The notes under the pieces were generated by a model that was not told the origin of the DNA, did not search any database, and saw nothing but the letters and a program-made list of their open reading frames with translations. A stretch of DNA of 64,000 bases, taken from a virus. Lineage: Duplodnaviria > Caudoviricetes. The stretch's first letter is position 1; each line of letters starts with the position of its first letter. Of the stretch, positions 1 to 64,000 are shown one piece after another. Both the position numbers and the translations under genes were made by a program. The stretch spans positions 1 through 64,000 of the IMG/VR virus record IMGVR_UViG_2830687482_000006. The stretch is one strand, 5' to 3'.

Positions 1-105
1 CAGCTCTCCTTTGCCTGTTCCTGAATGAGTGACGTTTGGTCCCCATTGAGTTTGATTTTTTGTTTGGTTATTTTGATCTGTGAGTTTGTAAACTTTGATT
101 GTCAT
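1..105 (-). CDS. phage hypothetical protein, 5' part (runs off window edge)
   Basis: AGGAG SD then ATG at 105; MTIKVYKLTDQNNQTKNQTQWGPNVTHSGTGKGEL open to position 1. Confidence 0.6.
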   Translation of the reverse strand, partial: MTIKVYKLTDQNNQTKNQTQWGPNVTHSGTGKGEL

Positions 106-301
106 TTTGAAATCTCCTGAAATTGATCTGAAAAGCGTTCGCTAGAACAGGCTCCCTAAGGGACAATCACTTTATCACCCTTGCGGTCCTGATAGCGATG
201 GTGATAGGTAGCCTCATCACCCTTGTCAACAACAAGGTTGACGTCAACAACAAGGTTGACGTCAACCTTTCCATCTTTACGCTTATGTGTTGCTTGAAAT
301 G

Positions 302-604
302 TCATTTGCTTTCTCCTTCTAAAATTGTTCCGTTATTAACTTCCATTTCGATTGTAGTCGCAATTCTGTCTGCTACTCGTAGAGGATACAGAATTGCGAA
401 CTCTTTAGCACTCAGAATTAGGCGACTAATCCTGACTGGAATACCGTCTAGTTTAGCATACCAGAATAGAAAAGACCGATTGGAGCTATGATGTTTTCCC
501 AAGCGAGCGACCAGTGCTTCCCCATCTTTAGAATCGAGAATATGAAAACCGCTGGTTTGCGGGGGAAGCTCAACGTGGAGCATTTGTGGATAGCTAACAA
601 GCAT
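302..604 (-). CDS. hypothetical protein
   Basis: 100-aa ORF overlapping the next gene in the minus-strand run. Confidence 0.55.
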   Translation of the reverse strand: MLVSYPQMLHVELPPQTSGFHILDSKDGEALVARLGKHHSSNRSFLFWYAKLDGIPVRISRLILSAKEFAILYPLRVADRIATTIEMEVNNGTILEGESK

Positions 605-1163
605 AACTTATCTCCTTAATAAAAGCAGTGTTTTGATTGGTATCAACTGTAAGAATAAATTGTTGGCCCTCAAAGTCGATTTCGGGGTAGGGAGTGCGAG
701 CAATGGTCTGATAAAGATCATAGGCATCAATTGAGGATTTATGCTGCTGCTGTGCCTTGTTATATCCGTTACAGAGAAGGTTGACCGTCAACCTTTTTAG
801 GTTTTCGTCCACCATGTCATGGGTTTTCTCTACCATTTCTGTAAAAATTTCTCTTTCCTCACATTCGAGGTCGGACAACTCTGGAAGAGTATCTCCATAG
901 CTTTCCATATCTTCCCAAACTGAGCTTATATCGCTCTCCAAGCGGATTGGTTCCCAAGGTGCTCGAACGAATTGGGTTGCCCCAATGGCTTCAAACTCAT
1001 TTTCAGCGGTCCCTTGAGGTTGACCGAAATGTTCAACAACATCATGGGCAATGAGACTCATATGAGTTGCGGCATTGAGGCGTTCATTATGTTCGGTCCC
1101 TTTAATATACAATCCTGTTTCTCTTAAATTCTCATCGGTTTTTACTATCAGGTGAATTTTCAT
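594..1163 (-). CDS. hypothetical protein (acidic, HDxxEH possible metal-binding motif)
   Basis: 189-aa ORF, stop/start coupled with upstream gene; LIAHDVVEHF segment. Confidence 0.75.
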   Translation of the reverse strand: MKIHLIVKTDENLRETGLYIKGTEHNERLNAATHMSLIAHDVVEHFGQPQGTAENEFEAIGATQFVRAPWEPIRLESDISSVWEDMESYGDTLPELSDLECEEREIFTEMVEKTHDMVDENLKRLTVNLLCNGYNKAQQQHKSSIDAYDLYQTIARTPYPEIDFEGQQFILTVDTNQNTAFIKEISYAC

Positions 1164-1501
1164 CAGAAACTCTCCAAAGGTTGACGGTCAACCCTTCTCG
1201 CTTTGTGAAGGTGAAAGAGAACTTGACGAGAACCTTTACGAACAAAATGAGGTTCGATTTCATATACTGAAACTTCAATACCCACTTGGCTCATTCTGCT
1301 GTCTTGACTGGATTTTGGGAACCAGTTACGCATTTGGGTAATTGACTCAAATCCACAATATTCGACGCCGTGTTCGGGACAACCTAAGCCTTCTTGATAA
1401 GGAGTCGGAACAGAAGGCTGCGAGTGGTCTGCTGCCTGATTATAGGCGTGCATGTAAACGCCAATTTGCGTGACTGTCTCAAGACGATATATCCTAATCA
1501 T
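1163..1501 (-). CDS. hypothetical protein
   Basis: 112-aa ORF coupled to neighbours. Confidence 0.7.
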   Translation of the reverse strand: MIRIYRLETVTQIGVYMHAYNQAADHSQPSVPTPYQEGLGCPEHGVEYCGFESITQMRNWFPKSSQDSRMSQVGIEVSVYEIEPHFVRKGSRQVLFHLHKARRVDRQPLESF

Positions 1502-1775
1502 GGGGGTCAGCCTCCCGGATTAGTGAACGAGATTGGTCCAGAATGATTTTCTCAATTAGATTTGGGTCTGCATTTATTTGCGGAGCCAGCCAATTAGAAA
1601 ACTTGGTTTCGCAAATGAAACCGCAGGAATGAAAAGTCCAATCCTCACAATAAGAGGACATGATACCCACATCTGGTTCGGCTGGGAGCCAGTATGGTTT
1701 AAGTTCGACTTCAAATTCTATTTCGGAGTCGATTTCAAGGGTCTCGAATAGGTTGGTTTGATCGAAGGTAAGCAT
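1494..1775 (-). CDS. hypothetical protein (acidic)
   Basis: 93-aa ORF with AGGAG SD. Confidence 0.7.
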   Translation of the reverse strand: MLTFDQTNLFETLEIDSEIEFEVELKPYWLPAEPDVGIMSSYCEDWTFHSCGFICETKFSNWLAPQINADPNLIEKIILDQSRSLIREADPHD

Positions 1776-2003
1776 AATAATCTCCTAAACTGTCTTGATT
1801 ACGATGTAGTGGGTTAGGAAACTGACTAAGGTTGACGTCAACCTTTATTAGTTGAGAATGAGAAAGCTTATAATCCTCACTGAAAATATCAGCAGCCACC
1901 ATTTTGAGGGAAATTTAATATAAATTTTGCTGCCTCATGCTGGGCCTGTAATCGACCTAAAACCGGGGGGTTTTGTTTTGTGATCTATCAATTTGGTTTT
2001 CGG

Positions 2004-2207
2004 TTATCGGTTATCGTAATAGCCCTTGACGTATAAGTCATGTAAAGCAGACACAGAGCTGTCTTTTCGGATAGGAATGCGCCTGTCATTGAAGATGAAA
2101 ATGAATTTAGCATCATCAGGAAATGTTTGGACGAGATTTATAGCATCCTCCAAACATTTCCTAATGTGGCCCGAATAGGGTTTTAGGGTGATTTCAAACA
2201 GGGTCAT
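2004..2207 (-). CDS. hypothetical protein
   Basis: 67-aa ORF overlapping end of upstream gene. Confidence 0.6.
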   Translation of the reverse strand: MTLFEITLKPYSGHIRKCLEDAINLVQTFPDDAKFIFIFNDRRIPIRKDSSVSALHDLYVKGYYDNR

Positions 2208-2553
2208 TGTTGAGATAGCCTTTTAACCAGAGTTGATGCTCTTTCGGGTTGTTTTTCTTCGTGTATGGATTGGATTTTATCGGCTGTTTTCGCTCCCATG
2301 CGTAGAAGCCTTCTGCTTCTGGGTCTAGGTTGACGTCAACCTTTTTCGGTTGGGCCATGCGCCGTCTAGCGTTGATGAGTCGTACCATTTGGAGCTGCTT
2401 TTCCCAGTTAGGAATTGGGGTTTGATCTGGCACCCCCTGGGCAAAAGGTAAAGTGCTGCCCTTTGATGTAGACATATCCATGACGTCAGGAATTACAAAT
2501 TGAATACCTGTGGATAGTAACGGAGCAGGATGGGGGTCAGCATTGGTAAACAT
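2194..2553 (-). CDS. hypothetical protein with C-terminal Rmf-like motif
   Basis: AAGGAG SD before ATG at 2553 (MFTNAD...); C-terminus EGFYAWERKQPIKSNPY...LWLKGY resembles the ribosome modulation factor pattern. Confidence 0.65.
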   Translation of the reverse strand: MFTNADPHPAPLLSTGIQFVIPDVMDMSTSKGSTLPFAQGVPDQTPIPNWEKQLQMVRLINARRRMAQPKKVDVNLDPEAEGFYAWERKQPIKSNPYTKKNNPKEHQLWLKGYLNNDPV

Positions 2554-2554
2554 T

Positions 2555-2713
2555 TCAAAATCTCCTTGGGCCTTCATGGCACATTTCAATGTCGCCGTAG
2601 CGTTCGCAATCGGCTTCCCACATTTTAACCATTGCTCGGTCGAATACGAATAGCAGAATTGTAAGCAAGATTAGGGCTGTGATTGTGATTGTGATTGTGA
2701 TTGTGCGTCTCAT
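2555..2713 (-). CDS. small membrane protein (52 aa)
   Basis: hand-translated MRRTITITITITALILLTILLFVFDRAM...; ATGA overlap with upstream stop; one hydrophobic helix. Confidence 0.6.
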   Translation of the reverse strand: MRRTITITITITALILLTILLFVFDRAMVKMWEADCERYGDIEMCHEGPRRF

Positions 2714-2898
2714 CTGTGAAAACTCACTGGAGCCGTGCTCCGGTAATAACCGTCTTTGGTTTTGGACGTATTCGCTTTGGCAGCGGCTTTCTGGCTGGCA
2801 GTTCTGTAGGGTTTACGGTTGAGGGTGTTGATTGTTGGGCTTTTGTCGCCCTGACGATGCATTCTTGTGAATTGCGTTTCATAACTGGAGATATTCAT
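2710..2898 (-). CDS. small basic hypothetical protein
   Basis: 62 aa, AAGGA SD. Confidence 0.55.
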   Translation of the reverse strand: MNISSYETQFTRMHRQGDKSPTINTLNRKPYRTASQKAAAKANTSKTKDGYYRSTAPVSFHR

Positions 2899-2931
2899 TT
2901 CTAAATCCTTTTCTGGTTGTTAAGGTTGACG

Positions 2932-3036
2932 TCAACCTTTTTCGGTTGGGCTTTTGTCGCTGTCACTGGCGAGCATAGCAGCGGGTGTGTTTGGGTTAAG
3001 GGGCAGGCTTTGCAAAAATAATTGTTCGTTGGTCAT
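2932..3036 (-). CDS. small hypothetical protein (34 aa)
   Basis: MTNEQLFLQSLPLNPNTPAAMLASDSDKSPTEKG; GAGG SD, ATGA overlap with upstream gene; stop TGA lies inside a palindrome copy. Confidence 0.45.
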   Translation of the reverse strand: MTNEQLFLQSLPLNPNTPAAMLASDSDKSPTEKG

Positions 3037-3200
3037 GGTTTAGGCGTCCTCTTTTCCTGCTCTAGTAAATAATCCAGTAGGTCTTGCAGTACGTATCCCA
3101 CACTGTCTTGACATTCACCTTCACTTTCACTTTCACTTTCACCTACACAATCGTATCTTATACGGTAAAGCCGGTCTGAAAGGTGCGTGATTACACTCAT
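3033..3200 (-). CDS. small acidic hypothetical protein (55 aa)
   Basis: GAGAGGA SD; MSVITHLSDRLYRIRYDCVGESESESEGEC...KRTPKP. Confidence 0.55.
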   Translation of the reverse strand: MSVITHLSDRLYRIRYDCVGESESESEGECQDSVGYVLQDLLDYLLEQEKRTPKP

Positions 3201-3301
3201 ATTTTATATCCTCTCAAGAACGCTTGTTAGTTTGTCATAGTCATAGAGATATTCATTTCTAAGTCCTTTTCGGATTGTTAAGGTTGACGTCAACCTTTTG
3301 C

Positions 3302-3350
3302 TGCTTAAATTTTAGGCACAGGGACTCCACGACTGCCTAAAATTTAAGCA
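3302..3350. repeat. perfect 17-bp inverted repeat with 15-nt spacer
   Basis: TGCTTAAATTTTAGGCA (3302-3318) / TGCCTAAAATTTAAGCA (3334-3350). Confidence 0.9.
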
Positions 3351-3410
3351 ATCTTTTAAAATACCAACAACTCGGAATTTTCACTAATTGTTGGTTAGTA
3401 GCCCAGACCC

Positions 3411-3569
3411 ACACCCACATTCAAATTCACATTCTTAAAAATAAATCACATTGTAATGTGATTATGAATCACATTCACACTTACACCCACATTCAAATTC
3501 ACATTGTAATGTGATTATGAATCACACTCACACTCACACTCAAATTCACATTTTAATGTGATTATGAAT
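3411..3569. repeat. non-coding tandem repeats, about 50-bp period
   Basis: CACATT(G/T)TAATGTGATTATGAAT at 3447, 3500, 3547; ACACCCACATTCAAATTCACATT at 3411 and 3483. Confidence 0.9.
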
Positions 3570-3657
3570 AGAACCTGAATGACTTTTATTCTCTATTAAA
3601 TATTTTAGACATTCCCACGCGAAGAAAAAAATAATACAAGTTGCATACTTGTAACAA

Positions 3658-3816
3658 TTATAAGAAAATCCAGTGCTCGCCTTTCTCAAGAATTGGCACA
3701 AATTCCAATTCCCCATTATACAAGTCGTCAAAGTCTCTATCTATTAGGAATTGATTATCTTGGTTTAGGTTGACGTCAACCTTTTTCGGTTGGACCATAA
3801 AGTCGGAATTTTCCAT
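3658..3816 (-). CDS. small hypothetical protein (52 aa)
   Basis: AAAGGA SD; MENSDFMVQPKKVDVNLNQDNQFLIDRDFDDLYNGELEFVPILEKGEHWIFL. Confidence 0.5.
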   Translation of the reverse strand: MENSDFMVQPKKVDVNLNQDNQFLIDRDFDDLYNGELEFVPILEKGEHWIFL

Positions 3817-3868
3817 TGCTTTTCCTTTCTATCAAGAACCAGACACAAACAATCAGCGGGATTGTGGG

Positions 3869-4480
3869 TTATGCCGCCTTCATAGCTTGCTCTAGGTTAG
3901 CGCTAACCTTAGCTTCCAGTTTGGCAATCTTAACCACTAAGTCCGCTAATTGCGCGTTAGCTGCTAAGCTATGAGCTAGAGCATTATCTGCCATTGCGTT
4001 GTCAATATGGTAGTTAAGACTAGATATGGCATGGCTTAGGGTTGCCATATCGGGCGCTTTCTTAGGATTGCTCTCTGCTTGTTGTTGTCGGGGGGCAGTG
4101 TCGCGCCGTACAGTGGTTAGACTTTCACCATTCACCACGCGGTTTATGTGTTCTGAACCCGCGGCTATCACCCGTTTTAAGTCATAAAACCACCCTTTGA
4201 TGGTTGAACCGCAATCGCCGATTGTTGCGCTATCACAGTCAAACTCTTGTTGTGCTTCACCTTTTAACACTTGCAAACGATAATCGTTGATTAGCTGTTT
4301 TTCAACCGCTTCAATTGTTAGCTCACCAAGCGCAATACCGCTTGCGGCGAGCATTGCCCAATTATTCTTGACTTGGGCAGTGGCGGCAATAACGCCGTCA
4401 ATTTTATTAGCTGCGTGGAAACAGCGAGCGCTTGCCAATTCGAAGGCTTTTTGATCAAACTTCATTGTCTTAACTTTCAT
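3869..4480 (-). CDS. hypothetical protein, first gene of the early-type run
   Basis: 203-aa Ala-rich ORF with C-terminal coiled-coil-like segment. Confidence 0.75.
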   Translation of the reverse strand: MKVKTMKFDQKAFELASARCFHAANKIDGVIAATAQVKNNWAMLAASGIALGELTIEAVEKQLINDYRLQVLKGEAQQEFDCDSATIGDCGSTIKGWFYDLKRVIAAGSEHINRVVNGESLTTVRRDTAPRQQQAESNPKKAPDMATLSHAISSLNYHIDNAMADNALAHSLAANAQLADLVVKIAKLEAKVSANLEQAMKAA

Positions 4481-4939
4481 TGTTAGGTTGACACGGCAAC
4501 CTATGGTTTAAGGGCATAGCTTGGGCGTCTCCAAAAGCGCTTGGGGTGCTTTAGGTTTGCGTCGTTTCGCTATGGTTAGAGTTATGAGGTAAGACTAATA
4601 GATTGTCAATCACCAATTAGGTTAAAATGATAAGTCATTGAAATGATTGGATTATTTCTTTGATGTTGCTTGTTTGTTCTTGCTTTGGGGTCGCGGGGAA
4701 GGGTAGGAGGGGGGTCTTGTTCTGGGTCTGTTCTGCACTCCGATAGTCCCCTAGGGAAATTTCTGAAAATTTTTCCAAAATCTGGGGAGGAGCTAGCGGC
4801 AACTGCTCCTCCCCCATCACCTTCGCAAGGAACACACTGAGGAAAACACGCAAAACCCAATGTGTATTAGGCCATTAGGGTGGGATGATGTAGGAGTCAA
4901 GAGCCACACCCAGAAAAACATAAAAATTGCCCTATATTA

Positions 4940-5022
4940 TATACTTATTATATTTTTTAAGTCGTAGTGCGTTAATAAAATATAATATATATAATAACTT
5001 AGTATACAAGTTGCAAACTTAC
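4940..5022 (+). promoter_or_regulatory. AT-rich conserved element, copy 1 (origin- or operator-like)
   Basis: TATTTTTTAAGTCGTAGTGCGTTAA (4951-4975) recurs exactly, inverted, at 56471-56495; both copies are followed by AAGTTGCAWACTT. Confidence 0.6.
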
Positions 5023-5298
5023 CCTATTTTTTACGTTTTCAGCGACACAGCAACAGAACAACTTGGTTTTATCCTAAAAGTAACCCCAACAAACCCTTCC
5101 CCGAGCTTCTCAATCATGTTGAGAAACTGGTTGGTGGTTCTAGAGTCCTCAAAAATAAAACTCAGGAGCATCATCGTCAATGTTACACTTGGCGTCTGTG
5201 TGGAGCTAACAACATTCTAACTGTTTTGATCCCGTTCGGGATAATTTGGTCTAAATTACCCCGCAAATCTCAAAAATGACCCCGAACGGGATAATTTT

Positions 5299-5625
5299 CT
5301 ACCAAAAGACATGATTTCCTATTCGGATACGTCCTTTTCCGAGAGAAAAATGCTTAAAAAATAGGCATCCAATAACCGGATTTTTCTCAAGACCCCCTAA
5401 AACAGACCGAGCTAAAGCCTCATACTGTTTCCAACCAGAGTGATATTTAAGTCCACTAAATTGTCTAGGACTCCACACTACATTGTGGATAGAACGACCC
5501 CATCTACCAGTCCTGACTCGATTCACAATTACCCAAGCTACGGCCAACTGGCCTAAGCGACTTTCGCCTCGCGCTTCGTGATACACCACATTGGCAAGTT
5601 CCTTGACATCATTTTCATTTAGCAT
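5299..5625 (-). CDS. cell wall hydrolase, SleB/CwlJ (Hydrolase_2) family
   Basis: LANVVYHEARGES...LAVAWVIVNRV, QFS and IGNHVFW motifs. Confidence 0.9.
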   Translation of the reverse strand: MLNENDVKELANVVYHEARGESRLGQLAVAWVIVNRVRTGRWGRSIHNVVWSPRQFSGLKYHSGWKQYEALARSVLGGLEKNPVIGCLFFKHFSLGKGRIRIGNHVFW

Positions 5626-5691
5626 TATAGGCAGCTACAAGTCCCGCATCCAAATAACAACCTCATAGAGGTAAACCGAGAGAATAACACG

Positions 5692-6039
5692 ATGATTCCT
5701 TACATTTTCAGACGCGGAGAAGACATTGTAATCGAATTGGATGCCCCTGAAGATAATATCAGTAGTATAACTTCCATAGAAGCTCATATTAGACTCCAAA
5801 AGAATCAGACCCTAACCCCGGGCGATCCCGCACCTCTAGCTTTAGTAGTAATACCTAGACCAAGCACCTCCCAACACCCTAATGGTTGGAGTCTTAAATT
5901 ATCTGCTAATCAGTCAGCCCATCTTATTCCCAACAATATATATGTCGTGGATGCAAAACTGGTTACAAACGGTTCGGTAGACATTACTAGCGTTAGTGCT
6001 ATGTTAAAGGTAACTGAATCTGCGAGTAGTCCTGTATGA
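5692..6039 (+). CDS. putative virion accessory protein
   Basis: 115-aa beta-rich ORF starting a coupled + strand operon. Confidence 0.65.
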   Translation: MIPYIFRRGEDIVIELDAPEDNISSITSIEAHIRLQKNQTLTPGDPAPLALVVIPRPSTSQHPNGWSLKLSANQSAHLIPNNIYVVDAKLVTNGSVDITSVSAMLKVTESASSPV

Positions 6040-6359
6040 GACTTGAGTGGCGTCGTAAGCAGTCTTTGAGACTGAATTGGAGAGGACCCGATAATCGGGT
6101 TCTAGCGATTCCTTACGATGAAGCTATGAAAGTTTTGGCGGAACTACCTTCAGGCTCGAGAAACTCTGATCCGATCATTTATATCCAATCACTGCCTGCG
6201 TCTATTTGGACAATAGCACATAATCTAAATCATTATCCCGATGTCACTCTTTACGATGATACGGATGATCAGATTTTTGGAAATATTCATCACGATGATG
6301 CAAATCAAGTAAGTATTATTTTTTCTACCCCGATAGCTGGAAGAGCTAGAATTGATTAA
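6036..6359 (+). CDS. putative virion accessory protein
   Basis: WTIAHNLNHYPDVTLYD motif, shared with the C-terminus of the next gene. Confidence 0.65.
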   Translation: MRLEWRRKQSLRLNWRGPDNRVLAIPYDEAMKVLAELPSGSRNSDPIIYIQSLPASIWTIAHNLNHYPDVTLYDDTDDQIFGNIHHDDANQVSIIFSTPIAGRARID

Positions 6360-6371
6360 AAGGAATAGAGA

Positions 6372-7034
6372 ATGAAGTATTTAGCCCCAATAGACATGGT
6401 TCTGAACTCTATTCTTAGACTTGTTCTAGAGAAGCTATCAAGTGATCCAACAGGGACCGAGGGTAGAGTTTATTACAACACTACTTCTAAAGAAATTCGT
6501 TATCATAACGGCACAGCTTGGGCAACAATTGGGGCAAATATGACTGCCTCTCAAATTCTTACTCAGCTGCTCACTGTTGATGGAGCAGGATCAGGTCTAG
6601 ATGCCGATTTACTCGATGGTTTGAACGCTTCGGCGTTTGCTCTTGCTGCTCATACACATACTGCCTCCCAAATCACCGATTTTAATACCGTTGTTGATTC
6701 TCGTATTATGGCGGCGTTTACTAACCAAGCGGTCGATGCCACTGTGGATACTATCGCTGAGTTTACTCAACTTATCAAAGATAACCAAGCTAACATCGCT
6801 GCGGTTCTCTCAGTGAAACGCTACCAAACCAATATCGGTAATGGTTCTTTAACAACTTTTACGATTACTCATAACCTAAATACTCTCGACGTGCATGTTC
6901 AGGTAGTGGAAATTTCAACGGGTGAAACTATATGGATTGATGTTGCCAGAAATGGTGTCAATAGTTGTATTCTGACTTTTGGGGCTGGAAATGTTCCTAC
7001 CAATAACCAGTATCGCGTGATTGTTATCGCATGA
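6372..7034 (+). CDS. fibre-like structural protein
   Basis: GRVYYNTT...W and GSGLDADLLDG fibre motifs; FTITHNLNT motif. Confidence 0.7.
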   Translation: MKYLAPIDMVLNSILRLVLEKLSSDPTGTEGRVYYNTTSKEIRYHNGTAWATIGANMTASQILTQLLTVDGAGSGLDADLLDGLNASAFALAAHTHTASQITDFNTVVDSRIMAAFTNQAVDATVDTIAEFTQLIKDNQANIAAVLSVKRYQTNIGNGSLTTFTITHNLNTLDVHVQVVEISTGETIWIDVARNGVNSCILTFGAGNVPTNNQYRVIVIA

Positions 7035-7867
7035 TCACTAATAGAGACCAGCTAATAGATGCTTTAGCGAATAACTCTTCTCGAATTATTTTCGATAAAG
7101 TATCTATTGCCTCTCAAACTGCAAACTCTTTTTGCTCGATGTGGAGAGCTACAGGACAGCCGGGGCAAGGTTCTATTCCTGCTGTTGCTGCAATATGTAA
7201 CAATAACACAATCGGATGTGTTGGCTTTAACCAGCAGACAGCCCCAGCTACCAGTTATTTGGGACTATTAGAGGCTATTTCTTCTAACTCTGCTATGACT
7301 TTCGAGCTTCATGATCGCCTAATGCACATGGGGGGTCTAAATGGAACTCTCACTACGGCTCAAACAGTAGGTATAGATTTAAGTACAAACTTAGGAACAG
7401 ATAATTTAGAGGCTCGTAAAGGGGACACTAATTATTCCGACGTCCAGTGGTGGCTCGAATGGTATACTGCCACCGGTGCTACTGTTGTAAATATTACAGT
7501 AAATGTAACCTATAATGACGGGACGGTAGGAAATCTAAGTACTTTTTCTTTGGCTGCGACTCGACCTGCCTCCCATATGCTTCCATTAAATGGGTATATA
7601 CCTGCGGCACAAAGCGGCAAATATATTAGAGCAGTCAATTCAATCACTTTATCTGCCACAACCGGTGTAGTGGGTAGTTTCGGGGTTACAGCTACTAGAT
7701 ACAGAGGAGCACTAGCCCTACCAATGGCTAATGTACGGTGGTCAGCAGATTGGGCAGGATTGGGCTTAACTAACATTATAAATAACAGTTGTCTTTTTGC
7801 TATACTTCTTACCAGCACTACCTCAAGCGGGACTCTCAGAGCAACAGGTAAAATTATACATGGGTGA
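7031..7867 (+). CDS. putative virion structural protein
   Basis: 278-aa Thr/Ala/Gly-rich ORF coupled to upstream gene. Confidence 0.65.
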   Translation: MITNRDQLIDALANNSSRIIFDKVSIASQTANSFCSMWRATGQPGQGSIPAVAAICNNNTIGCVGFNQQTAPATSYLGLLEAISSNSAMTFELHDRLMHMGGLNGTLTTAQTVGIDLSTNLGTDNLEARKGDTNYSDVQWWLEWYTATGATVVNITVNVTYNDGTVGNLSTFSLAATRPASHMLPLNGYIPAAQSGKYIRAVNSITLSATTGVVGSFGVTATRYRGALALPMANVRWSADWAGLGLTNIINNSCLFAILLTSTTSSGTLRATGKIIHG

Positions 7868-8075
7868 TTTGTGGGGTCAGCATGATAATAAATTATCAGG
7901 AGCATCAGCCCTTTGGGACAGTGATTTAGTGGATTCAATTTTTTCGAAAGATTATTTTGTAACTATTACCGTTCTAAGTTATATTTATAGAGGGGCAAAA
8001 ACTTTTTCTCAAGTCTATAGGGGAGCTAAGACAGAAGCTCAGATTTACAGGGGAGCAGGGAATTTATTTCCTTAA
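7860..8075 (+). CDS. small protein with three (I/V)YRGA repeats
   Basis: ATG at 7860 overlaps upstream gene; IYRGAKTFSQ-VYRGAKTEAQ-IYRGAG. Confidence 0.55.
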   Translation: MGDLWGQHDNKLSGASALWDSDLVDSIFSKDYFVTITVLSYIYRGAKTFSQVYRGAKTEAQIYRGAGNLFP

Positions 8076-8110
8076 TTTGACAAAATGGAACTTTTGGAGT
8101 AGTATGAGTT

Positions 8111-8914
8111 ATGAAAATTGAAAACCACAACCTGACTGCTCCAGCAAGTCACAACAAAAAAGCCACCAAGAACAAGGGAGGAGTCATTACTCCTAAAATT
8201 ATTGTTCTTCACTACACCGCCTCTGGAGGCGAGGATGGTTCTGGAGATGCTGATTACCTTTCTAGAGCAACGACAAGAGCCTCAGCTCAGGTTGTCGTAG
8301 GTCGTGAAGGTGATATTCACCAACTTATGCCTCTCAATAATCGAGCATGGCATGCCGGAGAATCTGCCTATAAAGGAAAATCCGATGTTAATTCATTCTC
8401 TATCGGAATCGAAATCGATAATTGGGGGTGGCTCAATAACGAAGGGTATTCTCATGCTGGTGTCAAAGTCCCAGAAGAATTTCAATTCAAAGGAACAAGA
8501 AATGGTCCTTCGCTTTGGGAAGCTTATCGCTCTGAGCAACTTGAGGCGGTTTCGCAAGTCATTGCAGCAATCTGTGATTACTACGACATAGAAGATATCG
8601 TAGGTCATGAGGACGTTTCCCCGGGTCGTAAACAAGACCCCGGCCCCGCACTAGATGGATTTATTAGCCAAATGAAAAAAGAACATCTGAAAGATTTTCC
8701 GGTTGAAGGAAAATCCCAAATCATTCCGGCAAAAGGCACTAAGAAAACGACCACAGGCTTAAATCTTCGTCAGGATGCGGATAAGACTTCATTGATTTTG
8801 ACCACAATTCCAAAAGGCTCGTCGGTAGAAATTCTTAAAGAACCCTATCCGGGTTGGTTCCAAGTGAGGTTTGGCAATCGCATTGGCTTCGTAGTCGGAA
8901 AGTATTTGACATAA
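8111..8914 (+). CDS. endolysin: N-acetylmuramoyl-L-alanine amidase (Amidase_2) with C-terminal SH3b
   Basis: IVLHYT, AWHAGES, SIGIE, IVGHEDV...RKQDPG; LNLR...W..V..G..G(F/Y)V SH3b pattern. Confidence 0.92.
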   Translation: MKIENHNLTAPASHNKKATKNKGGVITPKIIVLHYTASGGEDGSGDADYLSRATTRASAQVVVGREGDIHQLMPLNNRAWHAGESAYKGKSDVNSFSIGIEIDNWGWLNNEGYSHAGVKVPEEFQFKGTRNGPSLWEAYRSEQLEAVSQVIAAICDYYDIEDIVGHEDVSPGRKQDPGPALDGFISQMKKEHLKDFPVEGKSQIIPAKGTKKTTTGLNLRQDADKTSLILTTIPKGSSVEILKEPYPGWFQVRFGNRIGFVVGKYLT

Positions 8915-8958
8915 TCTTTAAAATTGGATAGCGCTTTTTCTCCATAAAGGAGAATACG

Positions 8959-9501
8959 ATGTTTAATAAATTAAGAGATAAAGTTCATGCCTCAAATGTC
9001 GAAGCTGGTTGGTGGAGTGATCTTAGGACTGGTGAGTCCATTCTTTCCACTAGGAATAGACCTGAATTGCTATGTCTCATTACTAGCGAACTTTGTGAGG
9101 CAGCAGTTGATGGTTATAAGCCAGATAGTCACCTCCCACAATTTCCCGCCCTGCACGTCGAAGTAGCAGATACGGCTATTCGCATATTAGATTTGGCCGG
9201 AGCCGATCAGATTGACTTAGAGACTGGCGACCCCTACCGAATAATCTTTCATGGGGATATGCTGAAAGATTTAATGAATCTGGTGATTTTGATTTCAAGC
9301 TATGCTCTTGAAGGAGTTCGAAAACGGAACACCGAGTTGTATCACCAGTCGATTGCCGATGCTTACCAGTGTCTTTTTAAATTTGCAGATTTGTATGAGT
9401 TCGATCTGGATGAATGTATCCAAGCTAAGTGTGACTATAATTCTAATCGTGAAGATCATAAAGTAGAGAATCGTAGAGCACCGGGTGGAAAACAAATCTA
9501 A
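8959..9501 (+). CDS. MazG-like NTP pyrophosphohydrolase (internally duplicated)
   Basis: SELCEA...EVADTAIRILD; C-terminal AKCDYNSNREDH. Confidence 0.8.
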   Translation: MFNKLRDKVHASNVEAGWWSDLRTGESILSTRNRPELLCLITSELCEAAVDGYKPDSHLPQFPALHVEVADTAIRILDLAGADQIDLETGDPYRIIFHGDMLKDLMNLVILISSYALEGVRKRNTELYHQSIADAYQCLFKFADLYEFDLDECIQAKCDYNSNREDHKVENRRAPGGKQI

Positions 9502-9549
9502 TGATTCATATGTAAGTCATTATCTAACTTAATGACTTACATATAAGAC

Positions 9550-9577
9550 AAGAAAGGCCCCAGAAGGGGCCTTTCTT
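9550..9577. terminator. bidirectional intrinsic terminator
   Basis: AAGAAAGGCCCC-AGAA-GGGGCCTTTCTT between convergent genes. Confidence 0.8.
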
Positions 9578-9784
9578 TTGTCCGAAATTTGTGTACATTT
9601 TTCGGACAAATTTAAGAGGTGTAAATACTTAGAACCATATTTTCTTGAACTCTCCAATGCTCTCTCATGGAACCCCCCTGTGGTGGTTGTCTGTAGAAAA
9701 TTACCCATCCCCCCGTAATTTCATATCTATCAGCTTCGATATCTCGAATATCTCCTTGGAGTCCTAATTCTAACCTGTATTTTT

Positions 9785-10939
9785 TCATTTTCTGTCTCCA
9801 TAGTTAATAGTGACATCTTCGACCAACCAGTCTTGATGCCCCATACCATCATCTTTGAGTTGGATAACGTAGTCGAGGTCTTCAAGCATTTGATTAAATC
9901 TTTCGAATGTAACTGCGGCACCTCTACCAATATCTTTTTGATGGAAGGTATACTGATCATATAGGTCCCGGGCCATTGTAACTTCACCTTTTTTCCGAGC
10001 AATATTCTTATTACTGTCGAGAAAGGCTTTGACTGAGTTATTTATCCTTCGAAGCTGCTCCATTCTGAAATTATGGGATAAACTTTTGGTATAATCCCCT
10101 TGCTTACGTAGCCTCACCATACCCTCCAAAGCCCAAGCAGCAATAGCTTCCCGCTCATCCGCAACAATGCTTTCAGCAAGATTCTTAACTCTAAGATGCT
10201 CCGGAACGACATTACTAAAATCCCATATAAGCCAACGGCGGATGAAGCCCATCGAACTATCTTTACTGGTAGGCATAAAATTGGACCCGAACCAATGAGC
10301 CGCAATCGGACGATATAGAAATTTATCTCTACCCTTGTACTCGGTTTCCTGAGGAGACCCCTCAACCACCTGCTTAAAGATGTTGCCTGTGATCACTCCC
10401 GACTCTGGCAGTTCTGCACAGATATTAGCTACTTTCCCCACTAATCTGGTTTGAGCAAACTGTTTTCCCCATTCTTCAGGACTAAGCGATGATATAGCGT
10501 CGGGAGGTAGAAGAGACCTCAAAATATCTAATAATACTGTTTTACCAGTCCCGGCCTTACCTACAAATAGCAGTGCTCTTTGAAAGTCAGTCGCTACCCC
10601 AAATAGGGTAGCAGCGAATCCCTCTTGAAGTCCTTGAACTCTCTCCCGAAAATCAGGCTCATTACCCCAACAATCTCCTAAGAACTCAAAAAACCTATTG
10701 GCTCTAGAAGCCAATTCAGGCTTGTATTCAAATGGAAGAGTAAAGGTAGCACCATATTTTGGAGAGTGCTCATCAATCGACAAATCTTCGGAGACCCAAC
10801 CATTTGCAAAGTTAATACCGTTTTCCATTCTTTCGATCAGAGGTTTTCTACACATTCTCTCTAAGACTTTTGTTACGCTGGCGTAATCATTATGTCGTTG
10901 AACGAGTTTTGAACCTTTGATATTATTTGCAATTTGCAT
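9785..10939 (-). CDS. D5-like SF3 helicase (C-terminal part of primase-helicase)
   Basis: GKAGTGKT Walker A, ICAELP Walker B, GSNFMP motif C; in frame with the upstream primase across TGA 11018-11020. Confidence 0.9.
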   Translation of the reverse strand: MQIANNIKGSKLVQRHNDYASVTKVLERMCRKPLIERMENGINFANGWVSEDLSIDEHSPKYGATFTLPFEYKPELASRANRFFEFLGDCWGNEPDFRERVQGLQEGFAATLFGVATDFQRALLFVGKAGTGKTVLLDILRSLLPPDAISSLSPEEWGKQFAQTRLVGKVANICAELPESGVITGNIFKQVVEGSPQETEYKGRDKFLYRPIAAHWFGSNFMPTSKDSSMGFIRRWLIWDFSNVVPEHLRVKNLAESIVADEREAIAAWALEGMVRLRKQGDYTKSLSHNFRMEQLRRINNSVKAFLDSNKNIARKKGEVTMARDLYDQYTFHQKDIGRGAAVTFERFNQMLEDLDYVIQLKDDGMGHQDWLVEDVTINYGDRK

Positions 10940-11017
10940 ATAAATTTCTTCGTGGGGGACGTGCTTAAAGCATGATCCGTTCCACTGCCAAAATTTATCT
11001 TTATCAAATCTTATTTC

Positions 11018-12253
11018 TCAAATTCTTTCAATCTGCTCAAGAACAGCTCGGGCAATGGTTTCATGGTCTTCCCAATCTTCTCCTCCCTCAGCTTTTCTTT
11101 TAGCAGCTTTATAGCCTTGAAGAAGGTCTGCCTTCCCAAGTTTGAGATTATCGGAACTGGCAATTTTCTGAATGAAACCAAGCAAAGCTCTAAAGTCCAT
11201 TTCTGAAAATTTATCATCTTTAGCTACTAGAGATAATAATTCTTGGACCCTAGCCATAGCCCAATCGTCATCTCCCGGTTGCTCGGCCAATTTTCCCCGA
11301 AGCCAATCTCTAGCCTTTACTACTGTCCATCGTGACACCTGATTCTTTTCAGCAATCAGTTTAATTGATTCATTTGCAAGCCAGTGTTCAGTGAGATTTG
11401 CATCCCACCCTTCGGGTAAAGACTTTCCTTTTTCCAAGTCTTTGATCAAAAACTCGAAAAGTTTTGCTATCCCTTTGCCGGGGTCCATATTGTCCCCACT
11501 GGAAACAGTTGTGGTAAACTGGCGAACCCAATGAGTCATATGATCAATGGCTTCTTGTAGGGAGAATTGAGCGGCCTTATCCATGCCTAGAACAACTCTT
11601 GCAAGATAGCCTGCATGACGAATCATTTGAACATCACGTTCGCCCTCTGGAACGATATCTACGGGGCCGGAACGAGTTCCCTTTGCCACCGAGAAACCTC
11701 TAGCGTTAAGTAAGTCTCGTAACTGACTATCGATATCATCTGCCAAAGGTAGTATCTGATCGATAACCTCATAAAGATTAGTGTTTGCTTTATAAGGTTT
11801 CCCCGTATCTGGGTGAATAGAAGGTGGAACCACCATTTGGTTACCTAAGCCCAAAAATTCGCAAATCATTCCATCCTGATCACTGCGAAGTTTGAAGTTA
11901 CGCTGACCAGACCAACGATAAATCAGACCCATACCCTTGGCACCAATACGAACCCAAGGGGACTTAGGAAGAATATCAAGAATGGCTTTTACCAACTCTT
12001 CATTCTCAGTATCAATATCTATAGCACACAGACCAGAAGCTGACCCGAAAGGTAATCCAATATTACAGTCAGGATAACTGTTAAGCCAAGCCTGCTTTTC
12101 GGTATCAGTCGGCATGACTGAGCCAAATTTCGGCCAATCATTTAGTATCGGAGCTTTACCCCGACCTTTTTGATCCACATTATGTGGTTTCAAAGGAATC
12201 ACTGGTAGGCCTGCTGCCCAATACAGTGGTGCGTGTTCTGCAAAAATTGTCAT
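11018..12253 (-). CDS. bifunctional DNA primase/polymerase (Prim-Pol) domain (N-terminal part of primase-helicase)
   Basis: NIGLPFG...LCAIDID, GMGLIYRW, VVPPSIHPDTGKPY motifs. Confidence 0.9.
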   Translation of the reverse strand: MTIFAEHAPLYWAAGLPVIPLKPHNVDQKGRGKAPILNDWPKFGSVMPTDTEKQAWLNSYPDCNIGLPFGSASGLCAIDIDTENEELVKAILDILPKSPWVRIGAKGMGLIYRWSGQRNFKLRSDQDGMICEFLGLGNQMVVPPSIHPDTGKPYKANTNLYEVIDQILPLADDIDSQLRDLLNARGFSVAKGTRSGPVDIVPEGERDVQMIRHAGYLARVVLGMDKAAQFSLQEAIDHMTHWVRQFTTTVSSGDNMDPGKGIAKLFEFLIKDLEKGKSLPEGWDANLTEHWLANESIKLIAEKNQVSRWTVVKARDWLRGKLAEQPGDDDWAMARVQELLSLVAKDDKFSEMDFRALLGFIQKIASSDNLKLGKADLLQGYKAAKRKAEGGEDWEDHETIARAVLEQIERI

Positions 12254-12254
12254 A

Positions 12255-12845
12255 TCATTCCTCTGCCGCGAAGGGTTCTAATTTTTCAATTATTCTTAAA
12301 CGTAAATCTTGAGGTAATTCATCTTCCATAAGCTGAATAACTATAGAGATAAAATCTTGCTGTTTTTTTATGCTTTCAATCCTCTCTTTCATTGAGAGGA
12401 TTTTCTCTACTAGAGCCGCTCTGGTTTTAACAACTTGTATCCGCTCATGTGGTTCTAGGCCCTTCGCGTCAAGTTTAAGTTGCCTGATTTCTTCCCTCAG
12501 ATCATTAAATTCTTTTTCAAGTTCTCCAATAGGAATACCTGAGTTTTTTAGAGGTCTTCCTGATTTTTTTCGCCCATCAGGTTTCTCCACCAAGGTGGCT
12601 TCCACAACCGGATCAAGAACAAAAGTTTTCAATAACTCTCTGGTAGTTTTGTCATATGGACAGACTCGACCATCTAGGTAGGTAGGATCATTCGAGACAT
12701 TGGTCACTATCGTTTTGAATTTTTGTAATTCAGTTAGGCTGATTGTAGGGTATTTATCCATACCGATCTTTCTCCTTGCTAAAAGCCCCTTAGTTGTGCT
12801 ATCTGAGGACATAATTGCTATACACAGCTCTCTCTCATAGTTCAA
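12255..12845 (-). CDS. putative terminase small subunit
   Basis: 196-aa helical protein adjacent and divergent to TerL; function is positional inference. Confidence 0.45.
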   Translation of the reverse strand: MNYERELCIAIMSSDSTTKGLLARRKIGMDKYPTISLTELQKFKTIVTNVSNDPTYLDGRVCPYDKTTRELLKTFVLDPVVEATLVEKPDGRKKSGRPLKNSGIPIGELEKEFNDLREEIRQLKLDAKGLEPHERIQVVKTRAALVEKILSMKERIESIKKQQDFISIVIQLMEDELPQDLRLRIIEKLEPFAAEE

Positions 12846-12906
12846 CCCCCTCGCGTGAAAAATTATGACAAGTTTGCAACCTGATAGAAAAAGGTAATAA
12901 AAACAA

Positions 12907-14640
12907 GTGTTTAAAGAACTTCATAAATTTGCTTCTCAGAAGTTTAAGGCTTCGGGAGATGATGTTCCCATCGCAGATTGGATAACCGAGCATACTACTC
13001 TTGCTCGTAAGCCTTTCTCTTTTAAGAGATATCCTTTTCAAGAGCAAATCGCCAATGATATGCACCCAAATCTGAGCGTCATCAAATGCAGCCAGATCGG
13101 CTTAACGGAAATTCAGGTTCGAAAATTTTTAGCATTTCTCCGACGAATGAATGGAGTTAGTGGCATTTTTACGCTGCCTACAGAAGATATGGCAAAAAGA
13201 GTTTATACGACCCGCATGTCCCCGATCCTTAGAGTCGATGATGTTTTTAATCCTCCGATGTTAGACAAACCTGTCAGGCGTCAAGATTTGATTCAAGTTC
13301 AAGACTCATGGGGCTATATAACTCCATGTATCGAAGGGCCAGCAACATCTATTCCAGCGGATATCCTTTTTCACGACGAATTAGATTTATCAGACGAAGC
13401 GATGGTGGGATTGTTTCAGTCTCGACTACAAAACTCAGAATTCAAAATTACTCAGGCATTTTCTACCCCGACTTATCTTGGATATGGAGTAGATAAAAAT
13501 TTCAATCTAACTGATCAATTTTATTATCTTGTAAGATGTTCTAAGTGTAACCATCATCAATTTCCCCGATTTGAGCACGACTTCATACACATAGCCGGTA
13601 TGAGTTTTGAAGTCGATAAGCTTACTGACATGACTGCTGAACAAATAACTGGGCTTAATTTGAAAGATTCCTATGTTAAGTGTGCTAAATGCAGCAGTCG
13701 ATTAGATTTATCGGATGTATCTTTACGAGAATGGGTAGCAAAATATCCAAGTAAGGATCAGTTTAGAGGGTATAAGGTAAATCCTTTCTCTACTGATAGA
13801 ATTTCACTCGAATATATTTTTCAACAGCTTGCTAAGTATAAGATGCAGGAGAATGAAAAGGGATTCCATAATACTGTTCTCGGAGAACCTTATAGTCCTG
13901 CTTCTGCCCAAATTCCTGAGGATTGTATTCGCTCGGCAATGACACCTCATGGCAGACCAATAACACCCGACTGGGATAGAGCTGTTTTTATGGGTATCGA
14001 CATGGGAGCCATTTGCCACATAAGCTTGGTTGGTGAATATACTGATGGGAAAGACCCTTGGTTCTTATTCAAGACATGCCACGTATCTCAACTTTCGGCA
14101 ACTATTTCTGAACTTCAAAAAGAATATAACATCGTTCAGGCTTGTGCTGATCGCTACCCCTATACTCCGGAGGTTGATCAACTTCGAGAAAACACAAATG
14201 GTATGTTAATGCCTATATCTTACAGGGGTAATGCTATTATCGCACCTCGTAAAGACGAGGCAGATAATCTCATATATTATGATGCTAATAGAACCTTCGC
14301 ACTAGACATGGTTAGAACATCAATCGTGAACAATATTGCGGTTCTTGGTGGTTACACTTCTAATAAAGATGTGTTGGTGGCACACTTAAGAGATATGATC
14401 AGGGAGGAAAGTCCCGAAAAAGAGCCACGCTGGGTTAAATTAAATGGTAACGATCACTTTTTTCACTCTATGGCCTATGCCCTATTAGCTAGAAGAGTGT
14501 CCGAGCATTTATTTTTGCATAATCTCGGAGATAGTGCTATGACTCTATCTATCGTAGGTATGGATGTTGGTGAGCAAAAAAATGATCCAACTAACAAATT
14601 CTTAGGTAAGGGTGTGAGAAAATATGGCTTCACTGGATAG
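12907..14640 (+). CDS. terL: terminase large subunit, lambda GpA-like
   Basis: IKCSQIGLTE Walker A variant, FHDELD Walker B, two CxxC pairs, MGIDMG nuclease, NDHFFHSMAY. Confidence 0.9.
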   Translation: MFKELHKFASQKFKASGDDVPIADWITEHTTLARKPFSFKRYPFQEQIANDMHPNLSVIKCSQIGLTEIQVRKFLAFLRRMNGVSGIFTLPTEDMAKRVYTTRMSPILRVDDVFNPPMLDKPVRRQDLIQVQDSWGYITPCIEGPATSIPADILFHDELDLSDEAMVGLFQSRLQNSEFKITQAFSTPTYLGYGVDKNFNLTDQFYYLVRCSKCNHHQFPRFEHDFIHIAGMSFEVDKLTDMTAEQITGLNLKDSYVKCAKCSSRLDLSDVSLREWVAKYPSKDQFRGYKVNPFSTDRISLEYIFQQLAKYKMQENEKGFHNTVLGEPYSPASAQIPEDCIRSAMTPHGRPITPDWDRAVFMGIDMGAICHISLVGEYTDGKDPWFLFKTCHVSQLSATISELQKEYNIVQACADRYPYTPEVDQLRENTNGMLMPISYRGNAIIAPRKDEADNLIYYDANRTFALDMVRTSIVNNIAVLGGYTSNKDVLVAHLRDMIREESPEKEPRWVKLNGNDHFFHSMAYALLARRVSEHLFLHNLGDSAMTLSIVGMDVGEQKNDPTNKFLGKGVRKYGFTG

Positions 14641-16087
14641 TATTCAATTCATCCTTCCGAAGAAAAAACAAAAAACAGGTGGTCAATCCGCCACACCGGG
14701 CTATAATGCCAACGATGAGGTCCGTTCTGTACCTCGATACGCAAATCATCGTAATGATATTTTCGATTCAAGACAATCTGGGGATAGTAGAACTCTGTTG
14801 GATGATCTGGTTCGTCACGATCCAGATGTTTCTTCTGCTATTTTTGCGTTTGGAACTATTTCTAGTTCTGCTCAAATGTACATGGTTGCTTATGATACTA
14901 ATAATGAAGTTGACGCTGATGGAATAAAGCTGGCTCAAGCTATTTCAAATAGACTTTTTACTGCCAATGATTATTCAATAGGCTTTAATGCAAAAATGTC
15001 CGAAAAGCAATTTCTTGATGATCTGAGATATAGCACTATACTGCATGGAGCATATGGATTTGAGCTAGTTTATGATAAGGCTCTAGAACCATATGAGTTA
15101 CGTATAGTCGATATGAAATCTGTCGAGTGGCAAGAATCAAAACCCGGACTGTACAAGCCTTTCCAAAAAGTCACGGGTGTAAATGATTCTGTTTCTTTGG
15201 ATATTCCTACTTTCTTCACAGAAAAATTCCACCAGAATCCCAATGACATTTATGGGTATTCTTTGTTTGTTTCGGCTATAAACACGATTGCTGCCCGTCA
15301 GCAGGTGATAAATGATTTATATAGAATCATGCAGTTCACTGGATATCCTCGATTGGATATAACAGTTCTCGAATCAGTGCTTATGCAGAACGCACCTCCG
15401 GCTTTAAGAAACGATCCAAAGAAGCGACAACAATTTGTCGATCAGCAGCTTAGTGCTATTCGGGGTCAATTTACAACAATTAGACCCGATCAAGCTTTCG
15501 TGCATACAGATGCTGTTAAAACCGGTATGGTAAATGATAAGAATCCCGGAGCAAGTTTACAAATTAAAGAGGTCATAGAAACTCTGAATGCCCAAAACCA
15601 AGCGGCCTTAAAAACAATGCCTTCTGTTGTGGGTAAAGGTCAGAATGGGGATACTGCTTCTACGGAAAGTAGACTTTTTGCTATAAGCTGTGATAGCTTG
15701 AACAAAACTCTCGCCTCTGGACTTTCCGAAGCTTTAACCCTAGCTGCAAGAATAGCTGGTTTTCAAGGTAGGGTAGAAGTTTGTTTTACGCCTATTGAGC
15801 TTAGGCCTACTCTCGAACTTGAACCTCATTTCACTATGAAGGCTTCTCGATTGAAGCAAGACCTATCTCTCGGAGTCATAACTGATCTTGAATATCACAT
15901 GCAAATGTACAATCGTCCACCACCAGCCGGGTACAAAAAATTATCAGGAACCAATTTTCTTGATCAACAGACTGTAGATGTACAGGCAGATAAGATTAGT
16001 CCTAATGACGACCCAAATGGTAGAGGTCAAGTTTCTGAGGGCGGAAAAAATGCAAAATCTAACCGAACAAAAAGTGGTGAGGTTTGA
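14624..16087 (+). CDS. portal protein
   Basis: 487 aa directly after TerL. Confidence 0.8.
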   Translation: MASLDSIQFILPKKKQKTGGQSATPGYNANDEVRSVPRYANHRNDIFDSRQSGDSRTLLDDLVRHDPDVSSAIFAFGTISSSAQMYMVAYDTNNEVDADGIKLAQAISNRLFTANDYSIGFNAKMSEKQFLDDLRYSTILHGAYGFELVYDKALEPYELRIVDMKSVEWQESKPGLYKPFQKVTGVNDSVSLDIPTFFTEKFHQNPNDIYGYSLFVSAINTIAARQQVINDLYRIMQFTGYPRLDITVLESVLMQNAPPALRNDPKKRQQFVDQQLSAIRGQFTTIRPDQAFVHTDAVKTGMVNDKNPGASLQIKEVIETLNAQNQAALKTMPSVVGKGQNGDTASTESRLFAISCDSLNKTLASGLSEALTLAARIAGFQGRVEVCFTPIELRPTLELEPHFTMKASRLKQDLSLGVITDLEYHMQMYNRPPPAGYKKLSGTNFLDQQTVDVQADKISPNDDPNGRGQVSEGGKNAKSNRTKSGEV

Positions 16088-16135
16088 TATGGTTAACTTG
16101 AATGATTTTAAGAAAGATCGTAGAGGACTGTTGAT

Positions 16136-17317
16136 ATGAAAGAATTAGTAAAGACTCCTTTTATCACAGCTCTGCTGACGAAAGCGGCGGGACCTGATGT
16201 TGATTTGAATAAGCTTCATGTATTTGAAGTTAGAGCTACCAGTACTGTACCTCTTCGGGGTAAAAAAGGAACAATTTTTGAAAGGGCTACAATTAGTCCT
16301 CACACTATCTCTCTGTTAGCTAAGTCCGTTAATGAGGATGCTGTACCACTGATGATGGACCATGAGCTTGATGGTGCACCATATGGTAAATTTTTCTATG
16401 CTGAATCTGTTCCAATGGAATCGGGAGATATAGAGCTTAGAGGATACATCTATGTAGACGATAGTGAAGAAGTAATTCTTACAAAGCTTGAGACTGGATC
16501 GATTGATGAAGTATCAATTCAGTTCCTTTCAAGTCATATGCTTTGTTCAGAATGTGGGTTTGATTATTTTGAAGCTGCGGCGAATGATAATTTTCTTCCC
16601 CTTATGAGTCATACTTGCGAACAAGGCCACGTAATTGGTAGAGAAGGTGTTCATGTTCGTCTTGTTGGCGTAGAAGAAATGATAGAACTAAGTTTGGTTA
16701 GTCGTGGTGCAGCAAAAAATTCCAAGATTATAGGATCATCTGATGCTATGTTGGGCGAATCAGCACAAAGATTAGCCGCAAGCGGCGTCGATGTGCGAAA
16801 TGATTATTATTGCACAGCGTCGATCAACGATGAAGGAGTTAATGACGTGGATTTCAAAGACCTAACGGCCAAGCTGACTGCTTTGACCGACGACAAGATC
16901 GACCTAGCAACCAAATTGGTAGCAGCCGAAGCTCAAGTGACAGCACTTACCTCAGATCGAGATTCTGAAAAAGCTCGTGCCGATTCAGCAGAAGCTCAAG
17001 TAACTAAACTTACAGAAGCAGCTGCTACTGCCAGTCAGGAAGCCGAAGGTGTTCCAACAAGTGAAACAGTCACAGCCATGTCTGCCTTGATCGGTAAAAA
17101 CTATGTGGCTTTGAAAGCTCTAGATGGTGAAGCAGACGCAAATGTTCCCGAGGATATTACCGAAGCTGTGAAGTTTATTGAGGACAATCAGGCTCGCCTC
17201 AGTGCTCTAATTCCGGCTGGTGGAGTAACTGTTCAGGCAGGTGGGAGCCAAGGTAATCTGACAGAAGGTCAGAAGAAACTGCAAATCGCACAAGTTAGTG
17301 CTTTCAAGTCGAACTAA
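16136..17317 (+). CDS. prohead protease / scaffold
   Basis: PLMMDH, EVSI, ELSLVSRGA protease-like motifs; C-terminal coiled coil. Confidence 0.75.
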   Translation: MKELVKTPFITALLTKAAGPDVDLNKLHVFEVRATSTVPLRGKKGTIFERATISPHTISLLAKSVNEDAVPLMMDHELDGAPYGKFFYAESVPMESGDIELRGYIYVDDSEEVILTKLETGSIDEVSIQFLSSHMLCSECGFDYFEAAANDNFLPLMSHTCEQGHVIGREGVHVRLVGVEEMIELSLVSRGAAKNSKIIGSSDAMLGESAQRLAASGVDVRNDYYCTASINDEGVNDVDFKDLTAKLTALTDDKIDLATKLVAAEAQVTALTSDRDSEKARADSAEAQVTKLTEAAATASQEAEGVPTSETVTAMSALIGKNYVALKALDGEADANVPEDITEAVKFIEDNQARLSALIPAGGVTVQAGGSQGNLTEGQKKLQIAQVSAFKSN

Positions 17318-17330
17318 GGAGTGAAGAAAA

Positions 17331-17717
17331 ATGACCTTTAATACAAGCCAAGTAATCCTTGACGGCTTCACAATGGATGATTTCATCTTCACGATGTTCA
17401 TCAGTGGCACTGTAACTCAGGAAGATATCGGTAAAGCTGTTTCGCTAGATACCGCCGCTCCTGCTACTGTTAAGCTTGCCGCAGATAATGATGTAGTTTA
17501 TGGACGTATTTTCCAAGTTGAAGATCGCTCACAGGAAGGCGTTACTACTGTTTCCGTAGAAACTAAATTCCGTAAACGCCTTCCGAAAACCGGTGCAGTA
17601 ACTATTGGAGCAAGTGTTGTGGGTGCAGGAGCTGGTGTTGTTAAAGCAGCAGCTGCATCTTCTGCTAATGTCGTACTAGCAGTCGGCACTGATTATGTTA
17701 TTGTGCAAAAGAACTAA
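17331..17717 (+). CDS. capsid decoration/cement protein
   Basis: 128 aa between protease and capsid; DIGKAVSL...VKLAAD...YGRI pattern. Confidence 0.7.
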   Translation: MTFNTSQVILDGFTMDDFIFTMFISGTVTQEDIGKAVSLDTAAPATVKLAADNDVVYGRIFQVEDRSQEGVTTVSVETKFRKRLPKTGAVTIGASVVGAGAGVVKAAAASSANVVLAVGTDYVIVQKN

Positions 17718-17735
17718 GAACAGGAGTAATTTTTA

Positions 17736-18950
17736 ATGCCTAACTTTAAGCCTCTAACGGATTTGACCACAGCTCGGGTTTCTGCCGAACAGCTTGTTGG
17801 TAAGCTGAAATCCAACAGCCAAACGGAGTCGTTGGAGGCAGGTATGAACCTGCTTTCTCAGGCGCGCGAATATGGTCTAAATATTGCTGACTACCTACGT
17901 CTAAAGGTGCAACCGGACGGTCTCGCTCTTGAGGCAGGCCTCGATGGTTATGAAGCTGTTAAGATGTATCTTGGCCTGCCTACGAAGGATGATTACCGCA
18001 ATGGTGTTGTGCTTCAAGCAGCTGCGGATGCGTTTTCCAGCTATCGTGGTGTTCGCGCCCTCTTCCCTGAGGTTGTAGACGACGTAGTTCAGTGGAAATA
18101 TCGTCAAACAGACTTTGAAAGTCCTGACGCCCTGATTTCGCAGAGCCGCACGATTAACGGAACTGAGTTGATCACCACTGTTGTCAACGACAACAAGGAA
18201 GACTACGAGCGTTATGGCATGATTGCCGAAGGTGCGCGTGTGCCAGTTTGGTCAATCAAAGCTTCGGAACATTCGGTTAAGATTTTCAAGTTCGGTATCG
18301 GACTAGAGTGGACTTACGAATTTGGACGTCGTGCTAGCCTTGATCTTATTGCACCTTACGCCCTTCGTGCTGAAAAGCAAACGAAGCGCGCCCAGACTGC
18401 AACGGCTTACGCTATGTTGAAGAACGGAGATGCTGTTGCTTCTCATGCTGCCGCCCCGGTGCGGAACGCCTCGGCAATTAACACTGACAACAATCTTGGT
18501 GTCACTGGGGTAGCCGCTGGCAAGTTGAACTGGGAAATTCTCCTTGCTTGGCTTGTCGAGCGAGCGAAAGCAGGTGCTCCTATTGATACGGTAGCTGGTA
18601 ACTGGGATACATTCCTACAATGGAAGCTGATGTTTGCCAAAAACACACTCAGCGACGGTTTGACTCAGATCGAAGCACTGCAACGTGCAGGGGTTACAGT
18701 TGCGCAGGAAAATCCTCGTTTCGACCTCAACCTTAATTTCGCACTGGTTTCCAGCGCGAGTGCTAATGAGTTGCTTGGTTTCTCGAAGGCGGATACTCTT
18801 GAGGAACTTATTGAGAACGGTTCGGATATCGAGGAATCGGAGCGCGTTATGCAGAACCAGAAGGTTAATCTGTATAGCACAAAGAATGCAGGTTACCGCC
18901 TGATCTTTGGTGACACCCGCTCGGTCCTAAACCTTAACGCTATTGCTTAA
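17736..18950 (+). CDS. major capsid protein
   Basis: 404 aa, IAEGARVP and KFGIGLEWTYE HK97-like motifs, biased codon use. Confidence 0.85.
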   Translation: MPNFKPLTDLTTARVSAEQLVGKLKSNSQTESLEAGMNLLSQAREYGLNIADYLRLKVQPDGLALEAGLDGYEAVKMYLGLPTKDDYRNGVVLQAAADAFSSYRGVRALFPEVVDDVVQWKYRQTDFESPDALISQSRTINGTELITTVVNDNKEDYERYGMIAEGARVPVWSIKASEHSVKIFKFGIGLEWTYEFGRRASLDLIAPYALRAEKQTKRAQTATAYAMLKNGDAVASHAAAPVRNASAINTDNNLGVTGVAAGKLNWEILLAWLVERAKAGAPIDTVAGNWDTFLQWKLMFAKNTLSDGLTQIEALQRAGVTVAQENPRFDLNLNFALVSSASANELLGFSKADTLEELIENGSDIEESERVMQNQKVNLYSTKNAGYRLIFGDTRSVLNLNAIA

Positions 18951-18960
18951 GGTAAAATCT

Positions 18961-18988
18961 AGAGGGGCGGAGAATTCTCCGCCCCTCT
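18961..18988 (+). terminator. GC-rich hairpin after capsid gene
   Basis: perfect 28-bp palindrome AGAGGGGCGGAGAATTCTCCGCCCCTCT; no clear U tract. Confidence 0.5.
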
Positions 18989-19012
18989 CAAAATCACAAT
19001 AGGACAAGTAGT

Positions 19013-19231
19013 ATGGCTAACAAACCTGATAATCAAAATATTGAAAAAGTCGAGAAGGCTGAGAAAGTCGAATCAAAAAATGGCGATTTGATTCGAGTAG
19101 AAACTACAGGAAATTTTGGTCTTATTGATCCGGTAACCAATCTTGACATTTCTCATGAAGGTGTTACTGAAACTGTTAGAACACCTTTCATCGAACGCAT
19201 GTTAAATATAAAGAGACTAAAAGAGGTATGA
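19013..19231 (+). CDS. hypothetical protein (head module)
   Basis: 72 aa with AGGA SD. Confidence 0.7.
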   Translation: MANKPDNQNIEKVEKAEKVESKNGDLIRVETTGNFGLIDPVTNLDISHEGVTETVRTPFIERMLNIKRLKEV

Positions 19232-19232
19232 C

Positions 19233-19934
19233 TTGGAAAGTGGAACTGACCTAAAGCATTTAGTGCTCTTCAACAAGGGTCAACCGACCAGCAACCTCAC
19301 TTATACATTATTTAATCAAGATGGAAATATAGTTGAGACCGATTCGGTCTCAACTAATCTTGGTCAAATGAGCTATCTTATCGAAATTGCTGGAAGCTCA
19401 AATACCTTATCTAAGCCTCTTTATGAACAGATGAAATTACAGTGGAGCTACACTACTGCCGATTCGGCCATCGTAGACTCTTTCAAATATTTGCTACACA
19501 CCCCTATCCTCTTTGCTGTCTCAAAAGACTCAGTTCGTAGTCTTTTAGGAGTAAATGAGGACGAACTTACAGACCAAGAAATTGATCTATTTGCTGGCTA
19601 TCTTGCCTTTCTAGATAAATTACCGACTGGGGCTGACTTAAGTGCCTACGAGAACGCTGGCACCTTTAATAGCTATAGAATATCTGGAGCGATTGAAGCC
19701 TCGACTGCTTTGTCCATTTTTCCAACAATGCAAATACGCTTACCAAAACGCTATGGTTCGGGAACCTCCGAATATGAGCGTTGGACTTCGATTGACTGGG
19801 AAGCTTTGGGAGCAGAATTGTCCTCTAAATTGATGACCGGCTTAAATGTTATTGACCCAGATTTACAGTTATTTGAACTAACAGATATTTTTGGACTTTC
19901 TACGGCACCCGTAGATGTAATCACGGCGACTTGA
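19233..19934 (+). CDS. putative head-tail connector/adaptor
   Basis: 233 aa, TTG start with GAGGT SD; positional. Confidence 0.55.
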   Translation: MESGTDLKHLVLFNKGQPTSNLTYTLFNQDGNIVETDSVSTNLGQMSYLIEIAGSSNTLSKPLYEQMKLQWSYTTADSAIVDSFKYLLHTPILFAVSKDSVRSLLGVNEDELTDQEIDLFAGYLAFLDKLPTGADLSAYENAGTFNSYRISGAIEASTALSIFPTMQIRLPKRYGSGTSEYERWTSIDWEALGAELSSKLMTGLNVIDPDLQLFELTDIFGLSTAPVDVITAT

Positions 19935-19935
19935 T

Positions 19936-20403
19936 ATGGCTAGTAGATTTGATATTCCAACAGTTTACGCAACTCTGGTTACCAAAGTCAAAGAGATTAT
20001 AGATGACTTAAAAACTCAAGGCATTTCTGAGAAAATAGAATATATGGCTTGGGATGCTAGACAAGATACAAATACTGAGCTACCTAATGTTGACCTAATA
20101 GGGTTGGCTGATTGGACCTTTGATGAGGCAGATCACATGCCGGAAATAGAGTGCGTCATTCTACTTTCTGTTGTAAATGACGCTAATCTATTTCGAGAGG
20201 TTGAAATAGCTAATGTGATAAGAAATAAGTGTGTTCATCCAATTCGTCCTGAATACTTGACTTGGACTGTTAGAGATTCTGAGAATAATCCATTTTCACA
20301 ACTTACAGTTACAAATTTTACCATGTTGCCCTCAGGGGAATCAGAAGCTCGAACAGTTCGGCAATTCGGTATCAGCTTGAAACGAGCTGATTATGGGAAA
20401 TGA
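19936..20403 (+). CDS. putative tail terminator / head-tail joining protein
   Basis: 155 aa; positional. Confidence 0.5.
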   Translation: MASRFDIPTVYATLVTKVKEIIDDLKTQGISEKIEYMAWDARQDTNTELPNVDLIGLADWTFDEADHMPEIECVILLSVVNDANLFREVEIANVIRNKCVHPIRPEYLTWTVRDSENNPFSQLTVTNFTMLPSGESEARTVRQFGISLKRADYGK

Positions 20404-21199
20404 TCTGAATATTGTTCTTCAATTTCAGTTCAAACCTAGAACCAAATTTTCTGAAATTGAGGGTAAAGGCTTAGCCAATTACGTCATTCAAGATATTGCC
20501 TTCAAAGCTGGCGAACGTCAAAGACTCAATCTTTCAAAGAATCTACGTAGAGATTTTGCTCCAATAGTTGAGCGAGAATTAAGCAAAATGGCTAGGCAGG
20601 TGGCTACATTAGCTTTAGGACTTTCTGGGTCAACCAACGCACCTACAGGATCATTAAAGATAGATGGACAAATTTCAAAAGCCATGAGGGCGAATTCAAG
20701 TCCGATGAATATTTCCAGTGTTACTGGAGCTTGGAAAGAGAGAAGTAAAGCTTACCTAAAATGGAAAACAAAAACCTATAAAACCAGAAAATGGTTCAAA
20801 AATACTGGGCAATTACAATCTGAATTAAAAAATACTGCTGCATATCATCAGGCTTATGGTCCAATGGGTGTAAAATTTATTCCTGCTAGAGGAACCCAAC
20901 CCACTCTTTCTAGTCTTGGACGCTCTAGAGGCCGCCTCTCTAATTTTATTGTAACTGGAAGATTGGAAGTTACCGTATTTCGGAGGCTTGGACTTAACGA
21001 TCTTCCTAAAATTGGAGAACAAGCAACCTATTCAAAAAAAAGACTATCTGGTTTCGCTGATAGTATTGAAAAGAAGCTAACTGGTCCCGACCCTAAAAAA
21101 GCTTATAGACCTATAGTTGAGCCTTTCTTGACGTATTACATGAATAGGCGTATCCCTAATGCCATTTTTCGTAAGGTAGAACAAAGCGTATTAGGCTAA
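20393..21199 (+). CDS. putative tail completion/neck protein
   Basis: 268-aa basic protein, WFKNTGQL motif; positional. Confidence 0.5.
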   Translation: MGNDLNIVLQFQFKPRTKFSEIEGKGLANYVIQDIAFKAGERQRLNLSKNLRRDFAPIVERELSKMARQVATLALGLSGSTNAPTGSLKIDGQISKAMRANSSPMNISSVTGAWKERSKAYLKWKTKTYKTRKWFKNTGQLQSELKNTAAYHQAYGPMGVKFIPARGTQPTLSSLGRSRGRLSNFIVTGRLEVTVFRRLGLNDLPKIGEQATYSKKRLSGFADSIEKKLTGPDPKKAYRPIVEPFLTYYMNRRIPNAIFRKVEQSVLG

Positions 21200-21733
21200 A
21201 ATTGCCCCGTAAAGTCCTAAAGCATCGTGGACCTCAATTACTGCTTCACCATCTATGATGTCACCTCTTTTAATTGGATGATTCGTAATCATTCTAGTCT
21301 TTTCGTTAGGAATACGAAGCTGCCTATCGAAGGCTTCTTGTAGAGGCTCATAGCTCACATAGATACTGATAGGCTCGCTTTCAGGACCTTCTTTTTCTAG
21401 TCCTGTTCTAATATCAGTTATAGTACTTCTCTTAACCAGTTGAGCTACTGAATTAGTTTGATATAGTTTGAAAGCATTGAAGGGAGAACCTTGTGAGGTT
21501 TCACTTATCGCATGCTCTGCCACCATATATTTAACACCAGTGGGGGTTTGAATAACCATTCCTGCTTTCAGATGTAGCACAGAGGGGGCTTTCAAAATTC
21601 TTCTAGGTGCGACCCAAGTTATGGTAGCTCCTTCCGCCAATTGGATATCTTCTAATGCTCCAAAGAATTGTCCAGAGCCTCCTTCGATAACATCGAAGCG
21701 AATATCAAACTTAGACCGAGTGGCTTTCATCAT
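21191..21733 (-). CDS. putative head-closure/adaptor protein (inverted orientation)
   Basis: 180-aa beta-rich ORF; start overlaps stop of the frameshift extension. Confidence 0.5.
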   Translation of the reverse strand: MMKATRSKFDIRFDVIEGGSGQFFGALEDIQLAEGATITWVAPRRILKAPSVLHLKAGMVIQTPTGVKYMVAEHAISETSQGSPFNAFKLYQTNSVAQLVKRSTITDIRTGLEKEGPESEPISIYVSYEPLQEAFDRQLRIPNEKTRMITNHPIKRGDIIDGEAVIEVHDALGLYGAILA

Positions 21734-22110
21734 ATCTTAAAAAACTCATTCAAGGCAGATACGGCCTGTTCTGGCTGCATATCATTCACAAGTCTACCCT
21801 TATTACTTCCGCTTTTAGACCCTCCAAAAGCAGCGTCCAATACTTTTAGCATAGCGTAATGATGCTGTAAATGACCAATGGTGGCCTCACCGAGTCTCAC
21901 CCTTATCTGATAATATACATCATACCAAATTTCTTTGGATGCTAAATCATAATATTGGCTTGGACGTATCCCGTAGGCCCAGCAAACTTGTTCAATATGG
22001 TCTAAACTGGAGTACCAGTCTCGGAACGGTCTGAGGACATCATCTTCTTTGCCTGCTCCGGATATTTTTTCATTCTTTTCTGGAGCTTCTCGGCCTGACT
22101 CATAAAAAAA
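21730..22110 (-). CDS. -1 frameshift extension of tail assembly chaperone (gpGT-like)
   Basis: open -1 frame from T TTT TTT (22104-22110) to TGA 21730; absent from the ORF track. Confidence 0.7.
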   Translation of the reverse strand, partial: FFYESGREAPEKNEKISGAGKEDDVLRPFRDWYSSLDHIEQVCWAYGIRPSQYYDLASKEIWYDVYYQIRVRLGEATIGHLQHHYAMLKVLDAAFGGSKSGSNKGRLVNDMQPEQAVSALNEFFKI

Positions 22111-22406
22111 TAGGTAACGTGTTCAATCACCCAAGCAAGAACATCATCTATTTCGTAGATGCTGATACCCATCTCTTCTACGGGAATCAAATCTTTTGAA
22201 TCCTCAATAGGCTTTTTATAATTACTCAAAAGCCTGCGTAGGATCAAATCTCTGGTATCTTGACTAGTCATAATAGAGGCAATCGCTTCGTCGGGCGTAC
22301 CCACAAAGCGAAGAATGTCGTTAAAAATAACATAAGTCATACGAATAGGTTCTTCCCGTCCGGTGACTTTAATCTCTTCTTCGGGTCTTTCAAGCTTATC
22401 GGCCAC
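22002..22406 (-). CDS. tail assembly chaperone (gpG-like)
   Basis: 134 aa with slippery TAT TTT TTT site and overlapping -1 ORF. Confidence 0.7.
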   Translation of the reverse strand: MADKLERPEEEIKVTGREEPIRMTYVIFNDILRFVGTPDEAIASIMTSQDTRDLILRRLLSNYKKPIEDSKDLIPVEEMGISIYEIDDVLAWVIEHVTYFFMSQAEKLQKRMKKYPEQAKKMMSSDRSETGTPV

Positions 22407-22632
22407 TGATAATTTCCTTTAGTTTTTCAGGAGGAACAACTTCCAAAATAAATTGACTGAGAATTTTATCTCTTTCTGAGGTCACCTCAAGACCCGCACT
22501 AAGAAGAGCAATCACAGCTGAATTTAGAGATGGTAAGTCCTTATCAATTCCATGTTGGGAAACATTAAGATAAAGGTCCATAGGGATGCGAATAGAGAGG
22601 GTTCTAACCTCTTTTGGTTTACTTTGGTTCAT
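22396..22632 (-). CDS. ribbon-helix-helix (Arc-like) DNA-binding protein
   Basis: ATG 22632 with AGGTG SD; VRTLSIRIPMDLY...SLNSAVIALL. Confidence 0.65.
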   Translation of the reverse strand: MNQSKPKEVRTLSIRIPMDLYLNVSQHGIDKDLPSLNSAVIALLSAGLEVTSERDKILSQFILEVVPPEKLKEIISGR

Positions 22633-22704
22633 ATTGCACCTACTAATCTTTTCTTCTATACAAGTCAAGCATAAATTGCTGAAACCCAGATATAGGAAAT
22701 TCCA

Positions 22705-23535
22705 ATGGCTGACGTAAAAGACAACAAATTTGTAATCGGTAACGCTACGGTCATGCTTGCTCCGTTTAGTGCAGATGTGTTTGCCCTTAATCCCGATACC
22801 CATTCTGTTGGTATGGTTAAAGCGGTAACTATCACGCAAGAAGCTGACCAAATCATGCTGAAAAACGGTATTACCCAAAATACTGTGGACACCCAGAAAT
22901 CGAATGTCAACATGACTACGACATTTGAAGGTTATGAGTTTAGTGCCAAGAACTTGATGTATGCTTTGGGTCTTCAAGGTTCGGTAGTTAAGCGTCTGCG
23001 AGGTAAATTGACTGCTGCTGCTGCCGCCGCCGCGACCTCATTCTCGGTAGAATCTTATCCTATTCCGGGGGATGCCGCTTCTCTCATCGACGCAGTGGGA
23101 GACATCCCTAACGGAGCTACTTTGCTTTTGCAAAAAGCTGATCAACCAGATAACGTCTACCCCTGTAAAGCTGTAGCAGCCACTACGGGAACAGGTCCCT
23201 ACGTCGTGACTATTGATGCTCTTCCAGCAGGTGTTTCTTTTGCAGTTGGCGACACTGTCTGGGTGGTGAACGAGATTAACGCAGGTTCGACTGAGCAAGA
23301 CCAGTATTTCTGTGCCAAGATTGTTGGTAAGCTTTCTTCGAACAATGAGCCGATTGTTGTCGTTATGCCTAAGGTTAAAGTGGCTAAAGGATTCAACCTG
23401 AGCTTTAGTGAGCAGGATCATTCGAACATGCCTTTCGAACTAACCCCCTTGGTCATGACTAAGACGGAAACAACTTCGACACCGAAACTGGCCGGTTTCG
23501 AAAAAACTATTGCAAAGGCATACGTCGGCGGTTAA
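22705..23535 (+). CDS. major tail tube protein
   Basis: 276 aa ahead of the tape measure; PIVVVMPKVKV...FSEQDHSNMPFEL. Confidence 0.8.
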   Translation: MADVKDNKFVIGNATVMLAPFSADVFALNPDTHSVGMVKAVTITQEADQIMLKNGITQNTVDTQKSNVNMTTTFEGYEFSAKNLMYALGLQGSVVKRLRGKLTAAAAAAATSFSVESYPIPGDAASLIDAVGDIPNGATLLLQKADQPDNVYPCKAVAATTGTGPYVVTIDALPAGVSFAVGDTVWVVNEINAGSTEQDQYFCAKIVGKLSSNNEPIVVVMPKVKVAKGFNLSFSEQDHSNMPFELTPLVMTKTETTSTPKLAGFEKTIAKAYVGG

Positions 23536-23561
23536 GGGGATTTATCCTTGCCAAACCTTTG

Positions 23562-23595
23562 AGGCCGCTGTATTTATGCAGCGGCCTTTTTTTTA
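23562..23595 (+). terminator. intrinsic terminator
   Basis: AGGCCGCTG/CAGCGGCCT stem followed by T run. Confidence 0.8.
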
Positions 23596-23607
23596 TTCAG
23601 GTAAACA

Positions 23608-26600
23608 ATGACTGACGCTACGATTAAATCCACTGTCGGTATTCAAATGTCCCCGGAGGGCATGGCCTCCGCAGCAAAACAGCTCGATGGTATTCTTCAA
23701 AGAACTATTGCTAATCTAAACACAGCAGCTAAAACTGCGGAAAAAGCTATTGATAGTTCAGGAAAAGCTGGTCAAGTTGCCACCAATCAAATAAATGGTC
23801 AATTAAAAGCTCTTGCTATTACATTAAGTCAAATTAAAACTCTTCAAAATACTCTTCAAAGTACGGGAGCTTCTGGAGGACTTAATGCAGCTAGACTTCT
23901 TGGGGATTTCTCTTCATCTGGAAGAGTTGGAAAGCAAGCTAGAGAATTAGCAGATTACACAAATAGTTTGCGTGGAGCCTCGTCAGCTATGACGACTCTA
24001 AAAGATCGCGCTCGTCAATTTGACGTCCAAGCTGGTAACCTTGCAAAAAATGGTCAGCTTCTTTCTAACAGCCAAATTATGAAGGCTGAGAAGATCGAAG
24101 CAACCGCGAAAGCCTATTCTAAAATAAGTAATGAAATTGGCAGCATTAGAGCAAGAGTAGCTTTACTCAGCACCGATGGTCAAAAAGCATTCAAGCCCCT
24201 TCTAGATAATCTGCAACAACTTGAAAAAGTGAATGCTAAAGCTTTTAGTAATCGGCGTCGTTCGGAGTACGGTCCAGAGTTAGCAACTACTAGAGATGCT
24301 GTGAGAGGTCTTCAAGAAAGGTTAATAGCAAGAGAAAAACTGGAAGCCAAAACTAGACTGAATGTTGAAGCTCTTCGTAAAGAGGGGATTGAACTTACCC
24401 GCCTAACGACTCTAGAGAGAGAAGCAGCACTTGCTGCTAAAGTGCGTTCAGCTAATAGTCGATTTAATAATGCACAGCTCACCGGAACCATTATTTCTCG
24501 TAGGGATACCGATCAAGTTTCTAGATTCACTAGAGCTGCGGCGCTTGCAGCTACTACCCAAAATCAATTAGTTTCAGCCTTAAATAAACCCAATGTTTCT
24601 GCGGAGAGGCTGCAAACCCTTATCAATAGACACAAGACTTTACAAAGAGAGATTGCCGAGAGTATTGCTCAGCAAAATAGAATGGGCGGCGATCCTAAGG
24701 GAGGATTCTTTGCCGGAATCAAAAGCAGTGCCAGCAATCTTCTGGGCGGGGGTGAAGGAGGTTTTGGTGCGGGTGCTCTGCTGGGAAGAGTGGGGGCCTA
24801 CGCGGGAGCTGCTGCTGTAGTTTACGGTCTAATCAGTGCTCTTCAACAAGCTGTTTCATTCTCTATCCAGTTTGAAGATTCTTTAGCTCAACTACAAGCC
24901 ATCTCTGGTTCGACCAATTATGAGATGCGTGATTTGAGTCAAAGCATTTTTGCTGTCGCCAAGAATAGTGCTGACAGTGTGTTAGAAATAACTAAATCAG
25001 CCACGGCTATCGCTCAAGCTGGCTATAAGGGAAAAGAGCTTTCTCAAGTTCTATCCGCTTCGGTTAATCTTTCGGCAGCAAGTGGCGCATCTCCTGCTGA
25101 CTCCGTAGATATCCTTACCTCCGCGCTTGGTTCATTTCAATTGGCTGGCACTGAAGCCACCAGAGTTGCTGATGCTTTTGTTGCGGCACTCAACAATTCA
25201 AAACTGGGTGTGGCTCAGATTCAGGCCGGTATCCAGTATGTTGGTTCAACTGCTAATCAACTAGATATTTCTCTTAACGAGTTGGCGGGAACACTCGCAG
25301 TTATTGCAGACACTGGTATCAGGGGTACAACAGGACCGACCGGGCTTAGACAACTTCTTGTCGATTTAGTTGACCCGTCAGAAAAAGTAAAAGAAGAACT
25401 TAAGCAAGTAGGACTTACAGTAGCTGATATAGACGTAAAAGTCTTAGGATTTTCAGAGGTATTAAAAAGACTCAATAACGCAGGTTTTGATCCTTTTGCT
25501 GCGGGTATCGAAGTCCGAGCGGCCAACGTCTATAATGCTATTGCGGGTTCTACGGACGAAATATTAAAACAAACTCAAGCAACTTTAGATCAGGGAGCAG
25601 CACAAGAAGCCGCTCAAGTTAGAACCGAAAGCGTTTCTGCAACTTGGCAGAAAATGATAAATACCGTTAGTGAATTAGCTGCAAGCATTGGTAATGATCT
25701 TGCTCCGGTCTTGAAATTTCTAATTGACCTTCTAGGTGTGGCAGCCACAGTAGGTTTGGGACTGATAAAAGTTTTATCTTCCACTGTAAATTTTGTGGTA
25801 ACTCTAGGTGGAACTTTTGATAAAACGGGGGTGTCTGGCGAGGCTCTTAATTCTAAATTGCAGGATTTAGGATACACAGCAGATCAGGTAAATCTTAGTC
25901 ATAAACAACTGACGGGGGGTTTAGAAGACGTCCAATCGGCTTTGAAAGCTAGTGAAGCGGAAACAGACTCTCTTAAAGCTCAGCAGCTTTCTTTAGCTCA
26001 AGAAACTGAAAAACTGATGGTTCGTCAAGATAGTTTAGTGGGAAAGAATGGAGATTTAACTGAAACCACTTCGGAGGTTAGGGTCGCTGTTGAAGAATTA
26101 TCTCTACGTTTCCCGGGTCTCCGGGAGGAGTTTGATAAGACGGAAGGTGGAGTACAGGGACTACTTAAGGCTTTCGAAGCTTTGGATGAGCAAATTCAAA
26201 GAACTATGGTAAACGCTGCCCGGACTCAAAAAATTACCGCTGAAGCTGCCAGAGATGTGGCCTTAGAGAAATTAGAAGATGATACTTCCTTCTACAAAAA
26301 TTTAGGCCCAAATGGTTGGATATATCGGGATGTTGGGCTGAAAGAATATGGTGATCCTAGACGCCGAGGGGGTTTGGGTACTCCTCTTAATACCTCTCAA
26401 CAAAAAGAAAGCTTTAATATTGAGAGTTTATTAAAAGCAGGAGACCCTGATAGTATCAGAAAAGCAAGAAACCTTATTCAAGATAGTAAAGATACACTTA
26501 TTAAAGCGATTTACGGGGAACTATTAGTAAAAATAAATACCTCAATAAGTGACTATGATAGTGCAATATTAAAATCCAAAGAAGCTGATGAGCTGCTTGG

Positions 26601-28905
26601 AGGCTATGCTGCTGCTCAATCTGAGGTAGGTAAAAAAATTAGAACTGCGAGGAGAGCTAATTCAACTGCCACCGTTACTGCTAGTTCTCAAGGTGCGGCG
26701 GGAGGTAGGTCTACTGCTCAAATTTTGCTCGAATTACAGCAAGAAGTTGGACAATTAAAAAGAAGACTGTCTGAAACAAAAGACCCGGAAGAGATTAAGC
26801 TACTAGATAGAGCACTAATAGGAGCTAAAGCTGATATCGCTAAACTTAGTCGTAATCCAAATAATCCAAATAATCCAAATAAACCAAAACGAGGGGAGCA
26901 ACAATACACTGGACAAGCCCGTAAAGACGCTGAGTATTTAGAAAATTGGGTAAGAGCGCAAGGATTTAGAGTTGGCGAAAGAGGCTCTCAAGACCCAATA
27001 CATAAAGGTGCGGGGCATAGGGAGTGGAGAGCTATAGATGTTAATTTAGCTTCAGGAGAAGGTGAAAGATTAGACCCTAAGCTTCGTTTGCGTATGAACG
27101 AACTTGCCAGAAGTATTCAAGCTAAAGGGGGCGTGGTGTTATGGAATGGAGAAAGGTATGATCCTAGTGGAGCCATAACTCGTATTAAAGGAAGTCGAAA
27201 AGCTAAGCATTACACCCACCTTCATGGAGAAGTTCCTTTAGGAGGCCTTTTTTCAGACGGTAAGCCTAATGATGCAGAATATCAGTCCAGTGTTAATGAG
27301 GCCGAAAAAAAGGCACTTAAAGAACAAGAAGAAAGAATAAAAAAACAGTTAGCTGAGGCTGAAAGTCTAAGAAAGACTAGGGGTAAAATTGAGATTGAAG
27401 CTATAGAAGAAGAAATCTCAACGATTATGCGTAACGCAAAAACGGGTTCTTTTTCCCGAGAAGATTTGAATACTAAATTAGAAACAGCTATGGTTCTGAA
27501 ATACATGGCTGTTATGAATCAATTTGATTTAGAGAACTCAAAGGAAGGCTTGGGACCTGAGGGCCTTAAAGAGTGGGAATTAAAAAGAAACGCTCAAATC
27601 AATCTTTTTGAAAAACAATCTTTAGATGAGTTTGCAAAACTTTATGGATATATCGCTGATTCTTTTTCAAAAAGCATGGAATTATATGAGCAAGTAATCA
27701 AGAGTAATTTAGACAAAGCAGAGAGAGCAGCACAAGAAAAATTCAAGCGTTACGAGGAGAAAGAACGCTCTTACAACCTACCTAGTAATAGAGGCAGAGA
27801 TTTCGGAGCTGGGGATGAATACCTCCTAGGAGAAAGAAGAAGACAAGCGGAAATACTTCGAGACCAAGAAATAGTAGCTGCTCAAGATGTCTCTAACGGC
27901 AGTTTGTATAATGCCAATGAGCGCAGAAAAGATAACTATAAAAACACCTTTGGTCGAGAATTCCAAGAATACAAACCCGGCTCCACAGAAATGGAAAAGT
28001 TTTTTTCCACAGCAGGGGAAGAAGAAGCAGCAGCATGGAAAGAAATTCAATCAGCTTTAGATGCCTATAATGTTACTTTGGCTGAGACCGCTGAACTACA
28101 ACAACTTATAGATGAAAGAACAGGAAAAGTATCTGCAAGCCAGTTTACCTTTAAGCAAAGAATTGATGGGGCAGCAAAAGCTTGGCTTGATCAAAGTGGA
28201 GCTATGGACACTTGGGAGAAAACTGCTCAGAATAGCGTTGCACCGCTCTTGGACACTATAACTAATGGTCTTACGGACATGTTCAAAGGCCTCATCACTG
28301 GGCAACAAAGTCTTAAACAAAGCTTAAAGGCAATGCTATCTTCCATTGCTGATTTTGTTGCTCAGATGATCGCTAAAGCTCTGGCATTAGCTGCCGTCAA
28401 ATGGTTCCTACAAATGATAGGTCTTGATGTTTCGGGCTTGGGAGGCGCAGGTGGCGGAGGCTTTGGGGGTGAAGGCGGAAGCGGAGCTGGTGGATTGTTG
28501 GGTCAAATCCTATCCCCCGGAGGTGGAATTGGTGGGGGACTATGGAGAGGTGGAGAAGTTAAAAGCTATGCCCGGGGAGGTCAGATTACCTCAGGTCTGG
28601 CAACCAGAGACAGCACCCTGATTCATGCTGCAAAAGGAGAGTATGTTCTTCGTAATTCAGCTGTTGATAGTATTGGTACAGATATGCTCGATGCAATGAA
28701 TAGTCGAGGCGCGGCAGCTATCGCTAGCGCCGGTAGTAATATAATTCCGCTTCCAACATCAGCTCCTGTTGAAACAAATGTTTATGTGATAGCTCCAGAA
28801 GAGAAACCTACTTTAGGGCCAAACGATGTTATTGCAATCATCAGTAAAGATGTGCTACAGGGAGGACAGACCAAGCGGTTAATCAAAAAGGTGGCGAATG
28901 GCTGA
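23608..28905 (+). CDS. tape measure protein with internal M15-like peptidase segment
   Basis: 1765 aa helical; FEDSLAQLQAISG TP901-type core; H-x6-D...HxH motif near 26930-27240. Confidence 0.92.
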   Translation: MTDATIKSTVGIQMSPEGMASAAKQLDGILQRTIANLNTAAKTAEKAIDSSGKAGQVATNQINGQLKALAITLSQIKTLQNTLQSTGASGGLNAARLLGDFSSSGRVGKQARELADYTNSLRGASSAMTTLKDRARQFDVQAGNLAKNGQLLSNSQIMKAEKIEATAKAYSKISNEIGSIRARVALLSTDGQKAFKPLLDNLQQLEKVNAKAFSNRRRSEYGPELATTRDAVRGLQERLIAREKLEAKTRLNVEALRKEGIELTRLTTLEREAALAAKVRSANSRFNNAQLTGTIISRRDTDQVSRFTRAAALAATTQNQLVSALNKPNVSAERLQTLINRHKTLQREIAESIAQQNRMGGDPKGGFFAGIKSSASNLLGGGEGGFGAGALLGRVGAYAGAAAVVYGLISALQQAVSFSIQFEDSLAQLQAISGSTNYEMRDLSQSIFAVAKNSADSVLEITKSATAIAQAGYKGKELSQVLSASVNLSAASGASPADSVDILTSALGSFQLAGTEATRVADAFVAALNNSKLGVAQIQAGIQYVGSTANQLDISLNELAGTLAVIADTGIRGTTGPTGLRQLLVDLVDPSEKVKEELKQVGLTVADIDVKVLGFSEVLKRLNNAGFDPFAAGIEVRAANVYNAIAGSTDEILKQTQATLDQGAAQEAAQVRTESVSATWQKMINTVSELAASIGNDLAPVLKFLIDLLGVAATVGLGLIKVLSSTVNFVVTLGGTFDKTGVSGEALNSKLQDLGYTADQVNLSHKQLTGGLEDVQSALKASEAETDSLKAQQLSLAQETEKLMVRQDSLVGKNGDLTETTSEVRVAVEELSLRFPGLREEFDKTEGGVQGLLKAFEALDEQIQRTMVNAARTQKITAEAARDVALEKLEDDTSFYKNLGPNGWIYRDVGLKEYGDPRRRGGLGTPLNTSQQKESFNIESLLKAGDPDSIRKARNLIQDSKDTLIKAIYGELLVKINTSISDYDSAILKSKEADELLGGYAAAQSEVGKKIRTARRANSTATVTASSQGAAGGRSTAQILLELQQEVGQLKRRLSETKDPEEIKLLDRALIGAKADIAKLSRNPNNPNNPNKPKRGEQQYTGQARKDAEYLENWVRAQGFRVGERGSQDPIHKGAGHREWRAIDVNLASGEGERLDPKLRLRMNELARSIQAKGGVVLWNGERYDPSGAITRIKGSRKAKHYTHLHGEVPLGGLFSDGKPNDAEYQSSVNEAEKKALKEQEERIKKQLAEAESLRKTRGKIEIEAIEEEISTIMRNAKTGSFSREDLNTKLETAMVLKYMAVMNQFDLENSKEGLGPEGLKEWELKRNAQINLFEKQSLDEFAKLYGYIADSFSKSMELYEQVIKSNLDKAERAAQEKFKRYEEKERSYNLPSNRGRDFGAGDEYLLGERRRQAEILRDQEIVAAQDVSNGSLYNANERRKDNYKNTFGREFQEYKPGSTEMEKFFSTAGEEEAAAWKEIQSALDAYNVTLAETAELQQLIDERTGKVSASQFTFKQRIDGAAKAWLDQSGAMDTWEKTAQNSVAPLLDTITNGLTDMFKGLITGQQSLKQSLKAMLSSIADFVAQMIAKALALAAVKWFLQMIGLDVSGLGGAGGGGFGGEGGSGAGGLLGQILSPGGGIGGGLWRGGEVKSYARGGQITSGLATRDSTLIHAAKGEYVLRNSAVDSIGTDMLDAMNSRGAAAIASAGSNIIPLPTSAPVETNVYVIAPEEKPTLGPNDVIAIISKDVLQGGQTKRLIKKVANG

Positions 28906-29302
28906 GTTTGTTTTTAATTTTTGCCCCAACTCAAGAGTCGCTGAACTTCTGGCTCCAGAAGAGCCAGAAGTCAAAGACTTTAATGGTTGGGTATATCATC
29001 CGGTCCCGGTGCTTCCTTTTCGCCCTAATTTTCGGGTTACTCTCGAAGGTCTAAAGTGGTATCTAAATGGTGCTGGAACTGGATTGGATACTACCACTGA
29101 TCCTACTATAAACGCGGGACGTCTGGAAGCTTTCTATAAAACTCATCGTCTTTTCAAACCTTTTAATTTTACCCATGAATATCTTGGAACTTTGGAGTTA
29201 CGTTTCAGTGCACCGTTAAGCATACCTAAGGGATTGGTTAATGGTGGAGGAGCTGTAGAACCCCTTCAAATTAACATGATCCAACATAATGCGACCTACT
29301 AA
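28898..29302 (+). CDS. distal tail protein (gpM-like)
   Basis: 134 aa after tape measure. Confidence 0.7.
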   Translation: MAEFVFNFCPNSRVAELLAPEEPEVKDFNGWVYHPVPVLPFRPNFRVTLEGLKWYLNGAGTGLDTTTDPTINAGRLEAFYKTHRLFKPFNFTHEYLGTLELRFSAPLSIPKGLVNGGGAVEPLQINMIQHNATY

Positions 29303-29784
29303 TGACTGTAAACACCGAAAACGCTCAGAAATTATCTCCAGATGCGGAGATCATTCTTTATGAATTGACTACTCTATCGGGTTCAACTATCTTTTTTAAG
29401 CCCGGGCCAGATGTTATGTATCTAGGAGACCCATATAAGGGAGTTCCTTGTAGTCTATCTAATGAGGTTCGATCAGTAGAAGCCGACCGACAGAGACAAA
29501 CCTTAACTATAGGTGGAGATAATGCTGATCTTGGGATTCTTAAGTCGGTATTATTTTCCGGTGAGGTAGATGGTGCCTCAATATTAAAGCACGTTGTTGA
29601 GCTTGAAGATTTGAAAAATAATGTCAACTCTAAAATGACATCAGCTTATACAGTGAAGCAAGTAGAGGGTTACTCTAGAAGTAAAATCAGTCTAGTTTTA
29701 GGAAGATTTTCCCCATCTAAACAAACGACTATCCCTTACCGGAAGTATAATCGACCAGCTTTTCCTTATGTGAGATTACAATGA
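29302..29784 (+). CDS. minor tail protein L-like
   Basis: IILYEL...GDPYKGVP pattern, position. Confidence 0.7.
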   Translation: MTVNTENAQKLSPDAEIILYELTTLSGSTIFFKPGPDVMYLGDPYKGVPCSLSNEVRSVEADRQRQTLTIGGDNADLGILKSVLFSGEVDGASILKHVVELEDLKNNVNSKMTSAYTVKQVEGYSRSKISLVLGRFSPSKQTTIPYRKYNRPAFPYVRLQ

Positions 29785-30239
29785 TTCTTGTTTCAGAACC
29801 TTTTCAAGGTAAGGTTTTTAATTTAGGAGTTCAAGACTGTTTCAGTCTTTGTATTGACTTTTTCAAAGAGAATTTTGATATCAAAATTCCTAATATTTCC
29901 CGACCCCATGATTGGGATGCAAATAAGCTTGACCTTATCAATGATTTCTACCATCTGAGTGGTTTCAAAAAAATAGACGCCGAATCAGAATGGCCTCCTC
30001 GCCCCGCAGATGTTTTGGTCACGACAATTAGTGGAAGTAATCCAAACCACCTTGTGGTTTATTTAGGTTCAAATGAAATTTTACATCACCCAACCGGGCA
30101 ACTTTCTAAAAAAGAATTGATGAGACCTGTTTGGAAAAGATTCACCTCCTATATTTTAAGACACCCAGAGGTTCCTGACCTTACCGCATCTAAACCATTG
30201 GTAACATTAGAGGATATTTTAGATGAAAGATTTATTTAG
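29781..30239 (+). CDS. NlpC/P60 tail assembly protein (gpK C-domain)
   Basis: QDCFSL catalytic Cys, NHLVVYLG, ILHH. Confidence 0.85.
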   Translation: MILVSEPFQGKVFNLGVQDCFSLCIDFFKENFDIKIPNISRPHDWDANKLDLINDFYHLSGFKKIDAESEWPPRPADVLVTTISGSNPNHLVVYLGSNEILHHPTGQLSKKELMRPVWKRFTSYILRHPEVPDLTASKPLVTLEDILDERFI

Positions 30240-30555
30240 TCGCTACTCAGACGAAATTTTAGAGGAGAGATGTGGCCTTATTTTAGGTTCGGGGGAAATG
30301 TTAGAAGTTCAAAATTCTCATCCCGAACCTACCAAAGGTTTTGAGATTGACCCTGAGACTATAATCCGCTATCTGGATGAGATGAGCGGAACATGGCACA
30401 CTCACCCGGGGCAAAGTTCTGTATTAAGTGGGGAAGATCATCTCTGCTTTACAGCTTGGCCAACCTTGGAACACTACGTCGTTGGAAAAGATGGTATTAG
30501 ATTGTATAGAGTAGATAATGGAGCGGTTGTAGATGCAAATCATTTTCCACGGTAA
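30223..30555 (+). CDS. JAB/MPN domain tail protein (gpK N-domain)
   Basis: ERCG, WHTHP...LSGED motif. Confidence 0.85.
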   Translation: MKDLFSRYSDEILEERCGLILGSGEMLEVQNSHPEPTKGFEIDPETIIRYLDEMSGTWHTHPGQSSVLSGEDHLCFTAWPTLEHYVVGKDGIRLYRVDNGAVVDANHFPR

Positions 30556-31072
30556 GCTCGCTCAGGAATATGGAGCAACACATTTTATCGAGGCCAATTC
30601 GGTTCGTGAAGCTTTGGAAGCCATCTCCCGACAGTTGAAAATCTTCTCGGAAATAATGCTTGACAGGAGACCTCTTCTTCGAGTAGTAGGCCATCCCACA
30701 CAAGAATCCTTAAAGGAAAAACCGGAGAAGATCGACGTTGTTCCGGCTATGATAGGTGGTGGAGGATTTGCTAAAATCGTAATAGGAAGTCTCTTAATTG
30801 TAGCTGGTTTTGTCATTCCCGGCGCTCAGTTTCTTATCCCGATGGGTATCAGTTTAGTTATCGGAGGTATATCTCAGCTCTTTATCAAGGCACCATCCCT
30901 GTCCAAAGAACAGGACCCGGACGCCTCGAAATATCTCGGTCTTGGAAATAACACCACAAAGTTGGGCACTTTACGCTCATATAGTATGGGACGTGTGAAA
31001 GTAACTTCACCACACGTTATTGCTGTAAACGTAGACTCAAGTGACTTAGTGAAAGGTGAGTTTCCAGTATGA
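30533..31072 (+). CDS. tail assembly protein I-like
   Basis: FHGKL, IDVVPAMIGGGG ubiquitin-like pattern followed by hydrophobic segment. Confidence 0.85.
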   Translation: MQIIFHGKLAQEYGATHFIEANSVREALEAISRQLKIFSEIMLDRRPLLRVVGHPTQESLKEKPEKIDVVPAMIGGGGFAKIVIGSLLIVAGFVIPGAQFLIPMGISLVIGGISQLFIKAPSLSKEQDPDASKYLGLGNNTTKLGTLRSYSMGRVKVTSPHVIAVNVDSSDLVKGEFPV

Positions 31073-32130
31073 CTTCTCAAAAATTGATATTAGACGACAT
31101 GCTCTTGGTGTCAGAGAAAGTTGGCCAGACTTTAATCACCCGGGATCAATACCGGTCCCATGGGAAATTTTCTGATTATGACGTTCAGAAAAATTTCGGG
31201 AGTTTTAGGGCGGCACGAAGGGCTGCTGGTTTAGAGCCTACGAGAGGGAGCCAGCTACAGTTAAATGCAGTGGGACGGCATTCGGACCTTGATGCTTATC
31301 GCCAAATGAATATCGAAAAGGCTGATTACGCTCAAAAGTATGTTAAGCCAAAAGGAACTCGTTTCCAGACCATGCTTGTGGCCTCAGATATTCACGACGA
31401 ACTTTGTGATCCGTTTTGGAGAAGAATTTTTATAGACACTGTGCTTAGAACACAGCCTGATACAGTAATTCTCGGAGGGGATATCTTCGATCTGGCTGAG
31501 TTCGGACGGTACAGTGTAGACCCAAGAGATTGGGATATTGTCTCTAAAATCCGTTGGGTTCATGCTTTTCTTTCGGATATTCGAAACGCAGCAGCAGATA
31601 CCGAAATAGTTTTTATTGAAGGTAATCATGAGCACCGATTGCTTCGATATCTTACAGACAATGCTCCAACTTTGAAAGTTGTCCTCTCCGACCTCCATGG
31701 TTGGACAGTTCCAAAGCTTTTGGGCTTAGACAAATATGAGGTGCGGTATGTAGCCAGAGCCGATCTTGGTACTTTTAATCAGTCTAACGTGGTTAAAGAA
31801 ATTTCCAAAAATTACGAAGTGTTTCATAACTGCTTCTTAGTAGATCACTTCCCCTCAGGAAAAGAAAAAGGGCTACCGGGTGTAAACGGTCACCACCACT
31901 CTCACCTCGTAAACACTCTTTATAGCCATAATTACGGAAGCTACGAATGGCATCAATTGGGATGTGGGCATCGTAGACAAGCAGAATATTGCGCAGGAGA
32001 AAAATGGAACATGGGGTTCGCCACGGTTCATGTGGACACGCACAATCAACTTCCATTGATCGACTATCACTTCATTGGAGATTTTGCAAACATACACGGT
32101 AAATATTATCTCCGTGGTGAGAATGAGTAA
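31069..32130 (+). CDS. calcineurin-like metallophosphoesterase with N-terminal homing-endonuclease-associated repeat
   Basis: SDIH, GGDIFD, EGNHE, GHHH motifs; N-terminal KNFGSFRAARRAAGL. Confidence 0.85.
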   Translation: MTSQKLILDDMLLVSEKVGQTLITRDQYRSHGKFSDYDVQKNFGSFRAARRAAGLEPTRGSQLQLNAVGRHSDLDAYRQMNIEKADYAQKYVKPKGTRFQTMLVASDIHDELCDPFWRRIFIDTVLRTQPDTVILGGDIFDLAEFGRYSVDPRDWDIVSKIRWVHAFLSDIRNAAADTEIVFIEGNHEHRLLRYLTDNAPTLKVVLSDLHGWTVPKLLGLDKYEVRYVARADLGTFNQSNVVKEISKNYEVFHNCFLVDHFPSGKEKGLPGVNGHHHSHLVNTLYSHNYGSYEWHQLGCGHRRQAEYCAGEKWNMGFATVHVDTHNQLPLIDYHFIGDFANIHGKYYLRGENE

Positions 32131-32168
32131 CCCTTTACTTTTTCACCCTTTAGCAGTAATAGGATTGA

Positions 32169-35100
32169 ATGCCTCGCCAAATTATTGGCTCTAAGGGCGG
32201 TGGGGGTGGTAGCAGTTTTGTTACCAAGCCAGATTCGCTGCGGAGCAATGATAGTTTTGAAATCCTTCTAGGCCTCGGTTCTGGCCGATGGAAGGGGATG
32301 GTCGATGGTTTAAAATCCCTAAAAATCAACGGAGTCCCATTGGAGAATACCGATGGGACTTCCAACTTTCAAGATGTGTATGCCGTTTTCGCAGACGGAA
32401 ATCCCCTTGAGAACCAGATCGTAAATTTTAAGCTTGGTGGAGGCGGTAACTCCCAATCGGTAACTACTCAGCTAGTAAATACTAACACAAATGGTCCCGG
32501 AGGTTGGGTAACTGGAGCGGTAAGTACTCCTAATGCGAATTTTATTGACCTCAGATTTATAGTTCAGCAGCTATTTTATCAAGATGATAAAAGTATTCGG
32601 GAAAATACTGCCACCATTGAGGTAGAAATGCGTCCTTCTGGAGGCAATTGGATAAACATTTTCTCGGCTCCAAGTTCTCAAGGAATTAGTTACGATCCGG
32701 ACGGTTACGATTATTATGAAGATGACGGTAATTATAACGCTCGGCTCTACTTAGGTAGGGGGTTATTCAACTCTAATGGTACAGGATTCAGAGCTTCCAG
32801 TAACCCTAACCTAAAAATAACGGGTAAAACCAGTTCGGCTTTTGCTAAAGAGCTTCGAATTGCAGTTCCCAATAAGGGAGCCTATGCTAATAAGACTTGG
32901 GAAGTTCGAGCACGACTTGTAGAGAAAGACACAATAGATAACGACCCCATCTCTGAGCGTCGCAACATTGTCTTTGAAACTGTCACCGCCATTATTACAG
33001 AGCCTCTCGGAGATCACCCAGATTGGGATGGACTTGTATGGTTACAAGTTCACGGAAAAGCCTCAGATCAATTTTCAGGTTTTCCCGAAATCACTTCTAT
33101 TTGTGATACCAAAATTTGTCAGGTCCCGGGGCCTTCTGTTTTTAATCCAGAAACCAGAGCGTACTCGCCAGCTACGTGGGATGGTTCATTTGTTGAGGCA
33201 TTTACCACAGACCCCGCGTGGCAGATAAAGGAATTCGTTGAAGACCCTGTGCATGGTCTAGCTGGAATATACCCCGGCTCCACTTTAGATAAATGGGATG
33301 CTCTAGAAGCCTCTAAATATTTTTCAGAGCAAGTTAGCGACGGCAACGGGGGAACACATCCTCGATTCAGTATGAATCTGACTATCAACGAAGCTAAAGA
33401 TATCGACGAGATGATGCAGTATCTCGCTGGTAGCGTAAATAGCTACACGGAGGATATTGGAAATGGGGTGTGGAGATTTAAGGTAGATAAGCCTGAGACT
33501 CCAGTTATGTTGTTTACCGAAGATAATGTCTTCGGGGAATTTCAATATAGTCACTCAGATATAGATACTAGATTCAATGATTGGCGAGGAACTTTCCTCG
33601 ACGAAAGTCTTGACTATGAGACTAATACAGTTAGAGTTTTTGACCAAGCTGATATAGACCAGAATGGAACCAAATTTACTGAGATTGCTTTGATTGGATG
33701 TACCCATCCTCAAGAAGCTTTACGCCGGTTGGTGTTTCGTTTGCGGGTTTCTTTGAATGAATTCCGCTCAGTAATTTTTGAAACCAATAGGGTCGGTCGT
33801 TATCTCAATCCCCTCGACACTATTTTGGTTGCTGATGGGGCATTGAATCCAGACCATTTAGTTAAAAGTACCAGTAGGGTTGCCTCCTACTCTGGGACAA
33901 CTGTGAATCTGTTGAGAGAATTGAGACTCGAACTTGGAGTTAATTACACTGTTCATTTTACTACAACTGATGGTGAGGTTGTTTCAAGAAACATCACTAA
34001 TAATTCATCTCAGAGAGGAGATGTTACCCAACTTATAATTAGTTCTCCACTCCCTACAAATATAATGCCTCAATCAGCAGTAGCTTTGAGTGCGGGGGGA
34101 TTAGCTGCACTCCCAGTTGCTTATAGAGTAATTAGCGTAGAACGCTCAGAAAATAACGAAGATAACTACGTAATTAACGCTGTTCAGATCGACACCGGAA
34201 AATGGGCAGCGATGGATAACGTCTCTCAGACAGATATTCTTGCTCAAGAATCGGCTATAGCTATAGGCTCTCCAACTGCCCCCGCTGGTGGTCTTTTCCA
34301 ACTTGTAGAGTATATTACTGATACTCAACACAAAAGAGTTCTTGAGATAAACTGGAACAGACCTGCAAGTAATTTCTTTGACGGTTATAGAGTAGAATAT
34401 CGGCTAAATAACGGCCCTTGGTTTCTCGCTAACGAGAACCAAAAAGATAGCTTCTTCGAGTTACAAAATCCAGAAGACGGAACCTATGATTTCAAAATCA
34501 CGGCTCTAGACCGTAGAGGTGTTCAATCAAATCCTCTAATTGGTCAGTATGTTCTTAATGGCAGTAGTTACGTAACTCCCCCAGCACATACCAGAGGACC
34601 TTTAACAACAAGACCTCCTCAAGGACCTTATGACGGTTTTCGTTTTACAGTTACGAATGCAAACCCGCCAGTCACACAAGTTTGGGAAGACGGTAACTGG
34701 AGAGATGAGGTAAATCTCGTCACAGAAGGAAGTCAGATTGGAGTAGAAAACGGAGCCACAGTTGGTATGACTCCTGCTGAGGAAGCCACCCTCTCTCAAA
34801 TTCTTGTTGATGTGGACGATCTCTATACCACATATGGCAGCACGGCGTCCGCAGCGGCTTCTGCTAGTGCTGCTCAGGCCTATTCAACTATCGCTCAGAC
34901 AGCTGCTACTAATTCTCAAACAGCAAACACCAACGCACAAAGCGCCATGACAGCGGCTCAGACTGCTAGAAATGATGCCATTACCCAAGCCACCAACGCG
35001 GCAGGTTCTGCATCAACGGCGGCTAGCAGTGCCACTACAGCTACCAATCAGGCTAATGCTGCCGCAGGTAGTGCTACTAGTGCTTCCGCTTCCGCAAATA

Positions 35101-38100
35101 TAGCCACCACTCAGGCTGGGAATGCCGCTACCAGCGCCACAGCGGCATCAACATCAGCATCAAGTGCGACTATATCTGCAACCAATGCGGGGACCTCAGC
35201 GGCAGCCGCTCAAGCCTCAGCAGTATCGGCTTCAACTAGTGCTTTACAAGCCGCTGCAAAAAATGGCCCAAGTTTGAATTATAACCCACATTTTGATCAG
35301 GGCAAAGAATATTGGTTTATTGGACCATCCGGAACTACTCAAACACTGGGAACAGTAGTTTCAGCTTTTCAAGGAAGAGCAAATGTTATTACGGGAAATT
35401 ATCTATATGGATATAGTGAAAGTATTCCCGTAACTCCGGGAAATAAATATGAATTAAGTATAAGTTTTTATGTTGCGAATGCTTCTTCCAGACACTACTT
35501 AGGAGTAGTTCCCTTTGACGCCAATGGAGTTAGTCTTACACCAAGCAGTGGTTATTATTTTGCCTTTTCTTACTCACAATTTCCAATAGGTTGGAAAACA
35601 ACCAGTGCTATCAATGATCTTTCTTCATATCCTACGGCAACTCATGTAAAGATAATTTACCTCGTTAATTATGAAGTACACTCAGGCACATACGGCGTTG
35701 ATTATATTCATTTTAATGAGGTAACTGCCAGAGAGGCAGCATCTGGCTCGGCCTCCGCAGCGGCAACCTCAGCATCGAATGCCTCCATAAGTGCCACCAA
35801 CGCTGGTAATAGTGCCTCTTCTGCTCTAACAAGTGCTACCAATGCTGCTAGCAGCGCCGGGGCTGCGAATACGTCAGCTGGAAATGCGGCTACCTCTGCC
35901 TCACAGGCAAGCACATCTGCAAGTAACGCAGCGGGTTCAGCCTCTACCGCAAGCACACAGGCGACTAACGCTGCAAACAGTGCGGGAGCGGCGGCAGGTT
36001 CTGCGTCAGCTGCTTCTGGTTCAGCCTCTACCGCAAGCACCCAGGCGACTAACGCTGCAAACAGTGCAACGGCAGCTCAAGGTTTTTCTGTGTCAGCATC
36101 ATCAAGTGCTACTGATGCTATTCGCACTGTTGCCTCATCTATGCCCGGAGACTTTGGAGAGGACGGTAGGTTCTTTGCGTATGTATACGGTAATGAAACA
36201 AATGCCTCTCGCATTGACCAAACTTATCCAAATGTAAGTTATCCAATTGATCCCGTTTATGGAAGAATCTTAAGGTTTGGTGCACCTAATTCAGGGTATC
36301 TAAACGCTACTATCCGTAAAAGGATTAGTACCGCAGTTGCCCGTAGATACCGACTCACTGCCTTTGTTCGTCAAAATAGCAGCTCCTATGGTGCTTTAAG
36401 TGTTTATGTTTTCATTTTCGGTTTAAGTTCTGATTATTCGACTTTGGTTTACGGAGGCCATTTGGCTGAAACATCCGTGCCTTCTGGGGAAGTCTCATTT
36501 GTAAGTAATTTGAATGGGGCAGGTGTTAAGAAGGTTGTCTTAGATTTTGTTCCTCAAGTCGGAGGTACAGCACCTTGGCTTGCTCCCGGAATTTATTTCT
36601 ATAATAATACGCCCGGGGATAATTATAATGCGGGGCAACCCGATATTCTTTCGATGAAAGTAGAGGATGTTACAGATAGTTACGCCGCTGCCGGTGCGGC
36701 TTCCGCAGCGGCAACGAGTGCTTCTCAGGCAAGTACATCTGCCTCAGCAGCAGGAGTGTCTGCAACTTCTGCTTCTAACTCCGCTAATATGGCGACTGCT
36801 CAAGCAGGAAACGCCTCAACCTCGGCGAGTGCAGCAGCAGGCTCTGCTGCTAATGCAAATACCTCAGCCGGTAATGCTGCCAATAGTGCTTCAAGTGCTG
36901 CTACTTTTTCTAATCTTGCCGCTTCTTTCAAAAACGATGTGGCTGCACTTGAGGGAAATCTTGAATTTAATAGAGGCTTTGAAGCTTGGTCCCTCAACCA
37001 AGATGGTTCAAGCCCCGGGGTTCTCACCTCTGGCTGCTACGTTTCAAATAGTTGGGAGGGAGGTAATTATTTAGTAGCTCCCTCCAATCAATATTTAGAG
37101 GTTTATTCGGTAAAAACATGGGATATTGACCCTAACAGAACCTATAAAATAAGTGCAAATTATGGGGTATGGGCTAATGGCTCACCGTCTAACACAGCTA
37201 GATTCTATATAGGATTTGTAGGCCTCAATGCTTTGGGAGCTTACGTGGATCATGGCAGCTATGGTTCTCTTAGATACTGTATTACTCACGGTGCGGGAGG
37301 AGGCCCAGCCGTCCTTACCGATGGACAGAGGGTAACTCCTTCTGTTTTAGTTACTGGTTCTGGTAATGATAGTTGGAATAAATTTCCTCCCGGAACTGTT
37401 AAAATTCGTCTAGCTGCATTTATGAACTATAACGAAGGAGACACAAGTAGAGCAGTAAATACCTATTTAGGATATATGAAAGTAGAAGATGTTACTGAAA
37501 GTCTTTCTGCTGCATCTTCGGCCACCGCAGCGGCGGGTAGCTCAGTTACTGCTGCTCAACATGCAGCTTCTGCACTCTCATACGCTGTGCTTTCTGCAAA
37601 TGTTTCTCGTGGTGCGATAAATCCTAATCCGGGGTTCGATGCGTATCCGAACTCGACAGGATATCCGACAAATTGGGCAGTGTATTCTTTAGATTCTGGT
37701 TATTCCGCTGTAAGCCGCGTGGCTGACAGCAATGGCGGTTGGTCCATGCGTGTTGCTTCTAGTGCTGGAAGTTTTGATAGTATTTTTCAGTATTACTCAG
37801 GAGGATTAGCTAATATAACCCCCTCCGGTTGGTATGTTGTAGAAGCAGACGTGACTTTAGAAAGTGGAACCCTCTCTGGCACTGGTATTTGGTGCGATTG
37901 TTGGTCTGCTCCAGATATAGGTTATTCGCTTGGAGCTGGCCTTTCGTTCTTTTCTGATCCAGATGTCACGGGAGCAGCTCCGGGGAGCGGAACGGCAGGT
38001 AAACGCTATCGCTATGCTAAACTAATTCAAGTAACATCCACAACAAATGTTATGCGCATTTATGCCACGAATAACTATGTCGGAGGTCCTTTCGGCTCTA

Positions 38101-38558
38101 CTGCTGGGGCCAAAACTTTGATCTGGCATTACGCAGCTATTCGTCCAGCTACTCAGGCAGAAATCAGAGATCGGACCGTCCTAGCTCCTCTACAAGCAAC
38201 TGTTGCTGTACATTCTGGAGCTATTGCTACTCTGCAAGGTGAAAGCACAGCCTATTGGCAAGTTGAAGGTAATGCTGGCTCTGGTGCGGATTTCTTTATC
38301 AGTGCTAGAGCTAGGTCAGCCTATGGTAGTGCACCTTCAAGTAATGTAAGCTTCGGAGCTAGAGAAATTCACCTCTACAACCCGAGTGGAGCCAACTGGA
38401 AGAAAGCATTATCTATTGAAAATGGCAATGCAGTGTTCTATGGAGAATTGGCTGTAGGGGGAACTTCTGGGGCAAGAACAACCATTAACAAAAACATCAT
38501 TAAAGTATTTGACACTTCGAATGTGGTTCGAATAAAAATTGGAGACTTGAGTCTATAA
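32169..38558 (+). CDS. central tail fibre / host specificity protein TipJ with four jelly-roll-like modules
   Basis: GSKGGGG start, FTTDPAW, FN3-like region, Ala/Ser linkers separating four modules of about 150 aa. Confidence 0.9.
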   Translation: MPRQIIGSKGGGGGSSFVTKPDSLRSNDSFEILLGLGSGRWKGMVDGLKSLKINGVPLENTDGTSNFQDVYAVFADGNPLENQIVNFKLGGGGNSQSVTTQLVNTNTNGPGGWVTGAVSTPNANFIDLRFIVQQLFYQDDKSIRENTATIEVEMRPSGGNWINIFSAPSSQGISYDPDGYDYYEDDGNYNARLYLGRGLFNSNGTGFRASSNPNLKITGKTSSAFAKELRIAVPNKGAYANKTWEVRARLVEKDTIDNDPISERRNIVFETVTAIITEPLGDHPDWDGLVWLQVHGKASDQFSGFPEITSICDTKICQVPGPSVFNPETRAYSPATWDGSFVEAFTTDPAWQIKEFVEDPVHGLAGIYPGSTLDKWDALEASKYFSEQVSDGNGGTHPRFSMNLTINEAKDIDEMMQYLAGSVNSYTEDIGNGVWRFKVDKPETPVMLFTEDNVFGEFQYSHSDIDTRFNDWRGTFLDESLDYETNTVRVFDQADIDQNGTKFTEIALIGCTHPQEALRRLVFRLRVSLNEFRSVIFETNRVGRYLNPLDTILVADGALNPDHLVKSTSRVASYSGTTVNLLRELRLELGVNYTVHFTTTDGEVVSRNITNNSSQRGDVTQLIISSPLPTNIMPQSAVALSAGGLAALPVAYRVISVERSENNEDNYVINAVQIDTGKWAAMDNVSQTDILAQESAIAIGSPTAPAGGLFQLVEYITDTQHKRVLEINWNRPASNFFDGYRVEYRLNNGPWFLANENQKDSFFELQNPEDGTYDFKITALDRRGVQSNPLIGQYVLNGSSYVTPPAHTRGPLTTRPPQGPYDGFRFTVTNANPPVTQVWEDGNWRDEVNLVTEGSQIGVENGATVGMTPAEEATLSQILVDVDDLYTTYGSTASAAASASAAQAYSTIAQTAATNSQTANTNAQSAMTAAQTARNDAITQATNAAGSASTAASSATTATNQANAAAGSATSASASANIATTQAGNAATSATAASTSASSATISATNAGTSAAAAQASAVSASTSALQAAAKNGPSLNYNPHFDQGKEYWFIGPSGTTQTLGTVVSAFQGRANVITGNYLYGYSESIPVTPGNKYELSISFYVANASSRHYLGVVPFDANGVSLTPSSGYYFAFSYSQFPIGWKTTSAINDLSSYPTATHVKIIYLVNYEVHSGTYGVDYIHFNEVTAREAASGSASAAATSASNASISATNAGNSASSALTSATNAASSAGAANTSAGNAATSASQASTSASNAAGSASTASTQATNAANSAGAAAGSASAASGSASTASTQATNAANSATAAQGFSVSASSSATDAIRTVASSMPGDFGEDGRFFAYVYGNETNASRIDQTYPNVSYPIDPVYGRILRFGAPNSGYLNATIRKRISTAVARRYRLTAFVRQNSSSYGALSVYVFIFGLSSDYSTLVYGGHLAETSVPSGEVSFVSNLNGAGVKKVVLDFVPQVGGTAPWLAPGIYFYNNTPGDNYNAGQPDILSMKVEDVTDSYAAAGAASAAATSASQASTSASAAGVSATSASNSANMATAQAGNASTSASAAAGSAANANTSAGNAANSASSAATFSNLAASFKNDVAALEGNLEFNRGFEAWSLNQDGSSPGVLTSGCYVSNSWEGGNYLVAPSNQYLEVYSVKTWDIDPNRTYKISANYGVWANGSPSNTARFYIGFVGLNALGAYVDHGSYGSLRYCITHGAGGGPAVLTDGQRVTPSVLVTGSGNDSWNKFPPGTVKIRLAAFMNYNEGDTSRAVNTYLGYMKVEDVTESLSAASSATAAAGSSVTAAQHAASALSYAVLSANVSRGAINPNPGFDAYPNSTGYPTNWAVYSLDSGYSAVSRVADSNGGWSMRVASSAGSFDSIFQYYSGGLANITPSGWYVVEADVTLESGTLSGTGIWCDCWSAPDIGYSLGAGLSFFSDPDVTGAAPGSGTAGKRYRYAKLIQVTSTTNVMRIYATNNYVGGPFGSTAGAKTLIWHYAAIRPATQAEIRDRTVLAPLQATVAVHSGAIATLQGESTAYWQVEGNAGSGADFFISARARSAYGSAPSSNVSFGAREIHLYNPSGANWKKALSIENGNAVFYGELAVGGTSGARTTINKNIIKVFDTSNVVRIKIGDLSL

Positions 38559-38842
38559 TGGCACACGGAATGCAAATTTTCGATGCAGCAGGAAATCTCA
38601 TGCTGGATACGACTGATAATACTTTGAAGGATATTCTGTCTTACGCCAACGCGGTGGTAACCTCTAATGGAGATATTACGGGGGTCACTAGTTTGACTCC
38701 TGATAGTATCGCTTTAGTTGCAGACAACACTGGGGGTACCATCGATGTCCCTATAGTAGAACCAGATTATCTCAACAACAAGATAAAAGTCTATTATGGA
38801 AACTCTGGATTCGACGCAAGTATTCGAATGATGGAGTTCTAA
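38558..38842 (+). CDS. tail tip accessory protein
   Basis: MAHGMQIFDAAGNLMLD motif typical of genes after TipJ. Confidence 0.7.
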   Translation: MAHGMQIFDAAGNLMLDTTDNTLKDILSYANAVVTSNGDITGVTSLTPDSIALVADNTGGTIDVPIVEPDYLNNKIKVYYGNSGFDASIRMMEF

Positions 38843-39525
38843 TGGCTTACGGAGCAGAATTTTACAACGACTCAGGGAAGGTTCAGCTTTCTTCGGAAGT
38901 CTCCAATTTTTATATGGCTGAAAAAGGAACTATAACTCTTTCAACTTCCACCAGCACGATCACAATAACACCAACAGTTTCTTACGATGCCATAGCTTTG
39001 GTAATCGAGGGAGGAACTATTATTCCCGGAGAGATGTATGCAACCACAGTAGCCGCTAATACTTCCAAGACCTTTACAGTTCGGGGTACTTCGGCAACTG
39101 GTAGCGGCCCCTCAGGAGCGGTAATTAAATGGTACGCCTTTAGAAGTTATCGACATCTTTCTCCCGCAACAACCGGACATGGCATGGAAATCTATACTAG
39201 CACGGGGCAAGTGGCTTTCTCTTCTCTTTATCCTCAAATAATGAAGGGGTTCAAGATTCCAATCTCAAGCGCAAGCACCTTGGACACACCTTTGGACTCT
39301 TCGAAAACTTATGCCTTTATCAGTTATGGTACTAGTAGAGGAATAGGAACCTATAGTGAGCCTATGGGAGGAGGAGCAACTCTCACTGGTAACAGAAATC
39401 TGATGACTATCAAAACCTCTTCTTCAAATATAAGAGTAATCTTTTCTTCCCCCAGAACGTCACCAGCAGCTTTTCCTGCCGCATTTTCTGGAGGTTTGAT
39501 AGCCCTTGATGTTACAAATTATTGA
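38842..39525 (+). CDS. tail tip accessory protein
   Basis: two YG(A/M)E(F/I)Y...G(K/Q)V repeats. Confidence 0.7.
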   Translation: MAYGAEFYNDSGKVQLSSEVSNFYMAEKGTITLSTSTSTITITPTVSYDAIALVIEGGTIIPGEMYATTVAANTSKTFTVRGTSATGSGPSGAVIKWYAFRSYRHLSPATTGHGMEIYTSTGQVAFSSLYPQIMKGFKIPISSASTLDTPLDSSKTYAFISYGTSRGIGTYSEPMGGGATLTGNRNLMTIKTSSSNIRVIFSSPRTSPAAFPAAFSGGLIALDVTNY

Positions 39526-39877
39526 AATCCTTGGTAAAGGTAGAGGAGTAATTTCAACAGAGGCTATTTCTCAAGACTCAGAAATTGCAAGGTATGAGCT
39601 ACTGATCTTAAATGAAATGACCGAGCAATTAAGACTGTATTCTTACCCCTACCCCTTTGATCTAAATGGCTTTTTTGAAGATGATTCTGGCCGATTTTGT
39701 TTAGCTTTAGGAGAAGCAACTCTCTTGAACACCTCGGCAGACCCAAACGTACAATGGGAAATAACTCCAGAGTTTCTGATAATTCGAGCAAAAAAAGCAA
39801 TTAAAGCTGGAAAAGAGTTGACAATCTCATATGGCTTCTCTAAGGAGGAAATTGATCAGAAAGGATGGATCACATGA
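39506..39877 (+). CDS. SET domain protein (lysine methyltransferase-like)
   Basis: GKGRGVI, LLNTSADPN (NHS variant), IKAGKELTISYG. Confidence 0.8.
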   Translation: MMLQIIEILGKGRGVISTEAISQDSEIARYELLILNEMTEQLRLYSYPYPFDLNGFFEDDSGRFCLALGEATLLNTSADPNVQWEITPEFLIIRAKKAIKAGKELTISYGFSKEEIDQKGWIT

Positions 39878-40227
39878 AATATTTTGCAATCTTACTAGCC
39901 TTATTGGCTACTTCTGCTTATGCCTCTCAAAGAGTAGCTAAAGATTATTTCCACTGGGGTAAACCCGAATTCACTAATTCAAAAGTTCAAGTAGAAGTCA
40001 TTTATGTAGAATCTAGAAAAGAGCTTCTTGAACTCTTAATTGCTAAAGGTGGCTCCAATGAAAAGCGAGACGGAGAAAGTAAGCCTCCCAAATTGAACGC
40101 TTTCTCTATAGTTCGCAAGAATAAAGCCACATGCACAATTTACACTCTTAACCCTAAAGTAGAGTATAAGCCAGAGTTTTTGGGCCATGAAATGTTTCAT
40201 TGTCTTCATGGACGTTGGCACGATTAA
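39865..40227 (+). CDS. secreted protein with HExxH motif
   Basis: signal-like MKYFAILLALLATSAYA; FLGHEMFHCLHG. Confidence 0.65.
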   Translation: MDHMKYFAILLALLATSAYASQRVAKDYFHWGKPEFTNSKVQVEVIYVESRKELLELLIAKGGSNEKRDGESKPPKLNAFSIVRKNKATCTIYTLNPKVEYKPEFLGHEMFHCLHGRWHD

Positions 40228-40721
40228 AGGAGAATAAGATGCAGTTACCATTGATTAAACTACAACAATCTAATGAGCAGCCGCTTTATGTAAGTCCAGC
40301 CGATATTTTGGTGTTGGAGTCGGCTACCAAGCAGGAGAAAAAAGAAGATAAAGCTCACTCCAGTAGTGTTCTTTTTGGTTCGGAAAACAACTTGACTTAC
40401 GCTCGCCTGAATATCCCATTCGCTAGACTGAAAAAAATGGCTGGTAATAGGCCAAGAATTTCTTTGACTGCTGTTCCTGCTGATCAAGATTCAGGCCCAG
40501 AGAATGATCGAGAAATGTTAGTGCCAGTTGAGTGGGTGAGATCAATCGTGGGCATTACTGACCATAAGCGAGCAGCATCTCGGGTGTCGATTTCTTTCCC
40601 TCAAGGAATTCAATCTATTCCTGTAACCAACTCGGCGGAAGATATCTATGAGGCTATTTCTGCTGAAACCCCTCAACTTCCAGAAATCCCAGAAGGAGTA
40701 ACAGAAGATGGCGAAGAATGA
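40200..40721 (+). CDS. hypothetical protein, possible tandem FlbD-like domains
   Basis: LIKLQQSNEQPLYVSPADI and SIPVTNSAEDIYEAI segments; likely start at MQLPL. Confidence 0.55.
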   Translation: MSSWTLARLKENKMQLPLIKLQQSNEQPLYVSPADILVLESATKQEKKEDKAHSSSVLFGSENNLTYARLNIPFARLKKMAGNRPRISLTAVPADQDSGPENDREMLVPVEWVRSIVGITDHKRAASRVSISFPQGIQSIPVTNSAEDIYEAISAETPQLPEIPEGVTEDGEE

Positions 40722-41004
40722 TACTGCAATTATTGAGGACCCACAAGAAGTAGAAGCCCTAAGGGTTAGGCTAACTGCTCACGAAACAGCAGTGGCTATG
40801 AAAGCTAGAGAAGAAAGAGCTGCTCAGGTTGAGCCTCTGAATAAGTTTCTTGCAGCTGAATCTACAAAAGAGTTTTTTGACACTATAGATAAGCTGCCAA
40901 AAGACTTAGATAATGATTCTGAGGTCGGGAGTTTGATTCAAGTTCTTCGAAGCACGAAAAGAGTTTTTGATAATTTGAGTTCTTATCCCTCACTACAAAA
41001 ATAA
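40708..41004 (+). CDS. hypothetical protein
   Basis: 98-aa helical ORF coupled to upstream gene. Confidence 0.7.
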   Translation: MAKNDTAIIEDPQEVEALRVRLTAHETAVAMKAREERAAQVEPLNKFLAAESTKEFFDTIDKLPKDLDNDSEVGSLIQVLRSTKRVFDNLSSYPSLQK

Positions 41005-41030
41005 AAAAGGCCCCTAACGGGGCCTTTTTT
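41003..41030. terminator. bidirectional intrinsic terminator
   Basis: AAAAAAGGCCCC-TAAC-GGGGCCTTTTTT between convergent modules. Confidence 0.9.
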
Positions 41031-41536
41031 TATTTATTGAATTTTCCTGTTTTCTGGAAGTTTGAAATCATTTCTCCCACCCTACCAGCTCGGGGCCGAT
41101 CATCATGAAGCATTTGATTCTCCTCGGCATCTATAAGAATAGCGCAAGAAGCCATGATGTGTGCAAGGTGACTCATACCGGATTCTGGGTCTACGCTCTC
41201 GCCATCCTGCCAAGATAATAGGTGACGACCTATGGCATCAACATAAGTTTCAGCCGGGACCGGTGTCTCCCTCCAATTGAAAGGTCCATATTTCTTAGCT
41301 CCAACTCGCATAACTTCTCCCAGATGAAGCAAGGCTGCGGTAGGAATAACACTGAACAGTGAAGGTTTTTTAGCGCCTGCCGCAGTTTTAGGATTCACAG
41401 CAGTCTGACCAGCTATAGAGGTCTCAGCAGGGAAAGTAACTGATAGATTTTGTTGAGTACTCTTATAAGCCGATACAGCGGCTCCAGTTGTGCTCGGGAT
41501 TACTTCATCTCTATCCATGTTAATTTCTCCGTCCAA
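41030..41536 (-). CDS. dATP/dGTP diphosphohydrolase domain protein (DUF5664)
   Basis: GAKKYGPFNWR, AIGRHL, DPESGMSHLAH. Confidence 0.85.
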   Translation of the reverse strand: MDGEINMDRDEVIPSTTGAAVSAYKSTQQNLSVTFPAETSIAGQTAVNPKTAAGAKKPSLFSVIPTAALLHLGEVMRVGAKKYGPFNWRETPVPAETYVDAIGRHLLSWQDGESVDPESGMSHLAHIMASCAILIDAEENQMLHDDRPRAGRVGEMISNFQKTGKFNK

Positions 41537-42317
41537 ATTCTTTCAATTCGCTAAGAAGCGAAGGATTACCGCTCAATATTTCCTCTAACTCATAATTATC
41601 CAACATTCTTTCAGCCAAAAATGTTGCTGCGTCTCTACTCAAAACCACTCGGTTCTGGATATGATTTTCGAACGCCGTAACTGCTATAGGAAAATGAGCT
41701 TTTAGCATCCTATGAATAGCCTCAGCATAAACTCGAATCTCATACTGAGCATGGCTATCTTCTCTTAAAAGAAGAAAGTGCATCAGATTATGAAGATCAA
41801 TTTTCCAGCGAACCTTAGTATAATAATTTACTGGAAGAACTGCTCTTGCCAGCTCTCGGGTCAATCCAAGGTCTAGTAGTTTTTTGTACTCACTGTAAGC
41901 TCCAATTGATTGATTATAAATTCGATGGCGAATTTCTTGAGCTACCATGATATCCAAAGATTCTGCCGAACCTTGTTTGTTAAAAGTACTCTGAGCTTGA
42001 CATCTTTCAGGCTCTGGAACATAAAACACATCCATAGCTTCTGTATATCGCATGGAGAATTCGTTAAACGCTCCAGTTCTATGTCTCATCCACTGACGAG
42101 CAACGAAAATAGGCATGGCTATTTCCATGACTACTCCACCGAATTCAATTGGACTTGTATGCCTATCCCTAACTAATCTAGTAACCAGATTAGCGTCTTT
42201 TTGGGGGTCTCCTGAGGATTGAGTAGAGGTTCTAGCAGTTTGAGCTAAGAACTCGTCGTCCCCATCAATTCGGACAAAATCCACGTAACCATGATCTAAT
42301 ACCTTTATAGCCGTCAT
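41520..42317 (-). CDS. thyX: flavin-dependent thymidylate synthase
   Basis: HTSPIEF, QWMRHRTGAFNEFSMRY, RELARAVLP, HAQYEIR. Confidence 0.95.
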   Translation of the reverse strand: MTAIKVLDHGYVDFVRIDGDDEFLAQTARTSTQSSGDPQKDANLVTRLVRDRHTSPIEFGGVVMEIAMPIFVARQWMRHRTGAFNEFSMRYTEAMDVFYVPEPERCQAQSTFNKQGSAESLDIMVAQEIRHRIYNQSIGAYSEYKKLLDLGLTRELARAVLPVNYYTKVRWKIDLHNLMHFLLLREDSHAQYEIRVYAEAIHRMLKAHFPIAVTAFENHIQNRVVLSRDAATFLAERMLDNYELEEILSGNPSLLSELKEFGRRN

Positions 42318-42707
42318 TTATGCCTCCGTCTTTAGATCAAAATAACCCGGTCGTGGCTTTCTAACAATCCGGGGGAAAGAATAAAGCAATATGTAGGGAC
42401 CATCTCGGCCCGTACCGAGTTCATGTGTACCTGCTTCAAATGCTTTTCGAGCCGCCGCAACCTCGGGAATTTCATTATTCCAAGTTTCAGTAGATGGCAT
42501 GCGTCCAACTAGGAATTTTCTCTTTTCTGGGTTTCCATAACCATCCCAACGACACTCACTAGTATCCAATTTTGGTGCAGTAGGGAGGTTGTCAATGACT
42601 TTTTTGACGTGGCTAACCTGCACTCCCAAGCTTTTGGCAGTCTTATACAGCGAGCCGTGTTTGGAATATTCTTCTAGAATATCCTTATCTATTTCTAGGT
42701 CAGCCAT
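42318..42707 (-). CDS. hypothetical protein with N-terminal HTH-like segment
   Basis: SLYKTAKSLGVQVSHVKKV. Confidence 0.6.
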   Translation of the reverse strand: MADLEIDKDILEEYSKHGSLYKTAKSLGVQVSHVKKVIDNLPTAPKLDTSECRWDGYGNPEKRKFLVGRMPSTETWNNEIPEVAAARKAFEAGTHELGTGRDGPYILLYSFPRIVRKPRPGYFDLKTEA

Positions 42708-44530
42708 ATGACCTCATCTCCTTCAAATTCTTTATGGGTTATAACGATAATTTGTTTCAAGCGAGACTTGAGTTTTTGAAGACTTTCATAAGTTGCCTTG
42801 GTTCTTTTCTCTGCCATGTTAGCGTCGATCTCATCAGCAAGAAAAAATGGTATCACTGATTGAGTTAGAACCTGACCCAGAGCAACCCTCAGAGCCAAGT
42901 TTACGACTGAAACACCTGAGCCTGATAGGGTACGAACGTGCTGCTTGTCAACATAAATTTCAAAATCATCGTCAATTATTATATTACGACGATTTCCATC
43001 AGTCATTTCTTCTAGTAAACCGCTAGATACCTTAGATAAGGCTGGAACAATATATTGCTTTATCTCACTGCGAATTTTTTTTAGGGCTTCGCTACCTCTT
43101 TTGTAACCATCCCGAGCTGCTTCTGCCTCAGCTATTTGTAGCTCTTGAGCCACATAAAATTCCAGAGTAGCTTCGTATTTTCCAAGTAGGGCTTCATATC
43201 GGATAGCCATGTCCAATTTCTCCCTAAGAAGGGGTTCTGGAGCAGGTAAGTTATCTATCTCGGCCTTCTTCTCTAGATAGTTTTCATATGGAATAAGTTG
43301 AGTTTCATAAACGATCAGACTTTCTTGATATTTTTGTAAGGCAGCAACATCCTCACTACAGTCGACCAATTCTGGTCCTAAACTATTAAGCTGATTAAGA
43401 AGGACCTGCCTCTCAGAATCAGCCTCCAAAGCTGCTTTTGCTTCTTTTAGCTCTCTCAAACCTAAGGGAGATATAGGTAAACTATCGTCATAGTTGTAGC
43501 CAGCCCAAGCTGCTTGGGCTTGTCTCTCGTCAGCGATTTCCTCTTTACTCAGCGGGGGAAGCTCGGGTAACTCTTCACCAACAACTATGGACCCACAGTT
43601 GTCACACTTTATTATTTTGCCTGCTTTAGACAATTGAATATGGGCATGATACCAAGATTCCAATTCTTTTGGAGTGTATCCTCTAGGATAATTTCCTCGG
43701 GCTTTTTGAGCCAAAGAGAGGGCAAATAATTCTAGCTCTTTAAGTGAATATGGATGATGAATTTCAGGGAGATTACTCAATCTATTTTTCAAATCTTTCC
43801 TAATAGCTTGATCTATCTCAAAAAGGCGATTATCCCTTAATACGGACAAACTCACCTCAGGTTTGTCTGGGCAGATTGGAGGCTGTAGGGGTTTTAGAGA
43901 GGATCGTAAAGCCTCATTATGAATTTCTTTGTCTAATCTTGCTCGGAGAGTTTCCGAAGCCTCATAATCATCAGGTTTTTCAGGCTCATCAAGTTCGATA
44001 ATTTGTGAACTTAAAGTTTCTGCGAGTTTTTTGAAGCTGTTTGATTCGCTTCGACACTCTTTTTCTACCTCTTCAAACTGGTCTAATCCTATAACCCTAT
44101 CTACCATTTCTCTGCGTTGGGCAGGTTTCATGTCCTTAGTGAGTTTATCCAATTCTCCTTGTTGAGCGTTAGCGCAAATATCAAAGACTTCCAAATTAAA
44201 TCCTAATAGACTAACAATGAAGTCATTAACCGAACTGGCACCTACGGCTTCGTTTATATTTACAGTAGCTTTGTTACCTTTTCTAATGATAGTGTAATCT
44301 CTACCCTTAATTTCAAGGATAAGTTTTACCTCAAGTGTATCATAATCGCTCCTGTTAGAGCGAAGGGCAGCACTACCAAATAATGCGTATCTGATCATCT
44401 CGAAAACGAAGGATTTTCCTGCCTCATTTTCGCCTCTCAATACGGTTATGCCCGGTTTGAAATTTAGCTGGTTTTTCAAGGTTCGACCTGTGCTATTAAA
44501 GGTCGCAAGGTAAGTCAGTTTTTTTATCAT
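42695..44530 (-). CDS. SbcC/Rad50-like (gp46-like) ATPase
   Basis: GENEAGKS, CDNC hook, LSGSG signature, FFLADE, VITH; likely start MIKKL at 44530. Confidence 0.9.
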   Translation of the reverse strand: MIKKLTYLATFNSTGRTLKNQLNFKPGITVLRGENEAGKSFVFEMIRYALFGSAALRSNRSDYDTLEVKLILEIKGRDYTIIRKGNKATVNINEAVGASSVNDFIVSLLGFNLEVFDICANAQQGELDKLTKDMKPAQRREMVDRVIGLDQFEEVEKECRSESNSFKKLAETLSSQIIELDEPEKPDDYEASETLRARLDKEIHNEALRSSLKPLQPPICPDKPEVSLSVLRDNRLFEIDQAIRKDLKNRLSNLPEIHHPYSLKELELFALSLAQKARGNYPRGYTPKELESWYHAHIQLSKAGKIIKCDNCGSIVVGEELPELPPLSKEEIADERQAQAAWAGYNYDDSLPISPLGLRELKEAKAALEADSERQVLLNQLNSLGPELVDCSEDVAALQKYQESLIVYETQLIPYENYLEKKAEIDNLPAPEPLLREKLDMAIRYEALLGKYEATLEFYVAQELQIAEAEAARDGYKRGSEALKKIRSEIKQYIVPALSKVSSGLLEEMTDGNRRNIIIDDDFEIYVDKQHVRTLSGSGVSVVNLALRVALGQVLTQSVIPFFLADEIDANMAEKRTKATYESLQKLKSRLKQIIVITHKEFEGDEVIWLT

Positions 44531-44566
44531 CCTGACTTCATAATTAGACCGGGGGCGCATGTCAAT

Positions 44567-44866
44567 ATGGAAAAAAAGTATCCTAATTGGGTAGAATACT
44601 TCGTCAAACTGGCAAGACCCGGCTCAATGGTAGCTATGTTTGCTCTTCTGATTTTGGGTGGACTTCTATTCGCTGCGGTTGAATTTTTTTCTCCCGGCTC
44701 AGGACAAAGAGCATCAGAAGTTTTTACCGGGACTTTGACAAGTTTTCCGATAGCCTACTATGAGACCCTACAGTGGATGTTCGGCGCTTATGTTCTCGGT
44801 CGTTCTGGCCAAGAGATTGCCAAATCCTTGGTGACGAATAAGAAAGAGACGAGTGAAGATGTCTGA
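44567..44866 (+). CDS. putative holin
   Basis: two hydrophobic helices; MFGAYVLGRSGQEIAK pattern. Confidence 0.65.
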   Translation: MEKKYPNWVEYFVKLARPGSMVAMFALLILGGLLFAAVEFFSPGSGQRASEVFTGTLTSFPIAYYETLQWMFGAYVLGRSGQEIAKSLVTNKKETSEDV

Positions 44867-45224
44867 GTTTTTATTGATGGACGTAAAAGGGAGCCTAATT
44901 GCTATCCTTCTGGCAGCGTTATTTACAGTCTTGGGAATTTGGATAAAGGGTTGGCTATCTAATAGTGGTAATATTGCTGTAGCCAAAATCAATGCCCATG
45001 TGTCACTTGGCGAGCAAGCTATGCAAGTCATGACAGCAGCTATGGAAGCTCTCAAAGATGAGAACCACAATCTGAAAAATACTATTAGTCAGATGAATAG
45101 CCAGATGGAGCGCATCATCGAGTATATTTTAATGATGATGAAAGCCGAGACGCAGAGTGAAGCAGATGATGCCGTTAGAAGATTGGAACAATATCTAAAA
45201 TCAATTGGACGATGGGCATACTAG
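44853..45224 (+). CDS. membrane-anchored coiled-coil protein (i-spanin candidate)
   Basis: N-terminal TM helix then heptad-rich region. Confidence 0.5.
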   Translation: MKMSEFLLMDVKGSLIAILLAALFTVLGIWIKGWLSNSGNIAVAKINAHVSLGEQAMQVMTAAMEALKDENHNLKNTISQMNSQMERIIEYILMMMKAETQSEADDAVRRLEQYLKSIGRWAY

Positions 45225-45272
45225 ACAAAGTAGTTTACATCTGCTACGAAGAATCATTGAAAGGAGTTCAAA

Positions 45273-45635
45273 ATGAAACGATTTATTTTGCTTACACTAC
45301 CTATCGCTTTGGTAGCTTGCACGCCCACTGGAATTACGAGTATTCCCCCTAGCCCTCAGGCTGTAGCTGAGACAACTATTCTTGATGAGCAGGCAGCTCT
45401 TGGTGTAGAGCTGGCATATCAAGCCGCAGCCCTAGCTGCTTTGACTGCTATGAAGAGTGGTCTGGTGGATGCAAAGACTAAAGTGGAAATTGCTAAAGCC
45501 GACACTTTTGCCTATGCACAAGTTCAGAAGGTTAGAGCAGCTTATGATGCTGGCAATTCTGCATCCTATGCTCAGACGCTACCAGTTGCGCGTACTGCTG
45601 TGGGATCGCTACTAGCTCTAGTGAAAGGTAAGTAA
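45273..45635 (+). CDS. lipoprotein (o-spanin candidate)
   Basis: signal peptide with LVAC lipobox. Confidence 0.6.
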   Translation: MKRFILLTLPIALVACTPTGITSIPPSPQAVAETTILDEQAALGVELAYQAAALAALTAMKSGLVDAKTKVEIAKADTFAYAQVQKVRAAYDAGNSASYAQTLPVARTAVGSLLALVKGK

Positions 45636-45636
45636 T

Positions 45637-45828
45637 ATGATTGATATTGGTAAAATCATCCACCTTGTGGAAACAGCAGTCAACATCACTCCTGAATTCT
45701 TGAAGCTTGGTGATGAGGTTGTAAAAATGGTCAAAGGCAAAGATCAGAAAGCACTGCAAACTGCTTTGGCTGATGCTCGAAAGCGATCAGATTCGCTTCA
45801 TAATCAAATTCAAAGCGAAGTCAAATAA
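45637..45828 (+). CDS. small hypothetical protein (lysis cassette)
   Basis: 63 aa, coupled to lipoprotein gene. Confidence 0.6.
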   Translation: MIDIGKIIHLVETAVNITPEFLKLGDEVVKMVKGKDQKALQTALADARKRSDSLHNQIQSEVK

Positions 45829-45831
45829 AAG

Positions 45832-46032
45832 TCACTCTGGTTTCTCGGGAGGATTAAACCACTTCAAGAGAAGGTGGTCGGAAGCTTGAATAAGAAAAAG
45901 AGCTACCATTCCCCCGAGAAACCATTTAGATATCAGGATAAATTGCTCTCTTAACATACTTTGATCAATGGTTGTAAATATCATTACAACTAAGGCAATC
46001 ATCAAAGCTCGAACTGCGTTAATCATCAACAT
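45832..46032 (-). CDS. small membrane protein
   Basis: 66 aa with two hydrophobic segments. Confidence 0.55.
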   Translation of the reverse strand: MLMINAVRALMIALVVMIFTTIDQSMLREQFILISKWFLGGMVALFLIQASDHLLLKWFNPPEKPE

Positions 46033-46984
46033 TTAATTTACCCTTAATTTCGGTAGCTATGTCCTCGGGGACGTTATGCTCTGCGAGATTTCTTTTCACT
46101 ACATCCGAAACTTTGAAACCCTCAAAAGAGACTTGAGGCTCGTGGTCATCCATACTTTGTATTTTGGAAACTCTCTGAACTTTGAAGCCGAGACAGTCTG
46201 GAAGTTGTGTGACTTCCTCCCCTTTCTCGGCAAGAACTCTAACATATTTATTCTTAAGAATTTCTGGATTTGTTTCTAGATATTCTTCTAGGCTTAGAGT
46301 GACATAAAGCTTCCCATTAGGGTCCTCAGCATGGCTCATAGGCTGCATAGACCCGGTGCAAGTCACTGCAATTCCTTCTATTACGTATCTACCGGGTATG
46401 TGCCAGTGACCAGAGAAAATCTCTTCGGCCCCCATTTTGGTTAGCTCAAGAGCAGGACACATATGATCAGCATACATTTCATCATATTTAACTAAATCCC
46501 AATGACCTACAGCGTATCGAAATTTTAGTCCTCTAACATCTTCCAGTTGCTCAAGAGCTGTTCTATCCCATTCCCAAGGAAACAGAGCCACTTTGTTTAT
46601 GACTGTAGGTTTCATGACAACGATCAAATTCTTAACTAAGCCATTGAATAGGTTTAGAATATCGAAACCACCCTTGGTTTCTTTCTGAGCAGAGATATCG
46701 TGGTTTCCAGCCATCATGACAAATGTTCGGTATGGTTGACTGTAGGCAGATTTAAGAATCATTTCCAATATGCTGTAGAGGTCTTGGAGACTACAAAGAG
46801 GCTTTTCTAAGAGGTCACCGACCATAATCACCATAGGTTCGTCCCCAGAGTTAAGCCGCTCATTCAAATCAACAAAAAGAGAGCGTTCCCTCTCACCCTT
46901 ACGAGCAAGAGGGACTCCAAAATCAAATTTTCTGGTGATATGGGGATCACCAATCAGTTTGAAAGGTTGGGTTTGTTTATACAT
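46019..46984 (-). CDS. SbcD/Mre11-like (gp47-like) nuclease
   Basis: GDPH, VGDL, AGNHD, VGHW, SGHWH. Confidence 0.9.
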   Translation of the reverse strand: MYKQTQPFKLIGDPHITRKFDFGVPLARKGERERSLFVDLNERLNSGDEPMVIMVGDLLEKPLCSLQDLYSILEMILKSAYSQPYRTFVMMAGNHDISAQKETKGGFDILNLFNGLVKNLIVVMKPTVINKVALFPWEWDRTALEQLEDVRGLKFRYAVGHWDLVKYDEMYADHMCPALELTKMGAEEIFSGHWHIPGRYVIEGIAVTCTGSMQPMSHAEDPNGKLYVTLSLEEYLETNPEILKNKYVRVLAEKGEEVTQLPDCLGFKVQRVSKIQSMDDHEPQVSFEGFKVSDVVKRNLAEHNVPEDIATEIKGKLNVDD

Positions 46985-47526
46985 GTCTCTTCCTTAACTT
47001 TGGCAAGTAGCCTCAATTGTGTCAGACAATCAGACAAGGCATCATGGTGACTACCCACTCGATCAACATCTGGCTCATAAGCTCCGGGTTTATCATAACG
47101 ACCAGATATAAAGCTACGTAAGTCTTTAGCTTCTCGAAAATTGAAAGGCATTGCTAAATCGTGGTCGATAAAGTAGCTTTCTATAAAATTCCAATCGAAA
47201 TTTAGCCCCTTACACCAGAACCTCATATTCGGTTTTGCGACCGCCCAAGCATGAAATTCTAAGATCACTTCTCGATAATAGCGAGCCTCTCCCATTATTT
47301 TAAAATACACTTCCCGATTCTGACCCAACCAAAATTCTTGGGTGTTATCAGTCCAGAAGCGGTCTCTGGGCATTGTCAAACTTTGTTTGAACATAGATTT
47401 AGTATCTATAGCCATGTCGTCATAACGGAAGGGGACGGCACCTATCTGAATTATTGCAGCTTTATCTGGTTGTAGACCTGTGGTTTCAATATCTACCATG
47501 CAGTCAGTAAATTCATATCCTGCCAT
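46954..47526 (-). CDS. DEDD 3'-5' exonuclease
   Basis: VDIETTG, WCKGLNFD, HHDALSDC. Confidence 0.85.
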   Translation of the reverse strand: MAGYEFTDCMVDIETTGLQPDKAAIIQIGAVPFRYDDMAIDTKSMFKQSLTMPRDRFWTDNTQEFWLGQNREVYFKIMGEARYYREVILEFHAWAVAKPNMRFWCKGLNFDWNFIESYFIDHDLAMPFNFREAKDLRSFISGRYDKPGAYEPDVDRVGSHHDALSDCLTQLRLLAKVKEETCINKPNLSN

Positions 47527-47918
47527 TTAATTGATTTCCTTTTTTCGAGCACGACTGTGGTGTAAAATTGATCTGCATCCAATAAATACCACTGGTCGCT
47601 ACCAAGATTGTGGACATAAATACGGTATAAGCTACCAAACCCACCTTTATGAAATTTACTGATTGCAGATTTTTGAGCTGGTGTAAAGGAAGAAAGTGAA
47701 AAGCTCGTCATATTGGAGGAGCTTTTCACTTCTGCTAGATATAGTCCACCCCTTGTGGCGATAAGGTAATCACTAGGATTACCAAATGCTGCTACATTCT
47801 TACCACCATTAAGGCCTACTAAGTCTGCCTTATCCCTTAACCTAAAAACTGTTCCCTCAATATTATTCTCGAAGGTCGCCTCACTAGGTTTGCCAGTGTT
47901 ACGTGACATATTGTTCAT
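47493..47918 (-). CDS. PD-(D/E)xK nuclease, RecU/Hjc-like Holliday junction resolvase
   Basis: PSDY...LAEVKS. Confidence 0.75.
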   Translation of the reverse strand: MNNMSRNTGKPSEATFENNIEGTVFRLRDKADLVGLNGGKNVAAFGNPSDYLIATRGGLYLAEVKSSSNMTSFSLSSFTPAQKSAISKFHKGGFGSLYRIYVHNLGSDQWYLLDADQFYTTVVLEKRKSIKWQDMNLLTAW

Positions 47919-48252
47919 CTTCTAGAACTTGACCTCTAATGAAATCTACCACCTCTTCTACAGCATCTTCATCAAAGTCCCACTCCTCGATAATATGATA
48001 TTCATAAGAATCTGAATCAAGTTTTTCCAAACTTAGCGATTGATTTCCCTCATCGAATTCAAGTAAAAAAGGAGAATCTTCGATCGCAGCCCTTAGAATA
48101 TCCCCATCAAAGCTGACCATAACTGTGTCATAATTGGTTTCTAATTCCAAATGGGTCATAAAGAGAGGAAAAAACTCTTTTAATTCGCTGTCTCCATACA
48201 GCATCTGACTGAACTCACTCTGATCTGCATGAGACAAGAATTTAACCGACAT
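47899..48252 (-). CDS. acidic hypothetical protein
   Basis: 117-aa coupled ORF. Confidence 0.7.
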   Translation of the reverse strand: MSVKFLSHADQSEFSQMLYGDSELKEFFPLFMTHLELETNYDTVMVSFDGDILRAAIEDSPFLLEFDEGNQSLSLEKLDSDSYEYHIIEEWDFDEDAVEEVVDFIRGQVLEDEQYVT

Positions 48253-50819
48253 TACCTACTCTCCATAATATGGTCAATGACCCGTTGAATTATATGTTCT
48301 GAAAGAGGCTTCCCTTCGTACTCTTCCGGAATTACTCCCTCAATTGGAGATGCTTCATCCAATTCTATCTGATCCTTAACACCAAATGTCTTACCAATTG
48401 CTACCGTGCAATGCAAGGGCAAAGTTTTTACGTAAGTAGGCTGCTGATTCATTGCGGCTTTAAGGATAGGAATGAACTCTAATATGTAATCTTTGTGAAC
48501 TGAAAACACTAGTTCATCATGAATCGGCATCATGAAACGAACATAGCGCATGTCCGCCGTTTCTCTTATTCGAAGAATAGCTTGCTTAGCCATTCCGGCG
48601 CAAGAACCTTGAATCATAGCATTCACTGCCTGATTTTTAGCTCTACTTTGCATCCCTTTCATAAAGAGTTCAGAGAAATTTTCCATCGCTCTGCCACCAC
48701 CTTGGGCAGCAAACTTTCTCTGCATATGAAGCCACCATGCTGGTGTTGCTTCAAATCTCTCTCGACGTTGGCCGTCTGGTAGTTCAATGTAGCCATAGCG
48801 TGCTACTTGCTCACATAAGTTTACTCTCCACTCCTCGGCCACAGAGAAGCGATCACGATAACGATCCACACCCAACCACATTTCATCAGTGGACCACTTC
48901 AATCGGTCTCCTACGTTCCCTAAAGCACCGGAATACCAATAGTTGAAGTTGGCCCCCTTACCTATTTCTGTTCGAATGTACTTAAAATATTTCTGGGGAG
49001 TCATTTCTTCGCCACTCTGTAAGTGACGAAGATCATAATTCAAAGGATTGCGACCATAGCGGAAGTCAAGAAAATGACTCTCAGTCAAGCCTTCCAAAGT
49101 CTTAACTGCGAGACAATCTGCTGCTGAGCCGCTGTGAAGGTCATCATAAGGAATCTGACCAAAGCAGCGCGCAAACTCCGGGTCTCCACTGTAATCTCCA
49201 ATGAGAACAAGCTCCACGCCAGACCAGTCAGCGGAAAGAACTACGTGATCTTTCGAATCAGACTCAAAATACGAGCGAACATAGGCACTATCCCCATATT
49301 TTGCTAGTTGCATGGCGTTAGGATTTGACATAGCCATACGTCTAGTAGCTAGAAGGCTGCTAATTGTGGGATAAACCTTGCCTGTCTCTGGGTCAATGAG
49401 ATGAGTATAAGGAGTAATGTAGAGTTTCATTGCCTGCTCTACTGAACTCAGCTTATTAAGAAGAGCCATGAGTTCTAATTTATCTGTCTCCCCATTTTTT
49501 GAGAATGTGAGTGTGATTCTACCTCTTGCTTCTGCATCAGATGCAATTTTTCCTGCAACTCGAACAGGTTTATGTTTAAGTAGATCGTAAAAAATCACTC
49601 TAGCTGTTTGCCAGTAATTTATATTGAGACGACCGTTTCCCTGAGTATTAGCCCAAGCATTACCGATAGGGTTAGAGACCTGTGTGACCATTTCAAATGG
49701 ATCGTCAGAATCTGGAGTTTTGACCCAATCAACAATTTGTTGACGTTTTTTGGCACCAGATTTAGCGTAATAAGATTGAGCTTTAGCCAGAGGTTCGTTG
49801 AGTTCTCTATCAAAAGGAAGAAGTTTGCGCAATGCAGCTTTAATCTCTCGCAAAAGTTGAGCTGTGTGAACTCTTTCCAACTCTTGTCGAGCATAGATTT
49901 CTTCTACATTTAGAGACAGACCTTCAACTTGAGCCTCTGCAAATACGTAGATCATAGGGTTTTCTTGCTTAAAGAAAGTAACCAAAGCTTTTGGATTTTG
50001 GGCAAGCAATTTAGCTTTCAAAGCCTTGAAAACTTGAACACACCAGTAAGCATCCTCGGCACCATAGCTCTTAGTTTCTTCTCCAGTCAACTGACCCATA
50101 TGTTCACGACCATTAAGGCACTGCTCATAGGTGGTCATATCATAATCAAAAAGACTTTTGGTCAGCTTCTTTAAGCCGTATCCATAAGCTATACGGTCCA
50201 CGAACCCATTATAGCTGTGAGCTGCTTTAGAGGATTTACCTGCAAATTGACCGTAGACGAACGCCTGATCCGCAGTTAGATTTCTTCCATGCTTCTCGGG
50301 ATCATATTGAGAAAATTCCTGTAGAATACTATCTATAATGGGTCGGATATTAGCTAGAGTACTCTTTGAAAAGACCTCGTGGTCATAGTTGTCAGGGCCA
50401 TGCGCTGTCACAGCCAGCTGCATAGAGCACACAAGATTAGGCAACCAGAGGTTGTATCTTTGCTTGAAAGTCGTCAACTCATAGGGGGCGTTATGAGCAA
50501 TACCCATTGCACTCTTAGGAATGGCATTGAACCACCGAAAGACAAAACTATCTGGTAATCTATTCTCTATGTCGGCATGATTAAGATTAACATAGTAGGC
50601 CACATTTGACCTATCCACATACCAAGAGAAGCCTGTTACGACCGAACGCCGATGGTCAAAGATCAATTTCTTTGAGCCTAGTTTTTTGATTCCATCATGA
50701 GCTTGAGAGTTTTGAGTTTCACAGTCAACCCCATAAAGACTGCAAGCCGACAGTTCTTCCAGAGCCTGCATTATCACAGGCTCTGGAGTACGGGCATCAA
50801 TTAAAATAGTTTCAATCAT
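48252..50819 (-). CDS. polA: family A DNA polymerase with 3'-5' exonuclease domain
   Basis: GVDCET exo I; ADWSGVEL motif A; GKGANFNYWY motif B; PIHDELV motif C; likely start MIETIL at 50819. Confidence 0.95.
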   Translation of the reverse strand: MIETILIDARTPEPVIMQALEELSACSLYGVDCETQNSQAHDGIKKLGSKKLIFDHRRSVVTGFSWYVDRSNVAYYVNLNHADIENRLPDSFVFRWFNAIPKSAMGIAHNAPYELTTFKQRYNLWLPNLVCSMQLAVTAHGPDNYDHEVFSKSTLANIRPIIDSILQEFSQYDPEKHGRNLTADQAFVYGQFAGKSSKAAHSYNGFVDRIAYGYGLKKLTKSLFDYDMTTYEQCLNGREHMGQLTGEETKSYGAEDAYWCVQVFKALKAKLLAQNPKALVTFFKQENPMIYVFAEAQVEGLSLNVEEIYARQELERVHTAQLLREIKAALRKLLPFDRELNEPLAKAQSYYAKSGAKKRQQIVDWVKTPDSDDPFEMVTQVSNPIGNAWANTQGNGRLNINYWQTARVIFYDLLKHKPVRVAGKIASDAEARGRITLTFSKNGETDKLELMALLNKLSSVEQAMKLYITPYTHLIDPETGKVYPTISSLLATRRMAMSNPNAMQLAKYGDSAYVRSYFESDSKDHVVLSADWSGVELVLIGDYSGDPEFARCFGQIPYDDLHSGSAADCLAVKTLEGLTESHFLDFRYGRNPLNYDLRHLQSGEEMTPQKYFKYIRTEIGKGANFNYWYSGALGNVGDRLKWSTDEMWLGVDRYRDRFSVAEEWRVNLCEQVARYGYIELPDGQRRERFEATPAWWLHMQRKFAAQGGGRAMENFSELFMKGMQSRAKNQAVNAMIQGSCAGMAKQAILRIRETADMRYVRFMMPIHDELVFSVHKDYILEFIPILKAAMNQQPTYVKTLPLHCTVAIGKTFGVKDQIELDEASPIEGVIPEEYEGKPLSEHIIQRVIDHIMESR

Positions 50820-51018
50820 AGGTAATAGTGACCAGACGGACATTTTCTCTAGGAAAAAATGTGTCTCTATTTGTTGTTCCATTTGGTTCTACACTGTTAA
50901 ATATCAACATATCATCCTCTTCCGTAAAAGAGATAACAGCTATTAAAGTTACAATTGACTCCTCTGGATCGAGACCAAATTCAGGTTTCAAATAGATAGT
51001 AGCTTTGGAATTTGTCAT
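50812..51018 (-). CDS. hypothetical protein
   Basis: 68 aa, coupled on both sides. Confidence 0.65.
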   Translation of the reverse strand: MTNSKATIYLKPEFGLDPEESIVTLIAVISFTEEDDMLIFNSVEPNGTTNRDTFFPRENVRLVTITYD

Positions 51019-51782
51019 ATTAAAAATTTTCCCATAAATAGCTCAGCGGCTGTAAGATTGAAAGAACCAACTCTGGTTCCGGCTTTTATTTCCTCCTCAG
51101 GAACTGTCCAGTAACTGTTGAGATGGTAGTACAAGCACAGCTCATTAAAAAGGTCAACAGTTATTTTTACTCTTTTAGGCCACTCCTCATAAGTGACTGT
51201 CTCGAATCTCTGGAAGTCTTTGCTTTCAATACATTCTATAATTCTATGGCGAGTCTCCTTTGTCATGGCTTTGAAAGAAATTTCTCCAAATCCAGTGATT
51301 CCCGGGATACCATCTTTAGTGTCCCCCACGGAGGCTTTATATAGTAAGCACTCTTTGGCACTCATCCACTTCCACTTAGTGGAAATCATAGGAAGAAAAG
51401 CTTTCTCTGAATGTTGCCAATAGTCTCCATCGTTAGATTCAACTTTAAGTTTATGCTTAGTATGTAATTGTTCTATAAGAGTTCCTATAACATCATCAGC
51501 TTCCCAATTAGGACACTCAACTTGAATAGTAGGAGTAAACCTTAGTACTCCCTTGGCCATATCAAAAAACTTGTATCTACTTTCCTCTTTAGGTCTGCGA
51601 TTCTGCTTATACGGAGGGAAAAGTTTCTTTCTTTGAAAATTACCGAAAGGTCCGTCCCAGACAATTATGGTTGTCTCATTGGGAGCACAGTACTTCGTAA
51701 AGATATGTCGGACGGGGTGAATTCCCCATCCGACAATTTCAGCTTCCCTGTGAAGCATGTTATTACCATCTATGATTTTCAT
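51015..51782 (-). CDS. 5'-3' exonuclease / flap endonuclease
   Basis: IIDGNN, YKQNR, EADDVIG, SNDGDYWQ, GDTKDGIPGITGFG. Confidence 0.92.
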   Translation of the reverse strand: MKIIDGNNMLHREAEIVGWGIHPVRHIFTKYCAPNETTIIVWDGPFGNFQRKKLFPPYKQNRRPKEESRYKFFDMAKGVLRFTPTIQVECPNWEADDVIGTLIEQLHTKHKLKVESNDGDYWQHSEKAFLPMISTKWKWMSAKECLLYKASVGDTKDGIPGITGFGEISFKAMTKETRHRIIECIESKDFQRFETVTYEEWPKRVKITVDLFNELCLYYHLNSYWTVPEEEIKAGTRVGSFNLTAAELFMGKFLI

Positions 51783-52075
51783 GATGGGTCAACTTGATAA
51801 AAAGGTTTACCATTCTTTGCTTTTTGTCGATCAAGGCTTTCCACAGCCGCGACGGCTATAGCCGCAACTTTAATCATACACTCCCGGAAAAGGGAGACTG
51901 TATCAGAATTAAGCGTGTAATAGCCATTGGACCAATTTGTGCTGTATTTGGAAATGTAAGTCAACCACATCCACGGTGTGTTTATAGCATCGTCAGAATG
52001 GTCTCCCCATCTATGTTGTTGACGAACTCTCTCAAGCCTAATCTCGTTAAGCACTGTGTTAGTTAGATTTCTCAT
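51779..52075 (-). CDS. MazG-like small protein
   Basis: ERVRQQHRWG...FRECMIKVAAIAVAAVESLDR. Confidence 0.6.
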   Translation of the reverse strand: MRNLTNTVLNEIRLERVRQQHRWGDHSDDAINTPWMWLTYISKYSTNWSNGYYTLNSDTVSLFRECMIKVAAIAVAAVESLDRQKAKNGKPFYQVDPS

Positions 52076-52077
52076 CT

Positions 52078-54564
52078 CTATTTTCCTCGGGTATTAAAAT
52101 CGACGGGGCAAGCACCTCCCGCACAGTCAATATGTTCTTTACCTATATCTTCGACTTGAACATTATTTATTTCTCTCAAGATTTCCTCAAAACGAACCTT
52201 GGTCACTGGCTCTTCCGGAAGATATTCATAAGATTGACCTTCTTCTTGAGGCATAACAGAAGCACATCTTATTGTAGATTGCTGCTTCCTTATAATCTCA
52301 GAGAACTTCGATAAAGAGACTTCCTCAGGTTTGTACTTCAAAGTATAGCTAATTTGATTTCCAAACCTTACTTCACCATGTCTTGGGTCTTCATTTTCCA
52401 CATACTCAATGACGGTGCCACCTTCTATCCAAAAAAACTCTCCAAGTCTCAACCACTCATACTGTTCTTCGGGAGTAGCATCTCCCGCTAGAACCAACTT
52501 ATCTCCAATATCAAGAGAGGAAATTGCCGGGGCGGTCGGAAAACCCACAATGCTAGTGCCTTGATAAGTTTTCAAATTATGCCGAACTGGATACCCATTC
52601 TGCTCATATTCTTGAATATTGGGATCATCGTGCCTAAATTGTACCCACCGAAGATAGTGAGCTAATGCTGGTAAATGCCATCCTTCTGACAGGCCAAAAA
52701 GTTTACTGGTGGTGCCTGCGGGTTTAATTGTCATCACCGTATGAGGAACATTCATACCAAGTTTTGCTGAGTAAAATGCGGCATGTCGAATGGTACTGCG
52801 AGAGAACTGTCCCTGTACTTCCCAAAAAGCCGCAGCCCTTTCCCTGTCCGAGAGAATATCTTTCCGCAACATATCTTCTACAACTTCTAAATAACCCTCA
52901 CTAAGACCGTAGTTTTCCATTTTAGAGAGGAATCCTTTGAAATCTGGATTTACCAAGTCTCTAAATCCTACACGAAAATATTTCCATGCGAATTCATGCA
53001 CTCCAGTTTGACCTACACCAATTCTATTGGTTCTCTTAACCTCCTTGTTATAGACGCTATCCATTGAGTTGACTCGAATCAAAGCACGAGCTGCAACCTT
53101 GAAAGCATCCTCAGCCTCAGAAAGATTTTGAGCATGGTAGGCCACCACGTCTGCAATAACGCAGAAAGCACCATTAAGATAAAGCACAATTTCTCCACAA
53201 GGATTTACAATCATACAGTAATCTTTTTTATTAGCCCGAGCCGCTAAGCCAGCGAGAAGGATTCTAGTCTCCAAATCTACACTGTATCGTGCTGAGCCTA
53301 CATAATTACCATTCTCGTGTTTCTCGACACCTTCCCGCTTTTCCACCAGTTTGTCAAGGTTAATAAAGCCGGGTTCACCAGTGCCGTCCCCGTAGGAGCA
53401 GCGGGTAACCGCCTCGAATACTGCTCGGGCATGTTGTGTAAGTTTAGAATTGTAGTGAGGGTCATCAGGAGTCAACTCTAGTCGATGCCAGAAGTCAGCA
53501 TCTACTCCGATGCTATTATTAGAAGACCAAAGGAAAGACATAAAATTGGCTTTTTCTCTAAGATTTTCTACCTGTTTGGCGCTCTTATTATAAAACTCAA
53601 TGGGTCTCTTAATCTCGATAAAATCGAGAACCGTCTTATCTTTCCAATATTTTACAGCCATACGAGCCGCACGACGAGCACCACCGACGAGCACTGGTTC
53701 AGCAAGATAATGATCCACATACATTGCCTGCATCCATCTCGGTAGACCAGCACCTTTCAAGGTGACCAATTTATGAATGGCCATCATAAGTGGCACTGGA
53801 CCGGATGAGGGTCTGTTCTGCATTCCTCCGATTGCGGCTCCTTGAGGCCGAACTTTTGAAAAGTCCAAAATAAGAATGCTATCCTTGAAAGCTTTCTGGT
53901 AGGTCATAGTTTCAAGTTTCTCTAAGGCTTTTGCCCATCCTTCTCTACTATCTTCTACTTCAAACCAAATTACATCCTGACCACGCCCATATTTATGTCT
54001 AGCGTCACGCACCGATTCATGTTCCTGAAAATTAAAGTCAGCGTGAGACTCATCTAAAACACACCGAACATTAGGCATGTAATTCCAATCAACAAGCATC
54101 ATATCATCATCGTAAACTCTACCAACACCACTACCATTAAGCAGGAGATAAAAAAGCATAAAACTGGTTGAAGCAGTGGAACAATTAGTAAACACCTCCA
54201 TATTTCGCTTACTCTGATTTATATCTCCATGTTGGAGATGGCGTCCAGACATGAGAATATTGGCATTGGCAATATGTTTTGCCAATAGCTCTTCTTCACC
54301 TTCTTCGGGATAGAGGCTCACATTACCTTGTGCTACTCGTTTTGCAACTTCATCCCAACTTTCCCAACGAACTCCAACAGGCTCTGCCTGATTAGTCTCA
54401 TCAACTACAAATTCTTTACCATGTGTTTCGCAGTAGAGCTTTATATGATCATGATTAGGGTCATTCTGACTTACTTTCAAAGTCGAAGGATTGATTGGAA
54501 TTTTACGAAGAATTGTACGTTCTGCTACTGCCTGCCCCATGCCGGGGTGGAATTGTCGTGCCAT
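52078..54564 (-). CDS. nrdJ: class II (adenosylcobalamin-dependent) ribonucleotide reductase
   Basis: TNCS, NPCGEI, TIKPAGTTSKL; no small subunit nearby. Confidence 0.88.
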   Translation of the reverse strand: MARQFHPGMGQAVAERTILRKIPINPSTLKVSQNDPNHDHIKLYCETHGKEFVVDETNQAEPVGVRWESWDEVAKRVAQGNVSLYPEEGEEELLAKHIANANILMSGRHLQHGDINQSKRNMEVFTNCSTASTSFMLFYLLLNGSGVGRVYDDDMMLVDWNYMPNVRCVLDESHADFNFQEHESVRDARHKYGRGQDVIWFEVEDSREGWAKALEKLETMTYQKAFKDSILILDFSKVRPQGAAIGGMQNRPSSGPVPLMMAIHKLVTLKGAGLPRWMQAMYVDHYLAEPVLVGGARRAARMAVKYWKDKTVLDFIEIKRPIEFYNKSAKQVENLREKANFMSFLWSSNNSIGVDADFWHRLELTPDDPHYNSKLTQHARAVFEAVTRCSYGDGTGEPGFINLDKLVEKREGVEKHENGNYVGSARYSVDLETRILLAGLAARANKKDYCMIVNPCGEIVLYLNGAFCVIADVVAYHAQNLSEAEDAFKVAARALIRVNSMDSVYNKEVKRTNRIGVGQTGVHEFAWKYFRVGFRDLVNPDFKGFLSKMENYGLSEGYLEVVEDMLRKDILSDRERAAAFWEVQGQFSRSTIRHAAFYSAKLGMNVPHTVMTIKPAGTTSKLFGLSEGWHLPALAHYLRWVQFRHDDPNIQEYEQNGYPVRHNLKTYQGTSIVGFPTAPAISSLDIGDKLVLAGDATPEEQYEWLRLGEFFWIEGGTVIEYVENEDPRHGEVRFGNQISYTLKYKPEEVSLSKFSEIIRKQQSTIRCASVMPQEEGQSYEYLPEEPVTKVRFEEILREINNVQVEDIGKEHIDCAGGACPVDFNTRGK

Positions 54565-54635
54565 TATGATGGGTCTCCGAATTAGGGGTTGATCTATAGT
54601 CGTAGATCATTTTAGTCTAGGAAAAAAGAGAAAAT

Positions 54636-54658
54636 GAGGGGTGATAAGCTCACCCCTC
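54636..54658 (-). terminator. intrinsic terminator
   Basis: GAGGGGTGA/TCACCCCTC stem with T-rich tail on the minus strand. Confidence 0.75.
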
Positions 54659-54679
54659 GGAAGCTGTTGACAAATTGAA

Positions 54680-55360
54680 TTAAGCCTTAGCAAATCCAAC
54701 TACGCCCCAAGTGTAACTTGCGTTACTCTTTTCAATGTGGGAGGCACGGACTTGCACATTACCACTGAGGGCATCATTAGCGCCGACAACAACATCACCA
54801 CTTTGAATCACCTCAGCCAAGAAGCTCTGGAATGCTCCAAAGCCTGTGACAGCCGTGGTGTATCCAATTTTCTTACCCGCCTCAATAGTTTGAGCACCCT
54901 GCTTAACCGGCTCAGACAAGACCATAAGAATGTCAGCCCCACGATATTGTTCAGCTGGCTCAGCCGCCCGAGCGTTTGCTTCTTGAACAGCTGTAGCCCA
55001 CGGCTTTCCTGTTTTAGCCTCAGTTCGTCCGTCATAAGACTTAATATACTCGAACTTATTGCCCGGCAGTTTAACTCGAAGGCCAACAAACAATTTAACC
55101 TGTGAAAAATCAAGATCGGCAATAAAATCATCAATAACCGCCTTCTCAGTCTTAATGAGTTTTAGTCCGGTGTCTTTGACATCGAGCCAAATGTCTGGCT
55201 GTAGGCCTCCTGATTTCAGGAACGAGGTTACACCCATATCCACAGGTGTGTTAGCACTTGGAGCTGTCAAAGCAGTAGTCTGGGCAGGTGTCTTTACTTC
55301 TGGGGTAGCTGCTGCGGCTGCTTCTGCTTCTGCGATTGCATCTTCGATACCATTACTCAT
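54680..55360 (-). CDS. conserved replication-module protein, possible ssDNA-binding protein
   Basis: 226 aa, Ala-rich N-terminus; function inferred from position only. Confidence 0.5.
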   Translation of the reverse strand: MSNGIEDAIAEAEAAAAATPEVKTPAQTTALTAPSANTPVDMGVTSFLKSGGLQPDIWLDVKDTGLKLIKTEKAVIDDFIADLDFSQVKLFVGLRVKLPGNKFEYIKSYDGRTEAKTGKPWATAVQEANARAAEPAEQYRGADILMVLSEPVKQGAQTIEAGKKIGYTTAVTGFGAFQSFLAEVIQSGDVVVGANDALSGNVQVRASHIEKSNASYTWGVVGFAKA

Positions 55361-55372
55361 AATTTCAATTCC

Positions 55373-55825
55373 TCATTTATGTGATTCTTGTGTAATAGAG
55401 ACTGCCTCTAAAAACACAAGAGTTTTACAAGCTTCAATTCCTTGAAGCAAGATAGGAGCTGTTATAATCAAGCGAGACTCTCCCGCGCCAACTCCTTCCT
55501 TTGGCCAAGCTATGCTTCCTCCTGCTCTCAGGTGGTTGCGTAGAGTGGCAAAAGCTTTTATGATTTCTAAGATGATATGGCCATATGGACCATCGTAGCC
55601 AAAGTCAACTTCTTTTATTGGGTGACCAATAAGGTCGTCAAAGATATGTTCTGTCGGGGAAATTTTTGTAGGTATACCAACGGCGTTCGGACATCCTCTG
55701 GCTGCTGCTGATTGACCTATGAATCCTACACGTTGTAAGTTATCTTCAAATGCAAAGAGCACATCGGGATTCGCTTGAATGAGGGCTTTAGAGTAGCCTT
55801 CTACGATGATCACTCTTCCATTCAT
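55373..55825 (-). CDS. conserved phage hypothetical protein
   Basis: NPDVLFAFEDNLQRVG..GQ....RG.PNAVGIPTK motif seen in many phages. Confidence 0.75.
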   Translation of the reverse strand: MNGRVIIVEGYSKALIQANPDVLFAFEDNLQRVGFIGQSAAARGCPNAVGIPTKISPTEHIFDDLIGHPIKEVDFGYDGPYGHIILEIIKAFATLRNHLRAGGSIAWPKEGVGAGESRLIITAPILLQGIEACKTLVFLEAVSITQESHK

Positions 55826-56382
55826 TCGAAATAACCTAATATTTGATCCTGATAGTAACCTAAGGCTTTCTCATACATAGCTTGCATATCATTGTCAACC
55901 TTAAATGTTCTAACTCGATCATTACCCAAAGCATTGGCCCCATCAAGATGTTTTTGCAGATCATCCCAGAAATCGAAACGATGCTCCGGATAGAAACCAA
56001 GTAGTGTTCGGATTACTTCTGCTTTTGGAGTGTTGCCCAATGTGAACACTCTCATTGGCCTAAGATCATAGCAATCAAGAAATTCAAACATTCTCTTAAT
56101 CGCATAATAGTCTGAACGAGCAGTAAGAATCATATAATTACCTGTCGCTTCACCAAACATAGGCCCCTGAGAGATGTTATCTCCCATTCTGTGCATGATT
56201 CCTTGCATACACATGTATCTCAAAGAGTGCTTTCTTTCATATTCTCCTCGTAAGCCCAGAAGCTCTGTCGCTTTCTCAATGAAAGCAACGTCTTTATCAG
56301 ACTCAGGAAGCTGAAAAAGAGCCTCTTCTAAAGGAGAGCCTAAAACTCCATCGAAATCGAATAATTTGATTCTCTCCAGCAT
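55822..56382 (-). CDS. HAD-superfamily phosphatase
   Basis: FDFDGVL, LTAR, PK, FWDD. Confidence 0.8.
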   Translation of the reverse strand: MLERIKLFDFDGVLGSPLEEALFQLPESDKDVAFIEKATELLGLRGEYERKHSLRYMCMQGIMHRMGDNISQGPMFGEATGNYMILTARSDYYAIKRMFEFLDCYDLRPMRVFTLGNTPKAEVIRTLLGFYPEHRFDFWDDLQKHLDGANALGNDRVRTFKVDNDMQAMYEKALGYYQDQILGYFE

Positions 56383-56420
56383 GGGTCTTATCCTTTCAAA
56401 CGCTAAATCTTATAAAAATA

Positions 56421-56500
56421 CCCTAAGTTGCATACTTGTATTATATATTATTGTTTTTATTATATTTTATTTAACGCACTACGACTTAAAAAATAATAAA
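56421..56500 (-). promoter_or_regulatory. AT-rich conserved element, copy 2
   Basis: inverted copy of 4940-5022. Confidence 0.6.
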
Positions 56501-56508
56501 TATATAAC

Positions 56509-57720
56509 TTAAGGCAAAAAACGTGTTTTTATATGATCAAAAGTTTCGTTCAACATCCACTCCCTCAAACTGGCTCCCGACACCGGGACATAGTAGTTTT
56601 CTAACTCCTCGAATTGTTCCCAATCTTCTCTAAGGAGTCTAGCCATATCTTTGAATTGTTTCCAATTAAGTTTGCTTAGCAGCGCTCTGTGGTCAAAACG
56701 ACCTGATCGAGTTAGTGCGGAGTCCAACACCTCTGGACAGTTTGTCGTAGCAATAATGATCAGACCTTCCGGAGTAACTAAGCCATCTAGTAAATTCAAC
56801 ATGCTGCTCAACGCAATCGTTTTTGATTGATTTTTTCGATCAACCGCTATCCGACTAACATCAATATCCTCTAAAACTAAAATCACATTGCTCCAATTGA
56901 TTTGGTTTGATATCAGATTCGATAATTCCGCATCATTTTCTATCGCTGCTAAATTCAGAAAAGCTATTTCTCTACCAGATTCGGAAGCTAAAGCGTGTAT
57001 CAAAGAAGTCTTTCCGGTTCCGGGTTCTCCTTCTAAAAGAATACCCATATGCCAAGGAATACCCTTGCGCTGATATTCTTCTTGTTTGTTAGAAAATTCT
57101 CTAATTTTTTCTAATAGATCATAACCCACATCATCAGTAGTAAAGACAGTATTCATTCCTCTCCTAGAGATTTTAGTTCCTATTTTCCAGCTTGATCCCC
57201 AGTTTACTCTGATCGTAACTTTATCGGAAAATACTCTTTTCCGTAGAAGAATGGAAATTTCTTCTGAAAGTTTTTCTACTGGACGCGCAGAACGTCCAAA
57301 GAATTGGACTGTTAATATTTCTTTGAAGTTATTTGTCTGTGTGTTTTCCTCAAGAGTTCTAGTTACAATTACTGGGTAACCTTCATACCATCCCCAATGA
57401 CTACCATACCCAATACTAACTCCAGTGAATATTTCTTCATTTCTTTCCTCAACATTGTTCCATAAATATAGAGTATCATAAGAAAATCCCCTGGATAACT
57501 TAGGAAGAATTATTTTATCAAGTATTAACTTGTTTACAACGACATACTGATCCATATCTGATTTGAATGTTATAGTATAGGTGAACATATTTTTGATTGA
57601 GCTATAAACTTTTTCAGGAAGTTCTCTCAAAGCGTACATTAAGGCCGTGGTAGGAGCAGCTAAAATAACACCTTGAGCTACTTGATTTGTTTTAATTACC
57701 TCTATAAGCCAGTCTATCAT
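56509..57720 (-). CDS. BCS1-like AAA+ ATPase with N-terminal membrane segment
   Basis: GEPGTGKT, LVLEDID, TTN...LDSALTRSGRFD. Confidence 0.85.
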   Translation of the reverse strand: MIDWLIEVIKTNQVAQGVILAAPTTALMYALRELPEKVYSSIKNMFTYTITFKSDMDQYVVVNKLILDKIILPKLSRGFSYDTLYLWNNVEERNEEIFTGVSIGYGSHWGWYEGYPVIVTRTLEENTQTNNFKEILTVQFFGRSARPVEKLSEEISILLRKRVFSDKVTIRVNWGSSWKIGTKISRRGMNTVFTTDDVGYDLLEKIREFSNKQEEYQRKGIPWHMGILLEGEPGTGKTSLIHALASESGREIAFLNLAAIENDAELSNLISNQINWSNVILVLEDIDVSRIAVDRKNQSKTIALSSMLNLLDGLVTPEGLIIIATTNCPEVLDSALTRSGRFDHRALLSKLNWKQFKDMARLLREDWEQFEELENYYVPVSGASLREWMLNETFDHIKTRFLP

Positions 57721-59099
57721 GTTAGGCCTTTCACATTCTGCATGACAGTATTAGAGAGATTTTCTTTCACAATCACAATTTTTCTGACTTTCTGGTCTAC
57801 AGACCTCTCATATTCTAAGAAATAAATTGTTAGAGGAAACTGCCTCAATTCTCGTTCACCTCTACGTATAGATTGTTCAAGATTTGAATCCAAATAATCC
57901 AAACTGGTGTAGACAATGATTTTAGTTCTTTGCCAGTTCCAGCCCGTTGAGGCTACCGCAGGGGTGGCACATATTGCATCAAGCTCTCCAGTCTGATAGG
58001 CTTCATCAACCGCTACTCGCTCCTTATGTGGGATTTTTCCGTGCATAACACCTACTTTGAGACCTAAATCTCTGAGGATTTGAGCATTAGCTTCAACCTC
58101 ATCCGGCATTGACGAAAAGACAATCATACCTGACTCCGCAATTCCTTCCAAATATTCTTGTTTCGAAGTTTTCTCTTCGATTCCAAATATTTGTGGGCAA
58201 TTGATAATTTGTCTAGCTCTCATAGTAGCAACACCGGGGTTAGTGCCGTCTAACATGAGTCCGTCTAGTTCTACACAAGCCATTTGATCAAATTCGTCAT
58301 ATGCCTCACGCATTTTAGGTTTCATTTCAAGATCATCAATAATGATGATGTCTCTATCCTGATCGCCATGAATATCTTTCCAGAGACGACGAACTCCATG
58401 ACGATTGAGAATTTCGGTCACTTTTTCCTCATTAACCCAATACAAGACTTTACCATAATCATCTACGAAACCGGCATGCTGTGCCAAGAACCCTTGGTAA
58501 GAGCCGTAATAGCTCGGCTCGATGATATGAGTCGCAGCAAAGCAACTGTCCAGACGTCCATCAATTGGAGTCCCGGTGCAGTAGTAGAATCCCTTACAGT
58601 AGTCCATCAGTTTATAAAGTTCAGCTGAGGCTTTGCTGTTATAGGTTTTGTAGCCTAAATGTCCTTCATCTACAATTACTAAATCTATCTCTGGATGAAG
58701 ATCAATTAAGTCAGTCCAATGATTTTTTAGAAACGTGAAACCTACGCAAAAAACCTTAGCATCTGGATCATCTATATAATTGATGTAACCTGTCTCTTGA
58801 CAAGCATTACTATATGCTCTTCGTTTGTGGGGTCCCAAAACCTCGTGAGCTTTTTCCAGAACCACCACTTCCTCAGGCTTAAATCCTGTGAATCGTATAA
58901 CCTCTAAGCGATTTTTGGAGCGAAGGTGATTGGGCTGCACAATAATTGTTTTTTTCGCTTTCTTTGTCCAATAATAATACGACAAAGCACAAAAAATAGG
59001 TGTCTTACCTGTACCCGGTTCGGAGATGTTCAGCGAACGAGGATTACGAATAGCAACCGCAAGGTCTGCTATCTGGGTTGCTTTAAGAGTTGCTGTCAT
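57717..59099 (-). CDS. superfamily 2 helicase
   Basis: EPGTGKT, DEGH, TGTP, STGWNW, QSIRRGER. Confidence 0.9.
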   Translation of the reverse strand: MTATLKATQIADLAVAIRNPRSLNISEPGTGKTPIFCALSYYYWTKKAKKTIIVQPNHLRSKNRLEVIRFTGFKPEEVVVLEKAHEVLGPHKRRAYSNACQETGYINYIDDPDAKVFCVGFTFLKNHWTDLIDLHPEIDLVIVDEGHLGYKTYNSKASAELYKLMDYCKGFYYCTGTPIDGRLDSCFAATHIIEPSYYGSYQGFLAQHAGFVDDYGKVLYWVNEEKVTEILNRHGVRRLWKDIHGDQDRDIIIIDDLEMKPKMREAYDEFDQMACVELDGLMLDGTNPGVATMRARQIINCPQIFGIEEKTSKQEYLEGIAESGMIVFSSMPDEVEANAQILRDLGLKVGVMHGKIPHKERVAVDEAYQTGELDAICATPAVASTGWNWQRTKIIVYTSLDYLDSNLEQSIRRGERELRQFPLTIYFLEYERSVDQKVRKIVIVKENLSNTVMQNVKGLT

Positions 59100-59404
59100 A
59101 AATATTTTGCAACAAGCTTACCAGCTTCTGTGAGAGTTCCAGAGCGATAGTTGGAAAAACCTTGCTCTGCTAAATACTCCCAGAGGGCGGCTGCTTCTGC
59201 TCCTTTCGGTTTATAGCTACCATTAAGTGTTTGGATTTCTATTTTGATCAGATTTCTAGCGTAATATCTTGCTTGAATTTCTTCCATAAAAATTCTACAA
59301 AGCCTAGCGATGCTTTTGGACAGAAAGAATATTCCCACCGTCTAGTATATTGTTTTCCATTGAAAGTGTAACCGGTAAGAAGTTTTTGAGGTCTGGGGTA
59401 GCTA

Positions 59405-59581
59405 TTATCCACATAACTCCTCCTTAAAGGACTTACAGAAATCAGATAATTTAATTGAGCTTGATCTTCTCCATATTTTTGTGATCATTTTACCTTCAAA
59501 GTAAGTTGTCACAATAATTGGAGGATAAAGCTCTGGAGCCATTAGCGCGTAAAATTTGAAATCCTTAAAAGGATGAATCAT
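59405..59581 (-). CDS. small hypothetical protein (58 aa)
   Basis: hand-translated MIHPFKDFKFYALMAPELYPPII...EELCG. Confidence 0.4.
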   Translation of the reverse strand: MIHPFKDFKFYALMAPELYPPIIVTTYFEGKMITKIWRRSSSIKLSDFCKSFKEELCG

Positions 59582-59597
59582 GATCTAATCCTTAGAT

Positions 59598-59673
59598 TGG
59601 GGTGAAGTTCGGGTAACGATCCCGATACTCAGGCTTCACAAACCCGCGTGTATCCCTCAACACTTACAACACC
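59598..59673 (-). tRNA. tRNA-His(GTG), atypical
   Basis: loop TTGTGAA, G-1:C73, CCA; two U-U mismatches in acceptor; T-loop ATCGTTA. Confidence 0.8.
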
Positions 59674-59679
59674 ATAAAT

Positions 59680-59755
59680 TGGCACAGGCACAAAGACTCG
59701 AACTTTGCTCTTCGGTTTTGGAGACCGATACATCACCTCTAAATGCTTTACCTGC
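59680..59755 (-). tRNA. tRNA-Trp(CCA)
   Basis: cloverleaf, loop CTCCAAA, CCA end. Confidence 0.92.
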
Positions 59756-59841
59756 TCTACAGGTACCTCCTAAACCATCCACTCTAGTCATTTTACACTC
59801 ACAAGGAGGACCATGAGGGCATCGTGCTGGGTAGATATACT

Positions 59842-59916
59842 TGGTAGTTCCGGAGAGATTCGAACTCTCACCCCGGCCCTTATGAGGGGCTGGCTCTACC
59901 ATTGAGCTACGGAACT
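59842..59916 (-). tRNA. tRNA with CAT anticodon (elongator Met or Ile2)
   Basis: cloverleaf, loop CTCATAA, CCA. Confidence 0.88.
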
Positions 59917-60012
59917 ACAGATTTTCATAGACCTAATGAGCCAGTCAAAATGGGAGAACCAGAGCAGCGGGGAAATCCTCGAAGAGATTGGACATTCTAA
60001 TTCTCCTAAAAA

Positions 60013-60103
60013 TGGTCTGGAAGGTCAGATTCGAACTGACAAGGGATATTACTCCACCCGCTTCCAAAGCGGGACCGCTACCTGATTACGGGCCTACTCC
60101 CAG
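60013..60103 (-). tRNA. tRNA-Pro(TGG) with long variable arm (91 nt)
   Basis: C1:G72, A73, loop TTTGGAA, 16-nt variable region. Confidence 0.8.
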
Positions 60104-60110
60104 AGAAATT

Positions 60111-60187
60111 TGGCTGACCATGTAGGACTCGAACCTACCATATGCAGATTAACAGTCTGCCCCGTCCACCTTGTTCGGCTATGGCCA
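60111..60187 (-). tRNA. tRNA-Asn(GTT)
   Basis: cloverleaf, loop CTGTTAA. Confidence 0.92.
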
Positions 60188-60204
60188 TCATTGCTTGAAA
60201 ATTT

Positions 60205-60279
60205 TGGTAGCGGGAGAAGGACTCGAACCTTCGACCTTCAACTTATGAGGCTGACGAGCTGCCACTGCTCTATCCCGCT
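60205..60279 (-). tRNA. tRNA-Met(CAT), initiator-like body
   Basis: GAGCAG...GCTCG D-arm like fMet; A1:U72; lacks three G-C anticodon-stem pairs. Confidence 0.85.
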
Positions 60280-60415
60280 ACACCTAGTTTGATGCTTAAA
60301 CCCCACAGGGGGTTATGCCATCGTATCTGCCTCAGAGATACTCTATGATTTTTCACGTTTCTCTCCTTTCCAGATTGAGTTGATAACTTTCCTTTAGAGG
60401 AAATTTTTATATGTG

Positions 60416-61021
60416 TCAACTCTTCATTTCAGCCCACTTACCTTGTTCATCATAATCGAAAGTTTTTTTGAATGCTACACCAGATTTACGGTGAAACATA
60501 ACAATACCTTCTGGGTCCATGAAGCCGGGGGCGTGATAGCTTCCATTTTCCTTTAACATGGTCATTATGCCTTGAGCCGCACCATCCGGATTATTCAGAT
60601 ACTCATCTTGAATAAAAGTGTGAACAACCTCACAACATTGAGGACGATCTGGATTATCTTTCCAACGCAAGCTGTTGAAAAGTGCAAATCTTTTTTCTCC
60701 GCCAGTCAGCCCATAACCTCGCTTGATTCCAGAACCATACCACTCTCCGAAGTGTCGGCCTTCCCCTAGTTTGAAAAGCTCACTAACATTATGTGAAACA
60801 AATCGAGCAAAACCCATGTTATCCTTATCTAAGGATAACCAGCGGTTGCGCGAACCAGCAAATAGATAATAGCCCTCATGCTCTGTCAGAGCAGCTCCGG
60901 GTTCTGATTGATAATCAGCCTTAGGTCGCCAAGCAACCTGCGCATTAGTTCCATCAAGTTTTTCAGTTATCGTCCAACCCTGACTAAAACGAGTCAAACT
61001 AGAAAAGCGTTCAAAGTCCAT
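60416..61021 (-). CDS. RNA ligase (Rnl2-type adenylation domain)
   Basis: TEKLDGTNA motif I, FGEW, FALF, EGIVM, FKK. Confidence 0.85.
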   Translation of the reverse strand: MDFERFSSLTRFSQGWTITEKLDGTNAQVAWRPKADYQSEPGAALTEHEGYYLFAGSRNRWLSLDKDNMGFARFVSHNVSELFKLGEGRHFGEWYGSGIKRGYGLTGGEKRFALFNSLRWKDNPDRPQCCEVVHTFIQDEYLNNPDGAAQGIMTMLKENGSYHAPGFMDPEGIVMFHRKSGVAFKKTFDYDEQGKWAEMKS

Positions 61022-61235
61022 TGATAATCTCCATCAAGTCTATTGGGGTGTAATTGATTTGTTCCATGCTCACACAACGGTAGCGAGGGTCTGAATAATT
61101 TCCATAGAAGATTTCTCCTACTTTTGACTGTATCAATTTATCATGAGTATGCCCATGCACATTTAATTTCCATCTATTCATGGATTGAGGGTGAATAGGA
61201 ATATGAGACATGATCAACCCATGCTCCGGCTTCAC
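61011..61235 (-). pseudogene. truncated metallophosphoesterase (C-terminal half only)
   Basis: SHIPIH...NVHGHTH...CVSMEQINYTPI; N-terminal DxH/GD/GNH motifs absent; SD-linked ATG is out of frame. Confidence 0.65.
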
Positions 61236-61258
61236 GAGCCATATGTATCTCCTAAAAC

Positions 61259-61335
61259 TGGTTCCCCGCTCAGGCCTCGAACCTGTTTCTTGGGATTCAA
61301 AGTCCCAGATTTTAACCAAATTAAACTATCGGGGA
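61259..61335 (-). tRNA. tRNA-Gln(TTG)
   Basis: loop CTTTGAA, CCA. Confidence 0.88.
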
Positions 61336-61336
61336 A

Positions 61337-61410
61337 TGGAGCGGAATGCGGGACTCGAACCCGCTTCTTTAGCTTGGAAGGCTAAGGCACAACCCATATA
61401 CCAAATCCGC
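61337..61410 (-). tRNA. tRNA-Gly(TCC)
   Basis: loop CTTCCAA, U73, CCA. Confidence 0.92.
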
Positions 61411-61412
61411 AA

Positions 61413-61485
61413 TGATGGAGCATAACGGAGTTGAACCGTTCCTAGCTCCTTGCAGGGGAACCGTCGGCACCCCCTCGGATGACCT
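61413..61485 (-). pseudogene. degenerate tRNA-Ala(TGC)
   Basis: T arm intact, G3:U70 and A73 kept; C33, poor D arm, acceptor mismatches, TCA instead of CCA. Confidence 0.6.
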
Positions 61486-61700
61486 TAAACTTGTATGTAA
61501 TCAAATCTTCCTTTTACATTCTCGTTAAAGAAAATTCCAACTGAATTTGCTATGATCATAGATTCATAAATTGTTTTTGGAACCGCATCATATTCATAAA
61601 CAAGTCCTGAGTTGAACTCCACTTCCAAAGTCTCTGTAGACTCATCATATCCCACAGCAGCAATATTTGAACTTGAGACCGATATTCTATCCATTTTCAT
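61485..61700 (-). CDS. KTSC domain protein
   Basis: AGGAG SD; VSSSNIAAVGYD...LEVEFNSGLVYEY...SVGIFFN. Confidence 0.9.
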   Translation of the reverse strand: MKMDRISVSSSNIAAVGYDESTETLEVEFNSGLVYEYDAVPKTIYESMIIANSVGIFFNENVKGRFDYIQV

Positions 61701-61709
61701 TCTCCTAAA

Positions 61710-61784
61710 TGGTGCCGGATTGAGGACTCGAACCCCATTCTTTCGCTTACAAGGCGACTGCATCCCCACTATTGCTCATCCGGC
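61710..61784 (-). tRNA. tRNA-Thr(TGT)
   Basis: loop CTTGTAA, CCA. Confidence 0.92.
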
Positions 61785-61786
61785 GC

Positions 61787-61862
61787 TGGTGTAGAAGGTA
61801 GGACTCGAACCCACATCTGCGAGGCTTCAACTCGCCGCTAAGACCTCATCAGCTACTTCTAC
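61787..61862 (-). tRNA. tRNA-Phe(GAA)
   Basis: loop TTGAAGC (G37), CCA. Confidence 0.9.
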
Positions 61863-61863
61863 A

Positions 61864-61944
61864 TGGACCCCCAGACAGGATTCGAACCTGCATTTTCATC
61901 CAGTTATCCGTTTCTTGGTTCGTAGCCAAGGGGAATACTGAGGG
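61864..61944 (-). tRNA. D-armless tRNA-Arg(ACG)-like RNA
   Basis: 7-bp acceptor, CTTGG-CTACGAA-CCAAG anticodon arm, T arm, CCA; only 7 nt replace the D arm; 22-nt variable region. Confidence 0.8.
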
Positions 61945-61945
61945 A

Positions 61946-62020
61946 TGGTAGTCCGTGAGAATTATGCTATCCCGACCTTCCCCTTGTAAGGGGGACGCTC
62001 TACTTCTGAGCTAACGGACC
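61946..62020 (-). tRNA. tRNA-Val(TAC), non-canonical T loop
   Basis: loop CTTACAA; T-loop AGCATAA. Confidence 0.85.
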
Positions 62021-62022
62021 AT

Positions 62023-62098
62023 TGGTTGTTCCAGTAGGACTCGAACCTACGACACAGCGATTATCAGTCGCTTGCTCTACCAACTGAGCTATGGAACA
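62023..62098 (-). tRNA. tRNA-Ile(GAT)
   Basis: canonical cloverleaf. Confidence 0.95.
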
Positions 62099-62238
62099 TC
62101 ATTCTTAACGTCAAAATATCCTTTCAACCAAATCCATTTATTTTTCCCTCGTTTGAAAGGACAATCTGAATGAGAAAGACCATTATATGCCGCTGATCTT
62201 CCATTGTTTTCTACTGAACCTTCATTCCAATGTAGCAC
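62089..62238 (-). CDS. Rmf-like small protein (49 aa)
   Basis: AAGGAG SD 7 nt before GTG; NGRSAAYNGLSHSDCPFKRGKNKWIWLKGY. Confidence 0.7.
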   Translation of the reverse strand: MLHWNEGSVENNGRSAAYNGLSHSDCPFKRGKNKWIWLKGYFDVKNDVP

Positions 62239-62251
62239 ATCATATCTCCTT

Positions 62252-62326
62252 TGGTCGGCCCGAGGGGAATCGAACCCCCATTTCCTGATTGAAAGTCAAG
62301 CGTCTTAGCCATTAGACGACGGGTCG
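62252..62326 (-). tRNA. tRNA-Glu(TTC)
   Basis: loop CTTTCAA, CCA. Confidence 0.9.
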
Positions 62327-62360
62327 TCTACCAGCTTAACTCAATTCTCAATGTAGGAGT

Positions 62361-62486
62361 TGGGTTTAGACTAGTAGAGAGGTTCAGCCGAAGCGAATCT
62401 CTCGTTCACGCACGACAGCGAACCCACCTTGGCGGGTCGCTGTCGTTCCAATAAAGGTTGCGTTACTAGTCATAATGATCAACCCA
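62361..62486 (-). ncRNA. unclassified structured RNA candidate
   Basis: nested stems TGGGTT/AACCCA and GACTAGTA/TACTAGTC, a 10-bp hairpin and a cUUCGg-capped hairpin. Confidence 0.6.
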
Positions 62487-62512
62487 TAGCAAGGTAAATG
62501 ACCTATGTCAAG

Positions 62513-62570
62513 TGGAGCGACGAACAGGACTCGAACCTGCATGTTCTTGAGCCATTTCCGCCACCGTCGC
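62513..62570 (-). ncRNA. 58-nt mini-tRNA (acceptor + T arm, Leu-like relic)
   Basis: 7-bp acceptor, T arm and CCA; 23-nt middle TGGCGGAAATGGCTCAAGAACAT. Confidence 0.7.
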
Positions 62571-62582
62571 TAAAGAAAGAAG

Positions 62583-62659
62583 TGGTGAACGGCCCTAGAC
62601 TTGAACTCGGAACCCCCGACTTAAAAGGACGGTGCTCTAACCTATTGAGCTAGCCGTTC
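62583..62659 (-). tRNA. tRNA-Lys(TTT)
   Basis: loop CTTTTAA, CCA. Confidence 0.92.
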
Positions 62660-62971
62660 ACGAATAAAAGCACCTTTGGTGCTGAAAAAACCATAACGAT
62701 GCTTGGCTTGCTCTGCCCTAGCAAACGCACCGAGCAGAGTTTCTCTTGAATATGTTTCGGGACTCCATTGACCTTCTAGACCATAACAGGAACAATGTCC
62801 ACCTGAAACATAATAGTATGTGTCTCCATTTCTATACAGAACATCAGCACTACCATCGCAACCATAAGCTTCATGATCATACTGAGCATATAGAACCTCA
62901 TCTGGTTCTGGGTCGTTCATCGCAAATTCTCTTTGAACATCTCCCCAATTACTGAACAGATCATAATACAT
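62642..62971 (-). CDS. conserved phage hypothetical protein
   Basis: AGGAG SD; VSGGHCSCYGLEGQWSPE motif. Confidence 0.8.
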   Translation of the reverse strand: MYYDLFSNWGDVQREFAMNDPEPDEVLYAQYDHEAYGCDGSADVLYRNGDTYYYVSGGHCSCYGLEGQWSPETYSRETLLGAFARAEQAKHRYGFFSTKGAFIRERLAQ

Positions 62972-62988
62972 ACTATTCTCCTTAAAAA

Positions 62989-63066
62989 TGGTGCGCCTAG
63001 TAGGACTCGAACCTACAACCTACCGATTAGAAGTCGGCAACTCTATTCCAGTTGAGCTATAGGCGC
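62989..63066 (-). tRNA. tRNA-Arg(TCT)
   Basis: canonical cloverleaf, loop CTTCTAA. Confidence 0.95.
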
Positions 63067-63074
63067 AAAAACTA

Positions 63075-63315
63075 TGGCCCGTTCTGTTCCACGGTGGGCC
63101 AAGCCGGTGTCAAGAGCAGTTAAGCTGCGAGACGAAGTGCCATTTCTGGCTGGTTATCATTGACAGTTATCAATGTTGATCTTTTAAGGTAATCACACCT
63201 ACAACCTCACACTAGCTTATCCCGTCAGTCGATACCCTTTCACCCCCATTATGGTGGAGGTGGGCGCACTCGAAGCGCCGTCCTGTCCGTATTCACTAGT
63301 GGTCAGCGATTGTTC
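63075..63315 (-). ncRNA. ssrA: circularly permuted two-piece tmRNA
   Basis: T arm + CACCTCC-A-CCA (ends 63252), TAAT spacer, GGGGGTG 5' end (63247) with G3:U70; tag VNDNQPEMALRLAA* at 63120-63164; outer ends approximate. Confidence 0.92.
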
Positions 63316-63434
63316 CTCAAAACTTCCTGCATAAACTTCTTAAAGTCGGCATCACTTCCGGTTCCTTTGCCTAAATTAGCAGCGGTGCAAACAAATTGCA
63401 CATTTCCTTCTCCGCTGTCAACAGATAGTTTCAC
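63303..63434 (-). pseudogene. HNH-type endonuclease C-terminal remnant
   Basis: KLSVDSGEGNVQFVCTAANLGK resembles the SxDRID...GNVxxVCxxxNxxK tail of phage HNH proteins. Confidence 0.45.
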
Positions 63435-63993
63435 TCACCATATCCGTGAAGTTTAGATCAACCCCTAAAATCCACTTATGTGAAGGATACCTTGGAACCC
63501 AACGAGAAAACCTATGAACACTGCTAGCCAGCGCCAGTGGTGATTCTGATCTTATCAGGCGAAAAACCTTATCATCATGATCTTCCAAATAGCCCTTGCT
63601 TCTTTCCAAGTATTTTCCATTAAAAGAAATTTGACAAAGACCATAATCGAATCTCTGAGTTATATATTGAATACTCCAATTCACAAAAATTAGTTGGATT
63701 GGGGGAAGTCCTTCAACATCCATATTAGTCACTAATATAATTTCTCTCATAGATTCAGGATACCAAGCATCGGTATCATTTTGCTCAGGTTCTTTTCCCC
63801 CTAATAATTTGTTAAGGGCTGTAGCTTCACTTTCTGAGCCACAAGCTACAAAGAAATCTAAATCTTTTACATCTAGGCCATGATCTAAATCTCTTAAAGA
63901 CCCTCCAGCAAGAACTACTTTAGAATGAATAGTTTGAAACTTAAGTAGAAGATCGACCCATTCTTTTGGAATGTCTTTTTCGGTAATCATCAC
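63418..63993 (-). CDS. nucleotidyltransferase (CCA-adding/poly(A) polymerase head domain)
   Basis: LAGGSLRD...KDLDFF, RFDYGLCQI. Confidence 0.85.
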   Translation of the reverse strand: MMITEKDIPKEWVDLLLKFQTIHSKVVLAGGSLRDLDHGLDVKDLDFFVACGSESEATALNKLLGGKEPEQNDTDAWYPESMREIILVTNMDVEGLPPIQLIFVNWSIQYITQRFDYGLCQISFNGKYLERSKGYLEDHDDKVFRLIRSESPLALASSVHRFSRWVPRYPSHKWILGVDLNFTDMVSETIC

Positions 63994-64000
63994 ACATCCC

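What the first reader, a model, noticed from the sequence alone, without database searches (positions are those of the whole stretch)
59598..63993. Self-contained translation rescue island: tRNAs, tmRNA, ligase, nucleotidyltransferase, Rmf-like and KTSC proteins
Seen: in 4.4 kb, 16 tRNAs, two degenerate tRNA-like genes, a permuted tmRNA, an RNA ligase, a CCA/poly(A)-type transferase, KTSC and Rmf-like ORFs and a structured RNA. Known: phage tRNAs and ligases counter anticodon nucleases. Inference: an integrated system that replaces, repairs and re-tails tRNAs, rescues stalled ribosomes and controls hibernation. This is my best candidate for an undescribed system because of its non-canonical RNAs.
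Basis: partly seen in the sequence, partly recalled or inferred. Interest (0 to 1): 0.75.

Follow-up and report, generated by a model that had tools for sequence, protein, structure and literature searches.

The report
Phage tRNA and tmRNA gene array
This is a real but fairly ordinary phage "translation toolkit": about fifteen tRNA genes and a two-piece tmRNA, mixed with a few accessory genes that close relatives lack, so it is a patchwork rather than one integrated new system.

Summary
All features lie on the minus strand of a 75-kb phage contig, upstream of the helicase gene.

- **RNAs:** 12 ARAGORN tRNAs, 3 more above Rfam's cut-off, 2-3 weak tRNA-like stretches, a permuted tmRNA (100.7 bits) and a strongly folding 126-nt RNA.
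- **Proteins:** a 201-aa RNA ligase, a 191-aa nucleotidyltransferase (NTase) with the class II CCA-adding head fold, a KTSC protein and an Rmf/CrpP-family peptide.

The "integrated, undescribed system" reading is only partly supported.

- Two relatives (helicase about 71% identical) share only NTase, tmRNA and tRNAs (2 and 11-12). They lack the ligase, KTSC, Rmf-like and orf109 genes.
- The phosphoesterase next to the ligase is a C-terminal stump, and an HNH gene is also a remnant. No SmpB is present.
- The peptide is not RMF proper.
- The NTase belongs to the Gad2 (anti-Gabija) family, which rarely sits near tRNAs.

tRNA supply plus RNA repair, and phage two-piece tmRNAs, are already described (PMC7824862, PMC9004378). 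This scan noted similar islands on other DNA.

New leads:

- A small protein family with an invariant HCSCYGLEGQW motif recurs inside phage tRNA arrays.
- Gad2-type NTase and tmRNA lie close together in two lineages.

The odd tRNA-like RNAs could not be tested.

The parts
63418..63993 (-). 191-aa nucleotidyltransferase: head and neck of a class II CCA-adding/poly(A) polymerase, Pfam Gad2 family (PF26128)
   Evidence: The profile matches CCA-adding enzymes at E about 1e-5. The AlphaFold2 model has pLDDT 91, and the top Foldseek hits are CCA-adding enzymes and PAP with TMq about 0.6. PF26128 comes from precomputed annotation and the Atlas. G30, G31, R34, D35, D44 and D46 are invariant.
63303..63434 (-). 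43-aa ORF: C-terminal remnant of an HNH endonuclease gene
   Evidence: It is 71% identical to the C-terminus of a 184-aa HNH-like ORF that lies between NTase and tmRNA in relative L103.
63120..63314 (-). Two-piece (circularly permuted) tmRNA gene. Order: acceptor piece, CCA, 4-nt spacer TAAT, coding piece. Tag (A)VNDNQPEMALRLAA.
   Evidence: RF04321 scores 100.7 bits against a cut-off of 47. ARAGORN gives the tag. G3-U70 and the encoded CCA were read from the sequence.
62989..63066 (-). tRNA-Arg(TCT)
   Evidence: 67.2 bits.
62642..62971 (-). 109-aa protein of unknown function with an invariant HCSCYGLEGQW motif. Its stop lies inside tRNA-Lys.
   Evidence: phrog_8792, E 1e-22. Alignment A4. The family is enriched inside phage tRNA arrays.
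62583..62659 (-). tRNA-Lys(TTT)
62513..62570 (-). 58-nt tRNA-like RNA: 7-bp acceptor stem, T arm and CCA, with no anticodon arm
   Evidence: Read from the sequence. Only a weak antisense tRNA-like Rfam hit. Fold z = -1.75. Function untested.
62361..62486 (-). 126-nt strongly structured RNA of unknown kind
   Evidence: MFE -57.3 kcal/mol, z = -7.15, none of 200 shuffles as stable. No Rfam match even at E 10. No homologue in phage records.
62252..62326 (-). tRNA-Glu(TTC)
62089..62238 (-). 49-aa Rmf/CrpP-family peptide (not RMF proper)
   Evidence: NF041886 scores 28.6 bits against a cut-off of 28. RMF models score 14.6-17.7 bits, below cut-offs of 27.9-40.
62023..62098 (-). tRNA-Ile(GAT)
   Evidence: 71.7 bits.
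61949..62020 (-). tRNA-Val(TAC) with a non-standard T loop
   Evidence: Rfam 47.3 bits; not called by ARAGORN; alignment shown.
61867..61944 (-). tRNA-Arg(ACG)-like: the D arm is replaced by 4 nt and the variable region carries an insert of about 20 nt
   Evidence: Rfam 29.5 bits against a cut-off of 29. The Infernal alignment shows the D-arm deletion and the insert.
61787..61862 (-). tRNA-Phe(GAA)
61710..61784 (-). tRNA-Thr(TGT)
61485..61700 (-). 71-aa KTSC-domain protein
   Evidence: PF13619, 80.5 bits. A 36%-identical homologue lies upstream of the helicase in Achromobacter phage JWF.
61416..61485 (-). Weak tRNA-like stretch (T arm plus a short acceptor-like stem)
   Evidence: Found only by relaxed ARAGORN. 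Fold. Not an Rfam hit.
61337..61410 (-). tRNA-Gly(TCC)
61259..61335 (-). tRNA-Gln(TTG)
61011..61244 (-). Remnant of a metallophosphoesterase gene: only the C-terminal 40% (GHTH motif). The N-terminal catalytic motifs are absent.
   Evidence: phrog_547, positions 135-197 of 245. tblastn with full-length homologues aligns only residues 96-155 of 166, starting just after tRNA-Gln. No N-terminal piece was found anywhere on the contig.
60416..61021 (-). 201-aa ATP-dependent RNA ligase: a stand-alone nucleotidyltransferase domain of the Rnl2/Rnl5 kind
   Evidence: phrog_548, E 1e-21; PF09414. K21, D23, G24 and N26 and the later motifs are invariant. The model has pLDDT 91, and the top Foldseek hits are NgrRnl, REL1 and T4 Rnl2.
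60205..60279 (-). tRNA with anticodon CAT (Met or Ile2)
   Evidence: 68.3 bits.
60111..60187 (-). tRNA-Asn(GTT)
60018..60100 (-). tRNA-Pro(TGG)-like with enlarged D and variable regions
   Evidence: Rfam 30.7 bits. Relaxed ARAGORN reads it differently.
59842..59916 (-). tRNA with anticodon CAT (Met or Ile2)
   Evidence: 63.2 bits.
59680..59755 (-). tRNA-Trp(CCA)
59598..59672 (-). Weak tRNA-His(GTG)-like stretch with mismatches in the acceptor stem
   Evidence: Found only by relaxed ARAGORN. Fold z = -0.12. No Rfam hit.

Best explanation
The region is the tRNA/tmRNA gene array of a roughly 75-kb tailed phage, distantly related to Achromobacter phage JWF. It sits in a fast-changing stretch of the early/replication region, between a DNA ligase and the helicase gene.

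**Shown.**
- The array holds about 15 tRNA genes, most with an encoded CCA, and a complete two-piece tmRNA.
- It also holds an intact minimal RNA ligase and a minimal class II nucleotidyltransferase.
- Relatives share only NTase, tmRNA and a variable number of tRNAs.
- Two genes in the region are decay remnants.

**Inferred.**
- The array is transcribed as long precursors that host RNase P and 3' exonucleases cut up.
- The tRNAs top up decoding of the A/U-ending codons the phage prefers, and may replace host tRNAs lost to shut-off or defence nucleases.
- The tmRNA is charged by host AlaRS and works with host SmpB. It keeps ribosomes free during infection and tags stalled products with a degradation tag ending in LAA.
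- The ligase reseals nicked RNA, such as cut anticodon loops, but it needs end-healing from elsewhere.
- The other small genes (KTSC, Rmf/CrpP, the HCSCYGLEGQW protein) are separately acquired accessory genes, each placed behind a tRNA with its own ribosome-binding site.
- The NTase is either a 3'-end repair enzyme or, as its family name suggests, a counter-defence enzyme. I lean slightly towards counter-defence.
For: **The parts are real.** tRNAs and tmRNA.

**Phage context.** The neighbours are DNA polymerase A, a 5'-3' exonuclease, ribonucleotide reductase, a helicase and a DNA ligase.

**Contig against the rest of the bin.**
- The contig has 42.3% GC; the rest of the bin has 48.9%.
- The bin's SmpB is 99% identical to that of cyanobacterial MAGs.
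- The bin's own tmRNA is one-piece.

**Only part of the region is conserved.**
- L009/L104 have NTase, tmRNA, a porin-like gene, 11-12 tRNAs and the helicase.
- L103 has NTase, HNH, tmRNA, a porin-like gene, HNH genes, 2 tRNAs and the helicase.
- Neither has the ligase, KTSC, Rmf-like or orf109 genes.
- The tRNAs themselves are not orthologous between relatives.

**Decay.** The phosphoesterase is a stump that begins right after tRNA-Gln. The 43-aa ORF is an HNH remnant.

**Codon fit.** Codons cognate to the phage tRNAs are enriched in phage ORFs relative to the bin: mean log2 ratio 0.39 against -0.16, Mann-Whitney p = 0.01. AGA is 4.1-fold and GGA 2.1-fold enriched.

**Cassette look.** The junction '(T/G)TTT..AGGAGA, about 8 nt, ATG' follows four tRNA 3' ends. 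These are 4 of the 7 matches in the 64-kb window.

**Enzymes.** Ligase family and fold. NTase family and fold.

**Already described.** PMC7824862 section 3.4.9, PMC10264068 and PMC9004378.
Against: - NTase and a permuted tmRNA stay close together in all three close relatives. They are also within 3.5 kb in the distant relatives G004/G005 and in the unrelated fragment G002/G003. This hints at a functional tie that a pure patchwork model does not predict.
- The HCSCYGLEGQW protein family really is enriched inside tRNA arrays, so at least one small ORF may be functionally linked to tRNAs.
- The host is unknown, so the codon comparison uses a genome that may not be the host.
- No expression data exist, so processing and function of every RNA are inferred.
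Confidence: 0.7

Rival explanations
1. One reading: the whole 4.4 kb is one co-selected system. It replaces tRNAs, repairs cut ones with the ligase, re-tails them with the NTase, rescues ribosomes with the tmRNA and controls ribosome hibernation with the Rmf-like peptide.
For: - All the parts lie on one strand within 4.4 kb.
- The ligase and NTase folds fit RNA repair.
- Such kits exist in jumbo phages (PMC7824862).
- NTase and tmRNA are syntenic in relatives.
Against: - Relatives lack the ligase, KTSC, Rmf-like and orf109 genes.
- The phosphoesterase is truncated, and no kinase or SmpB was found.
- The peptide fails the RMF cut-offs.
- The NTase lacks the tRNA-binding body and tail domains.
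- The NTase gene is split by a frameshift in L009/L104, where the tmRNA and tRNAs persist.
- The ligase and NTase families are mostly found away from tRNAs.
Confidence: 0.1
2. The NTase is a dedicated partner of the tmRNA and tRNAs. It is a minimal CCA-adding or A-adding enzyme that rebuilds 3' ends, including the tmRNA acceptor piece after the 3-4-nt spacer is trimmed, or after host nucleases clip tRNA tails.
For: - It has the class II head fold and the GGxxRD..DxD motif.
- It sits immediately upstream of the tmRNA in the window, L009 and L103.
- The pair is within 3.5 kb in G004/G005 and in G002/G003.
- Host defences that cut tRNA tails exist (PMC12851939).
Against: - There is no body or tail domain to hold a tRNA.
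- The nucleotide-selecting motif is not kept: RFDFG stands where CCA-adding enzymes have ERRD.
- 72 of 80 family loci have no tRNA or tmRNA within 5 kb.
- The family is named after Gad2, an anti-Gabija protein.
- CCA is already encoded in the tmRNA and in most of the tRNAs.
- The gene is split in L009/L104.
Confidence: 0.2
3. The non-canonical RNAs are working molecules, not decayed genes. These are the D-armless Arg-ACG, the 58-nt anticodon-less RNA, the weak His-like and Ala-like stretches and the 126-nt RNA. They could serve as decoys for tRNA-cutting nucleases or as nuclease-proof tRNAs.
For: - Acceptor stems, T arms and CCA ends are intact.
- The 126-nt RNA folds far better than shuffled sequence, z = -7.15.
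- The Arg-ACG-like and 58-nt RNAs share a CGGAWAA-UGG element and T arm (the shared T arm is also seen).
- Phage tRNA mimics are known (YrlA-type), and this scan noted some in other genomes.
Against: - No counterpart exists in the relatives, so no covariation test was possible.
- Three of them score at or below detection thresholds.
- The fold z-scores of the small ones are unremarkable.
- The same region holds two clearly decayed protein genes.
Confidence: 0.2

Closest known systems
Phage tRNA supply plus RNA-repair gene sets (T4 Pnkp/Rnl1 against PrrC; jumbo-phage sets in Iyer et al. 2021, PMC7824862 section 3.4.9)
   Same: tRNA genes occur together with an ATP-dependent RNA ligase, a phosphoesterase and a CCA-adding-type nucleotidyltransferase. 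The proposed purpose is the same: keeping translation going under attack.
   Different: The set here is incomplete. The phosphoesterase is a stump, no polynucleotide kinase was found, and the ligase and NTase are single-domain minimal forms. The phage is about 75 kb, not a jumbo phage. The genes are not conserved as a set in relatives.
Phage-encoded two-piece tmRNAs (OM43 phage Melnitz and 53 ARAGORN-predicted cases among 402 tmRNA-bearing phages, PMC9004378)
   Same: A permuted ssrA sits on a lytic-type phage, with no phage SmpB and a tag of the proteobacterial ANDN...AA style.
   Different: - Rfam reported no riboswitch in the window.
- The spacer between the pieces is very short: 4 nt here and 3 nt in L103, against about 88 nt in L009.
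- The position of the usual Ala resume codon holds GUC (Val) here and UCA (Ser) in L103.
- A Gad2-family NTase lies next to the gene.
Gad2, Gabija anti-defence protein 2 (bioRxiv 10.1101/2023.05.01.538930; Pfam PF26128)
   Same: The same Pfam family by precomputed annotation. Both are phage-borne nucleotidyltransferases.
   Different: Gad2 proper is about 400 aa and comes from Bacillus SPbeta-like phages. This protein is 191 aa, head and neck only. Anti-Gabija activity is untested here, and the mechanism of Gad2 itself is unknown.
Class II CCA-adding enzymes and poly(A) polymerase I (PDB 3h39, 1miv, 3aql, 1ou5)
   Same: The head-domain fold and the catalytic GGxxRD...DxD motif.
   Different: It is half the length. 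It lacks the body and tail domains that bind tRNA, and the nucleotide-selecting motif is not conserved.
Nick-sealing RNA ligases: Naegleria NgrRnl (Rnl5, PDB 5cot) and T4 Rnl2 (PDB 2hvq)
   Same: The nucleotidyltransferase-domain fold, the lysine motif KxDGxN and the later motifs.
   Different: It has neither the N-terminal OB domain of Rnl5 nor the C-terminal domain of Rnl2. It belongs to a large family (more than 2000 clusters) of about 200-aa proteins, annotated 'RNA ligase' in many phage records.
Achromobacter phage JWF (NC_029075) and relatives, the closest cultured phages
   Same: Similar genome size. The helicase is 34% identical. A KTSC gene and a tRNA lie upstream of the helicase.
   Different: JWF has one tRNA and no NTase or tmRNA in the 11-kb region examined.

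Membership tests
Two-piece (permuted) tmRNA | Gene order: acceptor piece with T arm, CCA, intervening spacer, then the coding piece starting with the 5' acceptor strand | tested here: met
   The Rfam RF04321 alignment covers model positions 1-213 at 100.7 bits. The sequence reads ...CACCTCCACCA-TAAT-GGGGGTG....
Two-piece (permuted) tmRNA | G3-U70 pair in the acceptor stem (the alanine identity element) | tested here: met
   GGGGGUG pairs with CACCUCC, giving G3-U70. The same holds in L009 and L103.
Two-piece (permuted) tmRNA | Short tag reading frame ending in a hydrophobic degradation signal and a stop codon | tested here: met
   The ARAGORN tag is VNDNQPEMALRLAA*. The resume position holds GUC rather than the usual GCN.
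Two-piece (permuted) tmRNA | SmpB partner available | tested here: not met
   No SmpB lies on the phage contig; the only SmpB is on contig C49 of the bin. The host would have to supply it, as reported for the Melnitz phage tmRNA.
Two-piece (permuted) tmRNA | Processing into two paired RNAs, and charging with alanine | not testable with these tools
   Needs RNA from infected cells.
Class II CCA-adding enzyme / poly(A) polymerase | Head domain with the catalytic GGxxRD...DxD motif and the Pol-beta-like fold | tested here: met
   G30, G31, R34, D35, D44 and D46 are invariant. The profile matches at E 8e-6. Foldseek gives probability 1.00 and TMq about 0.6.
Class II CCA-adding enzyme / poly(A) polymerase | Body and tail domains that bind the tRNA | tested here: not met
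   The protein is 191 aa against 390-420 aa. Matches cover only the first 160-190 residues or so of the enzymes. TMt is about 0.3.
Class II CCA-adding enzyme / poly(A) polymerase | Nucleotide-selecting motif D (EDxxR...RRD) | tested here: inconclusive
   The family has RFDFGlCQI aligned to ERRDLTIN. The Asp is kept, but the upstream template residues are not conserved.
Class II CCA-adding enzyme / poly(A) polymerase | Passes the Pfam PF01743 cut-off | tested here: not met
   No Pfam match at E up to 0.1 in the local library.
Gad2 (PF26128) | Match to the Pfam family model | tested here: inconclusive
   PF26128.2 is the precomputed domain for this protein and its relatives, and 39-76% of members of the nearest Atlas clusters carry it. 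The model is absent from the local Pfam copy, so I could not rescore it.
Gad2 (PF26128) | Blocks Gabija defence | not testable with these tools
   Needs a phage-host assay. Gad2 proper is 400 aa.
ATP-dependent RNA ligase (Rnl2/Rnl5-like, PF09414) | Lysine adenylylation motif KxDGxN and nucleotidyltransferase motifs III-V | tested here: met
   E20, K21, D23, G24 and N26, then E93, W94 and G96, then K185 and K186 are invariant across 37 sequences.
ATP-dependent RNA ligase (Rnl2/Rnl5-like, PF09414) | Family model match and fold | tested here: met
   - PF09414 scores 26.6 bits locally against a cut-off of 27.
- PF09414.16 is the precomputed domain.
- phrog_548 matches at E 1e-21.
- The top Foldseek hit is NgrRnl, E 6e-6, TMq 0.6.
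ATP-dependent RNA ligase (Rnl2/Rnl5-like, PF09414) | Accessory nucleic-acid-binding domain (the OB domain of Rnl5 or the C-terminal domain of Rnl2) | tested here: not met
   At 201 aa it is the nucleotidyltransferase domain alone. About 200 aa is the norm for the family.
T4-type heal-and-seal tRNA repair | An end-healing phosphatase and a polynucleotide kinase alongside the ligase | tested here: not met
   The phosphoesterase lacks its N-terminal catalytic half. No kinase appeared among the neighbours scanned. The whole contig was not scanned exhaustively.
Ribosome modulation factor (RMF) | Passes the RMF family cut-offs | tested here: not met
   PF04957 scores 14.6 bits against a cut-off of 27.9. 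NF011162 scores 17.7 against 40.
Rmf/CrpP family | Passes the NF041886 cut-off | tested here: met
   28.6 bits against a cut-off of 28, E 7.5e-7. The pass is borderline.
KTSC domain | Passes the PF13619 cut-off | tested here: met
   80.5 bits against a cut-off of 25.

The most novel reading that the evidence does not exclude
Gad2-family minimal nucleotidyltransferases act on the 3' ends of tmRNA or tRNA-like RNAs. The recurring NTase-tmRNA pairing seen here would then mark a phage-specific route for maturing or protecting the tmRNA, and it would give the first clue to what Gad2-type enzymes modify. In parallel, the HCSCYGLEGQW protein and the anticodon-less or D-armless tRNA-like RNAs would be working parts of a tRNA-centred counter-defence.
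Probability: 0.1. Interest if true: 0.75.

Novelty: new member of a known kind. Interest (0 to 1): 0.35.

Why it matters
As a whole the region adds one more example to a known class. Phages carry tRNAs, sometimes a tmRNA and RNA-repair enzymes to keep translation running while the host shuts down or attacks its own tRNAs.

Its value lies in three testable leads.

- A Gad2-family nucleotidyltransferase stays next to a two-piece tmRNA across a phage clade, and the pair recurs in an unrelated large phage. This could point to the unknown substrate of Gad2-type counter-defence enzymes.
- A small protein family with an invariant HCSCYGLEGQW motif turns up again and again inside phage tRNA arrays and has no known function.
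- The array holds several tRNA-like RNAs that break the usual cloverleaf rules. They could be decaying genes or nuclease-proof mimics.

None of these changes current understanding until it is tested.

Tried and rejected
- **Near and distant DNA searches against phage records.** Queries were the whole region, the tmRNA and the 126-nt RNA. No match.
- **Ligase as a guide to related tRNA islands.** The five closest viral loci have no tRNA or tmRNA. Annotated phage hits show varied neighbours: an unrelated NTase in CcrSC and an HD-type hydrolase in RHph_X66.
- **Orthologues of the odd tRNAs and the 126-nt RNA in relatives.** None found, so no covariation test was possible and I built no covariance model.
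- **Rfam at E up to 10 on the 126-nt RNA.** Nothing.
- **Promoter and terminator scan.** Consensus matches only, nothing decisive.
- **Host link.** No spacer-like or other DNA match between the phage contig and the rest of the bin. The bin is a cyanobacterium with a one-piece tmRNA, while the phage's tmRNA tag and its protein relatives look proteobacterial. I treat the host as unresolved and reject the idea that the bin is proven to be the host.
- **A split phosphoesterase whose N-terminal half lies elsewhere.** Rejected; no hit on the contig.
- **'The ligase is truncated'.** Rejected; about 200 aa is the family norm.

Full report
**Setting.** The window is the first 64 kb of a 75,082-bp contig, the largest contig of a 580-contig metagenome bin. 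The contig has 42.3% GC, while the rest of the bin averages 48.9% with a standard deviation of 2.1. It carries phage replication and structural genes:

- a helicase (phrog_62), family A DNA polymerase, 5'-3' exonuclease and class II ribonucleotide reductase;
- an ATP-dependent DNA ligase and a GP88-like protein.

The rest of the bin is a cyanobacterium. Its SmpB is 99% identical to that of Acaryochloridaceae/Thermosynechococcaceae MAGs. Its own tmRNA is one-piece, with tag ANNIVPFARKTVLATA. No spacer-like or other DNA match links the phage contig to the bin.

The phage's closest cultured relatives by helicase are Achromobacter phage JWF (34%), Xylophilus phage Lumi, Pseudoalteromonas and Acinetobacter phages and Caulobacter phage Seuss. 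Its RNA ligase is closest to those of Rhizobium and Caulobacter phages. I therefore treat the host as unresolved and probably proteobacterial.

- ARAGORN tRNAs.
- Rfam adds Val-TAC (47.3 bits), Arg-ACG (29.5 bits) and Pro-TGG (30.7 bits), all against a cut-off of 29.
- Relaxed ARAGORN adds weak His-like and Ala-like stretches.
- No tRNA or other Rfam family occurs in the 11 kb beyond the window end, so the array is bounded at about 59.6-63.3 kb.

The Infernal alignment confirms two oddities:

- The Arg-ACG gene has 4 nt where the D arm should be, and an insert of about 20 nt in the variable region.
- The Val gene has a non-standard T loop.

A 58-nt stretch has a 7-bp acceptor stem, a T arm and CCA but no anticodon arm. 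It shares a T arm and a CGGAWAA-UGG element with the Arg-ACG gene. The 126-nt RNA folds at -57.3 kcal/mol, z = -7.15. It matches no Rfam family even at E 10.

**The tmRNA.**

- It scores 100.7 bits on the permuted model.
- Its acceptor piece ends in CACCTCCACCA.
- Four bases (TAAT) separate it from GGGGGTG, the 5' end of the coding piece. This gives G3-U70.
- The tag is (A)VNDNQPEMALRLAA.

**Proteins.**

*RNA ligase.* The 201-aa ligase is a full-length member of a family of more than 2000 clusters of about 200-aa PF09414 proteins. The lysine motif and later motifs are invariant. Its model has pLDDT 91 and best matches the nucleotidyltransferase domain of Naegleria RNA ligase, then REL1 and T4 Rnl2. 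It has no accessory domain.

*NTase.* The 191-aa NTase belongs to a large family, with 658 representative clusters at E up to 0.001. GG..RD and DxD are invariant. The family profile hits CCA-adding enzymes at E about 1e-5. The model has pLDDT 91 and superposes on the head and neck of CCA-adding enzymes and poly(A) polymerase. It lacks the tRNA-binding body and tail. Precomputed annotation and the ESM Atlas place it in Pfam PF26128, named after Gad2. Gad2 is a 400-aa phage nucleotidyltransferase that blocks Gabija by an unknown mechanism.

*Small ORFs and remnants.*

- The 49-aa ORF just passes the Rmf/CrpP family cut-off but fails those for RMF proper.
- KTSC is a clear match.
- The ORF next to the ligase is only the C-terminal 40% of a metallophosphoesterase. 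Homology begins just after tRNA-Gln, and no N-terminal part exists on the contig.
- The 43-aa ORF between the NTase and the tmRNA is the tail of an HNH endonuclease that is intact in relative L103.
- No SmpB is on the contig.

**Is it one system? Close relatives.** I compared three relatives.

- L009 is an IMG/VR contig of 74 kb. L104 is 99.95% identical to L009. L103 comes from a 12-kb metagenome contig. Their helicases are 71-72% identical to the window's.
- L009/L104 read: DNA ligase, NTase (split by a frameshift), permuted tmRNA (alpha-type model, 100.6 bits), a porin-like gene, 11-12 tRNAs, helicase.
- L103 reads: NTase, HNH, permuted tmRNA (68 bits), porin-like gene, two HNH-like genes, 2 tRNAs, helicase.
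- None of them has the RNA ligase, the phosphoesterase, KTSC, the Rmf-like gene or orf109. The whole 74-kb contig lacks the ligase.
- The tRNAs are not orthologous between relatives.

So only NTase, tmRNA and 'some tRNAs' are stable. The rest is strain-specific, in a region that also holds homing-endonuclease genes and two gene remnants.

**Is it one system? Beyond the clade.**

- The five closest ligase loci have no tRNA nearby.
- Of 80 NTase-family loci, 8 have any tRNA or tmRNA within 5 kb.
- Of 18 KTSC loci, 2 have a single tRNA.

Four tRNA 3' ends in the array are followed by the same ribosome-binding junction and an ATG. This suggests tRNA-plus-ORF cassettes that were shuffled in.

**What the tRNAs are for.** Codons cognate to the phage tRNAs are used more in phage ORFs than in the bin's ORFs. 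The mean log2 ratio is 0.39 against -0.16, p = 0.01. AGA is 4.1-fold, GGA 2.1-fold and CAA 1.5-fold enriched. This fits codon supplementation for a more AT-rich phage. The caveat is that the bin may not be the host. ATA is 3.6-fold enriched, so one of the two CAT tRNAs could be tRNA-Ile2; I did not resolve this. Replacement of tRNAs lost to host nucleases (PMC10264068) is equally possible and cannot be tested without the host.

**Two things that go beyond a patchwork.**

*First, the NTase and a permuted tmRNA stay close together.*

- They are adjacent in the window and in L009. In L103 an HNH gene lies between them.
- In two complete 83-kb phages with 38-39% helicase identity the order is NTase, helicase, tmRNA. 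The tmRNA hits score 59.2 bits (above the cut-off) and 35.3 bits (below it).
- In an unrelated large-phage fragment they lie 2.9 kb apart, and the tmRNA scores 108.1 bits.

That makes two independent lineages. It is suggestive, given that only about 2% of phage genomes carry a tmRNA (PMC9004378), but it is not proof. The frameshifted NTase in L009/L104 argues against strict dependence.

*Second, the 109-aa ORF belongs to a family with an invariant HCSCYGLEGQW block.*

- 22 of 80 viral loci have a tRNA within 4 kb and 13 have three or more.
- The gene is co-oriented with the tRNAs in 21 of 22 loci, and it often lies 27-103 nt after a tRNA.
- The tRNA-associated loci fall into 12 sequence clusters, and about 8 of these include a locus with three or more tRNAs.
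- For comparison, 1 of 103 control loci has three or more tRNAs (Fisher p = 1e-4, not corrected for relatedness).
- The family has no Pfam or PDB match.

**tmRNA details.**

- The relatives' tags are ANDNDMPVMKMAIAA (L009) and (S)NDNDNQQETALRIAA (L103).
- The position of the usual Ala resume codon is GCA in L009, GUC here and UCA in L103, while the C-terminal degradation signal is kept.
- The spacer between the pieces is 4 nt here, 3 nt in L103 and about 88 nt in L009.
- CCA is encoded in all three.

I could not find published spacer-length statistics in the papers held, so I do not claim that the short spacer is unusual.

**Comparison with what is known.**

- Phage tRNA supply together with RNA ligases, phosphoesterases, kinases and CCA-adding enzymes is described for jumbo phages in PMC7824862, section 3.4.9. 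It follows the T4 Pnkp/Rnl1 paradigm.
- Phage tmRNAs, including 53 predicted two-piece ones, are counted in PMC9004378. 79 phage tmRNA sequences are in the current tmRNA database (PMC11915505).
- This scan has itself noted comparable phage tRNA/tmRNA islands and RNA-repair blocks on other DNA.

The region is therefore a new member of a known kind. It is incomplete as a repair kit and is not conserved as a unit.

**Verdict.**

- Observation: confirmed.
- Interpretation: partly supported.
- Best explanation: a phage tRNA/tmRNA array in a plastic early-region hotspot, with separately acquired accessory genes (confidence 0.7).

The NTase-tmRNA pairing, the HCSCYGLEGQW family and the rule-breaking tRNA-like RNAs are worth follow-up. 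None of them is established.

Noticed in passing
window 62642-62971 (-); loci L107-L186: A small phage protein family with an invariant HCSCYGLEGQW motif and no known function lies inside or beside tRNA arrays. 22 of 80 viral loci have a tRNA within 4 kb and 13 have three or more. The tRNA-associated loci fall into 12 sequence clusters. The gene is co-oriented with the tRNAs and often lies 27-103 nt after one.
   Followed up: partly
window 62977-62986, 61701-61709, 61248-61256, 60002-60010 (-): Four tRNA 3' ends are followed by the same junction, (T/G)TTT..A(A)GGAGA, then about 8 nt and an ATG. These are 4 of only 7 matches in the 64-kb window (2.2 expected by chance). Two of the ATGs open real genes (orf109, KTSC). 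The other two open tiny ORFs of 16 and 22 codons.
   Followed up: partly
G004 (L038/L287/L290), G005 (L033/L288/L289), G002/G003 (L095/L098/L285/L286): A Gad2-family NTase and a permuted tmRNA lie within 3.5 kb on one strand in two complete 83-kb phages that are distant relatives (helicase 38-39%). The same is true of an unrelated large-phage fragment, whose tmRNA scores 108 bits and has tag EANKANANDAYFGETRLAA.
   Followed up: partly
L009 6123-6748 and L104 4164-4735: The NTase gene of the closest 74-kb relative is split into two overlapping ORFs by a frameshift in two separately deposited, 99.95%-identical contigs. Its tmRNA and 11-12 tRNAs are intact.
   Followed up: partly
L009 7219-7737; L103 6130-6657: Both relatives carry a porin-like outer-membrane beta-barrel gene (PF13505) between the tmRNA and the tRNAs. 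It is absent from the window phage and points to a Gram-negative host.
   Followed up: no
contig C559 against the rest of G000; C37:2063-2454; C49:10948-11376: The phage contig is the largest contig of a cyanobacterial bin. It differs by 6.6 GC points, shares no DNA with the bin, and carries a two-piece tmRNA while the bin's own tmRNA is one-piece. It was probably binned by chance or by co-occurrence.
   Followed up: partly
window 62642-62659 and 62089-62098 (-): Two ORFs (orf109 and the Rmf/CrpP peptide) end on the TAG of the conserved TAGCTCA in the D arm of the next tRNA. Protein-coding and tRNA genes therefore overlap by 10-18 nt.
   Followed up: no
L293 4546-4779 (Achromobacter phage JWF gp067): JWF has a KTSC-domain gene 36% identical to the window's, and one tRNA-Lys, upstream of its helicase. 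KTSC may be an old resident of this variable region.
   Followed up: partly
L020 2065-3576 (Caulobacter phage CcrSC): In the giant Caulobacter phages a homologous 200-aa RNA ligase sits directly after a 280-aa 'nucleotidyltransferase' unrelated in sequence to the window's NTase. It may be the ligase-associated RlaP type described in PMC7824862.
   Followed up: no

Follow-up and report, generated by a model that had tools for sequence, protein, structure and literature searches.

A dense array of tRNA genes in the window, the 64-kb stretch of phage DNA analysed here, is interrupted between tRNA-Lys and tRNA-Glu by a strongly folding segment, which raises the question whether this segment represents a stable non-coding RNA, a small gene or both at once. 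The initial annotation described it as an unclassified multi-stem RNA of about 126 nt that would be released as a discrete RNA by the processing of the flanking tRNAs. According to our analysis both the fold and the reading frame are constrained, and the description that suits the element best is that of a bifunctional RNA/mini-ORF leader.

The window comprises the first 64 kb of a 75,082-bp contig, which is the longest contig in a metagenome bin of 4.35 Mb and has a G+C content of 42% compared to 49% in the remaining bin. Genes encoding a terminase, a portal protein, a major head protein, a family A DNA polymerase, a ribonucleotide reductase and a helicase are located on this contig, and the terminase shares approximately 40% identity with its counterparts in Caulobacter phage Seuss and Achromobacter phage JWF. 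Based on these structural and replication genes and on the terminase similarity the source is an uncultivated tailed phage of about 75-83 kb. No terminal direct repeat was found on the phage contig. Its final 60 bases (about 75023-75082 of contig G000:C559) consist of a short tandem repeat with a GGCGGCGAAGTTGGTGGC-like unit. The presence of a two-piece tmRNA of the alphaproteobacterial type in related phages points to an alphaproteobacterial host.

The 16-gene array extends, together with a circularly permuted tmRNA, over positions 59680-63314 on the minus strand of the window, with an RNA ligase gene and small ORFs interspersed. Besides tRNA-Glu(UUC), the genes closely downstream of the element include tRNA-Ile(GAU), tRNA-Val(UAC) and tRNA-Arg(ACG). 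The tRNA-Val(UAC) gene, which has a normal anticodon arm and an aberrant T-arm region, completes the order Glu-Ile-Val that is conserved among the relatives described below.

The segment 62361-62486 (126 nt) was predicted to fold on the minus strand with a free energy of -57.3 kcal/mol (z = -7.15), and none of 200 shuffled sequences was as stable. The minimum-free-energy fold consists of a helix P1 of 6 bp, a helix P2 of 8 bp, a long hairpin and a hairpin capped by a UUCG loop, arranged around a three-way junction. It thus reproduces all four helices that had been read from the letters on the tRNA strand, and the location between tRNA-Lys (upstream) and tRNA-Glu (downstream) was confirmed as well. 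The designation as unclassified also stands, as a search of 62361-62486 against Rfam 15 retrieved no overlapping match even at E <= 10, and the three homologues matched no Rfam family at gathering score. The coordinates of the individual parts and of the neighbouring features are given in Table 1.

Table 1. Features of the element and its surroundings (window coordinates).
Feature	Position	Strand	Remarks
Conserved core, three-way-junction RNA (P2, P3, P4), ~105 nt	62369..62473	minus	based on R2 scores and the same architecture in 4/4 members
P2 5' strand (GACUAGUA)	62464..62471	minus	contains the start-codon G and codons 2-4; pairs with 62369-62376
P2 3' strand (UACUAGUC)	62369..62376	minus	in the 3' untranslated part
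P3 distal hairpin	62412..62446	minus	15 bp with a single bulge and an AAGG loop; variable in sequence with pairing retained; codes for the variable peptide middle
13-nt bulge with invariant CCUUUAUUG	62447..62459	minus	codes (T/A)-F-I-(G/D); invariant in 4/4 members
P3 basal 3' strand, junction GAAC and P4 hairpin (UUCG loop)	62377..62411	minus	first 22 nt form the conserved block coding V-V-R-E-R-E-I
P1 5' strand (UGGGUU)	62481..62486	minus	unconserved; overlaps the -10 box
P1 3' strand (AACCCA)	62361..62366	minus	unconserved
Mini-ORF	62384..62473	minus	AUG at 62473, 29 codons, stop UGA 62384-62386
Promoter-like box	62483..62511	minus	-35 TTGACA (62506-62511), 17-nt spacer, -10 TATGGG (62483-62488)
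Fast-evolving spacer, 42 nt	62327..62368	minus	between the element and tRNA-Glu
tRNA-Lys	62583-62659	minus	upstream neighbour of the element
tRNA-Glu(UUC)	62252..62326	minus	first gene downstream of the element in 4/4 members
tRNA-Val(UAC)	61949-62020	minus	Rfam match of 47 bits; missed by ARAGORN at default settings

Homologues of the element were detected in three related uncultivated alphaproteobacterial phages (L122, L125 and L128), and the comparison comprises only these four nucleotide members, including the window, and one close variant (X4). A covariance model derived from the single sequence (R1) gave no match in 86 viral loci near homologues of the neighbouring small ORF, in five related virus records, in short contigs bearing the neighbouring Gad2-like gene, or elsewhere in the genome assembly that contains the window, where the element is single-copy and without an antisense partner. 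An exact 24-mer and a degenerate pattern based on P2 and P4 found no match among the viral contigs and genome contigs; the sole metagenome-contig match of the degenerate pattern (L120) was discarded as a chance match, and the pattern proved too specific. An alignment of the helicase against the genome contigs found nothing, blastn and tblastn searches against 50,697 phage records retrieved tRNA-Lys or chance matches only, and a six-frame peptide search in 47 genomes of the bin's family gave no match.

Longer related contigs were reached via homologues of the neighbouring helicase, and the model then gave weak matches directly upstream of tRNA-Glu in L122 and L125. The fourth member, L128, was found in IMG/VR by means of a pattern built from the shared motifs; the pattern for finding further members is CTTTATTG, a gap of 25-50 nt and TGCGYGAACGAGAGA. 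A covariance model built from the four members (R2) scores 82-111 bits for the window, L122:5018-5122, L125:5165-5265 and L128:3037-3137, and neither approximately 1.5 Mb of loci nor 23 records of related viruses yielded another accepted match. Two matches of 14.6 bits in G018 and G019 were rejected, being without P4 (half the structure) or tRNA context.

In all four members the element is followed by tRNA-Glu(UUC), tRNA-Ile(GAU) and tRNA-Val(UAC) in this order, and it was found only where tRNA-Glu-Ile-Val is located downstream. The closest virus record (G001) is syntenic with respect to the Gad2-like gene, the tmRNA, the tRNA array and the helicase; both G001 and a further related locus (L127) possess neither the element nor tRNA-Glu. 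The tRNA array of G001 contains two other strongly folding non-tRNA spacers (L111:16731-17007 and L111:17331-17551, plus strand, -90 kcal/mol each), which share no sequence with the element. Non-tRNA RNAs appear to turn over fast in these tRNA arrays.

Each of the four members, when folded alone, gives the same three-way junction, which is composed of the closing helix P2, of P3 with its basal helix, bulge and distal hairpin, and of the hairpin P4. On the model-based alignment 88% of the cells are paired, compared to 18-44% if the partners are slid against each other. Changes on both sides of a pair occur in three of 19 pairs. Two of these lie in P2, where L122 carries U-A instead of A-U and A-U instead of G-C, and the helix is kept in all four members.

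Public low-depth DNA contigs aligned to the stretch (runs X2 and X4) provided a comparison over a shorter distance. The near-identical metagenomic variant X4 differs by six transitions, all of them inside the long hairpin (P3), and no pair is broken: two pairs are compensated (G-C to A-U and C-G to U-A), one A-U pair has become G-U and one G-U pair has become G-C. In simulations of six random transitions, two double changes together with no broken pair were obtained with P = 6e-4, or with P = 0.01 if the changes were confined to the hairpin. Run X2 shows no change across the 52 nt of the element that it covers, while the last 34 nt of the spacer before tRNA-Glu carry 5-6 changes in X2 and X4. 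The covariation that had been called for in support of the pairing was thus found, both as compensatory pairs in X4 and as both-sided changes in P2.

The same comparisons narrow the unit that had been proposed. The outer helix TGGGTT/AACCCA (P1) is not conserved in the three homologues, and its 5' strand coincides with part of the -10 box. A possible pseudoknot between ACCUU in the bulge and AAGGU at the apex is contradicted by X4, in which two of the five pairs are broken by the very changes that are compensated inside the hairpin, and by the homologues, whose apical loops carry no AAGG. Of the unit of about 126 nt, the structured RNA as such is real, and the conserved unit is 62369-62473 plus the promoter-like box.

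Each member was recoded 500 times with the same peptide and phage codon usage and with the 3' untranslated strand kept. The native folds are much more stable than these recodings (z -6.2, -5.4, -3.8 and -3.1), and at most two of 500 recodings (0-2) reached the native stability. Combined with the compensatory changes, the recoding result demonstrates selection on the RNA structure, irrespective of translation of the frame.

The plus strand of the segment folds too (z -6.1), as is expected because of its inverted repeats. This folding of both strands and the inverted-repeat appearance would also fit an element that acts at the DNA level or a functionless processing hairpin, i.e. a recombination site, a terminator or a mere spacer. 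We consider this very improbable, given that the G-U pairs in X4 and the switches between G-U and Watson-Crick pairs are compatible with a minus-strand RNA only, that no hairpin of the element is followed by a U-tract, and that sequence blocks are conserved far past the requirements of pairing. Furthermore, the other tRNAs of the array are spaced by only 1-5 nt and need no such element.

A ribozyme, a protein sponge or an antitoxin-like RNA had also been suggested initially. The topology of a three-way junction would fit such readings, and the pairing between the 5' and 3' ends of an RNA with a small ORF recalls the hok-type toxin mRNAs. Among the explanations considered here, self-cleaving ribozymes, antitoxin-like RNAs and type I toxin mRNAs are nevertheless the least probable. 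Neither the element (E <= 10) nor its homologues (gathering score) matched a ribozyme, toxin or antitoxin in Rfam, a catalytic core of the hammerhead type is not conserved, and tandem repeats are absent. The encoded peptide is polar and charged, unlike a membrane helix, and the genome contains neither an antisense partner nor a second copy.

A feature overlooked in the initial annotation is a conserved AUG frame of 29-33 codons, which occupies most of the core. It is open in all four members (29, 29, 29 and 33 codons) with conserved N- and C-terminal motifs, and the L122 copy was called as a gene of 33 amino acids. The open frame alone means little, since the other frames of this stop-poor sequence are largely open too. 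A profile of the four peptides retrieved eight clusters of 29-35 amino acids from 1.84 billion protein representatives (E-values 3e-11 to 8e-6), which are located on contigs of the same phage lineage and align end to end, although these library peptides were ascertained by an intact frame. In most members the length from AUG to stop is 29 codons. Both indels within the frame of L122 are multiples of three. The 22-nt conserved block, which spans the junction together with the adjoining 3' strand of P3 and 5' strand of P4 and encodes V-V-R-E-R-E-I, has just two variable sites, both of them synonymous third positions. Over the whole frame 20 synonymous codon differences were counted, compared to nine and 12 in two shifted control frames.

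These findings have to be weighed against a close rival, namely that the element is a purely non-coding small stable RNA which is transcribed from its own promoter, is freed on its 3' side by RNase P at tRNA-Glu, and uses the conserved junction strand and the invariant bulge (CCUUUAUUG) to bind a host or phage protein or RNA. In that case the open frame would be a by-product of a stop-poor, GC-rich structured sequence in which other frames are open as well. Such an RNA is quite possible. It would account for the strong conserved fold with its compensatory changes and for the closure of both ends by P2, as in stable RNAs, and the stable RNAs rnaC and rnaD of the T4 tRNA cluster offer a precedent. 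The variable sites are distributed over the first, second and third codon positions as 11, 16 and 15 of 28, non-synonymous differences dominate (about 12-15 compared to 3-4 synonymous ones per pair), and the conserved block shows stronger conservation of third positions than coding by itself would call for. All three codon positions are conserved in two blocks, and elsewhere the second positions vary like the third. The peptide itself belongs to no Pfam or PHROG family, and its AlphaFold2 model is of low confidence (pLDDT 56).

A purely structural constraint is less easily reconciled with the way in which the conserved 3' strand pairs. Its register differs from member to member, the partners being the variable codons 3-6 and the untranslated 3' end. 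This is the pattern to be expected if a further constraint fixes one strand and the other, being free, adjusts to it, and it would be unusual for a fold under structural constraint only, whereas codon constraint predicts it. The in-frame indels, the fixed AUG-to-stop length of 29 codons in most members and the amino-acid composition, which is special in the AUG frame and in none of the five other frames (see below), likewise argue against the non-coding RNA. Taken together, the frame carries a coding signal that we rate as weak to moderate, judging from sequence comparison.

Taking both constraints into account, our preferred, though still tentative, reading assigns the element to a phage tRNA unit (tRNA-Glu, tRNA-Ile, tRNA-Val and onward) as its promoter-proximal, heavily structured leader, which carries a probably translated mini-ORF. 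A promoter-like box is located directly upstream of the element. In all four members TTGACA is followed by exactly 17 unconserved nucleotides and TAT(G/A/T)(G/T)(G/A), while the context farther upstream differs, with a mini-tRNA in the window, intergenic DNA in L122 and a small ORF that ends there in L125 and L128. The -10 box is without the usual final T. Alphaproteobacterial promoters of the housekeeping sigma-70 type combine a TTGACG-type -35 box with a loose -10 box (PMC5377333). The motif TTGACA-N16-18-TAT occurs seven times in the window compared to 2.05 expected occurrences (3.4-fold), and none of 100 shuffled sequences reached seven. All seven sites (204, 5603, 42925, 44540, 44735, 55873 and 62486) are candidate host-type promoters.

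All four members have an A as the seventh base past the -10 box; it is located 3 nt ahead of the conserved AUG, and in L122 it is the A of the AUG itself. We infer a transcription start near 62476. Release by processing of the flanking tRNAs, as proposed initially, is consistent with the 3' side only, where RNase P would cut at tRNA-Glu. For the 5' side a transcription start seems more likely than a tRNA-processing product, because the conserved TTGACA-17-TATnnn box lies directly upstream.

Leaderless mRNAs are common in alphaproteobacteria. In Caulobacter they account for 9.6% of the coding sequences and their starts are unstructured (PMC4117421). As points against our preferred reading, the mini-ORF has no clear Shine-Dalgarno sequence, and its start codon adjoins a stable helix, unlike the Caulobacter starts. 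The structured leader with its mini-ORF would presumably operate as follows. The host sigma-70 RNA polymerase would start about 3 nt before the AUG at 62473, as suggested by the conserved -35 and -10 boxes, so that the RNA would be leaderless or nearly so, and the free 5' end of the nascent RNA may allow a ribosome to load. The final 15 nt, once made, would pair back on the region of the start codon (P2) and on the block of Glu and Arg codons (P4) and thereby close the three-way junction. By analogy with established tRNA processing, RNase P would then cut at the 5' end of tRNA-Glu and free a leader of about 150 nt, and exonuclease trimming would halt at P2, so that a stable RNA would remain.

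Between the element and tRNA-Glu the sequence evolves fast, and the corresponding spacers of the homologues (45-53 nt) are poorly alignable. No terminator-like site was detected in 62327-62473, the spacers are without a U-tract, and a clear C-rich Rho site was not found between the ORF and tRNA-Glu. A putative Rho site in the spacer was dropped from consideration, as C is not in excess over G.

The composition of the peptide might point to a more specific role for such a leader. For 28 of the 29 residues in the AUG frame, the array encodes a tRNA of the same amino-acid type downstream, compared to a fraction of 0.65 in the phage proteome (binomial P = 6e-5, in a test conceived with the peptide already known), while each of the five other frames gave P >= 0.45. 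The relatives reach 27 of 29, 27 of 29 and 28 of 33 residues, the four peptides being homologous and not independent. The conserved C-terminal block is made up of Val, Arg, Glu and Ile and matches the tRNA-Glu, tRNA-Ile, tRNA-Val and tRNA-Arg(ACG) genes that follow. This regularity fits a leader peptide that samples the tRNA supply of its own operon. We treat it as a lead only, because the test was post hoc, the peptides are related, and GC-rich stems, when translated in frame, favour Ala, Gly, Thr, Arg and Val anyway.

As a special case of the structured leader, the mini-ORF might accordingly serve as a leader-peptide sensor of the phage tRNA supply for Glu, Ile, Val, Arg, Phe, Thr, Ala, Gly, Gln, Met and Asn. 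Scarcity of charged tRNA, e.g. after cleavage of host tRNAs, would stall the ribosome and refold the leader, which would alter how the downstream tRNA precursor is transcribed or processed or how stable it is; in this manner the progress of the ribosome would reshape the three-way junction and adjust the yield of the phage tRNA operon. The arrangement resembles that of the attenuator leaders of the trpL, thrL, ilvL and pheL type, which contain a co-directional ORF of 14-32 codons directly upstream of the controlled genes. As in these leaders, the ORF, which here directly follows the promoter-like box, overlaps conserved hairpins, with its stop codon inside P4. Codon identity and frame, and not the peptide in its entirety, are conserved, as in classical attenuators, in the form of conserved codon blocks around a variable middle, and an ORF of the attenuator type can report several amino acids at once, as could the one described here.

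Nevertheless, such a sensor seems unlikely. The element differs from attenuator leaders in several respects: it lacks a run of one regulatory codon, neither a terminator hairpin with a U-tract nor a clear C-rich Rho site was found ahead of tRNA-Glu, and an alternative pairing scheme was not found either. Moreover, attenuators control biosynthetic enzymes, whereas the genes downstream of the element encode tRNAs. Our search of the literature available to us gave no leader peptide controlling tRNA genes, and to our knowledge translation-coupled feedback has not been described for any tRNA operon.

By homology the element belongs neither to the attenuator leaders nor to the T4 stable RNAs nor to the known dual-function RNAs. 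In bacteriophage T4 the tRNA cluster contains two non-tRNA RNAs, rnaC (species 1, 139 nt) and rnaD (species 2, 119 nt). Like these the element is a non-tRNA RNA on the tRNA strand beside a tRNA gene, and its place is kept in the three relatives. Unlike them, it shows no similarity at the level of sequence or model, and R1 finds nothing in the T4 tRNA region. The rnaC RNA has a tRNA-like T-arm, which the element lacks, and rnaD folds weakly (z -0.83, compared to -7.15 for the element). The element is further distinguished from rnaC and rnaD by its own promoter box and conserved mini-ORF.

Dual-function small RNAs with a mini-ORF include RNAIII, which encodes delta-haemolysin, SgrS with SgrT, and SR1 with SR1P. 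The element resembles them in being a fold-selected RNA that also carries a short conserved frame, and it differs from them in that the ORF fills nearly the whole RNA and is located at the head of a phage tRNA operon. The 3'ETS-leuZ sponge of E. coli is an example of a tRNA-operon spacer that has a role of its own and is freed by tRNA processing. RNAs of this type offer a short unstructured pairing site in a trailer, whereas the element is a 105-nt junction in a leader with an ORF. With the small structured RNAs of the YrlA (Rfam RF02553) or Y-RNA-like type, which occur near tRNA genes in some phages, the element shares the stem that joins the 5' and 3' parts; it matches neither the YrlA nor the Y_RNA model of Rfam and contains no tRNA-like domain.

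A catalogue of 10,006 candidate viral structured RNAs includes tRNA-like and upstream cis-regulatory candidates (PMC10690425), and the passages of this work that were available to us mention no small ORF or leader of the kind described here. The family is absent from Rfam, Pfam and PHROGs.

Several further candidates were discarded. The likeness to a Y RNA is limited to a chance occurrence of ACUAGUC without a model match. A role as a CsrA sponge was suggested by a GGA motif in the apical loop, which is lost in the X4 variant. In the bulge, a mimic of the tRNA-Lys anticodon loop was considered, in which position 37 is not a purine and which would be placed in a bulge instead of a hairpin loop. 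A MITE or another mobile element with inverted repeats was rejected on account of the single copy and the lack of a target duplication.

Phage tRNA arrays are commonly read as plain lists of tRNA genes. The present array appears to contain an internal unit of transcription, at whose head a conserved folded leader keeps a frame of 29 codons, and the conserved mini-ORF and promoter-like box set the element apart. If the frame is translated, it may add a micro-protein to an island of tRNA, tmRNA and RNA-repair genes, or it may instead couple translation to the expression of tRNA genes, a principle of regulation that would be new. Without translation of the frame, the element would represent a novel stable RNA of phages in which two single-stranded motifs are invariant. 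In either case structured phage RNAs that are taken as non-coding can conceal conserved mini-ORFs, and calls of small ORFs can conceal selected RNA folds.

The surroundings of the element contain further features. A tRNA-like minihelix of 58-63 nt (62513-62575, minus strand) has an acceptor stem of 7 bp, an encoded CCA and a canonical T-arm (GGUUCGAGUCC) and is without an anticodon arm. It stops 1 nt short of the -35 box of the element, and in the three relatives its site is occupied by the end of an ORF or by intergenic DNA. An ORF of 109 amino acids (62642-62971, minus strand) between tRNA-Arg and tRNA-Lys is widespread in phages and belongs to no family. Its final 18 nt overlap tRNA-Lys, and a terminator-like hairpin with a U-tract (62669-62683) is located within its 3' end.

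The tmRNA is adjoined by a gene for a protein of 191 amino acids termed nucleotidyltransferase (63418-63993, minus strand), which has a precomputed assignment to Pfam PF26128 (Gad2, an anti-Gabija family). Besides itself this Gad2-like protein has three relatives among 5.8 billion proteins. The tRNA arrays of the related phages contain or adjoin genes encoding NUDIX and NAMPT/NAPRTase proteins (NAD salvage), an RtcB RNA ligase, and HNH and LAGLIDADG endonucleases (L122:2064-4443, L127:4215-6585, L126:341-1570, L122:5452-5979 and L125:9197-9691). The tRNA island is a hot spot for RNA-repair and mobile genes.

Follow-up and report, generated by a model that had tools for sequence, protein, structure and literature searches.

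A circularly permuted tmRNA gene with a valine resume codon in a Seuss-like siphophage

The tmRNA locus and the phage that carries it

We analysed a stretch of 64,000 nucleotides (the window), which comprises bases 1-64000 of a 75,082-bp contig, C559. The tmRNA gene of the window is on the minus strand, as are all other features for which window coordinates are given below. ARAGORN called a permuted tmRNA at 63029-63344 with the tag VNDNQPEMALRLAA*, and the Rfam model RF04321 (tmRNA_permuted; gathering cut-off of 47 bits) matched 63314-63120 over the full model (positions 1-213) with 100.7 bits and an E-value of 2e-18. The match of the window to a permuted tmRNA is far beyond chance, and the two programs together place the gene at about 63067-63330. 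A preliminary description of this DNA had read a phage-borne circularly permuted tmRNA at 63075-63315 and had proposed ARAGORN as a check; the coordinates fit, all the elements it had listed lie where it had placed them, and the permuted call by ARAGORN is in agreement with RF04321.

The CCA (63254-63252) precedes the GGGGGUG (63247-63241) in the order of the gene, i.e. the acceptor piece comes first. The acceptor piece (63252..63314, from the RF04321 alignment and the sequence) includes GAC, the T-arm, the 3' strand of the acceptor stem and the encoded ACCA; its 5' boundary is approximate, and ARAGORN carries the 5' side to 63344. The RF04321 alignment also assigns to this piece the 5' strands of the inter-piece helices (ACAA 63313-63310, CACU 63301-63298, CG 63289-63288 and CAG 63285-63283). 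These are followed by the T-arm GGCGC-UUCGAGU-GCGCC (63279-63263; stem 63279-63275 and 63267-63263, loop 63274-63268), which has a canonical T-loop, the acceptor 3' strand CACCUCC (63262-63256), the discriminator A (63255) and the encoded CCA. A spacer of only 4 nt, UAAU (63251-63248), separates the CCA from the first G of the coding piece.

The coding piece (63067..63247) begins with the acceptor 5' strand GGGGGUG, and contains AAAGGGUAUCGA, AUCGAC (63233-63228), the 3' strands of the inter-piece helices as aligned to RF04321 (CUG 63228-63226, CG 63224-63223, AGUG 63213-63210 and UUGU 63204-63201) and a hairpin AGGU-GUGAUU-ACCU (63200-63187). The frame-setting UAA-CU (UAA 63169-63167) then leads into GUC (Val; 63164-63162), with which the tag frame VNDNQPEMALRLAA opens; ARAGORN and the sequence give it 14 codons and a UAA stop (63120..63164; stop 63122-63120). 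The piece ends with a 3' hairpin GGCCC-(ACCGUGGAACAGAAC)-GGGCC (63076..63100), the loop motif of which, AACAGAA, is nearly invariant across 10 viral homologues, and with a U-rich 3' tail AUAGUUUUU (63075-63067). The acceptor stem GGGGGUG/CACCUCC has seven pairs, including the G3-U70 that specifies alanine identity, and this wobble is kept in two sister phages described below (G003 and L243). The tag has a hydrophobic end of the Ala-Ala type (the LAA degron type), and the appended peptide is expected to be (A)VNDNQPEMALRLAA. As judged from its sequence, the window tmRNA has all the parts needed for alanine charging and tagging, and the sequence and pairing requirements of a two-piece tmRNA are all there.

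The tRNA-Arg(UCU) gene (62989..63066; ARAGORN and Rfam) starts one base past the tmRNA tail, and opens a tRNA block extending to 59680. C559 has at least 12 tRNAs by ARAGORN and up to 14 matches by Rfam. Two tRNA matches (61867-61944 and 61949-62020; 29.5 and 47.3 bits) were seen by Rfam and missed by ARAGORN, suggesting that the block holds non-standard tRNAs. A small nucleotidyltransferase of 191 aa (63418..63993; GGSLRD...DLD; phrog_1614, E 2e-15; no Pfam match) is encoded directly upstream of the tmRNA, is syntenic in G003, and may be a small CCA-adding or repair enzyme. Inside the tRNA block, an RNA ligase (phrog_548; PF09414 at 26.6 bits, just below the cut-off) and an overlapping 102-aa phosphoesterase-like frame (phrog_547), together at 60416-61319, suggest an RNA-repair function. 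The 4.4 kb around the tmRNA thus contain a nucleotidyltransferase, an RNA ligase, a phosphoesterase fragment and tRNAs.

C559 encodes the large terminase, portal, major capsid, a 1765-aa tape measure and a J-like tail protein, along with a family A DNA polymerase, ribonucleotide reductase, helicase and SbcC. By terminase and capsid its nearest cultured relatives are Caulobacter phage Seuss (capsid 50% identical), Achromobacter phages JWF and 2-1, Pseudoalteromonas phage KB12-38 and Xylophilus phage Lumi. This gene set and these relatives make C559 a Seuss-like siphophage. When 24 kb of the window were compared by megablast with 50,697 phage records, no match was obtained, and blastn of the tmRNA region matched only the neighbouring tRNA-Arg.

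The same locus was found in two sisters of this phage. G003 (IMG/VR, UViG_3300025126_000016; 74 kb; capsid 74% identical) has its genes in the same order as C559, one for one, and its permuted tmRNA occupies the same position, immediately past the nucleotidyltransferase homologue. With DNA ligase, the next conserved gene, as the query we found the third sister, L243 (ligase 69% identical), which carries a permuted tmRNA (RF04321, 74.6 bits) at the same locus. No permuted tmRNA was found in the cultured relatives Seuss, JWF, KB12-38, Lumi and EAb13 (78-85 kb), and the gene is also absent from more distant complete IMG/VR relatives of 81-82 kb. The presence of the tmRNA in three sisters and its absence from the farther relatives indicate that it entered the sub-lineage once, and has been inherited since. 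Elsewhere in the window, adjacent frames of 384 and 411 aa (9785-12253) both match one 820-aa protein of G003 at 74-76% identity, which indicates that the primase-helicase gene is split, or read through, in the window phage.

C559 was binned with a cyanobacterium (4.35 Mb in 580 contigs, with 11 phycobilisome-protein matches). The bin has a one-piece tmRNA of its own (contig C37; RF00023, 138.8 bits; tag ANNIVPFARKTVLATA), and smpB is found only on another bin contig (C49) and is absent from the phage contig. C559 is the longest contig of the bin, and its GC content of 42.3% is under the first percentile (bin mean 48.8%). It had no match at E 0.01 to the other 579 contigs (blastn-short), and shared no CRISPR spacer or tRNA with them; no terminal repeat was found on C559. 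Given the outlying GC content and the lack of shared sequence, the binning is the only tie to the cyanobacterium, and C559 comes either from a cyanophage that was binned along with this genome or from a phage of another host that was binned in error. If the bin is the true host, a proteobacterial-style two-piece tmRNA would be working beside the one-piece tmRNA of the host. The binning with a cyanobacterial genome would also be expected of a chromosomal island or prophage, in which case the tmRNA would be a second host copy. We regard this as extremely improbable, because the GC content departs from the bin mean, nothing in the sequence links C559 to the other bin contigs, the contig has a full set of phage structural and replication genes with no host genes at the contig ends within the window, and it is collinear with free viral contigs of 74-82 kb, some of which have terminal repeats.

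Conservation of the RNA and of its parts

We compared the window tmRNA with that of L243. The two genes align end to end, and paired positions change jointly: at acceptor pair 2-71 the window has G-C where L243 has U-A, the T-stem pairs are swapped at four of five positions, and the hairpin 3' of the inter-piece helices is AGGU/ACCU in one and AGGC/GCCU in the other. The stem of the 3' hairpin differs in L243 yet still pairs, while the loop keeps AACAGAAC. In an RNAalifold analysis of 10 viral homologues, 9 of the 17 pairs showed double changes; these lie in the T-stem (four of five pairs) and in one inter-piece helix. The compensatory changes, both relative to L243 and among the 10 viral homologues, point to a functional RNA under selection.

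The minimum-free-energy cofold of the two pieces recovered the acceptor stem, but not the inter-piece helices of the Rfam model; these are based on the alignment to the model and on the covariation in one helix. A second stem for the first pseudoknot (UGAU/AUCA) is possible in the window, though by eye L243 has no equivalent of it and covariation gave it no support. We found no clear match to a sigma-70 promoter just upstream of the window tmRNA; G003 has TTGACA-17-TATATG just upstream of its own.

From these comparisons we conclude that the window tmRNA is probably functional. We consider it likely that the locus is a working two-piece tmRNA gene, long kept in a Seuss-like siphophage lineage. 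The gene could alternatively be a decaying relic that has lost processing or charging, as the lack of a strong promoter match and the score of 100.7 bits with RF04321, against 113-162 bits for sampled bacterial genes, might suggest. Such decay is, however, very improbable, given that every functional element is intact and that the changes relative to L243 and the other homologues are compensatory. Moreover, the acceptor end that seems to have truly decayed in G003 looks quite different, having UUUCAGU-CAAU instead of CACCUAC-ACCA.

The tmRNA of G003 (locus L037, 1458-1828) has an acceptor piece of the alpha type, with the T-loop GGCAGUA and a CGCCUCC that pairs with GGGGGCG. This piece is followed by an 88-nt intervening segment that contains GGAC, a T-arm-like hairpin GCAGG-UUCAAUU-CCUGC and UUUCAGU-CAAU-CUGAU, after which the coding piece begins. 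The 7+4+5 geometry at the end of the segment is that of the live sequence of L243, CACCUAC-ACCA-GUUAU. G003 thus appears to have acquired another acceptor piece, leaving the earlier one to degenerate in situ. This reading of the segment is based on the GGAC, the T-arm motif and the geometry shared with L243 rather than on sequence similarity: local alignment of the window acceptor piece with the segment scored 10, compared with a shuffle mean of 12.4. The sister phages thus give a hint that either piece of a permuted tmRNA gene can be exchanged independently of the other.

The 4-nt spacer of the window gene is short but not new. Spacers of 3-5 nt are present in four viral loci, L243 among them, and spacers of 3-4 nt in about 33 bacterial species with beta-type genes of the Accumulibacter type (e.g. 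CCA-CUAC-GGGGGUG). A pattern search revealed no other permuted tmRNA gene in those Accumulibacter-type bacteria, and a 3-4-nt spacer is for this reason compatible with processing. In the remaining Rhodocyclales genes of the set, the spacer is about 20-30 nt long.

Resume codon, tag and proposed role

We analysed the position at which translation would resume on the window tmRNA. UAA lies at positions -5 to -3 relative to GUC, and UAR occupies the same place ahead of the first tag codon in about 8-9 other permuted tmRNAs compared (the tmRNA of Pelagibacter phage HTVC008M is without it); the A at -4 is kept in L243. The GUC is collinear, without gaps, with GCA in both sisters, L243 (tag ANDNSQETALRIAA) and G003 (tag ANDNDMPVMKMAIAA), and the RF04321 consensus UGCa AAC GAu AAc aligns gap-free to UGUC AAU GAU AAC of the window. 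The UAA spacing, the Rfam consensus and the GCA of the sisters thus identify GUC as the resume codon by positional homology.

Resumption could instead take place at the next codon, AAU, giving the tag (A)NDNQPEMALRLAA and making the GUC resume codon an artefact of annotation. In E. coli tmRNA a GUC is found at -3 to -1, directly 5' of the GCA resume codon, and one viral tmRNA reads UAAAU-GUC-GCA-AAU, where the GUC looks like an extra codon ahead of an ordinary GCA. A start at AAU would leave the frame as it is, but the A at -4 would be lost. Moreover, it is from GUC that the UAA has the spacing common to eight of the nine tmRNAs compared (HTVC008M being the exception), and it is GUC that is collinear with the GCA of L243 and G003 and with the Rfam consensus. 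We consider resumption at AAU improbable, and take GUC as the resume codon.

The preliminary description had called this resume codon unusual. The codon is indeed at the resume position, and all 28 of the 28 sampled two-piece genes of Pseudomonadota have GCN there. Its use is nevertheless not without precedent, as the native resume codon of Helicobacter pylori tmRNA is GUA (Val), and E. coli tmRNA with GUA or GUC as the resume codon is still functional (PMC2862035). GUC with the same upstream spacing is also found in two other viral tag families, namely in four loci with VANDNDIVDFALAA-type tags and in two loci with VNLKADNDNFAPVALAA-type tags. Judging from the aligned sequences, the valine resume codon of the window appears to be a derived and tolerated change in its own lineage. 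Because two sister phages keep GCA, this is a clean natural change of the resume codon from Ala to Val.

The tags of the three sisters align residue for residue (V/A-NDN-..-E-.-ALR-L/I-AA), and all three keep a C-terminal degron, LAA or IAA. The LAA-type end that had been proposed for the window tag is borne out, as VNDNQPEMALRLAA* ends in LAA.

The arrangement of the locus is consistent with the following scheme. Transcription of the minus strand would start from the upstream nucleotidyltransferase gene, or from an unrecognised promoter, and would continue into tRNA-Arg. RNase P would cut before G63247 and before tRNA-Arg, the latter cut also freeing the 3' end of the tmRNA, and exonucleases would trim the UAAU, exposing the CCA. 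The two pieces would be held together by the acceptor stem and about 13 further pairs (ACAA/UUGU, CACU/AGUG, CG/CG and CAG/CUG). The host AlaRS would charge the RNA, and host SmpB and EF-Tu would deliver it to stalled ribosomes, the phage having no smpB; compatibility with these host factors is assumed here. Translation would then resume at GUC, adding (A)VNDNQPEMALRLAA, so that tagged proteins would carry AVNDNQPEMALRLAA, and the LAA end would direct them to proteases of the ClpXP type.

Together with the phage tRNAs, the RNA ligase and the nucleotidyltransferase, the tmRNA may provide extra ribosome rescue in infection, during breakdown of host mRNA or tRNA. The neighbourhood fits a kit that keeps translation going amid RNA damage or degradation in infection, a role that we infer from the gene context. 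More generally, phage tmRNAs show that viruses bring ribosome-rescue capacity along with tRNAs and RNA-repair enzymes.

The phage tmRNA might, alternatively, serve to alter what becomes of rescued proteins, or act as a competitor of the host tmRNA, instead of only adding rescue capacity. With valine at position 2 and a different middle, its tag may be missed by host adaptors, and the tagged proteins may be degraded at a different rate; tags are highly diverse in this group of viral tmRNAs. If the bin is the host, the host tag ANNIVPFARKTVLATA is unrelated to that of the phage. Selective tagging was raised as a possible role by Buchholz et al. (PMC9004378), and a coding-less phage tmRNA (DS6A) was reported to inhibit the host tmRNA (PMC11915505). 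The conservation of the LAA/IAA degron in three sisters, however, suggests ordinary degradation, and we regard an altered fate or competition as rather unlikely compared with plain rescue capacity.

Lineage of the tmRNA and comparison with known systems

We analysed the relation of the window tmRNA to the lineage-specific Rfam models. The best of these was beta_tmRNA (RF01850) with 58.5 bits, which is below its cut-off of 84. The alpha model (RF01849) was not listed at gathering (50 bits), scoring at most 58.5 bits and ranking behind beta_tmRNA; the cyano model (RF01851) was likewise not listed at gathering, and its score was below that of beta. The sisters differ: G003 passes the alpha model with 100.6 bits, while L243 fails it, and reaches neither the alpha nor the beta threshold.

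The build of the window gene (canonical T-loop, CACCUCCACCA, spacer of up to 30 nt and GGGGGUGAA) occurs in 13 viral and 24 metagenome contigs, and in none of 185,579 species-representative genomes. The viral carriers of this build share almost no genes with the window phage. The exact junction pattern of the window had no match in viral contigs, and a pattern specific to the window and L048, another viral locus, had none in metagenome contigs. L048 itself has a permuted tmRNA at 11140-11437 on the minus strand (RF04321, 78.3 bits; alpha_tmRNA, 65.4 bits; no call by ARAGORN). Its T-arm GGCGU-UUCGAAU-ACGCC is the closest to that of the window, and it has UAG-AU-GUC and the tag VNLKADNDNFAPVALAA.

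The gene had been proposed to be a captured host ssrA. A recent capture is contradicted by the presence of the gene at the same locus in three sisters, and by the absence of its build from all 185,579 species genomes. It is possible, although doubtful, that the gene belongs to a tmRNA lineage that is maintained by phages and not copied from hosts, is mosaic, evolves by module swaps, and has repeatedly drifted from an Ala to a Val (GUC) resume codon. The mosaic would then combine a T-arm of canonical form with a very short spacer and with a tag and a 3' loop that are both alpha-like; GUC is seen in three tag families.

The preliminary description had also taken the tmRNA to identify the host class, a view that does not hold. 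The tmRNA of the OM43 phage Melnitz is of a type that disagrees with the class of its host (PMC9004378), the cultured relatives of C559 have hosts among the alpha-, beta- and gammaproteobacteria, and C559 itself was binned with a cyanobacterium whose own tmRNA is one-piece. Given this precedent, the varied hosts of the relatives, the cyanobacterial bin and the mixed lineage features of the gene itself, the host class is not inferable from the tmRNA. The case is a warning that neither the form nor the tag of a phage tmRNA identifies the class of the host.

Among bacterial genes, the alpha type (RF01849; Caulobacter ssrA) resembles the window in its tag (x-NDN...EMAL..LAA in the window; compare ANDNEMALAA and ANDNYAEARLAA in sampled Alphaproteobacteria), in the ACC..AACAGAA of the 3' hairpin loop and in having the acceptor piece first. 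It differs in the T-loop, which is GGCRGUA (GGC[AG]G[TA][AG] type) in all 26 sampled genes and UUCGAGU in the window, in the spacer (16-49 nt, measured in 21 of the 26, versus 4 nt) and in the GCN resume codon versus GUC. A search of 401 sampled Alphaproteobacteria for two-piece genes with the canonical T-loop found no true tmRNA; of its 14 pattern matches, the three inspected were tRNA genes, and the rest have the same tRNA-type 3' ends. The attribution of the two-piece form to Alphaproteobacteria, as first suggested, is therefore in line with the tag and the 3' loop, but at odds with the canonical T-loop, with beta as the best model and with the empty search of the 401 genomes.

The beta-type genes of Rhodocyclales (RF01850; at least 119 species) share with the window the canonical kind of T-loop, and their acceptor stem is likewise GGGGGUG/CACCUCC; in some members of the Accumulibacter type, a spacer of 3-4 nt comes after an encoded CCA. 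In contrast to VNDNQPEMALRLAA of the window, however, their tag is a near-invariant ANDERFA[LVIM]AA, and the bases after the acceptor strand are different (GUA, not GAA). The cyanobacterial two-piece tmRNA (RF01851) has an ANNIV-type tag, and the window tag is not of this type. H. pylori tmRNA shares the valine resume codon, with a tag that starts (A)V-N, but is one-piece, bacterial and not phage-borne, with an unrelated KAA tag end.

Phage-borne two-piece tmRNAs have been described before: Buchholz et al. (2022) reported 53 two-piece calls by ARAGORN in 18,146 phage genomes (INPHARED), mostly aquatic (PMC9004378), and the 2025 tmRNA database holds 79 phage sequences. The window gene resembles the known phage two-piece tmRNAs in GGGGGUG/CACCUCC, the encoded CCA and a tag of the A/V-N-x-N...LAA type. 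With HTVC008M, for which we confirmed a permuted tmRNA (RF04321, 90.6 bits; tag ANFNEYALAA), and with Melnitz, it has in common that a permuted tmRNA is borne by a tailed phage of lytic type. The tmRNA of HTVC008M differs in its alpha-like T-loop UGCAAUA, its 50-nt intervening segment and its GCA resume codon; Melnitz has a glutamine riboswitch, whereas Rfam found none in the window. HTVC008M and Melnitz are myophages, and the window phage is a Seuss-like siphophage, so that its gene adds a siphophage lineage to the carriers of phage tmRNA. What sets the window gene apart is that it joins a canonical T-arm to a spacer of 4 nt and to an alpha-like tag that starts with valine; each of these features has a precedent in the systems compared here.
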